NCBI GenBank assembly: GCA_964403395.1 | Contig: CAYOGD010000001.1 | Location: 1 to 54,853 of the forward strand | Reading direction: 5' to 3' | DNA from: an uncultured Alkaliphilus sp. | Lineage (GTDB): Bacteria; Bacillota; Clostridia; Peptostreptococcales; Natronincolaceae | Length of the DNA: 54,853 nucleotides | In this document: positions 1 through 54,853 of the stretch, one piece after another | How the letters are laid out: every line of letters starts with the position of its first letter | Position numbering within the stretch: the stretch's first letter is position 1 | Position numbers and translations under genes: made by a program | The notes under the pieces: generated by a model | Told to the model about the DNA's origin: nothing | What the model saw: the letters and a program-made list of their open reading frames with translations, nothing else | Databases searched by the model: none

Positions 1-2
1 CG

Positions 3-272
3 AGTAAAAAGGGAGTAGGCAGCTCCAGAAACGGCCGAGACAGTGCCTCAAAAAGGCTGGGTACAAAAAGAGGAGATGGACAATTTGTTACGGCGGGCAA
101 TATTTTAGTAAGGCAGAGGGGAACAAAGATTCATCCCGGTACCAATGTAAGCATGGGTGGAGACAATACACTCTTTGCACTGATAGATGGAGTTGTAAAG
201 TTTGAGAGAAAAGGTAAAAAAAGAAAACAAGTGAGCATTTATCCGAAAGAAAGTTTGATAGCCGTCAATTGA
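3..272 (+). CDS. rpmA: 50S ribosomal protein L27, 3' portion (5' end lies outside the window)
   Basis: Frame 3 is open from the window edge and reads [71 protein letters not shown]..., the conserved L27 core. The stop is TGA at 270-272. The ORF is absent from the track because it is partial. Confidence 0.9.
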
Positions 273-273
273 T

Positions 274-297
274 AAAAACCGCCATAGGCGGTTTTTT
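274..297 (+). terminator. Rho-independent terminator after rpmA
   Basis: Stem CCGCC (279-283), loop ATA, stem GGCGG (287-291), then a T6 run (292-297), preceded by an A-tract. Confidence 0.8.
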
Positions 298-312
298 ATT
301 ATTATATTTGCA

Positions 313-495
313 TAGGGGCAGACCCGTGTGTCTGCCCGTGATACAAGGGAACAGTTCTTTGTGTTATATTTTGTGTAGGGGCAGACCTGTGTGTCTGCCC
401 GTGATACAGGGGAACAGTTCTTTTGTGTTGTGTTTTGTGTAGGGGCAGACCCGTGTGTCTGCCCGTGATACGGAGAAACAGTTCCTTTGTGCCCA
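313..495. repeat. Three tandem 63-64 bp near-identical repeat units, each with an 8-bp-stem hairpin
   Basis: Units start at 313, 376 and 440 (TAGGGGCAGACCYGTGTGTCTGCCCGTGATAC...GAACAGTTC...TTTGTG). Each unit contains GGGCAGAC-N6-GTCTGCCC (for example 316-323 pairing with 330-337). Units 1 and 2 also contain the palindrome GAACAGTTC (for example 349-357). Confidence 0.85.
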
Positions 496-578
496 TTTTT
501 ATAATATTTAGATTGTTTATTGATAGTATAATAGGTTATATTAGTAATATATAACAGTATTAAATCGAGGGAGATCAT

Positions 579-1862
579 ATGTTTATTGATAAAGCGAAAA
601 TACATTTAAAAGCCGGTAAAGGCGGCGATGGTGCAGTTGCCTTCAGAAGGGAGGCTCATGTTCCGGCAGGTGGGCCTGCCGGGGGCGATGGGGGCAAAGG
701 CGGGGACATTATATTTAAAGTGGATGAAGGTATGAGGACATTGATGGATTTTAGATATAGGAGGCATTATAGCGCAGCCGACGGCGAAGCCGGGAAGGGC
801 AAAAATATGTATGGTAAAGATGGTGAGGACCTGTTATTGAGAGTCCCTCCGGGTACCATTATCAGAGAAGAGACCACAGGGCATATTATTGCAGATTTAA
901 CAAGCCATGATGATACGGTCATAGCAGTAAGAGGAGGTAAGGGCGGGAAGGGCAATACACATTTTAAAACCTCAACCAGACAAGCACCGAGGTTTGCAAC
1001 GCCCGGTGAATACGGGCAGGAGCTTACGGTGATACTGGAACTGAAGTTGATTGCAGATGTAGGTTTAATAGGTTTTCCGAATGTAGGCAAGTCCACATTA
1101 TTATCTGTAGTAACCGGTGCAAGGCCTAAAATAGCGGATTATCATTTTACGACACTCACACCTAATCTGGGTGTAGTTCAAACGAAATATGGGGACAGTT
1201 TTGTTTTAGCAGATATTCCCGGGCTGATAGAAGGCGCACATGAAGGCACCGGTTTAGGCCATGAATTTTTAAGGCATATTGAAAGGACAAAGCTCCTCAT
1301 ACATGTATTGGATGTAGCGGGGTTGGAAGGCAGAGATCCGTTGGAAGATTTTAAGAAAATAAATGAAGAACTTTATTTGTATAATAAGGAACTTGCAAAA
1401 AAACCGCAGGTTGTAGCAGCAAACAAAATGGATTTGAGTTCAGATGTTAAATTTGAAAAATTAAAGTCCGCTCTAATAACACAACATGTTGAGGTATTCC
1501 CCATTTCGGCGGTTACCAACAAGGGAATAGATAAACTTTTAGCTTATGTATCCGAAAGATTAAAGGAGCTGGAAGAGGTACATAAGGAAACAATTATAGA
1601 AAAATCAGAAAAGATATATAGATACGAAGAGCCGGAAGACAGGCATCATTTTACAATCGATATTGAGGATGGTGTTTATGTGGTAGAAGGTGTATTTATT
1701 AAAAGATTGATTGATTCCACCAATTTTGATGATATGGAATCCTTAGGTTATTTTCAAAGGGTATTAAAAAATAGGGGCGTCATAGATAAGTTAAAGAAGT
1801 TGGGTATGTCCGAAGGTGATTTGGTAAGGATGCATGGCATTGAGTTTGAACATTTTGAATAG
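579..1862 (+). CDS. obg: GTPase Obg/CgtA
   Basis: The N-terminal Obg fold reads MFIDKAKIHLKAGKGGDGAVAFRRE with glycine-rich repeats. G-domain motifs are GFPNVGKST, DIPGLIEGA and NKMD. A C-terminal OCT-like domain is present. The position after rpmA is the conserved one. Confidence 0.95.
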   Translation: MFIDKAKIHLKAGKGGDGAVAFRREAHVPAGGPAGGDGGKGGDIIFKVDEGMRTLMDFRYRRHYSAADGEAGKGKNMYGKDGEDLLLRVPPGTIIREETTGHIIADLTSHDDTVIAVRGGKGGKGNTHFKTSTRQAPRFATPGEYGQELTVILELKLIADVGLIGFPNVGKSTLLSVVTGARPKIADYHFTTLTPNLGVVQTKYGDSFVLADIPGLIEGAHEGTGLGHEFLRHIERTKLLIHVLDVAGLEGRDPLEDFKKINEELYLYNKELAKKPQVVAANKMDLSSDVKFEKLKSALITQHVEVFPISAVTNKGIDKLLAYVSERLKELEEVHKETIIEKSEKIYRYEEPEDRHHFTIDIEDGVYVVEGVFIKRLIDSTNFDDMESLGYFQRVLKNRGVIDKLKKLGMSEGDLVRMHGIEFEHFE

Positions 1863-2020
1863 TAATTATGCGATTGTTATTGTTATGGAAGTGCTATATT
1901 TTATCATATGGGTGTTTCCCACCGGATTTTGGTTCAAATAAAAAGTATGGGGGATTTAATAAATTGGATAAGAATGGAGATTTAAGTACACAGGCCCTAG
2001 GAGGTAATAGAATAGGTATA

Positions 2021-2617
2021 ATGGGGGGGACTTTTGATCCGATACATCATGGGCATTTATTTATTGCACAAACAGCTTCAGATAAACTTTATTTAGATAA
2101 GGTTTTGTTCATACCAACCGGAAAACCACCCCATAAACGGAGAAATATAATAACTGATTCCGATAAGCGTATAGATATGCTAAGATTAGCGATTAAAAAT
2201 AACCCTAAATTTGATATATCCACCATCGAAATTACTAGGGGTAAAACCTCCTATACCATTGATACAATTAAAGAGCTACAACAATATTATGATGAGGTGA
2301 CGAAATTTTATTTTATTATGGGGTCAGATGCATTTAAATACATAGAAACATGGAAAAATTATAAAGAACTCCTCAAAATAGCCAGATTTATCGTGATGAC
2401 CAGACAAATATTGAAGAATAGTTCATTAGATGAAAAAATAGAATTGCTTATAAAGAAATACGATGCGGATATCATAAAAGTTGAAATACCGTTTTTAGAC
2501 ATTTCATCAACTATAATCAGGCAGAGAGTGAGGGGGGGTAACCCTATAAAGTATTTGTTACCTGAGGATGTAGAAGAATATATATTTAAAAACAAATTAT
2601 ACATGAACGAGGGGTGA
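2021..2617 (+). CDS. nadD: Nicotinate-nucleotide adenylyltransferase
   Basis: MGGTFDPIHHGH (the HxGH motif) lies at the very N-terminus, as is typical of NadD. AGGAGG is at 1999-2004. The track ORF extends upstream to 1868, but those 51 codons do not resemble NadD. The start is uncertain (2021 preferred). Confidence 0.85.
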   Translation: MGGTFDPIHHGHLFIAQTASDKLYLDKVLFIPTGKPPHKRRNIITDSDKRIDMLRLAIKNNPKFDISTIEITRGKTSYTIDTIKELQQYYDEVTKFYFIMGSDAFKYIETWKNYKELLKIARFIVMTRQILKNSSLDEKIELLIKKYDADIIKVEIPFLDISSTIIRQRVRGGNPIKYLLPEDVEEYIFKNKLYMNEG

Positions 2618-2621
2618 TGTA

Positions 2622-3194
2622 TTGGAATCAGATTTGATTAAGAAAATACATCATATATTAAAGCAAAACATGTCTCCTCATAGATATAAACATACTTTAG
2701 GCGTAGTTGATGCGGCGGTTTATTTAGCAAGCAAATATGATGCTGATGAAGAGGCCGCGTATATAGCAGCATTATTACATGATTATGCAAAGGATTTTTC
2801 AAAGGAACGGATGGAGGAATATATAAGGCATAATGGTTTATCGGTTGATGAAATTATGTCCAATGTACATCAATTACTTCATGGTAAGATTGCTGCCCAT
2901 ATAGCAAAAGAACGGTTTAATATTGATAACAAGGATATTTTAAATGCGATAGAGTATCATACAACCGGAAGAAAGAAAATGAGCAAATTAGAAAAGATCA
3001 TTTATTTAGCGGATTTCATAGAACCGGGAAGAGATTACGCAGGTGTGGAGGAATTGAGGGCAGTTGCGGAACAAAATTTAAACAAGGCAGTTTTATTGGC
3101 CCTGAACAATACTATCAAATATGTAATATCCATGGAAAAGCTGTTGCATACCAATACTATTGAGGCTAGAAATACATTGTTATTGGAAGGGTAG
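2622..3194 (+). CDS. yqeK: YqeK-family HD-domain phosphohydrolase (bis(5'-nucleosyl)-tetraphosphatase type)
   Basis: HRYKHTLGV...LLHDYAK gives the HD motifs. It lies immediately downstream of nadD, as in the conserved Firmicutes operon. The start codon is TTG. Confidence 0.85.
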   Translation: MESDLIKKIHHILKQNMSPHRYKHTLGVVDAAVYLASKYDADEEAAYIAALLHDYAKDFSKERMEEYIRHNGLSVDEIMSNVHQLLHGKIAAHIAKERFNIDNKDILNAIEYHTTGRKKMSKLEKIIYLADFIEPGRDYAGVEELRAVAEQNLNKAVLLALNNTIKYVISMEKLLHTNTIEARNTLLLEG

Positions 3195-3200
3195 ATCTGT

Positions 3201-3246
3201 AAAGTATATGATTTTCTCTACATATAAAGAAAGTCATATACTTTTT
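3201..3246 (+). terminator. Hairpin terminator after yqeK
   Basis: A perfect 11-bp stem, AAAGTATATGA (3201-3211) with TCATATACTTT (3234-3244), followed by T residues. Confidence 0.65.
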
Positions 3247-3319
3247 GTATGATCAATATATTATTATAAAGGCTTTTTTAAGGAGATTTTTTTATGTATT
3301 GTTAAGGGGGAGCGCCATA

Positions 3320-4321
3320 ATGGGAATTACAATGGTCTTTTTGGTATTTACGGTAAGTATACTGATAATAATCAAAGGTGGAGATTGGTTTGTGGATTCT
3401 GCTACGGCAGTAGCGCAAATAACGGGTATTCCTAATATATTGATTGGAGCAACTATAGTGAGTGTGGCCACAACCTTACCGGAATTGTTGGTTTCCTCTA
3501 TAGCAACATACAATCAATATTATGATATTGCCGTAGGGAATGTTGTAGGTTCCATCATATGTAATACAGGGCTGGTATTAGGGTTGGTAGCAATATTATC
3601 ACCAATAAAAATTAAAAGAAAGGATTTTTTTATAAAGGGTGTATTTATACTGTTAAGCTGCGTAGTGTTATTTGTTTTGTCATGGGATACAATTATTACG
3701 AGAAAAGAAGGCAGTTTATTGTTACTTTTGTTTATGATATATATTCTTCTGAACATAGCCGAGTTGAAATTTAAACCCCGAGCAGGCCCTTTAGATTATG
3801 AATTTAAAAAATGCAATAAGAATGGAATTTTTAAGATAGTGATAAAATTTATTACGGGTGCCATATTAGTAGTTATAGGCGCAAGATTGATGGTTAAAAG
3901 CGGAGTAAAAATTGCAATGTTTTTGAAGGTTCCGGAGCAATTCATAAGCTTGACATTGATTGCGCTGGGCACCTCTTTGCCGGAACTTATCACGGCAATC
4001 AGTTCATTATTAAAAGGGCAGCAAGGGTTATCCATCGGTAATATTTTAGGTGCTAATATCCTTGACATGTTAATGGTTCTTGGGGTATCCTCTAAAATAG
4101 GAGAAAAGGGAATAATTATAAGCTATCAAAATATTATGTTTGGTGCCGGAATTTATAATATACCGCAAACACTATATTTGGATTTGCCCGTTGCCCTACT
4201 TTTAATGTCGGTGCTTGTAATCGGTGGAATGGCTTTTAAAAAAATAGGGAGGTTCTTGGGAATATTTCTTTTATTTATATATATAACATATTTAACAGTC
4301 CTATCAAAACTTTTCTTATAA
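3320..4321 (+). CDS. Ca2+/Na+ antiporter (CaCA / YrbG-like) family membrane protein
   Basis: Polytopic membrane protein with two alpha-repeat motifs, ATTLPELLVS and GTSLPELITA, typical of sodium/calcium exchanger family proteins. Start chosen at ATG 3320 (MGITMVFLVF), after AAGGGGGA. Confidence 0.8.
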   Translation: MGITMVFLVFTVSILIIIKGGDWFVDSATAVAQITGIPNILIGATIVSVATTLPELLVSSIATYNQYYDIAVGNVVGSIICNTGLVLGLVAILSPIKIKRKDFFIKGVFILLSCVVLFVLSWDTIITRKEGSLLLLLFMIYILLNIAELKFKPRAGPLDYEFKKCNKNGIFKIVIKFITGAILVVIGARLMVKSGVKIAMFLKVPEQFISLTLIALGTSLPELITAISSLLKGQQGLSIGNILGANILDMLMVLGVSSKIGEKGIIISYQNIMFGAGIYNIPQTLYLDLPVALLLMSVLVIGGMAFKKIGRFLGIFLLFIYITYLTVLSKLFL

Positions 4322-4343
4322 ATATTTAAATTGGAGGGGTAAA

Positions 4344-4691
4344 ATGGAAAATGAACTAAACAGTGTTATTTATCTAGTTAATAAAGCTATTAATAAGAAA
4401 GCAGGAGAGAATATAGTGGTACTGGATCTCAGAAAAATTACATCTATATGTGATTATTTTATTATTACAAGTGCCTCTACTTCAAGGCAGGTAAAATTAA
4501 TAGCAGACGAAATTCAGGATGAACTGTTGAAGAAGAACATAGAATTATTGAATAAAGAAGGTTATAATAGCGGAAGATGGATATTGTTGGATTATGGAGA
4601 CATTGTTATACATATTTTCCATGAAGAAGATAGAAAATTTTATAATATAGAGGGAATATGGAAAGATGCCGGAAAGGTGCACATGGTATAG
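4344..4691 (+). CDS. rsfS: Ribosomal silencing factor RsfS (iojap family)
   Basis: 115 aa. Contains [21 protein letters not shown] and [17 protein letters not shown], both characteristic of RsfS. The context with nadD and yqeK is the conserved one. Confidence 0.9.
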
Positions 4692-4704
4692 GGAGGGATA
4701 CCTA

Positions 4705-5085
4705 ATGATTAAAGTGATAAGTACGGATAAATCACCTGCAGCGATAGGGCCTTATTCCCAAGGAATAAGAGCAAATAACTTACTTTTTGTCTCCGGGCAA
4801 GTGCCCATAGATCCGGATACAAATGAGGTAGTGAGCGGGACAATCGAAGAGCAAACGGTGAGGGTGTTCGAAAATTTAAAGGCGATTTTGGAAGAGGCAG
4901 GGTTGTCTTTAAACAATGTAGTAAAGACAACCGTATTTCTTAAGGATATGAACGAATTCAGCAGCGTAAACGAAGTTTATGCGAATTACTTTATAAAAAC
5001 TAAACCTGCCAGATCCTGTATAGAGGTAGCGAGGCTGCCCAAAGATGTGGGCATAGAATTGGAAGCGATTGCAATAATTGAATGA
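4705..5085 (+). CDS. ridA: RidA/YjgF-family enamine/imine deaminase
   Basis: [20 protein letters not shown]...LFVSGQ...[23 protein letters not shown] is a canonical RidA sequence. The start ATG at 4705 follows GGGAGGGA. The track start at 4666 overlaps rsfS and is unlikely. Confidence 0.85.
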
Positions 5086-5094
5086 TTATATTAC

Positions 5095-5128
5095 CCGGGC
5101 CGATGGTTAAACGCCCCGGTGTTTTTTT
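5095..5128 (+). terminator. GC-rich hairpin plus T-run between the convergent ridA and carboxypeptidase genes
   Basis: CCGGGC (5095-5100) pairs with GCCCCGG (5113-5119), with one bulge, and is followed by TGTTTTTTT. Confidence 0.5.
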
Positions 5129-5146
5129 ATTAACAGATATTTAAAC

Positions 5147-6481
5147 TTATTTAAACAGGTTTTTATCAAAGGTATATGTTACAGTTTTTCTTGCGTACGC
5201 GAGCCTTCGTCTCCGCTTTTTTTTGATTCTTAGATATGCAACAAATATTTGCCATAATAAAAACATACAAATAAGTACAACCAAAGGCTTAGGAGGGTGC
5301 AAGAATAGATGTGATAATTTGGATAATGTACTTTTTTTATCGACATCATTTTTAGCGATTAAATCAACTTCCCCAATAGATTCATTACCGGAAAAATAGG
5401 TAATTCTACCAAGTGTTTGCCCCCGGCTGACAGGTGCCTGGATATTTTTGTTTATAATAACATCTTCAATTATGTCATCAATATCCCTGTTGATAGGTAA
5501 TACTACAAATTTATCGATTTTAGCAAGCAGATCCACATTTGCATTTTTTCCATTTTTCACATCGACGGAAAGCTGTGAATAATTCTTATCAGACAACTGG
5601 ATCAATTTAAAATTATCGTGTCCAAAATCTATTAAGGTCCTGGAATCTTTGTATAATACACATTCATTTTCTGCCCCTAATATTACAGAAATTACCCTGT
5701 ACCCATTTTTGGCTCCCGTACTTATAAGACAACATTTGGCTTTACCCGTATAGCCCGTCTTGATTCCATCAATAATATCATATTTGAAATCTGTATACTG
5801 CCCGTTATAGACCATAGTGTTTGCTCCACCTTTAGCCCATAAAAATTTGTTTGTATTTCTGTATATTCTGTTTTCCGGGGTTTGCTCAGTAGCATCTAAG
5901 GTCAGCATAGTAGTTGAAACAATTTCTCTGAAAGTATCAAAGGTCATAGCATGTTTTGCTATCATGGCTAAATCGTAGGCTGTGGTAACATGGTCCGGAT
6001 CCGCCAACCCATGGGGGTTTACAAAGTTAGTATTCAGTGCGCCAAGTTCTTTAGCGCGTTTATTCATCATTTCAACAAATTTTTCCACAGAACCGGTCAT
6101 ATGTATAGCTAAAGCTTCCGCACAATCATTAGCGGATTTTATCAATAAAGCCTTCAAAAGCTCCTCAACTGTAAAAGATTCTCCCTTTAAAAGAAACATA
6201 CTGGAGCCGTCAACATAGAGATCGTAATCTATGGTTACTCTGTCATTCAAATTAGCATTTTCTAATGTTAAAATAGCGGTCATAACTTTAGTAGTGCTGG
6301 CCGGATAGGCCTGTATATGAGCATTTTTATTAAATAAAATCTTTCCGGTTTCATAATCTATAAGTATTCCGTTCGGTGCATCAATATCAGGGATATGTTG
6401 AGCAGAAACAACGGTTGGTATAAGTGCAGCAACAAGAGCTATTATAATTACAATAAATAAATGTTTATGACGATATTTCAT
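5147..6481 (-). CDS. Serine-type D-Ala-D-Ala carboxypeptidase (PBP5/DacB-DacF family, peptidase S11)
   Basis: Signal peptide, SxxK (ASTTKVM), SxN (KSAND) and KTG (IKTGYTG) motifs, and a C-terminal membrane anchor. Confidence 0.85.
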   Translation of the reverse strand: MKYRHKHLFIVIIIALVAALIPTVVSAQHIPDIDAPNGILIDYETGKILFNKNAHIQAYPASTTKVMTAILTLENANLNDRVTIDYDLYVDGSSMFLLKGESFTVEELLKALLIKSANDCAEALAIHMTGSVEKFVEMMNKRAKELGALNTNFVNPHGLADPDHVTTAYDLAMIAKHAMTFDTFREIVSTTMLTLDATEQTPENRIYRNTNKFLWAKGGANTMVYNGQYTDFKYDIIDGIKTGYTGKAKCCLISTGAKNGYRVISVILGAENECVLYKDSRTLIDFGHDNFKLIQLSDKNYSQLSVDVKNGKNANVDLLAKIDKFVVLPINRDIDDIIEDVIINKNIQAPVSRGQTLGRITYFSGNESIGEVDLIAKNDVDKKSTLSKLSHLFLHPPKPLVVLICMFLLWQIFVAYLRIKKKRRRRLAYARKTVTYTFDKNLFK

Positions 6482-6655
6482 AAATTTTGTTCACCTCTTT
6501 TTGGAATTAAGTTCTATCATGTAATATAGTATACCAGAAAATATGGAGAAAATTAAGGTAAACTTGCTATTAATAAAAGGAAAATTTTTAAATAGGTAGA
6601 AGTATAGTAATTAGTCCTTATATTAGAATGTTTTATTTGTTAGGGAGAGGTCAAT

Positions 6656-7279
6656 ATGGGTATAAGAAACAAGCAGAACATAATATTGGCAATTATGGTA
6701 ATAATTATAGTTTTGATATTTTCAATTTCAAATTATATAAAACAACAGAAAGTATATGTATTAAGCGATGATACAGAAGAGAACATAATTTGGGACCATA
6801 ATGAAAATAATATGATTGAACAATCTGAGGCAGGTAAAATAGTAGTACATATAGAAGGAGAGGTGGAAAAACCGGGAGTATATGAATTGAAGAAAGATTC
6901 AAGGGTTTACGATGCTATTGATGCAGCAGGAGGATTACTAAAAGACGCTGATAGAAGAAGGATAAATTTAGCTAAAAAAATAACAGATGAAGAATACATA
7001 TACATAGCAAATAAAAATGAAGAAGATTTAGGGATCACATATAGAGAAAATCTATTGACGCCCACTGATGTTATTGAGAATACAAATTTGATAAACATTA
7101 ATAGGGCAAATATAATGGAATTAAAAGAATTACCCGGCATAGGGGATGTACTGGCCGGCAGGATAATAGAATATCGCAACGAAAAAGGGGGATTTAAATC
7201 CATAGAGGAAATAAAAAACGTGAATGGGATAGGAGATAAAAGATTCAGTGATATAAAGGATAAAGTAACTATTAACTGA
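6656..7279 (+). CDS. comEA: ComEA-family DNA-binding protein (SLBB plus tandem helix-hairpin-helix)
   Basis: N-terminal TM helix, then an SLBB-like region (VHIEGEVEKPGVYELKKDSRVYDAIDAAGG), then a C-terminal region ELKELPGIGDVLAGRIIEYRNEKGGFKSIEEIKNVNGIGDKRF. Confidence 0.85.
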   Translation: MGIRNKQNIILAIMVIIIVLIFSISNYIKQQKVYVLSDDTEENIIWDHNENNMIEQSEAGKIVVHIEGEVEKPGVYELKKDSRVYDAIDAAGGLLKDADRRRINLAKKITDEEYIYIANKNEEDLGITYRENLLTPTDVIENTNLININRANIMELKELPGIGDVLAGRIIEYRNEKGGFKSIEEIKNVNGIGDKRFSDIKDKVTIN

Positions 7280-7322
7280 TGACAGCTAAATAATGGTTGA
7301 ACAACAGTTTTAAAGGAGGATA

Positions 7323-8369
7323 ATGATGACAAAATCTCAAAGGCTGACACAGATGACCAAAAGTGCCGGCTGAGCCGCTAAAATCGGACCCGATGTTCTT
7401 GCGCAGGTTCTGTGCAATTTACCAGGTATAGAAGATGAAAGATTAATAATAGGCTCGGATACCTCCGATGATGCCGCGGTTTATAAACTCAATGATGAAA
7501 TAGCGCTTGTTCAAACTTTGGATTTTTTTACCCCGGTTGTGGATGATCCGTATATATTTGGCCAGGTAGCAGCGGCGAATTCTTTGAGCGATGTGTATGC
7601 TATGGGAGGAAAACCGCTTATGGCTATGAATATCGTTTGTTTTCCCGAATGCTTAGAGCTTGAAGTGCTCAAACAAATATTGAAGGGCGGCGCAGATAAG
7701 GCGGTGGAAGCAGGAGCCTTACTGGTTGGCGGACATAGTGTAAAGGATGAGGAACCTAAATATGGACTTTCTGTTACAGGAATAGTTCATCCTGAAAAAG
7801 TATTAGCTAATAATACGGCTAAGGTTGGAGATTATCTGATACTTACAAAGCCCCTCGGTTTAGGAGTTTTAAATACAGCTATAAAAGCGGATATAGCCTC
7901 TAAAGAGCAGTATGATATGGCAGTAAAAACCATGGTTACATTAAATAAGTATGCTTTTGAAGCACTGGACGGGCTTAATATCTCTTCATGTACGGATATT
8001 ACAGGTTTCGGTTTTATGGGGCATGCCTACGAAATGGCTAAGGGCAGTGGTGTTTCTCTGGAAATATATTCGGATAAAATACCTATAATAGATGGAGCAA
8101 GGGAACTTGCCGGTTCGGGCATCATTCCCATTGGGATGTATTCTAACAAAAATTATGTGGAAGATGATGTAGAGCTGGATGAAGATATAGATGAAACCAT
8201 AGAGGATTTATTATATGATCCCCAGACTTCCGGCGGTTTACTGGTTGCAATAGATGAAGCCGATGTGGAGAAAGCATTGGAAAGGCTATCCGTCAATACG
8301 GATAATGAATTTGCAGTAGTCGGTAAGGTAATCAGCAAGGATGACGAAGCTATATATATCAAGAAATAG
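7323..8369 (+). CDS. selD: Selenide, water dikinase (selenophosphate synthetase), a selenocysteine-containing form with in-frame UGA at 7371-7373
   Basis: The track lists only 7518..8369. The same frame is open back to ATG 7323 (AGGAGG at 7314-7319) apart from one TGA. The translation [30 protein letters not shown]...[28 protein letters not shown] parallels E. coli SelD [20 protein letters not shown]...DDAAVYDLNDG...TDFFMPIVD, and the TGA falls at catalytic Cys17. selA and selB are adjacent. Confidence 0.9.
7399..7417 (+). promoter_or_regulatory. Candidate SECIS apical hairpin for the selD UGA
   Basis: UUGCGCA-GGUUC-UGUGCAA forms a 7-bp stem (one G.U pair) with a GGUUC loop, starting 25 nt after the UGA. 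It resembles the apical GGUC-loop hairpin of the E. coli fdhF SECIS as I recall it. It was folded by eye only. Confidence 0.4.
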
Positions 8370-8385
8370 ATGCTGAATTTTTAAA

Positions 8386-8414
8386 AAGAGGTATATTTTA
8401 TACTTCTTTTTTTT
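8386..8414 (+). terminator. Rho-independent terminator after selD
   Basis: A 10-bp stem, AAGAGGTATA with TATACTTCTT (one G.U pair), a 3-nt loop, then a T-run (8409-8414). Confidence 0.65.
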
Positions 8415-8454
8415 ATTATATGATCTCAAAATATGATATAATTCAATTATATGA

Positions 8455-8494
8455 CAGGTAAACAGATTGAATGGCTAATTTACCTGTTTCTTTT
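8455..8494 (+). promoter_or_regulatory. Terminator-like leader hairpin upstream of selA
   Basis: CAGGTAAA (8455-8462) pairs with TTTACCTG (8479-8486), followed by TTTCTTTT. It lies just downstream of an extended -10 element, TGATATAAT (8434-8442). Confidence 0.4.
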
Positions 8495-8553
8495 AGTCAT
8501 ATAAACCGGATAAGGTCATAAAAAACAATTGTTAATTAGGGGTGGATTTAGTT

Positions 8554-9957
8554 ATGAACAAAGGCAAAATACTCAGCAAATTACCCTCGGTGGATGAATT
8601 GCTGAACAATGAGGGGATTATAAACTTACTTGAAGAAATTCCCCGTAATGTAGTGGTGAATGAAATCCGCAACAATTTAGAAAAATATCGCAGGCAAATT
8701 TTATCCATGGATGAAGAATCTTTAGATAAATTTAAAATTGATATAGAGAGAATCATATTTGATACAATCAATAGCAGCTATGAGTTTATGGAGATGAATT
8801 TAAAGGAAGTCATAAACGGAATGGGCACGATATTGCATACTAATCTAGGCAGGGCACTTTTAAGTGAAACCATCAGAGATCAAGTATGGAGCGTAGCCGG
8901 GGGCTACTCTACATTGGAAATTGATATTTCAACAGGAAAAAGGGGAATTCGTTATAGCCATGTTGTTGAAATTATAAAATTTATAACCAAGGCCGAAGAC
9001 GCCCTGGTTGTCAACAACAATGCGGCGGCCGTTATGCTTGCGCTCAGCACGATGGCCAAAGATAAGGAAGTGATCGTTTCCAGGGGAGAATTAGTAGAGA
9101 TAGGGGGGTCCTTTAGGGTACCTGAGGTGATGAAACAGAGCGGTACAAAATTGGTGGATATTGGAACAACAAATAAGACCCATCTATGGGATTACGAAAG
9201 CGCAATAACTGAAAACACGGCGGCTTTACTAAAAGTACACACCAGCAATTATAGAATATTGGGTTTTACAGATAGTGTAAATCTCAAGGATCTGGTGGAA
9301 CTGGGCAAGAAAAATAATATACCTGTGATTGAAGATATAGGCAGCGGTGTTTTAGTGGATTTACGAAAATACGGCTTGGGTTATGAGCCGACAGTACAGG
9401 AAAGTATTGCAGCAGGCATTGATGTAGTTACCTTTAGCGGAGATAAATTGTTGGGAGGGCCTCAAGCAGGTATTATCATAGGCAAGAAATGCTATATAGA
9501 TAAAATGAAAAAGAATCAATTGACCAGGGCCTTTAGAATTGATAAATTGACTCTTGTGGCATTGGAAGCGACCTTGAAACTTTATTTGGATGAGGAAAAA
9601 GCTATAAAAACCATACCCACATTAAGAATGTTAACAGAATCCTTAGATTCCGTTAACAAGAAAGCCAAAACATTATACGATATGATTTTATCAAAAAAAT
9701 TGGATTTAGAGATCGGCATAGATAAGGATTACTCGGAAGTCGGCGGTGGCGCACTGCCTTTGGAAGAATTGCCAACCCATGTCGTAACAATCAGGCCTAA
9801 CAATATTTCATCTTCACAGTTAGAGGACAGACTGAGGAAATACAGCACCCCTATATTTACCAGAGTAAATGACGACAGGGTGATAATCGATCTGCGAACT
9901 GTAAAAGAGGAGCAGTATGAAACAATAGTACAGGCATTAACAGAAGTTACAAAATAA
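8554..9957 (+). CDS. selA: L-seryl-tRNA(Sec) selenium transferase
   Basis: The N-terminus has KLPSVDELL. The PLP-lysine motif FSGDKLLGGPQAG is present. The length is about 467 aa. Start chosen at ATG 8554 (MNKGKILSKLPSVD); the track start at 8542 is the alternative. Confidence 0.9.
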   Translation: MNKGKILSKLPSVDELLNNEGIINLLEEIPRNVVVNEIRNNLEKYRRQILSMDEESLDKFKIDIERIIFDTINSSYEFMEMNLKEVINGMGTILHTNLGRALLSETIRDQVWSVAGGYSTLEIDISTGKRGIRYSHVVEIIKFITKAEDALVVNNNAAAVMLALSTMAKDKEVIVSRGELVEIGGSFRVPEVMKQSGTKLVDIGTTNKTHLWDYESAITENTAALLKVHTSNYRILGFTDSVNLKDLVELGKKNNIPVIEDIGSGVLVDLRKYGLGYEPTVQESIAAGIDVVTFSGDKLLGGPQAGIIIGKKCYIDKMKKNQLTRAFRIDKLTLVALEATLKLYLDEEKAIKTIPTLRMLTESLDSVNKKAKTLYDMILSKKLDLEIGIDKDYSEVGGGALPLEELPTHVVTIRPNNISSSQLEDRLRKYSTPIFTRVNDDRVIIDLRTVKEEQYETIVQALTEVTK

Positions 9958-10082
9958 ATATAGATAGGGGCGGATAACCCTGTCTATCAAATTTTCATAT
10001 TAAATTTTAGTTTCTAATAAATAGGAGCGAATAATCTCGAAGGATTTTATTCGCTTGATGTGTCGGGAGGGTTTTACAATAT

Positions 10083-11987
10083 ATGAAAAACATTATAATC
10101 GGAACGGCGGGACATATAGATCATGGAAAAACTACATTGATAAAAGCACTGACAGGCCATGAAACGGACAGATTGGGTGAAGAAAAGAAGAGAGGCATTT
10201 CCATACAGCTGGGTTTTACGTATTTTGATTTGCCCAGCGGAAGAAGAGCAGGAATTATAGATGTGCCGGGACATGAAAGGTTTGTGAGAAATATGCTCAC
10301 AGGTGTGGGAGGCATGGATATTGTCATGCTGGTTATTGCAGCTGATGAAGGTGTGATGCCGCAAACGAAGGAACATCTTGATATTCTGTCTCTGCTTAAA
10401 ATCGAAAAAGGAATTATTGTGATTACAAAGTCCGCTTCGGTTGATGAGGAATGGTTGGAACTGGTCAAAGAAGATATCAGGGAGAAAGTAGAAGGTACAT
10501 TCCTCGAAAATAGTGAAATAATAGCGGTGGATTCCATCGAAGGTACGGGAATCGATGAATTGATCAATAAAATAGATAGATTGACGGAGGAAACAGAGAG
10601 CAGAGACATCAATGCACCTGCCAGGATGCCCATAGACAGAATATTTACTATTGTCGGATTTGGGACGGTGGTGACCGGAACCTTGACAGAAGGAAAAATA
10701 TCAGTCGAAGATATATTAGAAATTTTACCGCAACAAGTGAAAGTTCGCATAAGAAACATTCAGGTTCACGGACAATCCGTGGGCACAGCATATGCAGGGC
10801 AGAGGGTAGCCATCAATCTTGCAAATGTAAAGTTGGAGGATATTGAAAGAGGGCAAGTGTTGGCACAAACCGATTCAATAGAACCTACAATGATGATAGA
10901 TGCAAAGCTGAATTTGCTCAAAGACATACCAAGGGCTATCAAAAATCGTGACAGGGTGAGAATATATCATGGGGCTACGGAGGTTCTTGCCAGGGTTACC
11001 TTATTGAATAAAGAGGAAGGAAAAGCGGGGGAAAGCATTTATGTTCAATTTAGATTGGAGGAAATCACGGCCGTAAAAAAAGAAGACCACTTAGTTGTCA
11101 GATACTATTCGCCTATGGAGACCCTTGGGGGTGCAATAGTGATCGATGCAAATCCCAAAAAACATAATAGATTTGACGAAAATGTAATTAAGGATTTAGC
11201 TGCCAGAGAACAGGGGAGCCCCGAAGAGATCATAGAAAAACAGATAGATATTCACAGTAAGGAGTTTCCTGATATATCTTTTATAGCAAAACTGACAGCG
11301 CAGCAATTAAACGATATAAAATCATCAGTGTCCGATCTGGCGGATAAAAACAAGATATTAGTATTGGGAAATGATAATGTTATTCATAGAAACTATTATG
11401 AAAATATAAGGGAACAATTAATAAATTTACTGTCGGTTTACCATAAATCTAATCCTCTTAAATTGGGAATGTTGAAAGAAGAGGTCAGGAGCAGATTGTT
11501 CCCTGGAAACAAAAGCAGGAGTATCGATATTTTAATGGATGTATTCGTGGAGAACAAAATTGTAAAAATCGAAGACAAATTTATATCTTTATATGATTTT
11601 GAAGTTGAATTTTCTCCGATTCATAAAAAAATACAGGAACAGCTGGAGCATATATACCTGCAGAAACAATATGCAACACCAAAATTTGAAGACATAGTTG
11701 ATGCCATAGAGTTTGAAAGGAATGATATAGAGCAGGTTTTCGATTCTATATTAGGGAATACCTTGATCAGATTAAATCAAGAAGTTGTGTTCCATGTCAA
11801 ATCATATGAAGATGCCAAAGCAGAACTGATAGATCATATCAACAAAAATGGCAATATCACATTGTCACAATTTAGGGATATATTAGGTACCAGCAGAAAG
11901 TATGCCGTCGCATTGTTAGAATATTTCGATAATGAAAAAGTTACAAAAAGAATAGGCGAGGAGAGAGTTTTATACCGGCAGGTTTAA
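10083..11987 (+). CDS. selB: Selenocysteine-specific translation elongation factor
   Basis: GTAGHIDHGKTTLIKALTG and DVPGHERF give the G-domain. EF-Tu-like domains II and III follow. A long C-terminal winged-helix extension ends ...RKYAVALLEYFDNEKVTKR, typical of the SelB mRNA-binding domain. Confidence 0.9.
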   Translation: MKNIIIGTAGHIDHGKTTLIKALTGHETDRLGEEKKRGISIQLGFTYFDLPSGRRAGIIDVPGHERFVRNMLTGVGGMDIVMLVIAADEGVMPQTKEHLDILSLLKIEKGIIVITKSASVDEEWLELVKEDIREKVEGTFLENSEIIAVDSIEGTGIDELINKIDRLTEETESRDINAPARMPIDRIFTIVGFGTVVTGTLTEGKISVEDILEILPQQVKVRIRNIQVHGQSVGTAYAGQRVAINLANVKLEDIERGQVLAQTDSIEPTMMIDAKLNLLKDIPRAIKNRDRVRIYHGATEVLARVTLLNKEEGKAGESIYVQFRLEEITAVKKEDHLVVRYYSPMETLGGAIVIDANPKKHNRFDENVIKDLAAREQGSPEEIIEKQIDIHSKEFPDISFIAKLTAQQLNDIKSSVSDLADKNKILVLGNDNVIHRNYYENIREQLINLLSVYHKSNPLKLGMLKEEVRSRLFPGNKSRSIDILMDVFVENKIVKIEDKFISLYDFEVEFSPIHKKIQEQLEHIYLQKQYATPKFEDIVDAIEFERNDIEQVFDSILGNTLIRLNQEVVFHVKSYEDAKAELIDHINKNGNITLSQFRDILGTSRKYAVALLEYFDNEKVTKRIGEERVLYRQV

Positions 11988-12074
11988 ATTCGGATACAAG
12001 GTCAGATAATCTTGATATAAAAGCAGTAAAATAATAAAAACAAACCGCACAACGAACGATAAAGAACATATAGT

Positions 12075-12102
12075 AAAAAGGCCGCGGAGCTGTGGCCTTT
12101 TT
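12075..12102 (+). terminator. Rho-independent terminator after selB
   Basis: GGCCGC (12080-12085) pairs with GTGGCC (12092-12097), flanked by an A-tract upstream and TTTTT downstream. Confidence 0.75.
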
Positions 12103-12126
12103 CATGTGTCGTAATAACAGCGACAC

Positions 12127-12156
12127 TGTTAACTTAAATCCAAACACAGGTTGACA
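12127..12156 (+). promoter_or_regulatory. Candidate BirA operator (TGTTAAC-N16-GTTGACA) overlapping the bioY -35 element
   Basis: An imperfect inverted repeat, TGTTAAC (12127-12133) and GTTGACA (12150-12156). It resembles the Firmicutes BirA box (TGTTAAC...GTTAACA) as I recall it. Its position upstream of bioY fits. Confidence 0.35.
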
Positions 12157-12179
12157 GCTTTGCGTATTTAGACTATAAT
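12151..12179 (+). promoter_or_regulatory. Sigma-A-type promoter for bioY
   Basis: TTGACA (12151-12156), a 17-nt spacer, then TATAAT (12174-12179). Confidence 0.7.
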
Positions 12180-12275
12180 CTCTTTAAAATAAATTTAAAC
12201 TGTTTGTATATGTTATGTTTTTATTTTCAACAAAGATATGGATTGTCATATAGCTTCAGTGAGAGGGAATAACAT

Positions 12276-12821
12276 ATGAATAGGAAAGTAAATATAAAAG
12301 AGATGACAAAATTATCATTATGTATAGCATTGATTTGTATATCATCTTATATCATAATCCCACTGCCTTTTACACCGATAATGATCACCGGGCAGACAAT
12401 TGCAATAAATTTGACAGCTTTAATTTTGAACCCCATACACAGTGCCGCATGTGTTGCGATATTTATACTCCTGGGTGCGGGCGGGTTACCCGTATTTGCA
12501 GGTGGAAACAGCGGTTTAGGAACATTGTTGGGACCAACTGGCGGATTTATAACAGGGTTTTTATTTGCGGTTATGGCAATAAGTCACTTAAAAGGCGAAA
12601 AGATAAATCTATTTCGATATCTATTGGTGACCGTTTTTATAGGGATGCCTATAATACATTTATCAGGTGCACTTTATATGAGTTATATATTAAATATAAC
12701 ATACATAAAAGCCATACGGCTTGCCGTAATTCCGTTTTTAGCAGGAGACTCAATCAAAGCCATATTGGCTTCTATAATTGCGGTGAGGTTAAACAATTAT
12801 TTAACATCATTTACTTGCTGA
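12276..12821 (+). CDS. bioY: Biotin transporter BioY (ECF S-component)
   Basis: 181 aa with six hydrophobic segments. LPFTPIMITGQT and GPTGGFITGF resemble the BioY signature regions. Confidence 0.85.
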   Translation: MNRKVNIKEMTKLSLCIALICISSYIIIPLPFTPIMITGQTIAINLTALILNPIHSAACVAIFILLGAGGLPVFAGGNSGLGTLLGPTGGFITGFLFAVMAISHLKGEKINLFRYLLVTVFIGMPIIHLSGALYMSYILNITYIKAIRLAVIPFLAGDSIKAILASIIAVRLNNYLTSFTC

Positions 12822-12827
12822 TAGCAC

Positions 12828-12856
12828 TTTACATATCCAATATTTTAGTGTATATT
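12828..12856 (+). promoter_or_regulatory. Candidate promoter for tRNA-Thr
   Basis: TTTACA (12828-12833), a 17-nt spacer, then TATATT (12851-12856). Confidence 0.45.
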
Positions 12857-12907
12857 AGTGTATAGCTGTACAGGCAAAGCCGTAACGTCTGTTTAAATTT
12901 AATCCGT

Positions 12908-12982
12908 GCTGATGTGGCTCAGAGGTAGAGCACTTCCTTGGTAAGGAAGGGGTCGACGGTTCGATTCCGTTCATCAGCTCCA
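12908..12982 (+). tRNA. tRNA-Thr (anticodon GGU), CCA encoded
   Basis: Cloverleaf read by eye. The acceptor stem is GCTGATG with CATCAGC. The anticodon stem is CTTCC with GGAAG, and the loop is TTGGTAA. The T-loop is GGTTCGATTCC, and a 3' CCA is present. Confidence 0.95.
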
Positions 12983-12994
12983 TACAAACATTAA

Positions 12995-13034
12995 AAAATG
13001 CCGCTTTATGATCTTTGCAAAAGCGGCATTTTGG
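12995..13034 (+). terminator. Rho-independent terminator after tRNA-Thr
   Basis: AAAATGCCGCTT (12995-13006) pairs with AAGCGGCATTTT (13021-13032). Confidence 0.8.
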
Positions 13035-13166
13035 GTTATTATCGCAAGTTTCCACTATTTTTTTATTATTTCATTTGAAAATTTCAAAACGTTATTTTTG
13101 AGGGAATTTAGGGGCAGTATTTTATATAAACACAAAATTGTGTCAGTTAAAAGGAGGGGCAGGAAA

Positions 13167-13421
13167 ATGATCACTATTTTTAATAGAAGGGAACTTCTCG
13201 TAACCTTTTCGATGGAAGAACAGAGCAATATAAGGCAGATCTTATCTCAAAATAATGTAGATTATTATCTTAAGGTTGTTAATAGATTATCACCCTCAAT
13301 TCTGGGTGCTCAAAGAGGTCGGAGAGGTTCCTTCGGGCAAAACATGAATTATAATTATGAATATATATTTTATGTGCATAAAAAAGACTATGATACTGCA
13401 AAGCATATCATCAGCAAATAG
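13167..13421 (+). CDS. Hypothetical small protein (84 aa)
   Basis: ATG 13167 is preceded by AAGGAGGGG (13151-13159). The longer track ORF (from 13008) runs through the tRNA terminator and is unlikely. I recognised no motif. Confidence 0.5.
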   Translation: MITIFNRRELLVTFSMEEQSNIRQILSQNNVDYYLKVVNRLSPSILGAQRGRRGSFGQNMNYNYEYIFYVHKKDYDTAKHIISK

Positions 13422-13447
13422 AAAACCGGCAGGATTCTTTTCACCGG

Positions 13448-14383
13448 TTATTTTTTAATTAAAGGTTCTGTATTTTTTAATCTCCTTTCAAGTTCCACCA
13501 AATCATCGGGTAAAGGTGCTTCTATTTGTACCGTGTTTTTATACCTGGGCTGTAAAAAGGATAAATATGAGGCATGAAGGGCCTGTCTGTTTATTAAATG
13601 AGTATCATCTGTTCCATAGAGGTTGTCACCTATCAACGGATGTCCGAAATGGCTCATATGCACTCTGATCTGGTGGGTCCTACCCGTCACTAAATTTATC
13701 TCCAACATAGTTGCATCTTTATATCTTTTAAGCACTTTAAATTCGGTGAGAGAATGTCGGCCTTCTTGGTTCACCACTCTCTTGATTGAATCGCCGGATG
13801 GCCTTTGTATGGGGGCTTCGATTTTTCCGCTGTTGTCCTCAACAACACCCCACACGAATGCAGTATATCTTTTTTTTATCATATCTTGTTGCATTTGTTT
13901 GGATAATATATGATGAGAATACGGATTTTTAGCGATAATCAACAAACCCGAGGTATCCATGTCCAATCTGTTAACAAACCTGATTTTGTAACTGATATCT
14001 TTGTTTTTTAGGTGCCATGTAATTGCATTGGCGATTGTATTATCCGGATGGCTTTTTGTAGGGTGGGTTACAATTCCGGGCTGTTTATTTATCAATATCA
14101 GATCTATGTCCTCATAAATAATCTCCAAATCGATATTTTGGGGAATAAAATGATTGGACTCTTCTTCCATAACAATTTTGATTTGATTCCCTTCTTTTAT
14201 TATTTCATGATATTTTGAATACTGTCCATCGATAAAAACAGTTTTGCTTCGTTTTAATTTGGATAGTAGACGGCCGGAAAAATCTAATCTTTCTCTTAAA
14301 ACCTGTTTCAGTGTCTTTCCCTCATCATCATATTCTGCATCATAAACGATTACATTTTCTTTTTGTTTCCCTTTTGTTATCAT
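13448..14383 (-). CDS. RluA/RluD-family 23S rRNA pseudouridine synthase
   Basis: S4-like N-terminus, the catalytic motif HRLDMDTSGLLIIAK, and GRTHQIRVHM. Start chosen at MITKGKQ (14383), preceded by GGGAGA. The track ORF extends to 14503. Confidence 0.85.
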   Translation of the reverse strand: MITKGKQKENVIVYDAEYDDEGKTLKQVLRERLDFSGRLLSKLKRSKTVFIDGQYSKYHEIIKEGNQIKIVMEEESNHFIPQNIDLEIIYEDIDLILINKQPGIVTHPTKSHPDNTIANAITWHLKNKDISYKIRFVNRLDMDTSGLLIIAKNPYSHHILSKQMQQDMIKKRYTAFVWGVVEDNSGKIEAPIQRPSGDSIKRVVNQEGRHSLTEFKVLKRYKDATMLEINLVTGRTHQIRVHMSHFGHPLIGDNLYGTDDTHLINRQALHASYLSFLQPRYKNTVQIEAPLPDDLVELERRLKNTEPLIKK

Positions 14384-14594
14384 CTTTATATATTCTCCCA
14401 TTAAATTATTTTTATTAAAGGTTTTTTTTATCGAATATAGAATTATGTTATTATCAAATATAGAAAATGGACATATATAATAATATAGGTTAGATTCAGC
14501 CATCTTAAATATTTGTTGTTTTCTATATTAATTTTTGTATGATAATTGTATAATAGGTAGGCAGTTATATTTTTAATAATAAAGGAGAATGGTT

Positions 14595-15401
14595 ATGCAG
14601 TCCAGTAAAATCATCAATATTGTACACAATAATAGAGAATTATCCGTAAATACGGCAAAAGATTTGAAGGAAAAATTGAGTTCGTTGGGATATAAAGTGA
14701 GTGCCACCTTAGATCGTCAGGCTGAATTAATTGTATCTATAGGTGGGGATGGTACATTTTTAAAAACTCTCAGGGAACACAATTTTCCCGATATTCCAAT
14801 AGTGGGAATAAATACGGGCCATCTTGGTTTTTTTACAGAGGTGACACCCGATGAATTAGAGTATCTGATTGCAAAATATATAGCAGGGGATTTCGTTATA
14901 CAAGAAATTACTCCTATTAAATCAATTATCTGTGCCAGAAGCAGCTGTATAGAAATAATGGGTATCAATGAAATAGTCATTAAAGGTAATAAATCCCATG
15001 TAATTCATTTAGATATTTATGTGGATAATAATTTGGTTCAACATTTCAGTGGGGATGGGATCCTTATATCCACCTCTACCGGAAGCACTGCTTATAATTA
15101 TTCGGCAGGGGGAAGTATAATAGACCCCAGTCTAAATGTTTTGCAGATTACACCCTTAGCTCCTATCAATACAAATGTTTATCGTTCTTTTACCTCAAGT
15201 ATCATTCTGCCCTGTAATGTGGTGATTAAGGTTATTCCGGAATATCATTTTGAGAGTTCCTTAGTTATTGTAATTGATGGTGTAGAGCATAGATATAACA
15301 ATATCATAGAAATTGATACAAAACTATCGGATTGTAAAATAAAGATGCTGAGGTTGTCAAATTTTGAATTTTGGGGCAGGGTTACCAGTAAATTTCTATA
15401 A
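14595..15401 (+). CDS. nadK: NAD+ kinase
   Basis: GGDGTFL, NTGHLGFF and the GDGILISTSTGSTAYNYSAGG motifs are present. ATG 14595 follows AAGGAGA. Confidence 0.9.
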   Translation: MQSSKIINIVHNNRELSVNTAKDLKEKLSSLGYKVSATLDRQAELIVSIGGDGTFLKTLREHNFPDIPIVGINTGHLGFFTEVTPDELEYLIAKYIAGDFVIQEITPIKSIICARSSCIEIMGINEIVIKGNKSHVIHLDIYVDNNLVQHFSGDGILISTSTGSTAYNYSAGGSIIDPSLNVLQITPLAPINTNVYRSFTSSIILPCNVVIKVIPEYHFESSLVIVIDGVEHRYNNIIEIDTKLSDCKIKMLRLSNFEFWGRVTSKFL

Positions 15402-15725
15402 TCCGAAATCATGTATTTCTTTGCACTTTTTGACTTATATCCATAAGAAAATATTTATTAAACTTAATAAAACAAAAAATTCTGCAATTTCGTTATGTAT
15501 TGCTGGATTTTTTGTTTTGTTATGTCTCAAGCCTTTAAATCTAATTTTTAAAATATTTACTATTTGATAAATTTGTTCTATACAGATGTTATTTTCGGAT
15601 TTTATTTGTAGGATTACTGTCGGGCTTTATTGGCGATTACTATTGTTTTTGTAGAGGTTATGGATGTTTTCTGTGATTATCTCATTTATTCTCTTTATTC
15701 CCGGTCGGAAGGCTCCGATAATATC

Positions 15726-15754
15726 TTTACATGGTTGGAAGATAGTGTTATAAT
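15726..15754 (+). promoter_or_regulatory. Sigma-A promoter with extended -10 upstream of the ABC importer
   Basis: TTTACA (15726-15731), a 17-nt spacer, then TATAAT (15749-15754), with TG at 15746-15747. Confidence 0.55.
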
Positions 15755-15869
15755 GTAATTCCTATAATATTTCTAGGTCGTCTTTAAGGAAATATAGCAT
15801 TGTTCGCAACAAAGTTAAGAAGTTGTTTTCAGCAAAGTTATAAAATACATATCCGAAGGGAGGGAAAAT

Positions 15870-16868
15870 ATGAGAAAATTCATCTTAGTACCTGTAATCA
15901 TTGTATTGATGATCTTAGTGCTGACAGCTTGTGGTGGGACTCCCGCTACTTCGTCACCCGAACCGTCGACGGGAAATGATCAACCCGAAAAGATACAAAG
16001 CTTTAATGTTGGCATCTGTCAGTTGCTGCAACATGATGCTCTTGATGCCGCAACCAAAGGTTTTAGAGATGCCTTGACCGGCAAATTAGGCGACAGGGTT
16101 AGATTTGATGAGCAAAACGCTAACGGTGAACCGGATGTCAGTGCTACCATCTGTAATCAGTTTGTATCTTCCGGTGTTGACCTGATCATGGCCAATGCTA
16201 CTCCGGCACTTCAGGCTGCCCAGACATCAACGAATAAAATTCCTATTTTAGGGACTTCGGTCACTGATTATGGCACGGCTCTTGGCATTGATGATTGGAC
16301 GGGCAAAACCGGTAAAAACATTTCCGGTACTTCTGATCTTGCACCCTTAGACCAGCAAGCTATTATGCTAAATGAAATTTTTCCCGATGCGCAGAAGGTC
16401 GGCATTATTTATTGCTCTGCGGAACCAAATTCTAAATATCAGGATAATGTCATTACGGAACATTTGATCGAATTGGGTTATAGTGTTAAAAGCTACACTT
16501 TTTCAGATTCTAATGACTTACAGACAGTAGCCAAAGCAGCGGTATCTGAAAGCGATGTGATTTATTTGCCGACAGATAACACTGTCGCTTCAAACACGGA
16601 AATTATCAAAAATGTTTCTTTACCGGCAAAGGTGCCTATCATTGCCGGAGAAGAAGGAATCTGTAGTGGCTGTGGAGTTGCGACACTCTCTATCAGTTAT
16701 TACGATTTAGGCTATACAACCGGAGAGATGGCATATGAAATTCTTGTTAATGGTGTGGAACCCGGTACCATGGATATCAGATATGCACCTAAATTTACCA
16801 AAAAGTACAATCCGGATATCTGTGATATATTAGGTATCACCCTATCTGATGAATACGAAGCTCTCTAA
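15870..16868 (+). CDS. ABC transporter substrate-binding lipoprotein (ABC_sub_bind / PF04392-like family)
   Basis: Lipobox LTAC. VGICQLLQHDALDAATKGFRDAL is the typical N-terminal signature of this family. Permease and ATPase genes follow. Confidence 0.85.
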   Translation: MRKFILVPVIIVLMILVLTACGGTPATSSPEPSTGNDQPEKIQSFNVGICQLLQHDALDAATKGFRDALTGKLGDRVRFDEQNANGEPDVSATICNQFVSSGVDLIMANATPALQAAQTSTNKIPILGTSVTDYGTALGIDDWTGKTGKNISGTSDLAPLDQQAIMLNEIFPDAQKVGIIYCSAEPNSKYQDNVITEHLIELGYSVKSYTFSDSNDLQTVAKAAVSESDVIYLPTDNTVASNTEIIKNVSLPAKVPIIAGEEGICSGCGVATLSISYYDLGYTTGEMAYEILVNGVEPGTMDIRYAPKFTKKYNPDICDILGITLSDEYEAL

Positions 16869-16970
16869 TTTTAATTTCAGCATCAACGGCCGTTTGCGGT
16901 ATTCTATAGATAGAAGAATGCTGCAAACGGTTCTTTTATAATATAATCATAAAAGAAAGGATATGGGTTT

Positions 16971-17924
16971 ATGGAATTAACAGCATATTTTTTGTCCCTC
17001 AAACCGCTAAATTTATTGGCTGCTTTGCCCGGTAATGTTGTTCAGGGAATTATCTGGGGTATCATGGCTTTAGGGGTATTTATAACTTTTCGCCTGCTAG
17101 ATTTTCCTGACCTGACAGTAGACGGCACCTTTGCAGCCGGTGGAGCAGTGACGGTTGTTCTTATTTTGGCCGGTATGCCCGCACCCCTAGCCCTTGTTAT
17201 TGCCACGATTGTTGGACTTTTGGGGGGGCTTGCCACCGGACTCCTGCATACGTTGTTCGGTATACCAAATATTTTGGCAGGCATTCTGACTCAGATTTCA
17301 TTTTGGTCGATCAATCTTTTGATATTAAACGGAGCAAACAAGGCTGTAAATGTTGATAAGTATTACCTAATTGTTTCACTTCGCAATGTGAGCAGTTCCA
17401 TAGTTACTATGCTGATTTTCGCTGCAGTTTTGGTGAGTATATTATATTGGTATTTCGGAACCGAACAGGGCAGCGCTATTCGGGCCACGGGTAACAATCC
17501 CCAGATGGTCAAAGCCCAGGGTATTAATATTGACTTTATGAAGGTGCTCGCTCTTTGTTTATCCAATTGCTTGGTAGCTTTTTCCGGTGGTCTCATGTCA
17601 CAATTTCAGGGTTTTGCAGATATTAAAATGGGGCAGGGCGCTATTGTTATCGGGCTGGCTGCCGTAATCATAGGTGAAGTGATATGTGATGCATTGATAG
17701 GCAAATATATGAACTTTTATTTTAGATTGACATTTGTTGTATTGGGCGGCATAATTTATTATTCTGTAATAGGCCTTGTCATGTGGTTGAAAATGCCTAC
17801 CGATTTGCTTAAATTATTCACTGCTTCAGTTGTGGCCGTGTTTTTGGCTATTCCTTATCTCAGATCCAAAACGAAGAATTCTTTCGCATCTACAGGTAAA
17901 AGGAGGGTGCAAAAAAATGCTTAG
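16971..17924 (+). CDS. ABC transporter permease (branched-chain-type, BPD_transp_2-like)
   Basis: Polytopic hydrophobic protein lying between the SBP and ATPase genes. It overlaps the ATPase start by 8 nt. Confidence 0.85.
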   Translation: MELTAYFLSLKPLNLLAALPGNVVQGIIWGIMALGVFITFRLLDFPDLTVDGTFAAGGAVTVVLILAGMPAPLALVIATIVGLLGGLATGLLHTLFGIPNILAGILTQISFWSINLLILNGANKAVNVDKYYLIVSLRNVSSSIVTMLIFAAVLVSILYWYFGTEQGSAIRATGNNPQMVKAQGINIDFMKVLALCLSNCLVAFSGGLMSQFQGFADIKMGQGAIVIGLAAVIIGEVICDALIGKYMNFYFRLTFVVLGGIIYYSVIGLVMWLKMPTDLLKLFTASVVAVFLAIPYLRSKTKNSFASTGKRRVQKNA

Positions 17925-18711
17925 GCTCGAAAACATTCATAAAACCTTTAACATTGATTCTATAAACGAAAAGAAGGCACTCTATGGTATAGATCTCAGA
18001 TTAGCAGAGGGGGACTTTGTTACTGTTGTCGGTGGTAACGGCGCCGGCAAATCTACAATGTTGAATGCAATTGCCGGTATCTGGCCTATCGACGAGGGCT
18101 CTGTTTCTATCGACGGTATCGATGTGACAGCCTTACCGGAGCATAAACGTGCCCAATATATAGGCCGCGTTTTTCAGGATCCCATGATGGGGACCGCCGC
18201 AAGCATGAGTATTGAAGAAAATTTAGCACTTGCGCTGCGCCGGGGTGACAGGCGCACCCTTCGTTGGTATATAACTAAAGCAGAACGCGAACGCTATTAT
18301 ATGGAGTTAAAAAAATTGGGGTTGGGACTTGAAGAACGTTTAACCGTTAAAGTCGGGCTATTGTCCGGAGGGCAACGTCAGGCACTTACGCTTCTGATGG
18401 CTACATTGAAGAAACCTAAGCTCCTGCTTCTTGACGAACATGCGGCTGCACTTGATCCTGCTACGGCTACAACAGTCCTGAGCTTGACCAACAATATTGT
18501 TTCGGAGAACAAACTTACGGTCCTGATGATCACTCATAATATGACCGAAGCGATACGCCATGGGAACCGGCTCCTGATGATGGATGGGGGCAAAATTATT
18601 TTGGATATCTCGGGGAAGGAAAAGAAGGAACTCAAGATAACCGATTTGCTCCAAAGATTTAAGGAATCCTCAGGTGTGCAAATGGAAACGGATTCAGTGC
18701 TTTTATCCTAA
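17917..18711 (+). CDS. ABC transporter ATP-binding protein
   Basis: Walker A GGNGAGKST, signature LSGGQRQ, Walker B LLLLDEH. ATG 17917 follows AGGAGGG. The track start at 17830 lies inside the permease gene. Confidence 0.9.
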   Translation: MLRLENIHKTFNIDSINEKKALYGIDLRLAEGDFVTVVGGNGAGKSTMLNAIAGIWPIDEGSVSIDGIDVTALPEHKRAQYIGRVFQDPMMGTAASMSIEENLALALRRGDRRTLRWYITKAERERYYMELKKLGLGLEERLTVKVGLLSGGQRQALTLLMATLKKPKLLLLDEHAAALDPATATTVLSLTNNIVSENKLTVLMITHNMTEAIRHGNRLLMMDGGKIILDISGKEKKELKITDLLQRFKESSGVQMETDSVLLS

Positions 18712-18814
18712 AAATTCTATAATGGATTAAAATGTCAACCGGATAGATATTATTACTTTATTAAAATAAGATGGAAAATTGGAGACATCTATTACCACAA
18801 ATAAAAATAGGATT

Positions 18815-18840
18815 CTTGAAATCATATGAATGATTTCAAG
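18815..18840. terminator. Perfect 11-bp-stem hairpin between the convergent ABC and two-component operons
   Basis: CTTGAAATCAT, loop ATGA, ATGATTTCAAG. A T-rich tract follows on the minus strand (reverse complement AATCCTATTTTTATTTG). Confidence 0.6.
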
Positions 18841-18903
18841 GCTCCTATTATACTTTATTCTTCTTTCTTTTTTATTAGTAGGACAGGTACCCTTTATTAG
18901 CAT

Positions 18904-19503
18904 TTATCCATTCGCAATCAAACCGTAACGCAAACCGTAAGCCACCAGCTGCGCACGGCTTTTAAGCCCCGTTTCCGCATACATACGAGAAATATAAAGC
19001 CGTACGGTACCTGTAGTTAAAAAGAGCTCTGAAGCTATTTCACTTGAGGTTTTTCCAAGTGCAAGCAAACGTAATATATTGATATCCGCATCCGAAAATT
19101 TTACCGGCAGAGAATCTGAACGGAGCTTCGGGAAAATACGATAGGGCATCTTTGCATTCATAATGAATCCTATAAGTTCGTCTAAGGAAAGATTTTTCCA
19201 TACAAAAATATCGGCACCGGCTTTTTCCGCGGCCCTTACCAGACCATCATCCTCAATTCCGGTCATGATAAATACTTTTATATCCGGAAAGACCTGCTTC
19301 AATTTTACTGTCCAGTCGATACCGTTGCCGTCCTTTGTGAAAATGTCCATCAGCACCACATCGGGATTATATTTTTTACAAAGGTCTATCACGTCTTTAG
19401 CTTTATCCGAATATCCCACAAGTTCAATATCACAGGTCTGTTCAAGCGCTTTGATAAGTGTGCTTCTAAGAAGGTTTTGGTCTTCAATCAATATTACCCG
19501 CAT
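18904..19503 (-). CDS. Response regulator, REC plus LuxR/NarL-type HTH
   Basis: The REC domain has the acidic pocket and VVLMDIF. The C-terminus reads LLALGKTSSEIASELFLTTGTVRLYISRMYAETGLKSRAQLV. Confidence 0.9.
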   Translation of the reverse strand: MRVILIEDQNLLRSTLIKALEQTCDIELVGYSDKAKDVIDLCKKYNPDVVLMDIFTKDGNGIDWTVKLKQVFPDIKVFIMTGIEDDGLVRAAEKAGADIFVWKNLSLDELIGFIMNAKMPYRIFPKLRSDSLPVKFSDADINILRLLALGKTSSEIASELFLTTGTVRLYISRMYAETGLKSRAQLVAYGLRYGLIANG

Positions 19504-20978
19504 TGTATTAACATCTCCTTATCTATGTTAGTATCTCTTGAAAAAGAAACCTTGATTTCAAAAAAATCGGTTTTTTTATACCGGACTGTCCCTCCCGCAC
19601 CTTGTACTCGAATTCTGATATCACGAAGGCCCTGACCCTCAGCAAAGTCCGTTTCGTCATCAAAACAATGATTTTTGATTAAAACGCCTGCTTCTTTATT
19701 GTTTTCATAAAATTCGATAAAAATATGACGGGCATATGCATGACGTACTGCGTTTGCCAGCGCCTCCCGGAAAGTAGCATATAGGGCCTTCTGTTCTTTC
19801 TTCGTAAAAACTGCATTGCCGCGAATCCGGATTTTTACACCGAGCCGTTTATACATACTGGTAAATTCTTTTAATGTGTCATCTAAATCATAAAATATTT
19901 GCTCTGTCCGGACTTTATCGGGAATTTTTAGTATTTCTGTAATTTCTTTAATAGTATTTTGATTGTTATGCCGGTTATCGGAATTAAGCAGTATATCTAT
20001 AGATAGGCCTGCCACGGCCAGACGTTGAGACCAGTAGTCATGGGCAGCGCGGCATAGACGTTGTCGCTCATTTATCCTTTCTTCAAATTCTATTTCGGAT
20101 ATGACAGCCCCCAGTTCTTTGTTGTTTTGTGTCAGTTTTTCATTATCTCGTTCAAGCTTTAGGGAAGTGTGCGCTAATTTTGTTACATCTGAGAGAGACA
20201 TCTGTATAAATGTTTTACCGCCTGTTTTGAAACTGTTTTGCTGTAGGAAATATACGAAATTACGAGTATGAATGGATCTGCCGTCTTCTAGATTGTTTAT
20301 TTTCAGCAGATTGGAATCACACAGTGTTTTTAATTTTTTGTTAAGTTCGTCAATATGTTCGAATCTGCTCACACCTAATTCTTCACATAGGCTATAGAAC
20401 GCAGGGTTTGTCTCAAGAATATGCCCTCGTCTGTTGGCAACGCATATACCGTGATCCATGCTGCGTATAACATGAAGCATTGTGTGAGAGGTTATTTCTG
20501 CTTGGGCATAGGCCCTCATGGATAAAAGCATCTGTATTGCATCAAACATCAGCCAGACTGCAGCGAAGACAGCAAAAAAAACAGGTAGAGGCATAACTAT
20601 TCTATCAACAGGAGGGAGACGGAGCAACGGGACGAAGATGCTCATGACTGATGGATTAAGCCGGACCGGCAGTTTTATGGGGCGTCCTATATAAAACAGT
20701 AAAAGCAGTGCGGGAAATATCGATATCCAGCGAAACAACGTCGGTATGGATAAAAAGACGCATCCCTCAATGGAAGCCATGGCAGTAAGACCCTCTAGGG
20801 ATAAAACTGCAGATATTGCGGCTAATGATCCATATAATGCGCGAATAAATGAAATAGTAATTCTATCATGAAGAAGTCTACCTGCTTCAATAGCAATCAA
20901 TGTTTGAAAAATAGTTGTTATAAGTAAGATAATAAAGACTGTTGACCCTGTGGTTACTGATACATAATACCAAATCAT
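19494..20978 (-). CDS. Membrane sensor histidine kinase (HisKA_3/NarL-class)
   Basis: Several N-terminal TM helices. The H-box is ERQRLCRAAHDYWSQRL. The N-box-like segment is EALANAVRHA, and the G-box-like segment is GQGLRDIRIRV. It overlaps the RR start by 10 nt and the upstream gene by 4 nt (ATGA). Confidence 0.85.
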   Translation of the reverse strand: MIWYYVSVTTGSTVFIILLITTIFQTLIAIEAGRLLHDRITISFIRALYGSLAAISAVLSLEGLTAMASIEGCVFLSIPTLFRWISIFPALLLLFYIGRPIKLPVRLNPSVMSIFVPLLRLPPVDRIVMPLPVFFAVFAAVWLMFDAIQMLLSMRAYAQAEITSHTMLHVIRSMDHGICVANRRGHILETNPAFYSLCEELGVSRFEHIDELNKKLKTLCDSNLLKINNLEDGRSIHTRNFVYFLQQNSFKTGGKTFIQMSLSDVTKLAHTSLKLERDNEKLTQNNKELGAVISEIEFEERINERQRLCRAAHDYWSQRLAVAGLSIDILLNSDNRHNNQNTIKEITEILKIPDKVRTEQIFYDLDDTLKEFTSMYKRLGVKIRIRGNAVFTKKEQKALYATFREALANAVRHAYARHIFIEFYENNKEAGVLIKNHCFDDETDFAEGQGLRDIRIRVQGAGGTVRYKKTDFFEIKVSFSRDTNIDKEMLIQCG

Positions 20979-23485
20979 TTTTTCACCTCTTCATTAGGAA
21001 AAAGAAAACGCATCATAATACCGTCTTTTTCAGATTTTTGATAAATTTGACCATTTTGTTCTTTAATTTTATCGATGAGGTGTCCTGGTAGTATGTTTTT
21101 TTCTGTCGGCGGGGTAGCCCCCTCCCAAGAAAATAGGGCATTGAATGAAAGCTCAATATTGTTGGCCTCCAGGCGGCAGATAACAGATAAACCGGGCAAG
21201 TCAAAAATATATAATAATATGCTGTCAATGGTCTCTAGAAGTACTTCAATAATACAGGGATGACAAAATCCGCCGTGAGCAGCTGTTATAACACTGTCCA
21301 AACCAAATCTCCAGCCATCTTTCATTATTCCTGAAATATATCTTTCAATCAATTCTAATGGAAGAAGAGGATGGACTTCAAGACTTCGGATAATAAAACC
21401 CAGGCGTTGTTGACAGATGCAAAGAATGAAACGGATTAAACGTAAACGTGCAATATCTTTTTCATTGGGAGTCTCAGAAATCTGTTGCAGTTGCCATCGC
21501 ACATCCTCCAGTTTTTCTTTGAATAGAAGATCCATTTGGGTGGAATATCGTTCTTGTTCCAGCTTATTAGTTAAATTGCGAGTCTTCTCCATATGATGAA
21601 TGAGAAATTTTTGTACGGATTTCAGTTTTCGGTGGGTTTCTTTAAGTGACTTTTCAAGTTGTTTGAGATAGGTGATGTCTTCCAGCACCAGGGCTTTACC
21701 TGTATCTAACGTATACGTGTGGGACTTGAATATTTGTTTTCCAAATGGAATTTCCGCGGTCCAATGTAGGGCCTGATTGTAACTTGAGAGTATGATATTC
21801 TTTTTCTGCAGTACTTTCATTGCAGTATTGGCATATACTGTCCGGCCACTGGCGTTATAAACAGTGATTGCATAGGGGGAGCTATTAAATATGGGCAGGT
21901 CTAATAATGAAGCCCCCATAAAGCGTTCCCGCTGGGCTGCAAAATTAAAAATGAGGAAAGAAATAGCTATGGTTGTAGGGATATCTAAATCAATTATTTG
22001 CTCTATGCCGGTGACATAAAGAGTTTGATATATTAATAGTATCAAAAATAAAATAGTTGCATAGAGCATCTGCCGTCTTTGTCTGCGAGTTTTTGTCTTG
22101 TAAATGAGCAGAATTAATCCTGCAACGCTCAAGGAAAATGACCACAGCACGGATATATAGTACCCCGGTCCGTTAATATAACTGCGGGTCCATGACCAGG
22201 GATCAGTATCTCTGTAAGCAAAAACCAGCTGATGGAGATCGTTTGTAAAAACAAGGGCAGTCAACAGGATTGATAAGAAAATCAACATCATTATATTATT
22301 ACGAGCAGGGGGGCGGTTATATCGGTTTGTGTAGCACATACAAAACCAACAAACCGGGAGTAGATGGCGGGGTATGTAAGTGGCGAACCAAAAATATCTT
22401 GATAATCCGGGCTCCAGTGCCAGAGTTTTTGCAATGCCTATAAGCATCCACAACGATACAAAAAATATGCTGTAAGAACTCGTTTTACGGTATATACCGC
22501 GGGGAATTCGCCTCAAAATCTTTTGGGCTGCTATACAAAACAAGAATAAGGTAATACTTTGCAGCAATAATCGCTCCTGTACCGATGCCGGGCTATAAAG
22601 CTTTGTTGCCAAAACCTTTCGGCGAAAATACGGATTATAAGTAAGCTTTGATTGTTCCCAAACGGACAGGTCCGCTTCACCGACAAATGGCGAAAAACCT
22701 GCGCTCAGGAGGGTTTGCCGGCCTTGTTTCGACAATAGAAACTCTTTTATAGCCAAAAAATCTTCCTGTGTTTTTGTATTTCCCCCACTGATGAGACCCC
22801 AATCCACCGATAAAGTTCCTTCTTGCGGAACGATTATTTTCCAGTGGTCGGAGATTTGTGCCAATGTAGCCGCCTGATAGTCCCATAGGAGTATTGCATC
22901 ATATTTCAGCATATTTTCTAAAGGAACCATATTTCGATAATCACGGGATTTGTATTCGTCTTGATGGTTCAGACGGCCAGAGGATTGCAGGTGTGCAAAG
23001 GCTTTAATTGCGGGCGTAAAATCCCCCTCTGTTGCATGTAAACCCCGTGCCAAGGCAATAGCTGCTAAACGCCCGCTTTCTATTGCGGGACAGGGGATCA
23101 ATATAACAGCCTCGCTTTCCAGTAATGTCTGCCAGCCGTCTATGTATTTGGCGGAATTGTAGTTTTGGTTTACGGCTATCACCATCGTTACGGTAGAAAG
23201 TGGTATGTAATCCATAGAAGCGGATTGTTTTTGATAGTGCCGGATCTGGGGGCCAAGAACAAAGGCCATCCCGTTTAATCCGGGGAGACGGTGTCCCAGC
23301 AGATATGGGTTGAGTTGTTGAACTTTATTTGCTGCAAAAGGTTTAAGGATTTCCGGCATGGGGTTCAATGGATCTTGTACAAGCAAAACTTTGCTGTTAT
23401 TTGCATGGTATATGGGAAAAAATATGGCCAATAATGCAATTCCGGTGGCTAAGCACAGGCGTATGAATATACTTATAGATTTCAT
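20975..23485 (-). CDS. Multidomain membrane sensor: solute-binding-like extracytoplasmic domain, multi-TM (7TM-like) region, PAS-like segment and a degenerate kinase-like C-terminus
   Basis: Signal/anchor MKSISIFIRLCLATGIALLAIFF, about 300 aa of soluble domain, then about 7 hydrophobic helices. A PAS-like segment follows (SPYAITVYNASGRTVYANTAMK). The coiled coil EQERYSTQMDLLF sits where an H-box would be, with no His. I found no N, G1 or G2 boxes. Start set at ATG 23485, after GGGAGG. Confidence 0.7.
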   Translation of the reverse strand: MKSISIFIRLCLATGIALLAIFFPIYHANNSKVLLVQDPLNPMPEILKPFAANKVQQLNPYLLGHRLPGLNGMAFVLGPQIRHYQKQSASMDYIPLSTVTMVIAVNQNYNSAKYIDGWQTLLESEAVILIPCPAIESGRLAAIALARGLHATEGDFTPAIKAFAHLQSSGRLNHQDEYKSRDYRNMVPLENMLKYDAILLWDYQAATLAQISDHWKIIVPQEGTLSVDWGLISGGNTKTQEDFLAIKEFLLSKQGRQTLLSAGFSPFVGEADLSVWEQSKLTYNPYFRRKVLATKLYSPASVQERLLLQSITLFLFCIAAQKILRRIPRGIYRKTSSYSIFFVSLWMLIGIAKTLALEPGLSRYFWFATYIPRHLLPVCWFCMCYTNRYNRPPARNNIMMLIFLSILLTALVFTNDLHQLVFAYRDTDPWSWTRSYINGPGYYISVLWSFSLSVAGLILLIYKTKTRRQRRQMLYATILFLILLIYQTLYVTGIEQIIDLDIPTTIAISFLIFNFAAQRERFMGASLLDLPIFNSSPYAITVYNASGRTVYANTAMKVLQKKNIILSSYNQALHWTAEIPFGKQIFKSHTYTLDTGKALVLEDITYLKQLEKSLKETHRKLKSVQKFLIHHMEKTRNLTNKLEQERYSTQMDLLFKEKLEDVRWQLQQISETPNEKDIARLRLIRFILCICQQRLGFIIRSLEVHPLLPLELIERYISGIMKDGWRFGLDSVITAAHGGFCHPCIIEVLLETIDSILLYIFDLPGLSVICRLEANNIELSFNALFSWEGATPPTEKNILPGHLIDKIKEQNGQIYQKSEKDGIMMRFLFPNEEVKK

Positions 23486-23571
23486 ATCGGAAACCTCCCA
23501 TAGGGACAATTTCAACCTTATATAAATGTCTGAAACAGATGTAAGATCCTTAAGAATAATAAGAAAAAATT

Positions 23572-23604
23572 AAGTCGAAGACGATTTTTTTTCGTCCTCG
23601 ACTT
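23572..23604 (-). terminator. Terminator downstream of tRNA-Ala (minus strand)
   Basis: AAGTCGAAGACGA and TCGTCCTCGACTT form a stem with one mismatch. On the minus strand a T-rich tract follows. Confidence 0.55.
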
Positions 23605-23614
23605 GATGTCCGGA

Positions 23615-23690
23615 TGGTGGAGACGAGGGGATTCGAACCCCTGACCTCTTGACTGCCAGTCAAACATTCTCCCAACTGAACTACGCCCCC
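23615..23690 (-). tRNA. tRNA-Ala (anticodon GGC), CCA encoded
   Basis: The reverse complement is GGGGGCGTAGTTCAGTTGGGAGAATGTTTGACTGGCAGTCAAGAGGTCAGGGGTTCGAATCCCCTCGTCTCCACCA. The G3:U70 identity pair is present and the anticodon loop is CTGGCAG. Confidence 0.95.
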
Positions 23691-23702
23691 ATACCTATAG
23701 TT

Positions 23703-23731
23703 ATAATACTATGTTACGAATACTATGTCAA
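23703..23731 (-). promoter_or_regulatory. Sigma-A promoter for tRNA-Ala
   Basis: On the minus strand: TTGACA (23731-23726), a 17-nt spacer, then TATTAT (23708-23703), ending about 12 nt before the tRNA 5' end. Confidence 0.6.
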
Positions 23732-23882
23732 TGGCTAAAATAAATGTGGCACTTTCACATAATAATTGGTTTATAATCCGAGAAATTTTAATTAAGCATC
23801 AGGTGTTGATGTAATATATTTGGATATATATACGAAATATTCGAACAGTTATGAAAATATAAAGAAAAATTGGAAATAAATG

Positions 23883-23911
23883 TTGAAAAAATTTGAGCAA
23901 ATGTTTATAAT
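23883..23911 (+). promoter_or_regulatory. Sigma-A promoter upstream of the small ORF and ftsH paralog
   Basis: TTGAAA (23883-23888), a 17-nt spacer, then TATAAT (23906-23911). Confidence 0.55.
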
Positions 23912-24048
23912 AGGTATATAGATGTATATATATACATAAATCAGTTATAGATACGGTGATTTTCTAATAAAGGGCAATATATTTTAATCGCGGCATTTAT
24001 TTCTTTAATTAAAACATAAAATTTATTTAACACAGGAAAGTACATAAA

Positions 24049-24276
24049 ATGGACGGAGGGAAAAAATTGCAGCTTTATAAGAAAGTAGACGAGGAAAGAT
24101 TTGAAAATATTGAAAATCAGCTGGAGAAATTATCCATACAGATAATAACTATCTTAAAAGAATGTAAAGAAAAGGGAGTAATTGAAGAAAGCGAATATGA
24201 GGAACATACTAAATGTAAGGAAGATTTTTTAACCTACTTAGATAATAAAAGGAAAGAGGCAGATGCAGCAGAGTGA
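24049..24276 (+). CDS. Hypothetical small acidic coiled-coil protein (75 aa)
   Basis: An ORF only, with a charged helical composition. I recognised no motif. Confidence 0.45.
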   Translation: MDGGKKLQLYKKVDEERFENIENQLEKLSIQIITILKECKEKGVIEESEYEEHTKCKEDFLTYLDNKRKEADAAE

Positions 24277-24297
24277 GCATAAGGCCGAATTTATAAT

Positions 24298-24337
24298 GGG
24301 ATACCGATCTAACGGGTTGCCGGTAGATCGGTATCCC
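24298..24337 (+). terminator. Strong 14-bp-stem hairpin after the small ORF
   Basis: GGGATACCGATCTA (24298-24311) pairs with TAGATCGGTATCCC (24324-24337). Only a weak T tract follows (TGTTTAAATATTT). Confidence 0.55.
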
Positions 24338-24487
24338 TGTTTAAATATTTATAGACATTTAAAGCATCTAAAGGTTGATTATGGTAAAGTGTCTTTAAGC
24401 TTTACACGGTATTGATGTTATGTTAATATATTAAGTAAACCACCCTACATATTAAATTTAAATTTAGAAATTAAAGGGGTTTTTTTT

Positions 24488-26275
24488 ATGTTAAAAATAA
24501 AAATTAGCAAAAAAAATAGAAGGAACTTGGTGGTTATTATCTTAATATCAATTGTGGCGCTGATCGCTTCATTGATTACTTATAATGTGAAGTTTAAAAA
24601 ACCTATATGTGAGATCTCCTATGTGGAATTTTTAGAAAAAGTCAATAACAATCAAATTAAATCCATATATATATCGGATTCTGCCCAATTAAAAGGAGAG
24701 TTTAATGACAGGCAACAGTTTAAAACAGATAATCCGAGGATAGACGGTTTTAAAGAAAGTATGTTAACAAAAAATATAGAGGTAAAGGAAGTAAGCGGGC
24801 AGTATTCTATCGGACAGATTATTTTTACTATTGTGATAATTGGCAGTTTTGCAGGCATAATGATTTATTTATCAAAAAATGGTTCGCAACAAGCTTCTAA
24901 AGAATATGATAAGATGTCAAGCATAGAATTTTCAACACAAAGCGATTCCAATATAAAATTTAGTAATATAGCGGGTAATGAAGAGGCGAAGGAGAATATC
25001 ATGGAACTTGTGGATTTTATAAAAAATCCACAGAAGTATAAGAAATATGGGGCCAGGATGCCAAAAGGGATAATTTTGTACGGACCCCCCGGAACAGGTA
25101 AAACTCTCATGGCAAAGGCCTTAGCCGGGGAAGCAGGGGTAGATTTTTTAGCGGTGTCGGGTTCTGATTTTGTACAAGTATATGCAGGGCTTGGGGCCGG
25201 CAGGATAAGAACATTATTCAAAAAAGCTAAGGAAAAAGGAAAATGTGTTATATTTATAGATGAAATAGACGCCATAGGTAAAAAAAGGAATCGTGGTCCC
25301 GGTAGTAGCGATGAATCTGACAGAACCTTAAATGCTCTTCTGACAGAAATGTCGGGTTTTAAAGGAAACGAAGGCATTGTTGTCATAGCGGCTACTAATA
25401 GATTAGATATATTAGATGAAGCACTTTTAAGATCCGGAAGATTTGATAGACAAATCGAAATCGGGTTACCGGATTTAAAAGCCAGATATGAAATCTTAGA
25501 ATTGTATAGCAGAGATAGGCCGATTGCTGCTGATGTTGACTTAGAGCATATAGCAGAGCAGACAGTATATTTTAGCGGGGCAAAACTGGAAAGCCTTATG
25601 AATGAGGCCGCAATTAATGCGGCTAGAGAAAATGCGGAATCCATTTCTAACTTCCACATTGATAAGGCATTTTACACTGTGATTGCAGGAGATGAAAAAA
25701 AGGATAGGAGTAATATAAGAAACATAGACAGAAAGATTACTGCTTATCATGAGGCAGGACATGCCGTTGTCACCAAATTGCTCTGTCCCGAAAACAAGGT
25801 TACAAAGATAACTATTATTCCGAGTACAAAGGGTGTTGGAGGATTCAGTATGAATATACCTCCGGATAAAATGTACAGAACTAAAAAAGAAATGATAAAT
25901 AATATTAAAATTGCACTGGCGGGTAGAATCGTAGAGGAGTTGACATTTGGCAAGGATAATGTCACCACCGGTGCAAGCAATGACATTCAAAAGGCGACAG
26001 AATTATTAGTTGCTATGATTAAACAGTTTGGTATGAGCGAGGAAATCGGTATGATTAATTATGATATACTGTATGGGCATCAAGGTATAACAGGTGACAA
26101 GTTGGTCAAAATCAGCAGAGAGAAAATGCGAAATTTATATGATGAAACTAAAATACTTATAGAAAAAAATCTGGGATTGATTGGTTTAATAGCCAAAAAA
26201 CTCTTAGATAAAGAAACATTAAATGAAGAAGAAATTGACAGATGTATTGCAGAATACAGAGAAAAAGAGTGTTAA
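24488..26275 (+). CDS. ftsH: ATP-dependent zinc metalloprotease FtsH (probable paralog)
   Basis: Two TM helices, AAA+ Walker A GPPGTGKT, Walker B IFIDEIDA, SRH TNRLDILDEALLRSGRFDR, and the Zn-binding motif HEAGHA. Confidence 0.9.
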   Translation: MLKIKISKKNRRNLVVIILISIVALIASLITYNVKFKKPICEISYVEFLEKVNNNQIKSIYISDSAQLKGEFNDRQQFKTDNPRIDGFKESMLTKNIEVKEVSGQYSIGQIIFTIVIIGSFAGIMIYLSKNGSQQASKEYDKMSSIEFSTQSDSNIKFSNIAGNEEAKENIMELVDFIKNPQKYKKYGARMPKGIILYGPPGTGKTLMAKALAGEAGVDFLAVSGSDFVQVYAGLGAGRIRTLFKKAKEKGKCVIFIDEIDAIGKKRNRGPGSSDESDRTLNALLTEMSGFKGNEGIVVIAATNRLDILDEALLRSGRFDRQIEIGLPDLKARYEILELYSRDRPIAADVDLEHIAEQTVYFSGAKLESLMNEAAINAARENAESISNFHIDKAFYTVIAGDEKKDRSNIRNIDRKITAYHEAGHAVVTKLLCPENKVTKITIIPSTKGVGGFSMNIPPDKMYRTKKEMINNIKIALAGRIVEELTFGKDNVTTGASNDIQKATELLVAMIKQFGMSEEIGMINYDILYGHQGITGDKLVKISREKMRNLYDETKILIEKNLGLIGLIAKKLLDKETLNEEEIDRCIAEYREKEC

Positions 26276-26335
26276 TAAGCTTTATAGGCAAAAATTTCAC
26301 TTTATAAAAATAGGATTTTAGTGTATAATATATAT

Positions 26336-26567
26336 AAGAAAATATGAATATAAAAAAATTCTGAGATGTTCGTAAGACCTATTAAAATTCAACCTACAAT
26401 ATACATCCGGGAGATTATATTTTTATTTGGACGAAAAGCCATCTCTGAGTGGACTTCGAAAGAATAAAATGTGTCACCCACCTAAAAGAGAGGCTAGGAT
26501 GTGAATTTTACGGTTAACGGCATCTTGGATTTATTTTACGGATCTTCCAATATTGGAAGATTTTTTT
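26336..26567 (+). ncRNA. Candidate structured sRNA of about 230 nt with a rod-like fold (6S-RNA-like); identity unconfirmed
   Basis: Extended -10 TGTATAAT (26322-26329). Strong terminator ATCTTCCA with TGGAAGAT plus T7 (26541-26567). No ORF with an RBS. Long-range pairings: TCTGAGATG (26360-26368) with CATCTTGGA (26521-26529), and TAAAATTCA (26383-26391) with TGAATTTTA (26502-26510). The locus sits between convergent genes. Confidence 0.4.
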
Positions 26568-26637
26568 AAGGAAATAGAAGAAAATTAACCGATATAATTC
26601 ATATATTCCCGGGGAAATGTTCAAAAATTTACGCCGG

Positions 26638-28197
26638 TTATATTTGGGATCTAAGTGATGGTATGTTTTTTATGATTGGTCTTATGTCCAAGGCCCCGGT
26701 TATGGATAATAAAACTAGATATAGTATAAAACCTAGTAGTGTAGCCAATAGGGTGCTCAGGAGATTGCTATTTGTGATTAAAAAGGATGTTTTATAACTA
26801 TAAAACATCAGTATTATCATGAAAATGGAACATATAGTTGCCTTGACTGACGATTTTATTATAGAAAATCGCATATCGATTATTCCTTTTAAAGTGATCA
26901 TGTTCAGCATAAAAATTACAAATGCTGAAAGGATATATCCTATAAAAAAACCGTTTATTCCGTATCTGGGATTGGGAATCAAAAAATATGTGCAATAAAG
27001 TTGGATCAATATTCCCAGCAAATAATTGATCGTATTTATTACTTGTTTTCCCATGCCATGCAAAATACCTGATAGGGTATGTTGCATACATAAAAATATG
27101 GTTGAATAACTTGCTATAGTTAAATATTTTCCTACATCCTGCTGATTGTAGATAAGTTGTGCAATATGATTACCAAAAATAGCATATACAAAGGTGATTG
27201 GAATAGCTACCAGTAATGTCAATTTTATTGCCAAATTTGATTGGGAACGGATGTCTTCCATGTTATTTATGGCTATTTGCTCCGATATATCCGGAATTAT
27301 ATTGACTGCTAAGGCAGATGTAACCGTAAATGGCAGAAATAATAAAGGCATTGTCATACCGGTTATTTTACCGAAGGTTTGAATTGCTTCGGAGCTTGTA
27401 TACCCTGCTATTATTAATCTTTGAGGTATTAGAATAGAATTAACCGTTTGTATCAATACAGAGATTAATTTACCTATGGTGATGGGGACAGAGATATATA
27501 GTATGTTACCGACTATCCTGAGGGTAGAGGTGGAATATACCTTCAAAAAATATTTTTTGAGGTTTAATTTTTTGAAATTAAATTTAAATATTAGATATAT
27601 CAATCCGAATATTTCCCCTAGGGAAATTCCTATGACCCCTATTGTAGCTGCTAAGGTAGGGTTAGAAGGTTTTTTATAAATTAAATAAGATAGGACAAAT
27701 ATTATACGGATCAGTTGTTCTACAACTTGGGAATTGGCCGGGGGTGACACGTCTTTTAATCCATAAAAAAATCCTCTCAATGTTCCCGAGAATGTTATTA
27801 AACTTATTGCCGGTATTGTATATAAAAATGGATAATATATTGATTTATTTTTTAATATTTTAGTGACTATAGGGTCTATATTAAGAGATACCAATATGGA
27901 TATGATTAAGGAAAGGGTCCCTCCGATACAAAGAGCTACGGTTAAAACCTTGTATACACCTTCTCTGTTACTTAAAGAATTTTCTTTTGCAACAAGGCTG
28001 GATACTGCAATGGGAATTCCTGCAGTTGTTACAGTTGTAAGCAATGTCAAAAAAGGGAACACCATCTGATATAAACCTATGGCTTCCGCACCTATGAGCC
28101 TCGAAAGCATAATCCTATATATAAACCCCAGAGATCTGACTAAAAAGTTAACTATAACAAGTAAAATTGTTCCATAAATAAAAGAAGATTTTTTCAA
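26638..28197 (-). CDS. spoVB: SpoVB-like polysaccharide/peptidoglycan-precursor flippase (MOP/MurJ superfamily)
   Basis: 519 aa with about 14 TM helices. The N-terminus MKKSSFIYGTILLVIVNFLVRSLGFIYRIMLSRLIGAEAIGLYQM is typical of SpoVB/MurJ-type proteins. Confidence 0.75.
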   Translation of the reverse strand: MKKSSFIYGTILLVIVNFLVRSLGFIYRIMLSRLIGAEAIGLYQMVFPFLTLLTTVTTAGIPIAVSSLVAKENSLSNREGVYKVLTVALCIGGTLSLIISILVSLNIDPIVTKILKNKSIYYPFLYTIPAISLITFSGTLRGFFYGLKDVSPPANSQVVEQLIRIIFVLSYLIYKKPSNPTLAATIGVIGISLGEIFGLIYLIFKFNFKKLNLKKYFLKVYSTSTLRIVGNILYISVPITIGKLISVLIQTVNSILIPQRLIIAGYTSSEAIQTFGKITGMTMPLLFLPFTVTSALAVNIIPDISEQIAINNMEDIRSQSNLAIKLTLLVAIPITFVYAIFGNHIAQLIYNQQDVGKYLTIASYSTIFLCMQHTLSGILHGMGKQVINTINYLLGILIQLYCTYFLIPNPRYGINGFFIGYILSAFVIFMLNMITLKGIIDMRFSIIKSSVKATICSIFMIILMFYSYKTSFLITNSNLLSTLLATLLGFILYLVLLSITGALDIRPIIKNIPSLRSQI

Positions 28198-28370
28198 TAC
28201 TGGGCCCTCCTTTTGTTTGTTTATATAGCCATACTTATTCCGGCAAATAAAAAAATATACATAGATACAAATATGAAATGAAAGGGGAAAGATATTTTAT
28301 AATACAGGGTCATCTGTTTATTTTTTTTGGAAAAACATATAATATCTATAAGTATTGAGGAGGTATTATT

Positions 28371-28613
28371 ATGGATTGGGTTTGTCCTATTTGCAATGGA
28401 TTGACAAATTATGTAGTAAAATGCCCGAATTGTGGTAATCAGATGGAAGAGAGAGGTGCAATACAAGATTATTTTGATGATTATAGCCCATATTTAAGTA
28501 AAAATATAACTCAACAGGTGGATGGGACAAGTCATAACAAGTGTATTCATCTTTTTTATTGCCCGATTTGTAATGAAGATAAAAGGATTGTTATCAGTGA
28601 AATACAAATGTAA
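28371..28613 (+). CDS. Hypothetical Cys-rich double zinc-ribbon protein (80 aa)
   Basis: CPICN...CPNCG and C...CPICN motifs. AGGAGG precedes the ATG. Confidence 0.5.
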   Translation: MDWVCPICNGLTNYVVKCPNCGNQMEERGAIQDYFDDYSPYLSKNITQQVDGTSHNKCIHLFYCPICNEDKRIVISEIQM

Positions 28614-28705
28614 AAAGACAAATTATGTTCAAATATTATAAGATTATCCTTCAATACATAATTTAATAAAAATCTAGCAAAATAACAATAGAGGAGGTGT
28701 AATGG

Positions 28706-28897
28706 GTGAATTTAAATACAGAGGATATGATTATAAAAAAACTGTTGGATGTACAGGAAATGGTAAGGGATTTTGAAATGTTTTCTAAACATGCTGAAGA
28801 TGAACATGTAGCTTCCGCATTTAAAAATTTTGCTGAGGAGAGTGGCATGCAGGCCAGAGAACTACAAAAATTGGTTGATCGTTACAGAAAAGATTGA
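28706..28897 (+). CDS. Hypothetical small helical protein (63 aa)
   Basis: GTG start after GAGGAGGTG. The composition is charged and helical. No family recognised. Confidence 0.45.
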   Translation: MNLNTEDMIIKKLLDVQEMVRDFEMFSKHAEDEHVASAFKNFAEESGMQARELQKLVDRYRKD

Positions 28898-29078
28898 TTT
28901 AAACAGGCAACACCTATTCTATTAAAAAAGATAGATTTAGTGGCAGTTAAAAATTAAAATAACGGGCAGAATATTTTAAAAGTCATCTATATTGTAATAT
29001 GGATGGCTTTTTACAGTTTGGCAACAATATGCAAAGCTGATATAATATAAATAAATATTTAGATAGGAGCAATATTGA

Positions 29079-30569
29079 ATGAAGGGTTTCGATGATATTA
29101 AGTTATACAAGGATAAGGGAGAGCATCTATATGTTCAGTTATATAAGGCGATAAAAGGGCTGATCATCAGCGGTAAGTTAAGCAATGATGAAAAATTACC
29201 TCCTATACGTAAACTGGCAAAGGAACTTAAAATCAACAATGTTACAGTTGTAAACGCATATCATATTTTGGAACAAGAAGGGTTGGTATATAAAAAAATG
29301 GGAAGTGGTACATATGTATCACCGGATTTATTTGAATATACATACGAAGAGCAGGGAATATCAAATAGTTCCGGGTCCCTTTCCTTTATAGAACGGGGTC
29401 AAATCCAAATTCAAAAGGATATGATCAATTTTGCCAGTGCAACACCTATGTCGGAATTGTTCCCGGTAGACGATTTTAAAAGGGCACTTAATGAAGTTTT
29501 AGACAGGGATGGAGGGCATGCCTTTGATTATCAGGAAAGCCGGGGCTATTTTCCATTAAGAAAAGCATTGATAGAGTATGTAAAAGAATATAATATTTCT
29601 GCCAATATTGATAGCATACAGATTATTTCCGGAGCCCAGCAGGGTATAGATATTATTGCAAAGGCTCTGCTGAACTATGATGATGCAGTTATTATTGAAA
29701 GCCCCTCATATACAGGCGCTATAGCCTCCTTTAAATCTAGGGGGGCCAAAATTATAGATGTAAAACTGTTGGATGATGGTATAGATATTAAGGACCTGGA
29801 TAAAAAAATTCGTATTTTTAAACCTAAATTTTTATATTTAATGCCTAACTTTCAAAATCCAACCGGGATATCGTATAGCCGGAACAAAAAAAATAAAATT
29901 ATTGATTTATGCAAACAACATAAGGTATATATAGTGGAAGATGATTATTTGAGCGATTTAAATTTTTATTCTGAGGATAATACCACTTTAAAAAGCCTGG
30001 ATATAGATAATGAATTAGTTATTTATGTGAAAAGTTTTTCAAAAATATTTATGCCCGGACTCAGATTAGGATTTTTAATAGCACCATCAATATTTTACGA
30101 ACACCTGCTTTTTGCCAAACATTCTTCGGATATCTCTACATCAGGACTTTTACAGAGAGCATTGGAAATATATTTTACCGGAGGAACATGGAAAGAACAC
30201 ATTGAATATATGGGAGAAAAATATAGAGATGTTTTCGATATCATGTTAAAAAATATCGAAAAACATATGCCACCCCAAGTTGATTTTATGTACCCGCAAG
30301 GTGGGGTTAATTTTTGGTTTAGATTGCCAAAGGGTGTTTCTTCGAAAAATTTATATGAAACGGCTATTAAAAACAATGTTGCTATAGCTCCGGGGAATTT
30401 GTTTTTTGTTCATCAAAATGATGATAGGCATTTTAGGTTGAGTATCGCTTCTGTTGATGATGATGAGATAGAACACGGAATAATTATAATAAGCAATATA
30501 ATTAAAAATCTGCTCAAAGAAAAAAATGACAGAGGGGCCAAGGAAGAAATATATAAACCTATATTATAA
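29079..30569 (+). CDS. MocR/GabR/PdxR-type regulator (GntR wHTH fused to a PLP aminotransferase-like domain)
   Basis: The N-terminal GntR HTH reads LPPIRKLAKELKINNVTVVNAYHILEQEGLV. The aminotransferase fold I region carries the PLP-lysine motif SFSKIFMPGLRLG. Confidence 0.85.
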   Translation: MKGFDDIKLYKDKGEHLYVQLYKAIKGLIISGKLSNDEKLPPIRKLAKELKINNVTVVNAYHILEQEGLVYKKMGSGTYVSPDLFEYTYEEQGISNSSGSLSFIERGQIQIQKDMINFASATPMSELFPVDDFKRALNEVLDRDGGHAFDYQESRGYFPLRKALIEYVKEYNISANIDSIQIISGAQQGIDIIAKALLNYDDAVIIESPSYTGAIASFKSRGAKIIDVKLLDDGIDIKDLDKKIRIFKPKFLYLMPNFQNPTGISYSRNKKNKIIDLCKQHKVYIVEDDYLSDLNFYSEDNTTLKSLDIDNELVIYVKSFSKIFMPGLRLGFLIAPSIFYEHLLFAKHSSDISTSGLLQRALEIYFTGGTWKEHIEYMGEKYRDVFDIMLKNIEKHMPPQVDFMYPQGGVNFWFRLPKGVSSKNLYETAIKNNVAIAPGNLFFVHQNDDRHFRLSIASVDDDEIEHGIIIISNIIKNLLKEKNDRGAKEEIYKPIL

Positions 30570-30687
30570 TAGAACTTATGACGAAGATACATGGAATGAT
30601 AAATAACGATTAAGAGAATATAAAGTTAAAAAGATCCGGCAAACGATGAGCTAATTTCCGACTTCTGATAATGAAAGGGGTATTATT

Positions 30688-31587
30688 GTGAAGAAGGCCA
30701 AAATTATTTGCAACCCTAATTCCGGAAGGCAAATAGTGCAAAGGAATATATTTAATTTGGTAAAAATATTAGAGGAAAACAATTATTATGTAGATATATA
30801 CACGACAAAGGCGCAACTAGATGCTATGTATGCAGCCTCAGAGGCCTGTAAAAACGAATATGACATAATTGCGGCAATAGGGGGGGACGGCACTGTTAAT
30901 GAGGTTGTCAACGGCATCATGGCCAATGAATTTAGACCTAAATTAGCAGTATATCCGGCAGGCACCGCAAATGATTTTGCTAACTATTTGAAAATTCCGA
31001 GGGTAATGAAAGAATTCGCAAAAATAATTATTAGAGAAAAAACAATCAAAATAGATGTTGGGTTAGCCGGGGACAGATATTTTTTAAACGTTGCCGCGGC
31101 GGGGTTGCTCACAGATGTAGCTTATAAAGTTTCCTCCGAGGCGAAGACTGTTTTGGGGAAATTTGCATATTATTTGGAAGGCCTGAGGGAATTGCCGAGG
31201 CAAATATTTGAACCCATAAAAATAACATTGAAAATAGATGATATAGAAGAGGAAAGAGAAATATTGTTTTTTCTGGTAGCAAATACTCCTTCTGTAGGCG
31301 GGTTTAAATATGTTGCTCCTGAGGCCAGCATCGATGATGGAAAATTTGATCTGCTTATTGTTGAAAAAAGTCAATTTATTGATGTGGCGAGTATTTTTTT
31401 TATGGCTTTATCAGGCAATCACACGAACCATCCTAATTTACAATATATACAAACAGATTCTTTCAGCGTTTACTGTGACGGTAATATATACGTGGATCTG
31501 GATGGCGAACAGGGGGGCAAACTCCCTATGGACTTTCGGATTAAAAAGGGAGCTATTGAATTGATCACCCCGTCAGGTGTAATTTAA
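30688..31587 (+). CDS. Diacylglycerol kinase-family lipid kinase (YegS/DagK-like)
   Basis: NPNSGR..., GGDGTVNEVVNG and PAGTANDFA motifs. The start codon is GTG. Confidence 0.85.
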   Translation: MKKAKIICNPNSGRQIVQRNIFNLVKILEENNYYVDIYTTKAQLDAMYAASEACKNEYDIIAAIGGDGTVNEVVNGIMANEFRPKLAVYPAGTANDFANYLKIPRVMKEFAKIIIREKTIKIDVGLAGDRYFLNVAAAGLLTDVAYKVSSEAKTVLGKFAYYLEGLRELPRQIFEPIKITLKIDDIEEEREILFFLVANTPSVGGFKYVAPEASIDDGKFDLLIVEKSQFIDVASIFFMALSGNHTNHPNLQYIQTDSFSVYCDGNIYVDLDGEQGGKLPMDFRIKKGAIELITPSGVI

Positions 31588-31678
31588 GAAATATATGTTT
31601 CACAAATAAACATCGGAAAGACCCTAAAATTCTTTCTGATGTTTATTTTTTATTGTGATATTGATACGGAGTTTAGTT

Positions 31679-31960
31679 TTAAATATCCAAATAATTCATA
31701 ATTTCATCTAATTTAGATAATTGTTCCCGATTTAGCAAGGGTTTTATTTTTTCTACTATCTCATCATGATTAGGTATCGATTTTTTAAGTTGTTTTAATT
31801 CATATAGGATTTCATTTTCCGGTTTATCATTATATTGATTGAACAGTTCCACCGCTTTTTGGTAATCCTCTTCAGAAACCATGTCTCTTATCTCTCGAAA
31901 TTTTTCATAATTGCCGGGTTTAAAGGTTTTAAAAAGGTCATTTAATTTTCCGTAAAACAT
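31679..31960 (-). CDS. Hypothetical protein (93 aa)
   Basis: An ORF with the RBS AGGAGGAATTATA before the ATG (minus strand). No motif recognised. Confidence 0.5.
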   Translation of the reverse strand: MFYGKLNDLFKTFKPGNYEKFREIRDMVSEEDYQKAVELFNQYNDKPENEILYELKQLKKSIPNHDEIVEKIKPLLNREQLSKLDEIMNYLDI

Positions 31961-32185
31961 TATAATTCCTCCTAAATAATGATTTTTTATATCCTTAATT
32001 TATACAGGATCAATATTTATGTCTGTTATGAATAGTTTTCTGTATATAGATATGTGTATCAAATAGATTTTGTCACTAAAATAAAATTATTATTTATTGA
32101 TTATGACAATTTAAAAGTTAATAAAACATTTTTGTCTGAATATACATATACTGTATAATAGTTTGAAATTGAAAGGAGGCCAACA

Positions 32186-32893
32186 ATGGGAGAAGGAGAA
32201 CAAAATCTTAAAACTCAGTCAAATTGGTTACTTTTTTTTCTGTTTTTACTTTTTATATATCGTAAAGATATGAACAGACTGGATTTTCAAGAAATAAACT
32301 TAATTGATTTAGATAAAAAGTCTGAATTGCTCAATAGAATAAGAGGGTATTTAGATCCACAGGAGCAACATATTGTTCATAGTGCGGAAATTATATTACA
32401 GATTATTGCTAAAATTAAAATATTGATGGATTTGCCACAGGCTGAGGCATCGGAAGTGAGATATTCCGCATTGAATCTAAAGGATAGAAAACGCAGTATG
32501 TTGATAGATTTAAGTGAGTTTCTCGAGGATGAAAAGAAACTGTTGGTACATAAGGTAGTTGATCTTGATGTTAAAGTTCAGGCATTGGAAGAGGAATTGG
32601 GAGGAACGCATGGATTGTCACAAGGTAAAGGCTTAATGTCCGATATAAACAATCATATTGAAATATTTGAGTCAACATTTGCAGATGGAACAGAGGAAAA
32701 TGCAGCCGAACTAAAAAAGATAGTATCTATACTAAAAATAATAAATGTTTTAAAGAATAGGGAAAAAATAAATGAAACAGATATAATAGAATTTATTTAT
32801 CCTTTTATTGGGGATGAGCGGAAGGATTCCTTAATGCGAATGATCCGGGCTCATGGAGGCACAGATGATATAAGCGACGAGAAAAAGAATTAG
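32186..32893 (+). CDS. Hypothetical protein with an N-terminal TM segment (235 aa)
   Basis: Strong RBS AAGGAGG 6 nt before the ATG. One hydrophobic helix (WLLFFLFLLFIY), then a helical, charged domain. Confidence 0.55.
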   Translation: MGEGEQNLKTQSNWLLFFLFLLFIYRKDMNRLDFQEINLIDLDKKSELLNRIRGYLDPQEQHIVHSAEIILQIIAKIKILMDLPQAEASEVRYSALNLKDRKRSMLIDLSEFLEDEKKLLVHKVVDLDVKVQALEEELGGTHGLSQGKGLMSDINNHIEIFESTFADGTEENAAELKKIVSILKIINVLKNREKINETDIIEFIYPFIGDERKDSLMRMIRAHGGTDDISDEKKN

Positions 32894-33067
32894 AACAAAC
32901 TAAGGACTAAAATCAAACTATACAATATATTGTGGAACCCTATCCCAAAATGACACTACATGTTGATAAAAAAATTATTCTACACTAAAAAAAACTAAAT
33001 TTTGCAACCTCTTTTGTTTATAATTGATACATATATGTACGAAGATTATAAACAAAGGGGGGAAATT

Positions 33068-33541
33068 ATGAAGAAAGTTATTGTTATTTTCATATTTATT
33101 ACTGTTATTCTTATATGCCATAATTTTATTTTTGCATATTATAATGGTAAAACCACTGAGCAAGAATTATATAAACGGGTTGAACAGGTTTTTTGTGAAC
33201 GGGCCAACATATGGAATAATTTTTTATTTGGTCAATATACGTCATTATCTCAATTAGAAAGAGAGCTGAGAGAGATTGTTACCGATCCACTGTTTAAATC
33301 GGATATGAAAATGTTTGAACAGATGCTGTCTGCTCCCACATCTTGTGAGGGTATTTCTGATGTTTCAATTTTAGGCATTCATGGGGTTAAAAATAGTTTT
33401 GAAAGAGCCACTTTGGAAGTTTTAATTTTATGGGAGATAGAGGGGTATGAAAATAATTATAATGAAGAGATAGAATATATAGTTGAAATGAAAAAGGATA
33501 GAGGAAATTGGTTACTCAGTGATTATAATATAAATAAATAA
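33068..33541 (+). CDS. Hypothetical membrane-anchored protein (157 aa)
   Basis: ATG 33068 (MKKVIVIFIFITVILI) follows AAAGGGGGGA. The track start at 33002 is less likely. Confidence 0.55.
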   Translation: MKKVIVIFIFITVILICHNFIFAYYNGKTTEQELYKRVEQVFCERANIWNNFLFGQYTSLSQLERELREIVTDPLFKSDMKMFEQMLSAPTSCEGISDVSILGIHGVKNSFERATLEVLILWEIEGYENNYNEEIEYIVEMKKDRGNWLLSDYNINK

Positions 33542-33556
33542 TAAATATATCAAGGC

Positions 33557-33578
33557 AGGCGGCTTAGCCGCCTTTTTT
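33557..33578 (+). terminator. Rho-independent terminator
   Basis: AGGCGGC, loop TTA, GCCGCCT, then T6. Confidence 0.8.
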
Positions 33579-33792
33579 GATATAATAGGTGCTTGAAAAA
33601 ATATATATGGGACATATGAAAAAAAGTTTTGCATAATATGTAGATTTTGTGTATAATATATGGAACCCGTTGAAAGGTTAGTCTTGGGTTTACAGGGCTT
33701 TAATGGATTGATGTGGAAGGCATTAAAATTATTTGGCAGGATGAAACACAATTATTGTAATAATCGAAAAAATTCAATGGAGGGAAGATTAG

Positions 33793-34617
33793 ATGCAAAT
33801 AATTACCGATAGCTCTTGTGATTTACCAAAAGATATTTTAGATAAAAATGATATTATAGTTATTCCGTTGAGTATTGAAATAGATGGAGAAAGTTATATT
33901 GACGGTATAAATTTGACTCATGAACAATTTTTTAAAAAAATGTTAAATTCGAAAACCCTCCCTAAAACATCCCAGCCTTCTCCTCAAAATTTCATAAGTG
34001 CATTTAAAGAGGCAGCTAAAAAAACCAGTGAAATATTAAGTATACATCTTTCGTCAAAATTAAGCGGCACAGTAAATTGTGCTATTATGGCAAAAGAAAT
34101 GGTAAACAAAAAGATAGAAATTTTTGATAGTCTAAGCGGTTCTATTGGATTGGGCATGCAAGTACTTAAGGCTTGTGAGATGGTAAAGCAGGGGCTTAAC
34201 TTAGAAAAGATAACAGAAAAATTAAAAGAGTATAGGGATAATATGAAAGTTATAGTCTATTTGGAGACCTTGGAAAATGCTGTGAAGGGGGGAAGGGTAA
34301 CACGGACTAAAGAGACGGTAGCCAATCTGTTAAATTTAAAATTCGTAGTACATGTAGAGGAAGGATATGTTAAAGTACTAAAAAATATCCGCGGTAAAAA
34401 GCGGGCTATTAAATTCATGTTAGATGAGATAACGGAGAAAAATGTGGATTTTAAGGATAGGGTGATTGGAATAACCCATTGTGATTGCATAGAGGACGCC
34501 TTGATGTTGAAGGAAGAGATAATCAAACGTTTTAATCCCTCCCGGGTTTTATTGACGACTATGGGACCTGTGATTGGAACATATTCAGGGCGGGGAGGAT
34601 TATTAGTTTGTTTTTAA
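33793..34617 (+). CDS. degV: DegV-family fatty-acid-binding protein
   Basis: MQIITDSSCDLP..., the SQPSPQNF motif, and a length of 274 aa. Confidence 0.9.
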   Translation: MQIITDSSCDLPKDILDKNDIIVIPLSIEIDGESYIDGINLTHEQFFKKMLNSKTLPKTSQPSPQNFISAFKEAAKKTSEILSIHLSSKLSGTVNCAIMAKEMVNKKIEIFDSLSGSIGLGMQVLKACEMVKQGLNLEKITEKLKEYRDNMKVIVYLETLENAVKGGRVTRTKETVANLLNLKFVVHVEEGYVKVLKNIRGKKRAIKFMLDEITEKNVDFKDRVIGITHCDCIEDALMLKEEIIKRFNPSRVLLTTMGPVIGTYSGRGGLLVCF

Positions 34618-34628
34618 TCTTGATATGT

Positions 34629-34672
34629 AAAATGAGACTCTTTTTAACTAAAACTAAAAAGAGTCTCATTTT
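34629..34672. terminator. Bidirectional terminator between degV and the LysR gene
   Basis: AAAATGAGACTCTTTTT (34629-34645) pairs with AAAAAGAGTCTCATTTT (34656-34672). The A/T tracts are symmetric. Confidence 0.8.
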
Positions 34673-34678
34673 ATTAAA

Positions 34679-35584
34679 TTATGCAAAATAATTACAGACA
34701 AATTTTTGGAATTCCGATTCAAGAGGCGACGGCAGCCTTTGGCTATGATAAACAAAATAGAAATTTCTTTTTAATTCAGTACCACTGATATTTATATAAT
34801 CCAGTTGTTTATATTTAATTTCATCCTCAATTGTACATTTGGATAATATCGAAATTCCTAAACCTCTTCTGATACATTGTTTTATTGTTTCTGCATTTTC
34901 AATGTAAGCTATGACCTGTAATTTATTTATATCTATGTTTTCCCTTTTCAGGCTTTTTTCGATTATACTTCTTGTGCCTGAGCCCCGTTCTCTTAAAATA
35001 AATTTCTCTTTTAATAAATCTTTCAACCTGACTTCTGCCGCATCCGCATTTTGAACAGAACCACCATACGGGATAACAACAACTAATTCGTCTTCCGTAA
35101 GGTCTACATATTTTAATTGGTTATGGGGGATTTTTGCACCTACTATGCCAAAATCAATATCACCATTTATAATACCTTTTACAACTTGCGCGGAATCATA
35201 ATGACATATAGTAAAAGTAACATCCGGATAAATTTTATTAAACTCACATATGATCCCGGGTATTATATATTGTTCAGGAACTGTACTGGACGCTATTTCA
35301 ATATTGCCGACAATTTTGCCCTTAAACTCACCCAGTTTAAATTTTGCATTTTCTCTCAGGTTGATGATATTGATCGCATAGTCATAGAGCAATTCCCCGG
35401 CTCTGGTCAAGGAAATATTCTTATTAGATCTGGACCTGTTGATTAGCACGGTGTTTAAATCGCTTTCTAAATTGGATAGATGGTTGCTTACGGTGGGCTG
35501 GGTAAGATATAAGTGTTCAGCCGCTTTAGAAAAACTCTTAAATTTTGCAATGGCTAAAAATACCTCTAATTGTCTAAAGTCCAT
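34679..35584 (-). CDS. LysR-family transcriptional regulator
   Basis: The N-terminal HTH reads MDFRQLEVFLAIAKFKSFSKAAEHLYLTQPTVSNHLSNLE, followed by a LysR substrate-binding domain. Confidence 0.9.
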   Translation of the reverse strand: MDFRQLEVFLAIAKFKSFSKAAEHLYLTQPTVSNHLSNLESDLNTVLINRSRSNKNISLTRAGELLYDYAINIINLRENAKFKLGEFKGKIVGNIEIASSTVPEQYIIPGIICEFNKIYPDVTFTICHYDSAQVVKGIINGDIDFGIVGAKIPHNQLKYVDLTEDELVVVIPYGGSVQNADAAEVRLKDLLKEKFILRERGSGTRSIIEKSLKRENIDINKLQVIAYIENAETIKQCIRRGLGISILSKCTIEDEIKYKQLDYINISGTELKRNFYFVYHSQRLPSPLESEFQKFVCNYFA

Positions 35585-35695
35585 GGTTTTCTCCTTTATA
35601 TCCCTTATTTGATTTATAGAATTATTTTTATGAAAAAACCATAATCTCTAAAGCTGTATGTTTAACAGTTGAGCGATTATGGATTGTTTGTTGGC

Positions 35696-35782
35696 TGGTG
35701 CCGGTGGTGGGACTCGAACCCACACGTCCCTAAGAACAACGGATTTTGAGTCCGTCTCGTCTGCCAATTCCAACACACCGGC
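35696..35782 (-). tRNA. tRNA-Leu (anticodon CAA), long variable arm, CCA encoded
   Basis: The reverse complement is GCCGGTGTGTTGGAATTGGCAGACGAGACGGACTCAAAATCCGTTGTTCTTAGGGACGTGTGGGTTCGAGTCCCACCACCGGCACCA. The anticodon loop is CTCAAAA. Confidence 0.95.
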
Positions 35783-36029
35783 GGATGTATTTTATTTTTT
35801 ACCACAATTTATTATTATATCATGCCTTAGTCATAAGAAATATTAACATAGCTTATTTACTATGTCAACCAATATTTTATGTATTTGTAGTTATTCTATG
35901 ATAATGTCATGTTAAATTTATTCTGATAAAATGTCATGTATGAGAGAGGAGATATTTAACTTAAAAATAATTATTGGATATTTTGTTTTTTTTTGATATT
36001 GTAATGTTGAAAAGCAGACAAGGCCCTAA

Positions 36030-36054
36030 GGAACAAATTTTCGGTAAAAACGTC
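36030..36054 (+). promoter_or_regulatory. ECF-type (probably autoregulated) promoter
   Basis: GGAAC (36030-34), a 16-nt spacer, then CGTC (36051-54). This matches the AAC-N16/17-CGT pattern of ECF sigma promoters and lies about 30 nt upstream of the sigma gene. Confidence 0.5.
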
Positions 36055-36081
36055 AAACATAGTGGGAGGGCTTAGGAGGGA

Positions 36082-36675
36082 GTGAAAATTTTGGGTTCAC
36101 AGGAGGTCTCCTTGATCAGACAGGCAAAGGCAGGGGATATAAAAAGTTTTGAACAATTAATTTCCGGCCATCAAAAAAGGATATTTAATATTGCGTATCG
36201 TGTGTTAGGTAATCCTGAAGATGCTAATGATGTTACCCAGGAAGCCTTAGTAAAGGCATATTGCGGGATTAAAAAATTTAAGGGCAAAAGTAGTTTTTCT
36301 ACATGGCTGTTTACAATTGTAAATAATGCCTGTATAGATTTTATTCGTAAAAATAGAAAAACTGATATGATATATTTGGATCGGGAATATGAAACCGGGG
36401 ATGGTACTTATAAGGTTCAGCTAGGGGATGATGAAAATACCCCGGAGGAACTATTTGAAAAAAAAGAAGTGCAGAGATTAGTGCATGAATCTATCGGCGA
36501 ATTGAGTTATGATCATAGAAAAATCATTATCTTAAGAGATATAGAGCATTTTTCATATAAGGAAATTGCCCAAATATTAGGTTGCCCCGAGGGCACGGTG
36601 AAATCCAGGATCAGCAGGGCAAGGGAAGGTTTAAAAACCATAATTAAGGAAAAATTAAAGGATGGAAAGGAGTGA
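36082..36675 (+). CDS. ECF-family RNA polymerase sigma-70 factor
   Basis: Region 2 reads FNIAYRVLGNPEDANDVTQEALVKAY...FSTWLFTIVNNACIDFIRK. Region 4 reads FSYKEIAQILGCPEGTVKSRISRAREGL. The GTG start follows GGAGGGA. Confidence 0.85.
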   Translation: MKILGSQEVSLIRQAKAGDIKSFEQLISGHQKRIFNIAYRVLGNPEDANDVTQEALVKAYCGIKKFKGKSSFSTWLFTIVNNACIDFIRKNRKTDMIYLDREYETGDGTYKVQLGDDENTPEELFEKKEVQRLVHESIGELSYDHRKIIILRDIEHFSYKEIAQILGCPEGTVKSRISRAREGLKTIIKEKLKDGKE

Positions 36676-36679
36676 TAAC

Positions 36680-37435
36680 ATGGATTGTAAAGACTTCCAA
36701 GCATATAGTTCGGCTTATATAGATAATATGCTTTCTGAGGAAGAAGAACTGGATTTTAAAAATCATATTGAAGAATGTATAACTTGCAATATTGCTTTTG
36801 AAAATCTAAAAACAGTTGTGGAAAGCACCAATATGATTAGAGAGATTGAACTTCCTGTAAACTTTTCCTATGAATTACACGAAAAACTTCAAGACGCAAA
36901 AAATTACAAATTAAAATCGGCCTTATTTAGCAGAGGTAAGATATTGAGCGGTATTGCAGCAACATTATTAATCCTTGTTCTCTCTCTATCCTTAGTAAAT
37001 AATTTTTTAAATTATAAGAAAGGAACTGAATTTTATTCCGGAACGGATGATATAATACCAAAAGAGGAAAATATCGATATAGCTGATACGCATGATGAGG
37101 TTAAAAGAAGAACTTCGGATAAAACGGATGAAGAGAAATCTATCATGGGTTTAAAAAACGCTCCCACAAACGATAATGAGGCGGGAAAAGATGCCTTGGA
37201 GGAATCACAGGAAGATGTTAAGGAATATAGCATGGGAAAGGCTGAAGAAGACACCGGCTTTATAGCAAGGTCAAACGGCGATGAAAAACCTGCTGCAAAT
37301 GAAAATGAACAAGACATCCCTGATGAGAGAAAATTAAATAGAATAATAAGTTCTATCGTTATATTGATTTTAATTTCAGGTATGGCATTTTTAGTGCATA
37401 AAATGATTAAAAATGATATCCGGTCTCAAAATTGA
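36680..37435 (+). CDS. Anti-sigma factor (zf-HC2 type) with two TM segments
   Basis: MDCKDFQAYSSAYIDNMLSEEEELDFKNHIEECITC matches the H-x3-C-x2-C zinc-binding anti-sigma domain. It is translationally coupled to the sigma gene. TM helices lie near residues 90-110 and at the C-terminus, with an acidic region between them. Confidence 0.7.
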   Translation: MDCKDFQAYSSAYIDNMLSEEEELDFKNHIEECITCNIAFENLKTVVESTNMIREIELPVNFSYELHEKLQDAKNYKLKSALFSRGKILSGIAATLLILVLSLSLVNNFLNYKKGTEFYSGTDDIIPKEENIDIADTHDEVKRRTSDKTDEEKSIMGLKNAPTNDNEAGKDALEESQEDVKEYSMGKAEEDTGFIARSNGDEKPAANENEQDIPDERKLNRIISSIVILILISGMAFLVHKMIKNDIRSQN

Positions 37436-37509
37436 TTTTACTAAATATGAAATAAATGTTAAAATGTTGATGTGAAATGAGATAATATGCAGAGAAGGGA
37501 GAATTACCC

Positions 37510-40212
37510 ATGGAGGAACGCATAATAATCATAGATGGAAATAGTTTAGTAAACAGGGCATTTTATGCTTTGCCGCCTTTGGCAACCAGTGATGGCATAC
37601 AAACAAATGCCATTTATGGATTTTTAACTATGCTGCTCAGGGTTATGGAAGATTATAATCCGGATTATATAGGGGTAGCCTTTGATAAAAGAGCACCGAC
37701 TTTTAGGCATAAAAAATTTGCTGATTATAAGGCGGGCAGAAAGAAAATGGCCCCGGAACTTGCTGCGCAAATAGGGCCATTGAAAGAAATATTAGATGCT
37801 TTCAATATATATAGAATAGAATTGGAAGGCTTCGAAGCGGACGATTTAATAGGGACCTTAGCTAAACATTTTGACAATGAAGGTATTGAAACTTTAATTG
37901 TGACCGGAGACAGGGACACACTTCAGTTGGTGACTGATTTTACAAAAATATTGTTTACTAAAAAGGGGATATCCCATCTTGAGATATACGATGATAAAAA
38001 AGTAATGGAAGAATATGAAGTTACACCTGAACAATTTATAGATTTAAAGGGATTGATGGGTGATAAATCTGATAATATACCCGGAATTCCCGGAGTTGGT
38101 GAGAAAACCGCTGTAAAACTTTTAAAACAGTTCGGAAACGTGGAAAATTTACTTCAAAACACGGAAAAGATTACAGGGGAAAAATTAAGGGAAAGGGTCG
38201 AACTCAATAGGGAAGATGCGGTTTTGAGCAAAAAGTTGGCTACTATAGTCACGGATGTACCTGTAAACATCGATGCGGATCAACTAAAAAAACAGGAAAT
38301 AAATTACAATAGATTGATAGAATTGTTTAAACGGTATGAATTTAACAGTCTTATTCCAAGGATTAAAAAAGATGTTGGACAAACAGAAGGTCCAAATGAA
38401 AACATAATCGCAACCGAAAATGATAGGGAAGAAAACATAGTTGAAATTACAGACATGGATGAATTGAAAATTATATTAAGCGAGGCAAAGGAACATGGGA
38501 GTATCACTTTAAAAACGATCACAGAGGGGAAAAACATTGTAACAGACAATATATTGCACCTGGCTATAACTATCAAGGGTGATATACAATACTATATAAA
38601 TTTTCAAAGCTTCAAAAAGAGCCGGCAGGAACTTATGGATGCTTTAAAAGAAATATTGGAAAGTGACAGCATCAAAAAAATAGGGCATGATCTAAAAAAA
38701 GAGATTATCCATTTTTATCCTTACAATATCAATATGCGTAATTTGTATTTTGATACTATGATAGGTGAATATTTAATTGATCCTGCAAGATCTAATTATA
38801 ATTTAAAAGATTTAGCATTACAGTATTTAGGAGAAAGTGTTGTTGATGAACGACATCTGACGGGTAAGGGGAGAAGTCAAATTTCTTTATGGGGAACATC
38901 TGACGATGAATCTAAAAAAATAATATGTGATTATGTCAGAATTACAAATAAAATATATCGTTTTATTAAAGAGGAACTGAAGAATTTGGATTTGGAAGGG
39001 CTTTACTATGATATAGAGTTGCCCCTGGCCGAGGTATTAGCATCTATGGAATTCCTTGGAATTAAGGTGGATAAGAATATATTATTAGATTTGGAAGTAG
39101 AATTTGGAGAAAAAATAGATCAATTGACCAAAGAAATTTATAATTTATCAGGTGCGGAATTCAATATAAACTCACCGAAACAAATGGGGGAGGTGCTCTT
39201 TGAAAAATTAGGATTACCACCTGTAAAAAAGACAAAGACGGGATATTCCACCGATGCGGAGGTGCTTGAAAAATTATACGATAAACATTATGTTATCCCT
39301 AAAATATTGGAATATAGACAAATTACAAAATTAAAATCCACATATGTAGACGGGTTGCTCAACATTATAAATCCGGTTACAAATCGTATACATTCCAATT
39401 TCAATCAAACAGTTGTAACCACAGGAAGAATATCCAGTACGGAACCCAACCTGCAAAATATACCCGTAAGGTTAGAAATAGGCAGAAGATTGCGCAAAGC
39501 GTTTATCTGTGATGATGGGTATTTATTTATCGATGCGGATTATTCTCAAATTGAGTTGAGGATACTTGCACATATCTCCGGTGATGAAAATTTAATAGAT
39601 GCTTTTATAAAGGACCAAGATATACATAAAAGGACTGCTTCGGAAATATTCGAAGTACCCATGGATAAGGTGACATCCGGTTTGAGAAACGATGCAAAAG
39701 CGGTTAATTTTGGTATTGTTTATGGAATAAGTGATTTTGGCCTATCTCGAAATTTAAACATACCGGTGCACAGGGCAAAGCAATATATAGACAGTTATTT
39801 CGAGAAGTACCCCTCTATAAAACTGTATATGGAGAATGTTGTCGAAGAGGCTAAGGAAAAGGGTTATGTTTCTACAATTTTTCATAGAAGAAGAAACCTG
39901 CCACAGTTAAAATCATCTAATTTTAATATTCGTAGTTTCGGAGAACGCATGGCTATGAATACTCCAATACAAGGAAGTGCCGCAGATATCATAAAAATTG
40001 CTATGGTTAAAATATACAAAACATTAAAGGAAAGAAATCTGAAAGCTAAACTGATTCTTCAGGTACATGATGAATTATTGATAGAATGTCCGGAAGATGA
40101 AAAGGAAACTGTAACTAAAATTTTACGGGAATCTATGGAGGATGCTGTTAAAATATCAGTACCTTTAAAAGTAGATATATCCTATGCCGATAATTGGTAT
40201 GATATAAATTAA
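37510..40212 (+). CDS. polA: DNA polymerase I
   Basis: The 5'-3' exonuclease N-terminus reads IIIDGNSLVNRAFYA. Polymerase motifs are DYSQIELRILAH, RRxAKAVNFGIVYG-like and QVHDELL. Length is 900 aa. Confidence 0.95.
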   Translation: MEERIIIIDGNSLVNRAFYALPPLATSDGIQTNAIYGFLTMLLRVMEDYNPDYIGVAFDKRAPTFRHKKFADYKAGRKKMAPELAAQIGPLKEILDAFNIYRIELEGFEADDLIGTLAKHFDNEGIETLIVTGDRDTLQLVTDFTKILFTKKGISHLEIYDDKKVMEEYEVTPEQFIDLKGLMGDKSDNIPGIPGVGEKTAVKLLKQFGNVENLLQNTEKITGEKLRERVELNREDAVLSKKLATIVTDVPVNIDADQLKKQEINYNRLIELFKRYEFNSLIPRIKKDVGQTEGPNENIIATENDREENIVEITDMDELKIILSEAKEHGSITLKTITEGKNIVTDNILHLAITIKGDIQYYINFQSFKKSRQELMDALKEILESDSIKKIGHDLKKEIIHFYPYNINMRNLYFDTMIGEYLIDPARSNYNLKDLALQYLGESVVDERHLTGKGRSQISLWGTSDDESKKIICDYVRITNKIYRFIKEELKNLDLEGLYYDIELPLAEVLASMEFLGIKVDKNILLDLEVEFGEKIDQLTKEIYNLSGAEFNINSPKQMGEVLFEKLGLPPVKKTKTGYSTDAEVLEKLYDKHYVIPKILEYRQITKLKSTYVDGLLNIINPVTNRIHSNFNQTVVTTGRISSTEPNLQNIPVRLEIGRRLRKAFICDDGYLFIDADYSQIELRILAHISGDENLIDAFIKDQDIHKRTASEIFEVPMDKVTSGLRNDAKAVNFGIVYGISDFGLSRNLNIPVHRAKQYIDSYFEKYPSIKLYMENVVEEAKEKGYVSTIFHRRRNLPQLKSSNFNIRSFGERMAMNTPIQGSAADIIKIAMVKIYKTLKERNLKAKLILQVHDELLIECPEDEKETVTKILRESMEDAVKISVPLKVDISYADNWYDIN

Positions 40213-40223
40213 GAGGTGGTTTT

Positions 40224-40823
40224 ATGGTGCGGGTCATAGGGCTTACGGGGGGAATAGCCAGTGGTAAAACTACAATATCAAATATATTAAAAGAGCTGGG
40301 TGCTATTATCATAGATGCGGATAAAATTGCCAGAAAGGTAGTAGAAAAAAGCAGCCCTGCATTAAAGGATATTGAAGAGAATTTTGGAAGGGATGTCTTA
40401 TTTAAGAACGGGAAGCTCGATCGTAAAAAACTTGGCAATATTGTTTTTAATGATACGGGGTCATTAAAAAAATTAAATGAGATTATACATCCCTATATTG
40501 TTGAAAAAATTATTGATGAAATAAATCACTATAAGAAAACATATAATAATCGTGTTATAATATTAGATGCAGCTTTATTGATCGAGCTGAATTTAATGGA
40601 TCTGGTTGAGGAAGTTTGGCTCATTGTTGTACCTGAAGAAATGCAACTTGGGCGCCTGGTTGAGAGGGATAATATCAGTGCGAACCAAGCTCAAAAACGC
40701 ATAGACGCACAAATACCCCTTGAGGATAAAAAGAAATATGCCGATTTAATTATAGACAATTCAAAAGATTTAACTTATCTGCAGGCACAGATAGAGGAAA
40801 ATTGGGAAAGAATAATTGAATGA
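40224..40823 (+). CDS. coaE: Dephospho-CoA kinase
   Basis: IGLTGGIASGKTT P-loop, about 199 aa, in the conserved position after polA. Confidence 0.9.
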   Translation: MVRVIGLTGGIASGKTTISNILKELGAIIIDADKIARKVVEKSSPALKDIEENFGRDVLFKNGKLDRKKLGNIVFNDTGSLKKLNEIIHPYIVEKIIDEINHYKKTYNNRVIILDAALLIELNLMDLVEEVWLIVVPEEMQLGRLVERDNISANQAQKRIDAQIPLEDKKKYADLIIDNSKDLTYLQAQIEENWERIIE

Positions 40824-40845
40824 TATTTTGAGGTGATTGTAGTTT

Positions 40846-41412
40846 ATGTTGGTTTTGCGTAAGGGATGTTTCAGATTTTTGATAATTATTCTGTTGCTGG
40901 TTGTTGTAGTTATTGCACTTCAAAATATAAGGTGGATTATACGGACAATCTATCCCGTTCATTATTATAGTTTGATCGAAAAATATGCTAAAAAATACGA
41001 AATAGATCCCTATCTGGTTGTAGCTATAATTAAAAATGAGAGCAGATTTAATCCCGATGCTGTTTCAAAAAAAGATGCGAGGGGCTTGATGCAAATAGCG
41101 CCTATCACAGGAGAATGGATTTCCGAGAAATTAGAAATATCAAATTATTCCGGGGATATGCTTTTTCAGCCGGAATTAAATATACAGTTCGGCATTTGGT
41201 ATTTAAATGTACTGAAGCATGAATTTGGTGACAATATCGAATTGATGATATCGGGATATAATGCGGGAAATGGGAATGTTAAAAAGTGGTTGGATGATCC
41301 GAGGTATAGCAGGGACGGGAAGACATTGTATAAAATCCCTTTTCACGAAACCAGGGTTTATAAAAAAAGGGTTTTGAGGGATTACAGGATATATACTAAA
41401 ATTTATAGATAA
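40846..41412 (+). CDS. Lytic transglycosylase (SLT domain) with N-terminal anchor
   Basis: IIKNESRFNPDAVSKKDARGLMQI...GYNAG, with the catalytic ES and the GLMQ and YNAG motifs of SLT family 1. Confidence 0.8.
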   Translation: MLVLRKGCFRFLIIILLLVVVVIALQNIRWIIRTIYPVHYYSLIEKYAKKYEIDPYLVVAIIKNESRFNPDAVSKKDARGLMQIAPITGEWISEKLEISNYSGDMLFQPELNIQFGIWYLNVLKHEFGDNIELMISGYNAGNGNVKKWLDDPRYSRDGKTLYKIPFHETRVYKKRVLRDYRIYTKIYR

Positions 41413-41451
41413 GATAAATTATATAAGCTTTATCATTGGAGGGGGTCTGGG

Positions 41452-43068
41452 GTGAATAGTTTAAAATATATTAGTATCATTTTGATAATATTATTACTGC
41501 TCATTTCTTGCAGTCCCGGTACGGATATAAATGATGAAGAGGGGGGAGAAGAGGCAGCAGAAAATCATAACCCGGCGGCTGGGGGAGAAATAACTATATC
41601 CACTACCAGATTCCAGACACTCAATCCGTTATTTAACAGGAACGAGGATCTATTTCAGGTTCATCATTTGATATATGAAGGATTAGTTACCTTTAAAGAG
41701 GATATGAGCATAGAACCATTGCTGGCCGAAAGTTGGAAATTTAACGAGATGAAGAGTATAGATTTTAAACTGAGGACGGGGGTTAAATGGCATGATGGAC
41801 AGCCCGTAACTGCGGATGATGTGGTTTTTACATTTAACGCAATAAAGGGAAATATAAGGGGCCTTAATAAGATTTCAATATACAGACAATCTTTAGAAAA
41901 CATAACAGGTGTTACTAAAATAGATGAAAATACTGTAAAAGTCGGTCTTTCGGATGATATGGCCAATATACTTGAAATCATGACATTTCCTATTTTGCCA
42001 AAGCATATTTTTCAAAATAATCAAGCGCAACTTTTAGAGCAGGAGGATTTAAATATTGTTGGAACAGGAATGTATAAAATAGAAGAATATGACAAGTCCA
42101 GGAAAATTTCCTTAGTTCGCAACAATAATTACTGGGGGGATAAACCCTATATAGAAGAAATCAATGTCCTCATTGTCCCGGATGAAGAAGCTCAATTATC
42201 CTTATTTGAAAATGGAGACATAGATTTTGTATATACCGATATTGCGGACTGGGGTAAATATACGGACGATAAGACAATAAGGCACGAAGAATTTGTTATA
42301 TCTGATTATGAATTTATAGGAGTTAATTTTAGAAAAGATATTTTAAATGACATAAATATCAGAAAGGCGATAGCTTATAGTATTGATAGAGAAAAAATTG
42401 TTAATAATATTTGTCTGGGACATGCAACAGTGGCTGATTATCCTGTTATGCCCAATTCCTGGCTCTATGACTATGAGAAAATTCAGCTGGGGCTCAATCC
42501 TGATTTAGCCTCTACCTTTTTAGGCAGGGCAGGTTATACACTGGAGGAAAACAGCAATTTTAGAACAAATGAAAAGGGTCAAACTATAAATCTTAAATTG
42601 ATCACTAATACAGGCAATTCGCTAAGAGATCAAATTGCCTTATTTATTCAAGATGATTTAAATAAGGTGGGCATACAATTAGAGATTGAATCTTTAGAAT
42701 GGGATGACCTTAAGGAACAGCTTGCTACCAGTAATTACGATCTGTTTTTAGGGGGTTGGGAGTTGTCCTATATACCGGATATTACAAATATGTTTCATTC
42801 ATCTGCAACAGACAGTACTAACTTTATCGCTTATAATGATGAGGAACTGGATACTTTATTGGATAGTTACTTGATCAGCAATAGCCTCACATTAAAGAAA
42901 CAGAGACTTGGCGATATAGAGGGACATATTGTTAAAGAATTGCCATATATCAGTTTGTTTTTTAAAAATGGTGCGGTAATAGTGAACAAAAAAATAAAGG
43001 GCGACTTAAAACCTCATAGTTATAATATGTTTTCAAACATCAATAATTGGTATATCAATACTAAATAA
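41452..43068 (+). CDS. Family-5 (peptide/nickel type) ABC substrate-binding lipoprotein, with no cognate permease or ATPase adjacent
   Basis: Lipobox LLISC, length about 538 aa, and motifs typical of SBP_bac_5 (VKWHDGQPVTADDVVFTF). The start codon is GTG. Confidence 0.8.
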   Translation: MNSLKYISIILIILLLLISCSPGTDINDEEGGEEAAENHNPAAGGEITISTTRFQTLNPLFNRNEDLFQVHHLIYEGLVTFKEDMSIEPLLAESWKFNEMKSIDFKLRTGVKWHDGQPVTADDVVFTFNAIKGNIRGLNKISIYRQSLENITGVTKIDENTVKVGLSDDMANILEIMTFPILPKHIFQNNQAQLLEQEDLNIVGTGMYKIEEYDKSRKISLVRNNNYWGDKPYIEEINVLIVPDEEAQLSLFENGDIDFVYTDIADWGKYTDDKTIRHEEFVISDYEFIGVNFRKDILNDINIRKAIAYSIDREKIVNNICLGHATVADYPVMPNSWLYDYEKIQLGLNPDLASTFLGRAGYTLEENSNFRTNEKGQTINLKLITNTGNSLRDQIALFIQDDLNKVGIQLEIESLEWDDLKEQLATSNYDLFLGGWELSYIPDITNMFHSSATDSTNFIAYNDEELDTLLDSYLISNSLTLKKQRLGDIEGHIVKELPYISLFFKNGAVIVNKKIKGDLKPHSYNMFSNINNWYINTK

Positions 43069-43209
43069 TACTAAATAATAAAATTTAATATATGCAGCAC
43101 CGAAGATATGCCTGTATATTAAGAACGATTTCGTGCATCTACTATAAAATAACAAATAAAAACATGGAAAAGATTACAACAATTTGACGTGTCTCGAAGG
43201 TGTAGCATA

Positions 43210-43238
43210 TTGACACCCGGAACAAAAAATATTATAAT
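43210..43238 (+). promoter_or_regulatory. Consensus sigma-A promoter for tRNA-Leu(GAG)
   Basis: TTGACA (43210-15), a 17-nt spacer, then TATAAT (43233-38). Confidence 0.7.
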
Positions 43239-43257
43239 AGATGAGGTAACCTGATTT

Positions 43258-43342
43258 GCGGATGTGGTGGAACGGCAGACACGCTATCTTGAGGGGGTAG
43301 TGCCTAATGGGCATGCGGGTTCAAATCCCGCCATCCGCACCA
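43258..43342 (+). tRNA. tRNA-Leu (anticodon GAG), long variable arm, CCA encoded
   Basis: GCGGATGTGGTGGAACGGCAGACACGCTATCTTGAGGGGGTAGTGCCTAATGGGCATGCGGGTTCAAATCCCGCCATCCGCACCA. The acceptor stem is GCGGATG with CATCCGC, and the anticodon loop is TTGAGGG. Confidence 0.9.
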
Positions 43343-43365
43343 AAAACATACAAATAAGGCAAGAG

Positions 43366-43409
43366 AAAAAGCAACTATTTATTTTAAACAAGACGGATAG
43401 TTGCTTTTA
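43366..43409 (+). terminator. Terminator after tRNA-Leu(GAG)
   Basis: AAGCAACTAT (43369-78) pairs with ATAGTTGCTT (43397-406), then TTT. The loop is long. Confidence 0.6.
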
Positions 43410-43628
43410 TATATTGTGTATAGCTGCGGCAACAATTTTGATATATTATAGTATTTTTATATCAACTATATCAACGGATAAAATTGAAGAAATAAGGTAT
43501 GGCAGGGGGATAGTTTACGGTATGGTGATGAAATTCGGAGAGTAAAAGATTATTGCATTTAATATCCTGACATATTAATGGTATAATATGTTTATATCAA
43601 ACTAAAGAAAAGTTGTGGAGGCTCGGAA

Positions 43629-45281
43629 ATGGAAACGAAAGAAACAATTTATATCGTAGGGCATAAAAGCCCTGATTCGGATTCAATATGTTCGGCTTTG
43701 GCCTATGCGGAGTATAAAAATATAAGCGGGGATGTTAATGCAATTCCTACAAGATTAGGAGAAATAAATAGGGAAACAAAATTTATTCTTGATTATTTTG
43801 GAGTGGAGGCTCCAATGCTTTTGGAAACTGTAAGGCTCAGTATTGAGGATTTAAATTTTGATAAGGTAGCACCCGTCAGCCCTGAGGTATCATTGCGCAT
43901 GGCTTTGGAATTGATGAAAAGAAACAGATTAAACAGCCTTCCTGTTATAAATGAAAATGAACAATTAGAGGGGATTGTAACCACATCAGATATAATAAAA
44001 TCATATATAGATATATGGGACAGCAACATTTTAGGCAGATCCGAGACATCTATAGAAAATATTATAGATACACTTTCAGCTGAAGTCGTTGTACTTCCAA
44101 ATAAGGCAAGGCCCTTTGCCGGGAAAGTTTTAGTATTAGCTATGGAACCTGAATCTATGAAAAAACATATAGAAGAGAATGACATAGTTATTTGTGGTGA
44201 TAGAAAAGATGCTCAAAAATTTGCTATCAACGGCAATGTTTCCTTGATGATAGTGACGGGAAATGCAAAAGTGGATGATGAAATCACAGAACTTGCCGAA
44301 AAAAAGGGTACTATTATTTTGTTTACTCCTCATGATACTTTTACAACAGCCAGGCTGATAACTCAATCCATACCCATAAAAAATGTGATGACGCAAGAGG
44401 ATTTAGTAACATTTACTTTTGATGATTTAGTGAGTAATGTAAGAGAGGAGATGTCTAAAACAAGATACAGATCTTATCCGGTGATAGACGTCAACAACAG
44501 GATAGTAGGATTGATATCCAGGTATCACTTAATCGCGAGTATAAAAAAGAAGGTCATCCTGGTGGACCATAATGAACGAAGCCAATCGGTGGATGGTTTA
44601 GAGGAATGTGAAATACTTGAAATAATTGATCATCATAGGATAGGGGATATATTCACAGGAAGTCCCATATATTTTAGAAATGAACCGGTAGGCAGCACTG
44701 CAACAATAATTGCCTCTATATTCTTTGAAAATGGGCAAAGGCCTTCCAGAAAAATGGCGGGTATATTGGCGGCAGCGATAATTTCCGATACTCTACTATT
44801 CAGATCTCCTACATCAACTAATACAGATAAAATTATGCTGAATAGGCTGGCAAAAATTGCTGATCTGGATGTAGAACAATTTGCTATGGAAATGTTCAAG
44901 GCCGGCACATCACTATCGGGTAAAACACCTCAGGAATTATTAAAGGAGGATTTTAAAACCTTTAATATAGAGGGAGAAAAAATAGGAATTGCTCAGGTAT
45001 ATACTATGGACCCGGACAGTTTGGAAGATATGAAGACTGATTTAATATCATTGATGGAGGAGAGGGCGGACAAACATGGATATTCTACATTTATGTTGAT
45101 GCTGACGGATATATTCAATGAGGTTTCGGAAATGATTGTAGTGGGACAAAACAAGGGATTGATTGCCGGGGCTTTTGGAAAGGAACTTTCAAACAGTTCG
45201 TTTTATGTACCGGGTGTACTTTCAAGAAAAAAGCAGGTTATCCCCTTAGTTACAAATGCTGTAACAAATGCTAATATATAG
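43629..45281 (+). CDS. CBS-domain-containing family II (DHH/DHHA2) inorganic pyrophosphatase
   Basis: The DHH N-terminus has GHKSPDSDS and VDHNE, with DHHRIG further on. A CBS pair plus a DRTGG-like insert is present (residues about 70-300). The DHHA2 C-terminus is present. Confidence 0.85.
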   Translation: METKETIYIVGHKSPDSDSICSALAYAEYKNISGDVNAIPTRLGEINRETKFILDYFGVEAPMLLETVRLSIEDLNFDKVAPVSPEVSLRMALELMKRNRLNSLPVINENEQLEGIVTTSDIIKSYIDIWDSNILGRSETSIENIIDTLSAEVVVLPNKARPFAGKVLVLAMEPESMKKHIEENDIVICGDRKDAQKFAINGNVSLMIVTGNAKVDDEITELAEKKGTIILFTPHDTFTTARLITQSIPIKNVMTQEDLVTFTFDDLVSNVREEMSKTRYRSYPVIDVNNRIVGLISRYHLIASIKKKVILVDHNERSQSVDGLEECEILEIIDHHRIGDIFTGSPIYFRNEPVGSTATIIASIFFENGQRPSRKMAGILAAAIISDTLLFRSPTSTNTDKIMLNRLAKIADLDVEQFAMEMFKAGTSLSGKTPQELLKEDFKTFNIEGEKIGIAQVYTMDPDSLEDMKTDLISLMEERADKHGYSTFMLMLTDIFNEVSEMIVVGQNKGLIAGAFGKELSNSSFYVPGVLSRKKQVIPLVTNAVTNANI

Positions 45282-45334
45282 TGCAAGTGTGCAAGTATAG
45301 TTTTTTTACATTTTTATCAATATAGTGTATCGTA

Positions 45335-45492
45335 GATGGATGGCAAGGGTGGATGGCAAGGGGACGCTTTGTTTGCCATCTAACATTGGGGAGATATTTT
45401 TAGGGAAATAGGAAGGAGATGGCAAACAAAGCGTCCCCTTGCCATATCCGGGAAATAGGAAGGAGATGGCAAACAAAGCGTCCCCTTGCCAT
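45335..45492. repeat. Composite repeat: one 29-bp element plus two inverted copies carried in a 46-bp-period tandem direct repeat
   Basis: Element A is ATGGCAAGGGGACGCTTTGTTTGCCATCT (45353-45381). Its exact reverse complement occurs at 45417-45445 and at 45463-45491. The direct repeat GGGAAATAGGAAGGAGATGGCAAACAAAGCGTCCCCTTGCCATA occurs at 45403-45446 and 45449-45492. A partial duplication, GGATGGCAAGGG, occurs twice at 45338-45362. Confidence 0.9.
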
Positions 45493-45523
45493 ATGTCATC
45501 TATAATGAGATGGAGGTGTTTTT

Positions 45524-46027
45524 ATGTCGCTTAAAATAATTCAGGGTGATATAACCAAGGTTGAAGTTGATGCAATAGTAAATGCGGCAAACAAGTCTTT
45601 GCTTGGCGGCGGAGGTGTGGATGGGGCGATTCATCGTGCTGCGGGGCCGGAATTACTTGAGGAATGTCGCACACTCGGAGGTTGTAAGGTTGGACAGGCT
45701 AAAATAACAAAGGGATATAATTTGCCTGCCAAATATGTAATTCACACGGTTGGGCCCGTATGGCACGGTGGCAAGAAAAATGAGGAAGAATTGCTTACCG
45801 ACTGTTATAGAAATTCACTTGCCTTGGCCAAGGAACATGGGTTAAAGAGCATAGCCTTTCCCTTGATATCCTCAGGGGTTTTCGGATATCCTAAAGATGA
45901 GGCCATAAGGGTTGCAATTTCTACTATAAAAGATTTTCTTTCAAAAAACGAAATGACTGTATTTATTGTTGTGCGCGGTGAACCGACATTCGAGTTGGCC
46001 GAGGAGATATTTTCATCTATTAAATAA
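45524..46027 (+). CDS. Macro-domain protein (O-acetyl-ADP-ribose deacetylase / ADP-ribose-binding, YmdB-like)
   Basis: [37 protein letters not shown]...ISSGVFGYP is the canonical macro-domain signature. Confidence 0.9.
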
Positions 46028-46079
46028 TGCGTTTGTTTTTTCTACGGCAGGATTAATGCTGTTCTATAGAGTGCAGGGC

Positions 46080-46108
46080 TTGAACTATTGTTAAAAACAG
46101 AATATAAT
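46080..46108 (+). promoter_or_regulatory. Sigma-A promoter upstream of the Moco gene cluster
   Basis: TTGAAC (46080-85), a 17-nt spacer, then TATAAT (46103-08). Confidence 0.6.
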
Positions 46109-46150
46109 ATAAGGGTAAAAAATACACGGGTTTTATCGTGAGGTGGTTGA

Positions 46151-46642
46151 ATGTTTAGAGTAGGGATAATTACTTCCAGTGATAAGGGTTCGAGGGGTGA
46201 AAGAGAAGACCTGTCGGGGCCCGTTATTGCAGAATTGGTGGGGGCAAAAGGTTATGAGGTTATAAGACAGGTGATAGTACCCGATAATGCGGAGGAATTG
46301 ACACGGGAAATGATCCATATGGCAGATGAATTAAAGGTAGACCTGATATTAACCACAGGAGGTACAGGATTTAACAAAAGGGATGTAACTCCTGAAGCTA
46401 CTCTTGGCGTTTGTGACAGGATGGCAAACGGTATTGTCGAGGCTATAAGGTATCACAGCCTTAATATTACTTCCAGGGCAATGCTTTCCAGGGCGGTTTC
46501 CGGAATAAGGGGAGGGACGCTGATAGTAAATCTTCCCGGAAGTCCAAAGGCTGTCAAAGAGGCTTTAGATTATGTTTTGGATAGTATTTATCATGGACTA
46601 GAAATATTGACCGATAGAACCAGCGATTGTGCCAGGAAATAG
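46151..46642 (+). CDS. mog: MogA/MoaB-family molybdopterin adenylyltransferase
   Basis: VGIITSSDKGSRGEREDLSGP...ILTTGGTGFNKRDVTPEA...NLPGSPKA, the MoCF_biosynth domain motifs. Confidence 0.85.
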   Translation: MFRVGIITSSDKGSRGEREDLSGPVIAELVGAKGYEVIRQVIVPDNAEELTREMIHMADELKVDLILTTGGTGFNKRDVTPEATLGVCDRMANGIVEAIRYHSLNITSRAMLSRAVSGIRGGTLIVNLPGSPKAVKEALDYVLDSIYHGLEILTDRTSDCARK

Positions 46643-46694
46643 AAAGGTGAAATGGACTTAAATAATTTTAGTCCTGATGATAGGGGCAATTTTA

Positions 46695-47477
46695 ATGGAG
46701 CTGATCAAAAAATATAATATATTGAAAATAGATGGTAAAAATAAGGCCATAGTAGAAGACATAGTGATAATAGAGTATCCCCTTACCATTTTTATAAATA
46801 ATGAAGAGATTGTAACTCTTTTATGCAGCCCTAAATCTCTAGAATATTTAGCGATAGGATTTTTATATTCCGAAGGCTTTATAAGGGATTATTCCGAAAT
46901 AGATGATATTCGAATAGATGAGGAATGGGGAAGGGTTTATGTAGGATTAGAGGTGAAAAATGTTCCCGATAAACAGTTACAACTAAAGAAGACAATAACT
47001 TCAAGCGGCGGAAGGGGTATGATACCCTACAATATGTCGGGCCCTTTAAAGTCGAGGCAAACAGCAACCCCTCAGGATATATCAATTTATGAAATAAAAA
47101 AATTGATGACGGAATTTAGCAAAAGTTCGGATCTCTTTTATGCAACCGGGGGGGTTCATGTTTGTGCTATATGTGATAATAATGGTATAATATATTTTGA
47201 AGAAGATATCGGAAGACATAATGCATTAGATAAGGTGCTGGGCAAAGCACTGACAGAGAATATGGGCCTGGGGGATAAGATGATTTTGGCCAGCGGCAGA
47301 ATTTCTTCCGAAATGTTGACAAAAGCGGTGAAGATGGGCATTATGGTGGTAGTTTCCAGGTCTGCTCCAACATCATCGGCTGTTCATATGGCCAGAGAAT
47401 TAAATGTAATTTTGATAGGATTTGCAAGAGGAGAAAAAATGAATATTTATAGTAATTTTTCGAGCTTAAAATTCTAA
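46695..47477 (+). CDS. fdhD: Formate dehydrogenase accessory sulfurtransferase FdhD
   Basis: GGVHVCA..., EDIGRHNALDKVLG and VSRSAPTSSAV motifs. The start is uncertain (46677 or 46695). Confidence 0.8.
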   Translation: MELIKKYNILKIDGKNKAIVEDIVIIEYPLTIFINNEEIVTLLCSPKSLEYLAIGFLYSEGFIRDYSEIDDIRIDEEWGRVYVGLEVKNVPDKQLQLKKTITSSGGRGMIPYNMSGPLKSRQTATPQDISIYEIKKLMTEFSKSSDLFYATGGVHVCAICDNNGIIYFEEDIGRHNALDKVLGKALTENMGLGDKMILASGRISSEMLTKAVKMGIMVVVSRSAPTSSAVHMARELNVILIGFARGEKMNIYSNFSSLKF

Positions 47478-47484
47478 AGCTGAA

Positions 47485-47590
47485 ATTTAGCCAAGAATTA
47501 AAGCCTATGGGTATGAGGGGAAACCCCTATGCCTCCCGTATTCGGAAAGGAAGATATTATGCAGCCTTTTCCCGGGCTGTTTTTTCATTT
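47485..47590 (+). promoter_or_regulatory. Molybdenum-cofactor (Moco) riboswitch candidate with intrinsic terminator
   Basis: A GGTATGAGGGG-AAA-CCCCTATGCC hairpin is followed by the conserved-looking CCTCCCG...GGAAAGGA segment. The terminator CAGCC, loop TTTTCCCG, GGCTG plus T6 (about 47562-47586) then follows. It lies directly upstream of moeA. Confidence 0.55.
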
Positions 47591-47696
47591 GGGAATTCAA
47601 AAAAATATAAGGCTGAAGAATCGTCAGGTAATTCATAATTGACAACTGAGCCACATCATGTTGTTATTGATCAGACGGAAGAAGGTGGTGCTTTAA

Positions 47697-48926
47697 ATGG
47701 ATTTTTTTAATGTGGTTAGCGTTGATGAGGGTAGAAAAATATTGATGGAAAACTTTGGAGATTATGACCTTAAAACTGAATATGTAGATTTGGAGCACAG
47801 TATTAACAGAGTTTTAGGGGAAGATATATATTCGGCTATAAATGTGCCTGAATTTAATCGCTCTACGGTAGATGGTTATGCTATTAAGGTTGAAGACAGT
47901 CATGGGGCTAATCAGTCCATACCCAGTATTATAAATATATTAGGGGAAGTGATGATGGGGGAACAGACAAATTCATCCATTAAAAGCGGAGAATCATTTT
48001 ATGTTCCAACGGGAGGCATGATTCCGGAAGGTTCCGATGGGGTTGTTATGGTGGAGCACGTAGAAAAAATGGACAGTAACACACTCCTAATATACAAACC
48101 CATATCACAGGGTGAAAACATCAATTATAAAGGCGATGACATAAAAAAAGGAGAATTGATTTTAAAAAAAGGTTGGAAAATAACTACCGGAGCTGTAGGG
48201 GTTTTAGCAGCCTTGGGAATTTCTAAGGTATGTGTATATTGCAAACCAAGGTTTTATATAATATCTACGGGCGATGAGATAATAGATATAGAGGAAGAAT
48301 TAACTCTGGGCAAGATTAGGGACATCAATTCTTATACATTGTGTTCATTGGTCCATAATATCGGAGGAATTGTAGTTGGAAGGAAGATAGTGAAGGATAG
48401 TTATGAATTATTGCAGGATGAAGTGAAAAAGGCTATAGATATATCGGATATAATTCTTTTGTCCGGGGGCAGTTCTGTAGGTACAAGGGATTATACGGGC
48501 AAAGTTATAGATTCATTTGATGGAAAAGGAGTATTGTTTCATGGTTTGGCTATAAAACCGGGAAAACCCACCATTGTGGGTGAAGCAGGCAGCAAATTAA
48601 TTTGCGGGTTGCCGGGACATCCGGTATCCTCAATTATAGTATTTAAAGCGTTGCTGGAATATTATATCAGAAAAAGGATGGGGATAATGGAAATAATACC
48701 AAGAGTAAAAGCCATAATGGATTATAATTTCCGGTCTGATCCCGGTAAAGAGACATATCAGATGATTGAGTTGAGACAAGAAGGAGAGAATTTTTATGGC
48801 GTCCCATCATTTGGTAAATCCGGCATGATCAGTTTATTATCCAAATCTCAAGGATATATAATAATAGGTTCACATGAAGAGGGAATTTATAAAGGGGAAG
48901 AGCGGGAAGTTTATCTGCTTCAGTAA
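47697..48926 (+). CDS. moeA: Molybdopterin molybdenumtransferase MoeA
   Basis: NRSTVDGYAI, PTGGMIP, STGDE, LLSGGSSVGTRDY and IKPGKP motifs. Length is 409 aa. Confidence 0.9.
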   Translation: MDFFNVVSVDEGRKILMENFGDYDLKTEYVDLEHSINRVLGEDIYSAINVPEFNRSTVDGYAIKVEDSHGANQSIPSIINILGEVMMGEQTNSSIKSGESFYVPTGGMIPEGSDGVVMVEHVEKMDSNTLLIYKPISQGENINYKGDDIKKGELILKKGWKITTGAVGVLAALGISKVCVYCKPRFYIISTGDEIIDIEEELTLGKIRDINSYTLCSLVHNIGGIVVGRKIVKDSYELLQDEVKKAIDISDIILLSGGSSVGTRDYTGKVIDSFDGKGVLFHGLAIKPGKPTIVGEAGSKLICGLPGHPVSSIIVFKALLEYYIRKRMGIMEIIPRVKAIMDYNFRSDPGKETYQMIELRQEGENFYGVPSFGKSGMISLLSKSQGYIIIGSHEEGIYKGEEREVYLLQ

Positions 48927-49066
48927 AATTAAATTAAAATCCGGTTTCTGACCGGTAATCAGAAGGACGGAAATTTATCTACCTTGATAAAATCGAGCTT
49001 GTATAATTTTGAATATCTTTGTGCAGGTAATTGTTCTTTAAATAAACAAACGGTGAGGTGAAATAA

Positions 49067-50956
49067 ATGGATAGAAGTACTTATATAGATAATATACCGG
49101 TGGAGGAAGCCAAGGCTGAATATTTCGAACGGTTAAATATTCAAACTCACTTTGAGGAACTGGTTCCTACGGATGCTTTAAATAGGGTGACTTATGAAGC
49201 AATATATGCTGAGATGAGTTCCCCCGGTTACAATGCGGCAGCAATGGATGGTATAGCTGTTGTAGCTGCTAAGACAAAAGGTGCTACAGAAATTTCGCCG
49301 GTGATTTTGGTGGAAGGTGAAGATTTTTCCTATGTCAATACCGGAAATCAGATTTTGAATCCTTATGATTCTGTTATAATGATTGAAGATGTAATCGACC
49401 TAGGAAATGGACAAGTTAAAATTTTAAAATCCGCCTATCCGTGGCAACATATCAGACAGATTGGGGAAGATATAGTAGCTACTGAAATGATAATACCGTC
49501 CAGACATGTGATCAGGCCTATTGATCTGGGCGCATTGATATCCGGGGGTATTGAAAGGTTAAAGGTATATAGGAAACCGAGGGTAGGTATTCTTCCAACC
49601 GGCACAGAGATAGTTGAAGACATAAAACAGGTGACAGACGGTAAAATTATAGATTCTAATTCTCGGGTTTTTGAGGGTTTGGTAAAAGAATATGGAGGTA
49701 TACCCAACAGGTATGTTCCTCATGGTGATGATTACCAACTATTGATAGAGGCAATATCAAAAGGTGTTGACGAAAATGATATGCTGCTTATAAATGCGGG
49801 CTCTTCCGCAGGGACTACTGATTATACGGTTAAATTGATTGAAGAATTAGGCGAGGTTGTGGTTCATGGAGTAGCCATGCAGCCGGGAAAACCAACTATT
49901 TTAGGTGTTATAAACAATAAACCCGTAATAGGGGTTCCGGGATATCCTGTCTCCGCGTATTTTATATTTGAAACTTTTGTAAAACCAGTGATAGAGAAAT
50001 ATATTGGGATTGAATCAAAGGATGAAGATATTATTCAGGGTGTGCTTTCCAATAGAATTGTATCATCACTGAAAAATAGAGAGCTGGTAAGATTGAATTT
50101 AGGATATGTAGGGGAAAATTTAATAGCTACTCCGATAGGTGGTGGGGCCGGAGCAACCATGAGTCTTGTAAAGGCTGACGGGATAGGTGTTATTCCCAGG
50201 AATATTGAGGGGATAGATGCAGGTGATACCATTGAAATTAGCCTATTAAAACCTATATCAACTATAAAATCAAAACTGGTATCTATAGGTAGCCATGATT
50301 TGATTATGGATGTATTAGGAGATATGACCGGACTCTCTTCAGGACATGTAGGGAGTATGGGTGGAATATTATCCATGAAAAGGGGAGAGTCTCATATAGC
50401 CCCGATTCATTTACTGGATGAGGAAACTGGGGAATACAATATAAGTTATGTTAAAAAATATTTTCCTGAACAGAAAATGGCCCTTATTAAGGGAGTAAAA
50501 AGACTGCAAGGTTTTATTGTACAAAAGGGAAATCCTAAAGGAATAATAGATTTTAAGGACTTAATAAAAGAGGGAGTTTCTTATGCCAATAGGCAAAGGG
50601 GTGCAGGTACCAGGGTGTTGTTGGATTATCATTTAAAGTTAGATAGTATAGACTCACATCTTGTAGAAGGTTATACCAGGGAATTGAATACACATATGGC
50701 TGTAAGCGCGGCAGTAAAAACAGGCTCTGCTACTACGGGGTTAGGTATTTATTCTGCAGCAAAGGCCATGGAGTTGGATTTTGTAGATGTAACTTATGAA
50801 GATTATGATTTTTTGGTGACATATGAATCATTAGAAGATCCAAGGATTAAGAAATTTATCAAACTATTAAAATCAGATCTTTTCCAATCCCGTGTAGATA
50901 AATTGGGTGGATATAAATTTGAAAACACAGGAGACGTAATAACAATAGGAAGCTAG
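49067..50956 (+). CDS. MoeA-like protein fused to a C-terminal periplasmic-binding-protein-like (molybdate/tungstate-binding-type) domain
   Basis: The N-terminal roughly 400 aa are MoeA-like (AAMDGIAV, PTGTE, INAGSSAGTTDY, MQPGKP). The C-terminal roughly 220 aa are a PBP-like fold (LVSIGSHD...RQRGAGTR...). Confidence 0.8.
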   Translation: MDRSTYIDNIPVEEAKAEYFERLNIQTHFEELVPTDALNRVTYEAIYAEMSSPGYNAAAMDGIAVVAAKTKGATEISPVILVEGEDFSYVNTGNQILNPYDSVIMIEDVIDLGNGQVKILKSAYPWQHIRQIGEDIVATEMIIPSRHVIRPIDLGALISGGIERLKVYRKPRVGILPTGTEIVEDIKQVTDGKIIDSNSRVFEGLVKEYGGIPNRYVPHGDDYQLLIEAISKGVDENDMLLINAGSSAGTTDYTVKLIEELGEVVVHGVAMQPGKPTILGVINNKPVIGVPGYPVSAYFIFETFVKPVIEKYIGIESKDEDIIQGVLSNRIVSSLKNRELVRLNLGYVGENLIATPIGGGAGATMSLVKADGIGVIPRNIEGIDAGDTIEISLLKPISTIKSKLVSIGSHDLIMDVLGDMTGLSSGHVGSMGGILSMKRGESHIAPIHLLDEETGEYNISYVKKYFPEQKMALIKGVKRLQGFIVQKGNPKGIIDFKDLIKEGVSYANRQRGAGTRVLLDYHLKLDSIDSHLVEGYTRELNTHMAVSAAVKTGSATTGLGIYSAAKAMELDFVDVTYEDYDFLVTYESLEDPRIKKFIKLLKSDLFQSRVDKLGGYKFENTGDVITIGS

Positions 50957-50964
50957 GTGATAAA

Positions 50965-51921
50965 ATGAGAGATTCATTTGGGAGAAAGATAACCTATCTC
51001 AGGATATCCTTAACGGACAGGTGTAATTATAGATGTATTTATTGTATGCCTCAAAGAGGTATAGATGATAAACTGGATCATGAGGATATGTTGTCCTTAG
51101 AAGAGATGTATGTACTGATAAAAGATTTTGTAGAATTAGGAATCAATAAAATCAGATTTACTGGCGGGGAGCCTTTGGTTAGAAGAGGCATAGTTGACTT
51201 AGTAGGTAAAGTGAATAAGTTAGAAGGGATTAAGGAATTAACTATGACCACAAACGGGCAGCTATTAAAACAAATGGCCGGGCCTTTGAAGGAAGCCGGG
51301 TTAAATAGAGTTAATATCAGTTTAGACACATTAGACCCTGTGAAGTTTGTGGAAATTACAAGATGCGGGGATTTAAATGCTGTATTGGAAGGTATCGACG
51401 AAGCTATAAATGTAGGATTGACCCCGGTAAAAATCAATACGGTACTGATCGGTGGAATAAATGACAATGAAATAAGAGATTTGATAGATTTTACTAAAAG
51501 AGGTATAGATGTAAGGTTCATAGAGTTGATGCCTATAGGAGAGGCCGCTAATTTTGCCAAGGAAAGATTTGTTTCTACCAATCTGGTGTTAGAGACTGTA
51601 AAGGAACTGGTTCCTATAGAAAGGGAGGATAAGTCTTCCCCGGCAACTTATTATGTTCTTCCCGGCGTTAAAGGTAAAGTGGGGCTTATAAATCCTATTT
51701 CTTGTAAATTCTGTGAAAATTGTAATAGGGTCAGACTCACATCTTCAGGAAAATTAAAGCTCTGCTTGCATTCGGATAGGGAAATAGATTTGAAATCCGC
51801 ACTGCGGAACAATGAGGATATCAAAAAAATTATTAAAGATGCTATATGGACCAAAGAGGAAAGTCATCACTTAGAAGATGAACAGTATATAATCAGAAAT
51901 ATGCATCAAATAGGAGGGTAG
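50965..51921 (+). CDS. moaA: GTP 3',8-cyclase (radical SAM)
   Basis: CNYRCIYC radical-SAM cluster motif, FTGGEPL, and the C-terminal cluster cysteines [21 protein letters not shown]. Confidence 0.92.
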
Positions 51922-51923
51922 AT

Positions 51924-52397
51924 ATGGACGAGTTAACTCACTTTAACAAAAGCGGCAGGGCCCATATGGTAGAAGTGGGAAGCAAGGATATAACTAAGAG
52001 AACTGCCATAGCTAGAGGGAAAATTATTATGAAAGATGAAACCCTTCAAAGGATAAAAGATGGATTGATAGAAAAAGGTGATGTATTGTCAGTTGCTCAG
52101 GTAGGGGGAATAATGGGGGCTAAAAAAACCAGTGAGCTGATCCCCATGTGTCATAATATATCCTTGACGGGGGCGGACATCAGATTTCAGTTTATTCATA
52201 ATGGTGTAGAGGTAGAAGCGGAAGTTAATGCTGCAGACAAAACCGGGGTTGAAATGGAGGCATTGACTGCAGTGAGCTTAGCATGTCTAACAATCTATGA
52301 TATGTGTAAGGCTATGGACAGAGGCATGGTGATTCAGGATATAATGTTGGTTAAAAAAACGGGCGGAAAATCAGGCGTGTTTACGAGAGAAAAATAG
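51924..52397 (+). CDS. moaC: Cyclic pyranopterin monophosphate synthase
   Basis: [18 protein letters not shown]...LIPMCHNI...[24 protein letters not shown] is the canonical MoaC sequence. Confidence 0.92.
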
Positions 52398-52541
52398 CAT
52401 AGGGAAAGTGTTATTAATTGGTGTTTTTAGGCTTATATTTTTATCAGAGGCTATTGCTCAACCTATGCCGTAAGTTAGAAGTTATAGAAGCTAAAATACT
52501 GAAAATATTATAAGTATAATTCATTAAAAGTAGACAATAGG

Positions 52542-52587
52542 AAAAAACAACTGCCTATCTTTATTCAAGTAGGTAGTTGTTTTTTTA
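52542..52587 (+). terminator. Terminator after the Moco operon
   Basis: AAAAAACAACTGCCTA pairs with TAGGTAGTTGTTTTTTT, giving a 10-bp core stem with one G.U pair and flanking A and T tracts. Confidence 0.65.
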
Positions 52588-52695
52588 TTATACACATAAT
52601 AATTTAAATTGAATAAATTAATAGTATATGTAAATGAAGAGATTTTATCGGGACTATGAACTATCGGGCAAATCGTTTGGATGGAGGAGATTATA

Positions 52696-53784
52696 ATGGC
52701 GAAAAAAGGGTGTATTAAAAGGCTTTTACCCGGCAGCAACACATCTATCGGGTTCTATTCGTATTTTGAATATGTCATAGATCAAAAAGAAGCGAGAAAA
52801 ATTTATTATTTTAAGGGTGCTCCCGGCGTGGGAAAATCCTATATGATGAAAAAGATAGGTTATGAAATAATTGATAGAGGGATGGACGTGGAATTTCATC
52901 ACTGTGCCGCAGATCCGGAATCTATTGATGCAATTGTTATACCGAGTATAAAAGTAGGTATAATAGATGGCACAACCCCTCATGCCATTGATCCGAGGTA
53001 TCCGGGTGTCACGGGAACAATAGTCAATCTAGACGAATTTTTAAACGAAGAGGGTTTAAAAAGAGTTAAAAACAGTATTATAGAATCTACAGAAGATAAT
53101 AAGAATATCTATATCAGAATATATAAATATCTTGCAGCGGCAAAATTGATACATGATGATATTGAATGGATCAATAGTTATTCCATGAATTTTAATAAAG
53201 TCAACGAGGAGACTGATAAATTAATAAATGGATATTTAAATATTATTGGGGAAAGAAATAAATTGGGTAGGGAGAGACACCTTTTTGGAAGTTCGTACAC
53301 ATTAAAGGGCAGGATAGACCATGCTGAAACCTTTATCGGTATAATGGGGGATATCATTCATATAAAAGGGGACGATGGTACGGGCAAATCGGAATTGCTC
53401 AAAAAGTTATCGTCTATAGCATTGAATAAAGGCTATGATGTGGAGATCTACCACGAGCCATTAGTACCGAAAAAAATAGAATCCATTGTTATTGCGGAAC
53501 TCGATTTAGCCTTTACAACAAATAATAAATTTTTCAATAAAAAAACCGTGGACTTAGATATGCATATAGATGATATGAAGATCAAAAAATATAAAGAAGA
53601 GTTAAAGCATAGTAAAAAGATATTTAACAGATTGTTAAATGATGCTTTTGTCTACTTAGGGAAGACTAACGCTGCTCATAATAGAATAGAGGAATATTAT
53701 GCTCCAAACATCTTTTATGAAGATTTAAACAAGGCCAGAGAAAATATATTAGAGGAAATAATTGAAATCAAAAAACAAAAATAA
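52696..53784 (+). CDS. Conserved hypothetical ATPase with two P-loop modules (internal duplication)
   Basis: GAPGVGKS...MDVEFHHCAADPESIDAIVIP is mirrored by GDDGTGKS...YDVEIYHEPLVPKKIESIVIAE. ATG 52696 follows GGAGGAG. Confidence 0.7.
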   Translation: MAKKGCIKRLLPGSNTSIGFYSYFEYVIDQKEARKIYYFKGAPGVGKSYMMKKIGYEIIDRGMDVEFHHCAADPESIDAIVIPSIKVGIIDGTTPHAIDPRYPGVTGTIVNLDEFLNEEGLKRVKNSIIESTEDNKNIYIRIYKYLAAAKLIHDDIEWINSYSMNFNKVNEETDKLINGYLNIIGERNKLGRERHLFGSSYTLKGRIDHAETFIGIMGDIIHIKGDDGTGKSELLKKLSSIALNKGYDVEIYHEPLVPKKIESIVIAELDLAFTTNNKFFNKKTVDLDMHIDDMKIKKYKEELKHSKKIFNRLLNDAFVYLGKTNAAHNRIEEYYAPNIFYEDLNKARENILEEIIEIKKQK

Positions 53785-53809
53785 GAAAGGGATTTTTCCT
53801 TTCTTTTTT
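53783..53809. terminator. Hairpin terminator between convergent genes
   Basis: AAGAAAGG, loop GATTTTT, CCTTTCTT, then TTTT. Confidence 0.7.
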
Positions 53810-53823
53810 AGTTTTAATGTTAC

Positions 53824-54699
53824 TCAATCGATGTGATGATTCCGGATAAAAACATCTTTGGCAGATTCGTCCGAAATAAACGTATTGTATTTCTCGCTCC
53901 AACAATATACATTTTTATAGGATTTTTCTTCTACTAGAGAAAAATTGTCTTTCGAGGGAGTCATTTCAGATTGGGCCCTGTATTTTTTTACTGAGGTAAC
54001 AGTATCTATTTCAGATGTATTTTTATGATCGAAATTGATTTGAGACTCTTCTATGACCATAATCCATTCTAAACCGGAGGCATTCATATCAACCCAGTTT
54101 TCTTTATAAATTTCTTCCCCTAATATTGTTTTTTCCAATACAATATTGAAGTTTTGTTCGTCACAATCGAAAATTTGCATATGATGCCTATAGGAAAAAG
54201 CACCTAATTTCTCATCAGATATCTGATAAACCACCATCAGTTTTTTATTTTCAGCAGGATGTTCAATAAATTTTATTTTTTCAATAGGGGATAGATTCTC
54301 TATTTTACTGTGGAATATATAATCATCATTAATTTTTTCAAATATAACTATAACCCCCAGATCCTTGGATAGATTTAAAGCTAATATAAGCTGTTCGGAC
54401 AAGTCAGGAATTATGCAACCATAATACATTTCCATATCGATATAATCCTTATAATCCTTCCATTTATTATATTTTATAATGTTTAAAATCGAATCAATAA
54501 CCTGTTTTTTAGAATCATTATCATGGGATTCGCTGTTTTTATCTGATGATTTTAATAGAGAACTATTGATTTTATATATTGGAGAACTGTATCTCTTAAA
54601 AGTGGCAATGTTTTTCGGAGATTCAAAAAAATTGAATGTTAAAAAAAATAGTATCAATGCCAGACAAAAGCTTATAATAAACCTAATATTTTTCATCAC
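53824..54699 (-). CDS. Hypothetical membrane-anchored protein (291 aa)
   Basis: The N-terminal TM helix reads IRFIISFCLALILFFLTFNFF. The soluble domain has no recognisable motif. The RBS is GAGGTG. Confidence 0.6.
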   Translation of the reverse strand: MMKNIRFIISFCLALILFFLTFNFFESPKNIATFKRYSSPIYKINSSLLKSSDKNSESHDNDSKKQVIDSILNIIKYNKWKDYKDYIDMEMYYGCIIPDLSEQLILALNLSKDLGVIVIFEKINDDYIFHSKIENLSPIEKIKFIEHPAENKKLMVVYQISDEKLGAFSYRHHMQIFDCDEQNFNIVLEKTILGEEIYKENWVDMNASGLEWIMVIEESQINFDHKNTSEIDTVTSVKKYRAQSEMTPSKDNFSLVEEKSYKNVYCWSEKYNTFISDESAKDVFIRNHHID

Positions 54700-54853
54700 A
54701 TCACCTCTATAAATTATATGAGGGTGGATGCTGTGTTTATTACTTAAACGGACATGTGCCTATATTATTTTAAGTTTGTTTGGCCTTGGTTAACAGGAGC
54801 CTGATGTGACCAGATGCTTTCACCATCACTATATATAACAACTGTATGTTGTA

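Follow-up and report, generated by a model that had tools for sequence, protein, structure and literature searches.

The selD gene of this locus appears in a mechanically called ORF list as a frame of 283 aa that starts with a TTG at position 7518 (7518..8369), and the question is whether the gene really begins there. When the same frame is followed in the 5' direction past 7518, exactly one stop is encountered, TGA at 7371-7373, after which the frame is open to the stop at 8367-8369; this much can be read directly in the sequence and agrees with a first-pass annotation of the same DNA. The TGA might be an inactivating mutation, the end of a leader, a sense codon other than selenocysteine (Sec), or a recoded Sec codon. 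We consider it very likely that the gene is an ordinary Sec-type selD with a product of 347 or 348 aa, heading a selD-selA-selB cluster of a low-GC (36%) Clostridia-like anaerobe; the GC content is 35.8% for the window, that is, the whole stretch of 54,853 nucleotides that was analysed. The features of the gene are as follows.

7314..7319, plus strand: Shine-Dalgarno sequence AGGAGG of selD, read directly in the sequence
7326..7328, plus strand: most likely start codon of selD, an ATG conserved in relatives (alternative, ATG at 7323-7325)
7323..8369, plus strand: coding sequence of selD, which specifies selenide, water dikinase; 348 codons if read from 7323 and 347 if read from 7326, the recoded UGA and the stop codon (8367-8369) included
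7371..7373, plus strand: in-frame UGA, assigned as the Sec codon and equivalent to E. coli Cys17 by alignment and conservation

Two ATG codons lie in frame behind the Shine-Dalgarno sequence. The AGGAGG is separated by 3 nt from the ATG at 7323 and by 6 nt from the ATG at 7326, the latter being the more usual spacing, and GGAGG-like motifs occupy the equivalent place in the selD genes of relatives. In four of these relatives (L081, L083, L084 and L086), the sole ATG pairs with window position 7326, and the equivalent of 7323 is ATA, GTA or AAA. The start at 7326 is favoured because the conserved ATG of the relatives aligns there. The first-pass annotation had opened the gene at 7323, behind a good ribosome-binding site, and had described a 348-aa product with Sec at residue 17. 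The AGGAGG, both ATGs and the upstream frame are present, and the homology to SelD runs over the full length of the product, but the conserved start is the second ATG. On this comparison of sequences, translation probably begins at 7326 rather than 7323, giving a predicted product of 347 aa in which Sec is residue 16.

For similarity searches, Cys was placed at the TGA in the query protein. The product scored 403.8 bits with the NCBIfam selD equivalog TIGR00476, whose cut-off is 125, and its residues 7-313 aligned with positions 1-309 of the 311 in the profile. As this match begins at profile position 1, the upstream segment is the N-terminus of the SelD family. Full-length alignments were obtained with the SelD structures of Aquifex aeolicus (PDB 2yye, 1.6e-73) and E. 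coli (PDB 3u0o, E = 1.7e-72). In these alignments the TGA codon falls on E. coli Cys17 and on the Cys of the Aquifex chain, and the equivalent of E. coli Lys20 is kept three residues past the TGA. The loop reads SAG-[UGA]-AAK here, compared with GAG-C-GCK in 3u0o and SSG-C-AAK in 2yye, and the SSGCAAKVGP of the Aquifex chain lies opposite SAG-U-AAKIGP of the selD product. The residue-for-residue alignment with E. coli SelD, with the TGA at catalytic Cys17, had been proposed beforehand and is borne out by 3u0o; a lack of homology between the roughly 65 upstream codons and SelD N-termini had been named as grounds against it, and both TIGR00476 and the PDB alignments find that homology.

Conservation of the UGA and of the codons before it was assessed at two evolutionary depths. 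The close relatives comprise nine loci, six of them distinct, with 69-90% identity, obtained by exact-protein look-up. All six distinct relatives retain the start codon, RLTQ(M/L)TKS(A/S)G, the TGA and AAKIGPDVL, and in all six the called selD gene begins past the TGA site. Across the ten codons 5' of the TGA, 23 of the codon changes relative to these genomes are synonymous and 6 are nonsynonymous; the upstream segment is therefore translated and under purifying selection. Orthologs that start at the equivalent of 7518 and have no conserved sequence upstream, which the first-pass annotation had held to be evidence against a longer gene, were not found among these relatives, all of which keep the upstream sequence and the TGA. 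The wider set consists of 80 species-representative genomes among the matches listed, all at 61% identity or less, which cover Bacillota, Collinsella, Chloroflexota and delta-proteobacterial MAGs; 75 of them were scorable and five had no motif match. Read in the DNA, the homologous codon was TGA in 66 of the 75 scorable species-representative genomes among the matches listed, and TGT or TGC in the other nine.

These counts bear on the reading of selD as a pseudogene, in which a gene once of the Cys type would have been inactivated by a nonsense mutation, the TGA. A single in-frame stop at the 5' end does resemble such a mutation, and gene callers treat the TGA in this way. However, a TGA shared by 66 genomes of several phyla (among the matches listed) and by all close relatives, with purifying selection on the codons on either side of it, a covarying SECIS-like hairpin after it (see below) and intact selA and selB genes, leaves this explanation with a negligible probability.

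The same data speak to the possibility that a truncated SelD, started at TTG 7518 or at another internal codon, is the functional enzyme, with 7323-7373 serving as a leader or a short upstream ORF. Public gene calls begin past the site in 42 of the 120 closest homologs. Moreover, the AIRS domain (PF00586, 99.6 bits) covers residues 48-154 and the AIRS_C domain (PF02769, 70.5 bits) residues 166-345; since these Pfam domains start only at residue 48, with the catalytic loop outside them, truncated SelD calls look domain-complete. Such a protein would, however, have lost the Sec/Cys17-Lys20 loop, although this loop is encoded just upstream in perfect alignment. There is no in-frame start codon from the TGA at 7371-7373 to 7518, and the segment between them is conserved as protein, together with the ten preceding codons, with mostly synonymous changes. 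The truncated calls in relatives also start at non-homologous positions, as artefacts would. We regard a functional truncated SelD as extremely improbable.

The representation of the gene in databases was then compared with what the DNA encodes. Among the 120 best homologs in a catalogue of 5.8 billion protein sequences, 78 cover the whole protein and have W at the site, in the form SAGWAAK or SSGWAAK, and 42 are N-truncated entries of 276-327 aa that start past the TGA; Sec or Cys is annotated at the site in none of the 120. The expectation that automated annotation would truncate selD thus holds for the 42 shortened entries, and the 78 others misread the codon. The W presumably stands for the TGA after gene callers had picked code 4 or 25 on short contigs. 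Among named organisms, the nearest SelD homologs belong to Anaerovirgula multivorans (71%), Clostridium aceticum (69%), Alkaliphilus metalliredigens (68%) and Natronincola (67-68%), and metagenomic relatives reach 89-98% identity.

Taken at face value, the W in 78 catalogue homologs would favour a UGA that is read through without Sec, the codon meaning Trp or Gly in a reassigned code or near-cognate suppression placing Cys or Trp there, and so would the failure to see selC in the window. Against this, TGA terminates 6 of the 34 ORFs of at least 200 aa in the window, including the comEA gene just upstream of selD; as TGA ends ordinary ORFs here, the genetic code is standard. The W translations fit the choice of code 4/25 on short contigs suggested above, Trp would make no biochemical sense at a catalytic Cys/Sec position, Cys-type homologs carry TGT or TGC there, and dedicated selA and selB genes lie adjacent. 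Read-through without Sec is therefore very improbable. In summary, the conserved TGA, the selection on the upstream codons and the use of TGA as a normal terminator lead us to reject the pseudogene, truncated-product and reassigned-code readings, and we proceed with Sec insertion at 7371-7373.

A recoded UGA calls attention to the Sec machinery around the gene, which is arranged as follows.

Upstream of selD, minus strand: D-Ala-D-Ala carboxypeptidase
6656-7279, upstream of selD: comEA-like gene, ending in TGA
8542..9957, plus strand: selA, L-seryl-tRNA(Sec) selenium transferase (TIGR00474, 610.8 bits against a cut-off of 267.9; putative start)
10083..11987, plus strand: selB, Sec-specific elongation factor (TIGR00475, 387.6 bits against a cut-off of 242)

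The SelB product has the Pfam domains GTP_EFTU, Beta-barrel_SelB, SelB-wing_2 and SelB-wing_3, the last two being the SECIS-binding winged helices. Together with the two profile matches, these domains confirm that selA and selB directly follow selD, as had been read from the sequence at first pass. After selB come bioY and a tRNA-Thr gene. The order PBP, comEA, selD, selA, selB is kept in relatives at 82-90% identity. In E. coli, selD is not known to form a cluster with selA and selB. Searches with ARAGORN and Rfam found no tRNA-Sec gene (selC) in the 54.9-kb window, and selC was not found beside the cluster in the relatives examined either; of the full Sec-decoding set, the window by itself thus shows selD, selA and selB. 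The window holds one selD only, with no second copy, and fdhA was not found near the fdhD of the window.

Sec insertion in bacteria requires a SECIS hairpin past the UGA, and one candidate was detected.

7399..7417, plus strand: candidate SECIS, hairpin B, UUGCGCAG-GUU-CUGUGCAA; stem 7399-7406 paired with 7410-7417, apical loop GUU at 7407-7409

The candidate lies inside the range 7360-7440 that had been put forward at first pass for a SECIS search. The criteria used are those of bSECISearch (Zhang & Gladyshev 2005) in the outline that PMC13188914 gives of them: an apical loop of 3-9 nt with a G in its first two positions, this G being followed by G or U at the loop start, an upper stem of 4-16 bp, a spacing of 16-37 nt and an MFE of −7.5 kcal/mol or lower. 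We applied them through our own strict, bulge-free implementation of the published constraints. Hairpin B passes all four, with its GUU loop, 8 bp, 33 nt from the UGA to the loop and −8.6 kcal/mol, the spacing being near the upper end of the 16-37 range. Both strands of the window taken together contain 27 TGA-split frames, and hairpin B was the sole hairpin after any of them that passed; this search found no other candidate selenoprotein gene in the window.

Comparison among homologs carries the case for this element. Over 54 nt counted from the TGA, 67 distinct Sec-type genes could be aligned with no gaps, hairpin B corresponding to columns 29-36 paired with 40-47. The proportion of paired cells was 76.1%, compared with 27-47% when the register was slid. 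The covariation score was 0.367, compared with 0.09-0.16 in slid registers, and none of 500 shuffles reached 0.367; double-change cells numbered 81, against 33 ± 6 in shuffles. Several Watson-Crick types each occur at pairs 30-46 (UA 19, CG 16, GC 9), 33-43 (CG 18, AU 12, UA 8, GC 4) and 36-40. Pairs 30-46 and 33-43 connect the wobble base of an Ala or Leu codon with the first base of codons 31 and 32. Because a synonymous site is thereby linked to an amino-acid-changing one, selection at the protein level alone is insufficient to explain these two covarying pairs. All eight pairs of hairpin B form in 35 of the 67 Sec-type genes and at least seven in 38, compared with at most six in the nine Cys-type genes. 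On average, the region folds with −11.2 kcal/mol in the genes that have hairpin B, compared with −3.9 in Cys-type genes; the value for the window is −9.4.

Folded singly, the RNA after the UGA showed no significant gain over shuffles (z = −0.2 to −1.1), and it is for this reason that the SECIS case rests on comparative data. Rfam returned no SECIS family across the whole window at the gathering threshold, and none over 7250-7550 at E ≤ 10, where there were chance snoRNA-like matches only. An Rfam match is not a defining requirement, as bacterial SECIS elements are poorly conserved in sequence. Hairpin B is lacking in 29 of the 67 Sec-type homologs, which must use another element, so that its role as the functional SECIS follows from comparison between genes. 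From these data, hairpin B is probably the SECIS of selD.

A second hairpin lies closer to the UGA.

7383..7394, plus strand: hairpin A (AUCG-GACC-CGAU), a weak fold across the Ile-Gly-Pro-Asp codons; −1.3 kcal/mol, 13-nt spacing

At this energy and spacing, hairpin A fails the bSECIS criteria. Its region folds with −7.1 in Cys-type and −6.1 in Sec-type genes, and it does not discriminate between them, since Cys-type genes fold it as well. On both counts, we rejected hairpin A as the SECIS of selD.

A related view would keep Sec insertion and assign the function to the region of hairpin A (7383-7398), or to a composite of A and B, instead of B alone. Hairpin A is closer than B to where the SECIS of E. 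coli fdhF lies. In addition, an A-type hairpin is all that the 29 Sec-type homologs without hairpin B possess, the loops that qualify in lineages without B are found 16-20 nt past the UGA, and there is a weak covariation signal for A. In the window, however, the two versions of A, at −1.3 and −0.1 kcal/mol, are very weak and fail the published criteria, and the A region is equally well folded in Cys-type genes, whereas B is strong, covarying and restricted to Sec-type genes. We therefore consider a SECIS formed by A, or by A and B together, unlikely for this gene, and retain hairpin B.

The strict bSECIS criteria were passed by 40 of the 67 Sec-type genes and by two of the nine Cys-type genes, and the spacings of the qualifying loops fall into two clusters: 10 genes have a spacing of 16-20 nt, and 30 genes one of 32-35 nt. 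Sec-type selD orthologs might thus use two alternative SECIS positions, one at 16-20 nt, in the Gly-Pro codons, and one at 32-35 nt, in the Leu-Ala-Gln-Val-Leu-Cys codons, the gene of the window belonging to the second class; this would mean that the element has shifted its place inside a single orthologous coding region. We offer this as a tentative proposal, to which we give somewhat less than even chances. If it is true, the SECIS of the 32-35-nt class limits which amino acids can stand at residues 31-32. Should SelB of these lineages truly work about 14 nt further away than in E. coli fdhF, this would also bear on the geometry of SECIS, SelB and ribosome that is tolerated.

Under the preferred reading, a Sec-type selD with hairpin B as its SECIS, expression of the gene would proceed in line with the mechanism of bacterial Sec insertion as summarised in PMC13188914 and PMC1794560. 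Translation would start at ATG 7326 (or 7323), and the hairpin at 7399-7417, which begins 25 nt past the UGA, would recruit SelB with GTP and Sec-tRNA(Sec), SelB binding it through the C-terminal winged helices. When the UGA at 7371 enters the A site, Sec would be inserted and termination avoided. The product would be a selenide, water dikinase of 347 or 348 aa with the N-terminal flexible loop SAG-U-AAK. The enzyme would make selenophosphate, which SelA would use for Sec-tRNA(Sec); as SelA needs selenophosphate from SelD, Sec synthesis would depend on a Sec enzyme. The sequences show the homology, the position and conservation of the UGA, the selection on the codons before it, the conserved, covarying hairpin and the presence of selA and selB; the insertion of Sec, the binding of hairpin B by SelB and the choice of ATG are inferred.

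The gene would mark its organism, as far as sequence can tell, as a Sec user whose selenophosphate supply relies on Sec. Such self-dependence is not a new thought: as cited in PMC8659212, Guimaraes et al. (1996, PNAS) drew attention to it in selD homologs of the Sec type. An early prediction method left SelD out of the markers of the Sec machinery on the grounds that SelD is possibly a selenoprotein itself (PMC1242214). By 2006, 38 Sec-type SelD proteins had been catalogued, with Clostridium difficile, C. perfringens, Moorella, Thermoanaerobacter and Syntrophomonas among the hosts listed, and SelD belonged to the top two bacterial selenoprotein families in breadth of distribution (PMC1794560), where it takes second place (PMC1794560, PMC13188914); among the selenoprotein families of prokaryotes it is also described as second in size, the Sec lying in an N-terminal loop (PMC13188914, PMC9312934). 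The same two reviews describe the truncation of selenoprotein genes by annotation pipelines as a standard failure. The practical value of the finding lies in annotation. Large protein catalogues systematically misrepresent selD: not one of the 120 closest homologs in the catalogue is correct, and domain-based checks miss the loss of the catalytic loop. A proper annotation would give a selenoprotein of 347 or 348 aa with a translation exception at 7371-7373, not a protein of 283-319 aa and not a pseudogene.

Clusters of the selDABC type serve Sec incorporation in Gram-positive anaerobes, for example in Eubacterium acidaminophilum. The locus resembles these clusters in its adjacent, co-oriented selD, selA and selB and in the UGA of selD, and differs from them in that selB is followed by bioY and the tRNA-Thr gene instead of selC. 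Compared with E. coli SelD (3u0o), the product has the same RLTQ...G-x-x-x-K loop with Lys20 and, by its family assignment, presumably catalyses the same reaction, but E. coli has Cys (TGC/TGT) where the gene of the window has UGA for Sec, and needs no SECIS. Aquifex SelD, with Cys in the deposited chain (2yye), matches the loop in the motif G-U-AAK-(I/V)-GP. The element at 7399-7417 conforms to the bSECIS model (PMC13188914) in all four constraints and departs from it in a 33-nt spacing near the limit and in having no Rfam model match. The closest parallel is with the Sec-type SelD proteins of Clostridium difficile, C. perfringens, Moorella thermoacetica, Thermoanaerobacter tengcongensis and Syntrophomonas wolfei (PMC1794560), with which the gene shares the enzyme family, a UGA in the catalytic N-terminal loop, an intragenic SECIS hairpin just past that UGA and anaerobic Clostridia as hosts. 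We see no essential difference from these genes, and the selD of the window is a further ortholog. A Sec-type selD with a recoded UGA is thus a correct finding of a widespread, textbook kind that was already known; it leaves the understanding of selenium biology unchanged.

The coding region downstream of the selenocysteine codon was compared in an alignment (A2) of window positions 7371-7424 with the homologous stretches of the selD loci L001-L088, which include 67 Sec-type genes, that is, genes with TGA at the catalytic codon. The position of the SECIS-like hairpin splits these genes into two classes: the loop lies 32-35 nt past the UGA in 30 of them, including that of the window, and 16-20 nt past it in 10. 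The window-type hairpin (7399-7417, GUU loop) is missing entirely from 29 of the 67, found in Clostridium sensu stricto, Syntrophomonas and Chloroflexota MAGs. The existence of two position classes suggests that the SECIS-like element has shifted place inside the orthologous coding region.

The stem of the hairpin is itself protein-coding:

7398-7418: hairpin-stem codons of selD, residues 26-32 (L-A-Q-V-L-C-N)

Among relatives, residue 31 of SelD is C, S, G or R and residue 32 is N, H, D or K, and both residues covary across the stem with synonymous wobble positions in the codons for Ala and Leu. Judging from this sequence comparison, positions 31 and 32 of SelD appear to be constrained by RNA structure.

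The genes surrounding selD-selA-selB were compared with those of relatives:

12276-12982 (+): bioY (biotin transporter) and tRNA-Thr(GGU), directly 3' of selB
L086, 4066-5466, and L087, 1220-2578 (opposite strand): Na+/alanine symporter gene, between selD and selA

The order bioY to tRNA-Thr is the same in the relative L083, and neither that locus nor the window contains selC. In the Anaerovirgula-like relatives L086 and L087, the inserted symporter gene breaks the contiguous selD-selA layout of the window.

Formate dehydrogenase is often a selenoprotein. No gene for it lies within the window, and the presence of fdhD hints that one is encoded elsewhere in the genome. This fdhD belongs to a molybdenum-cofactor region (46151-52397, +), in which the riboswitch call overlaps the final ~30 nt of fdhD:

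46151-46642 (+): MoCF_biosynth protein
46677-47477 (+): fdhD
47446-47567 (+): Moco/tungsten riboswitch, 68.3 bits
47697-48926 (+): moeA
49067-50956 (+): moeA-PBP_like fusion
50965-51921 (+): moaA
51924-52397 (+): moaC

A further RNA was detected elsewhere in the window:

26355-26535 (+): 6S RNA (Rfam RF00013, 85 bits, full-length match)

The ORF at 52681-53784 (+) may encode a STAND protein of defence or signalling type; it marginally matches the N-terminal portion of the nSTAND3 NTPase domain (28.1 bits vs a cut-off of 27.2), no single stretch passing alone.

None of the best 120 SelD matches in a large protein catalogue (P0001-P0120) is a correct entry. Trp is stored at the Sec position in 78, consistent with TGA read under code 4/25 on short contigs, and the other 42 are N-truncated. 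The truncated proteins include named NCBI/UniRef entries from Clostridium aceticum (312 aa), Natronincola and Anaerovirgula (312-313 aa) and Alkaliphilus metalliredigens QYMF (P0048, 319 aa). A 2006 selenoproteome survey lists 11 selenoproteins for the last of these, SelD not among them (Table 3; PMC1794560). The annotated start of P0048, MLCHIPRIKDEK, falls immediately past the UGA site of its relatives, which indicates that the A. metalliredigens selD is probably a Sec-type gene too.
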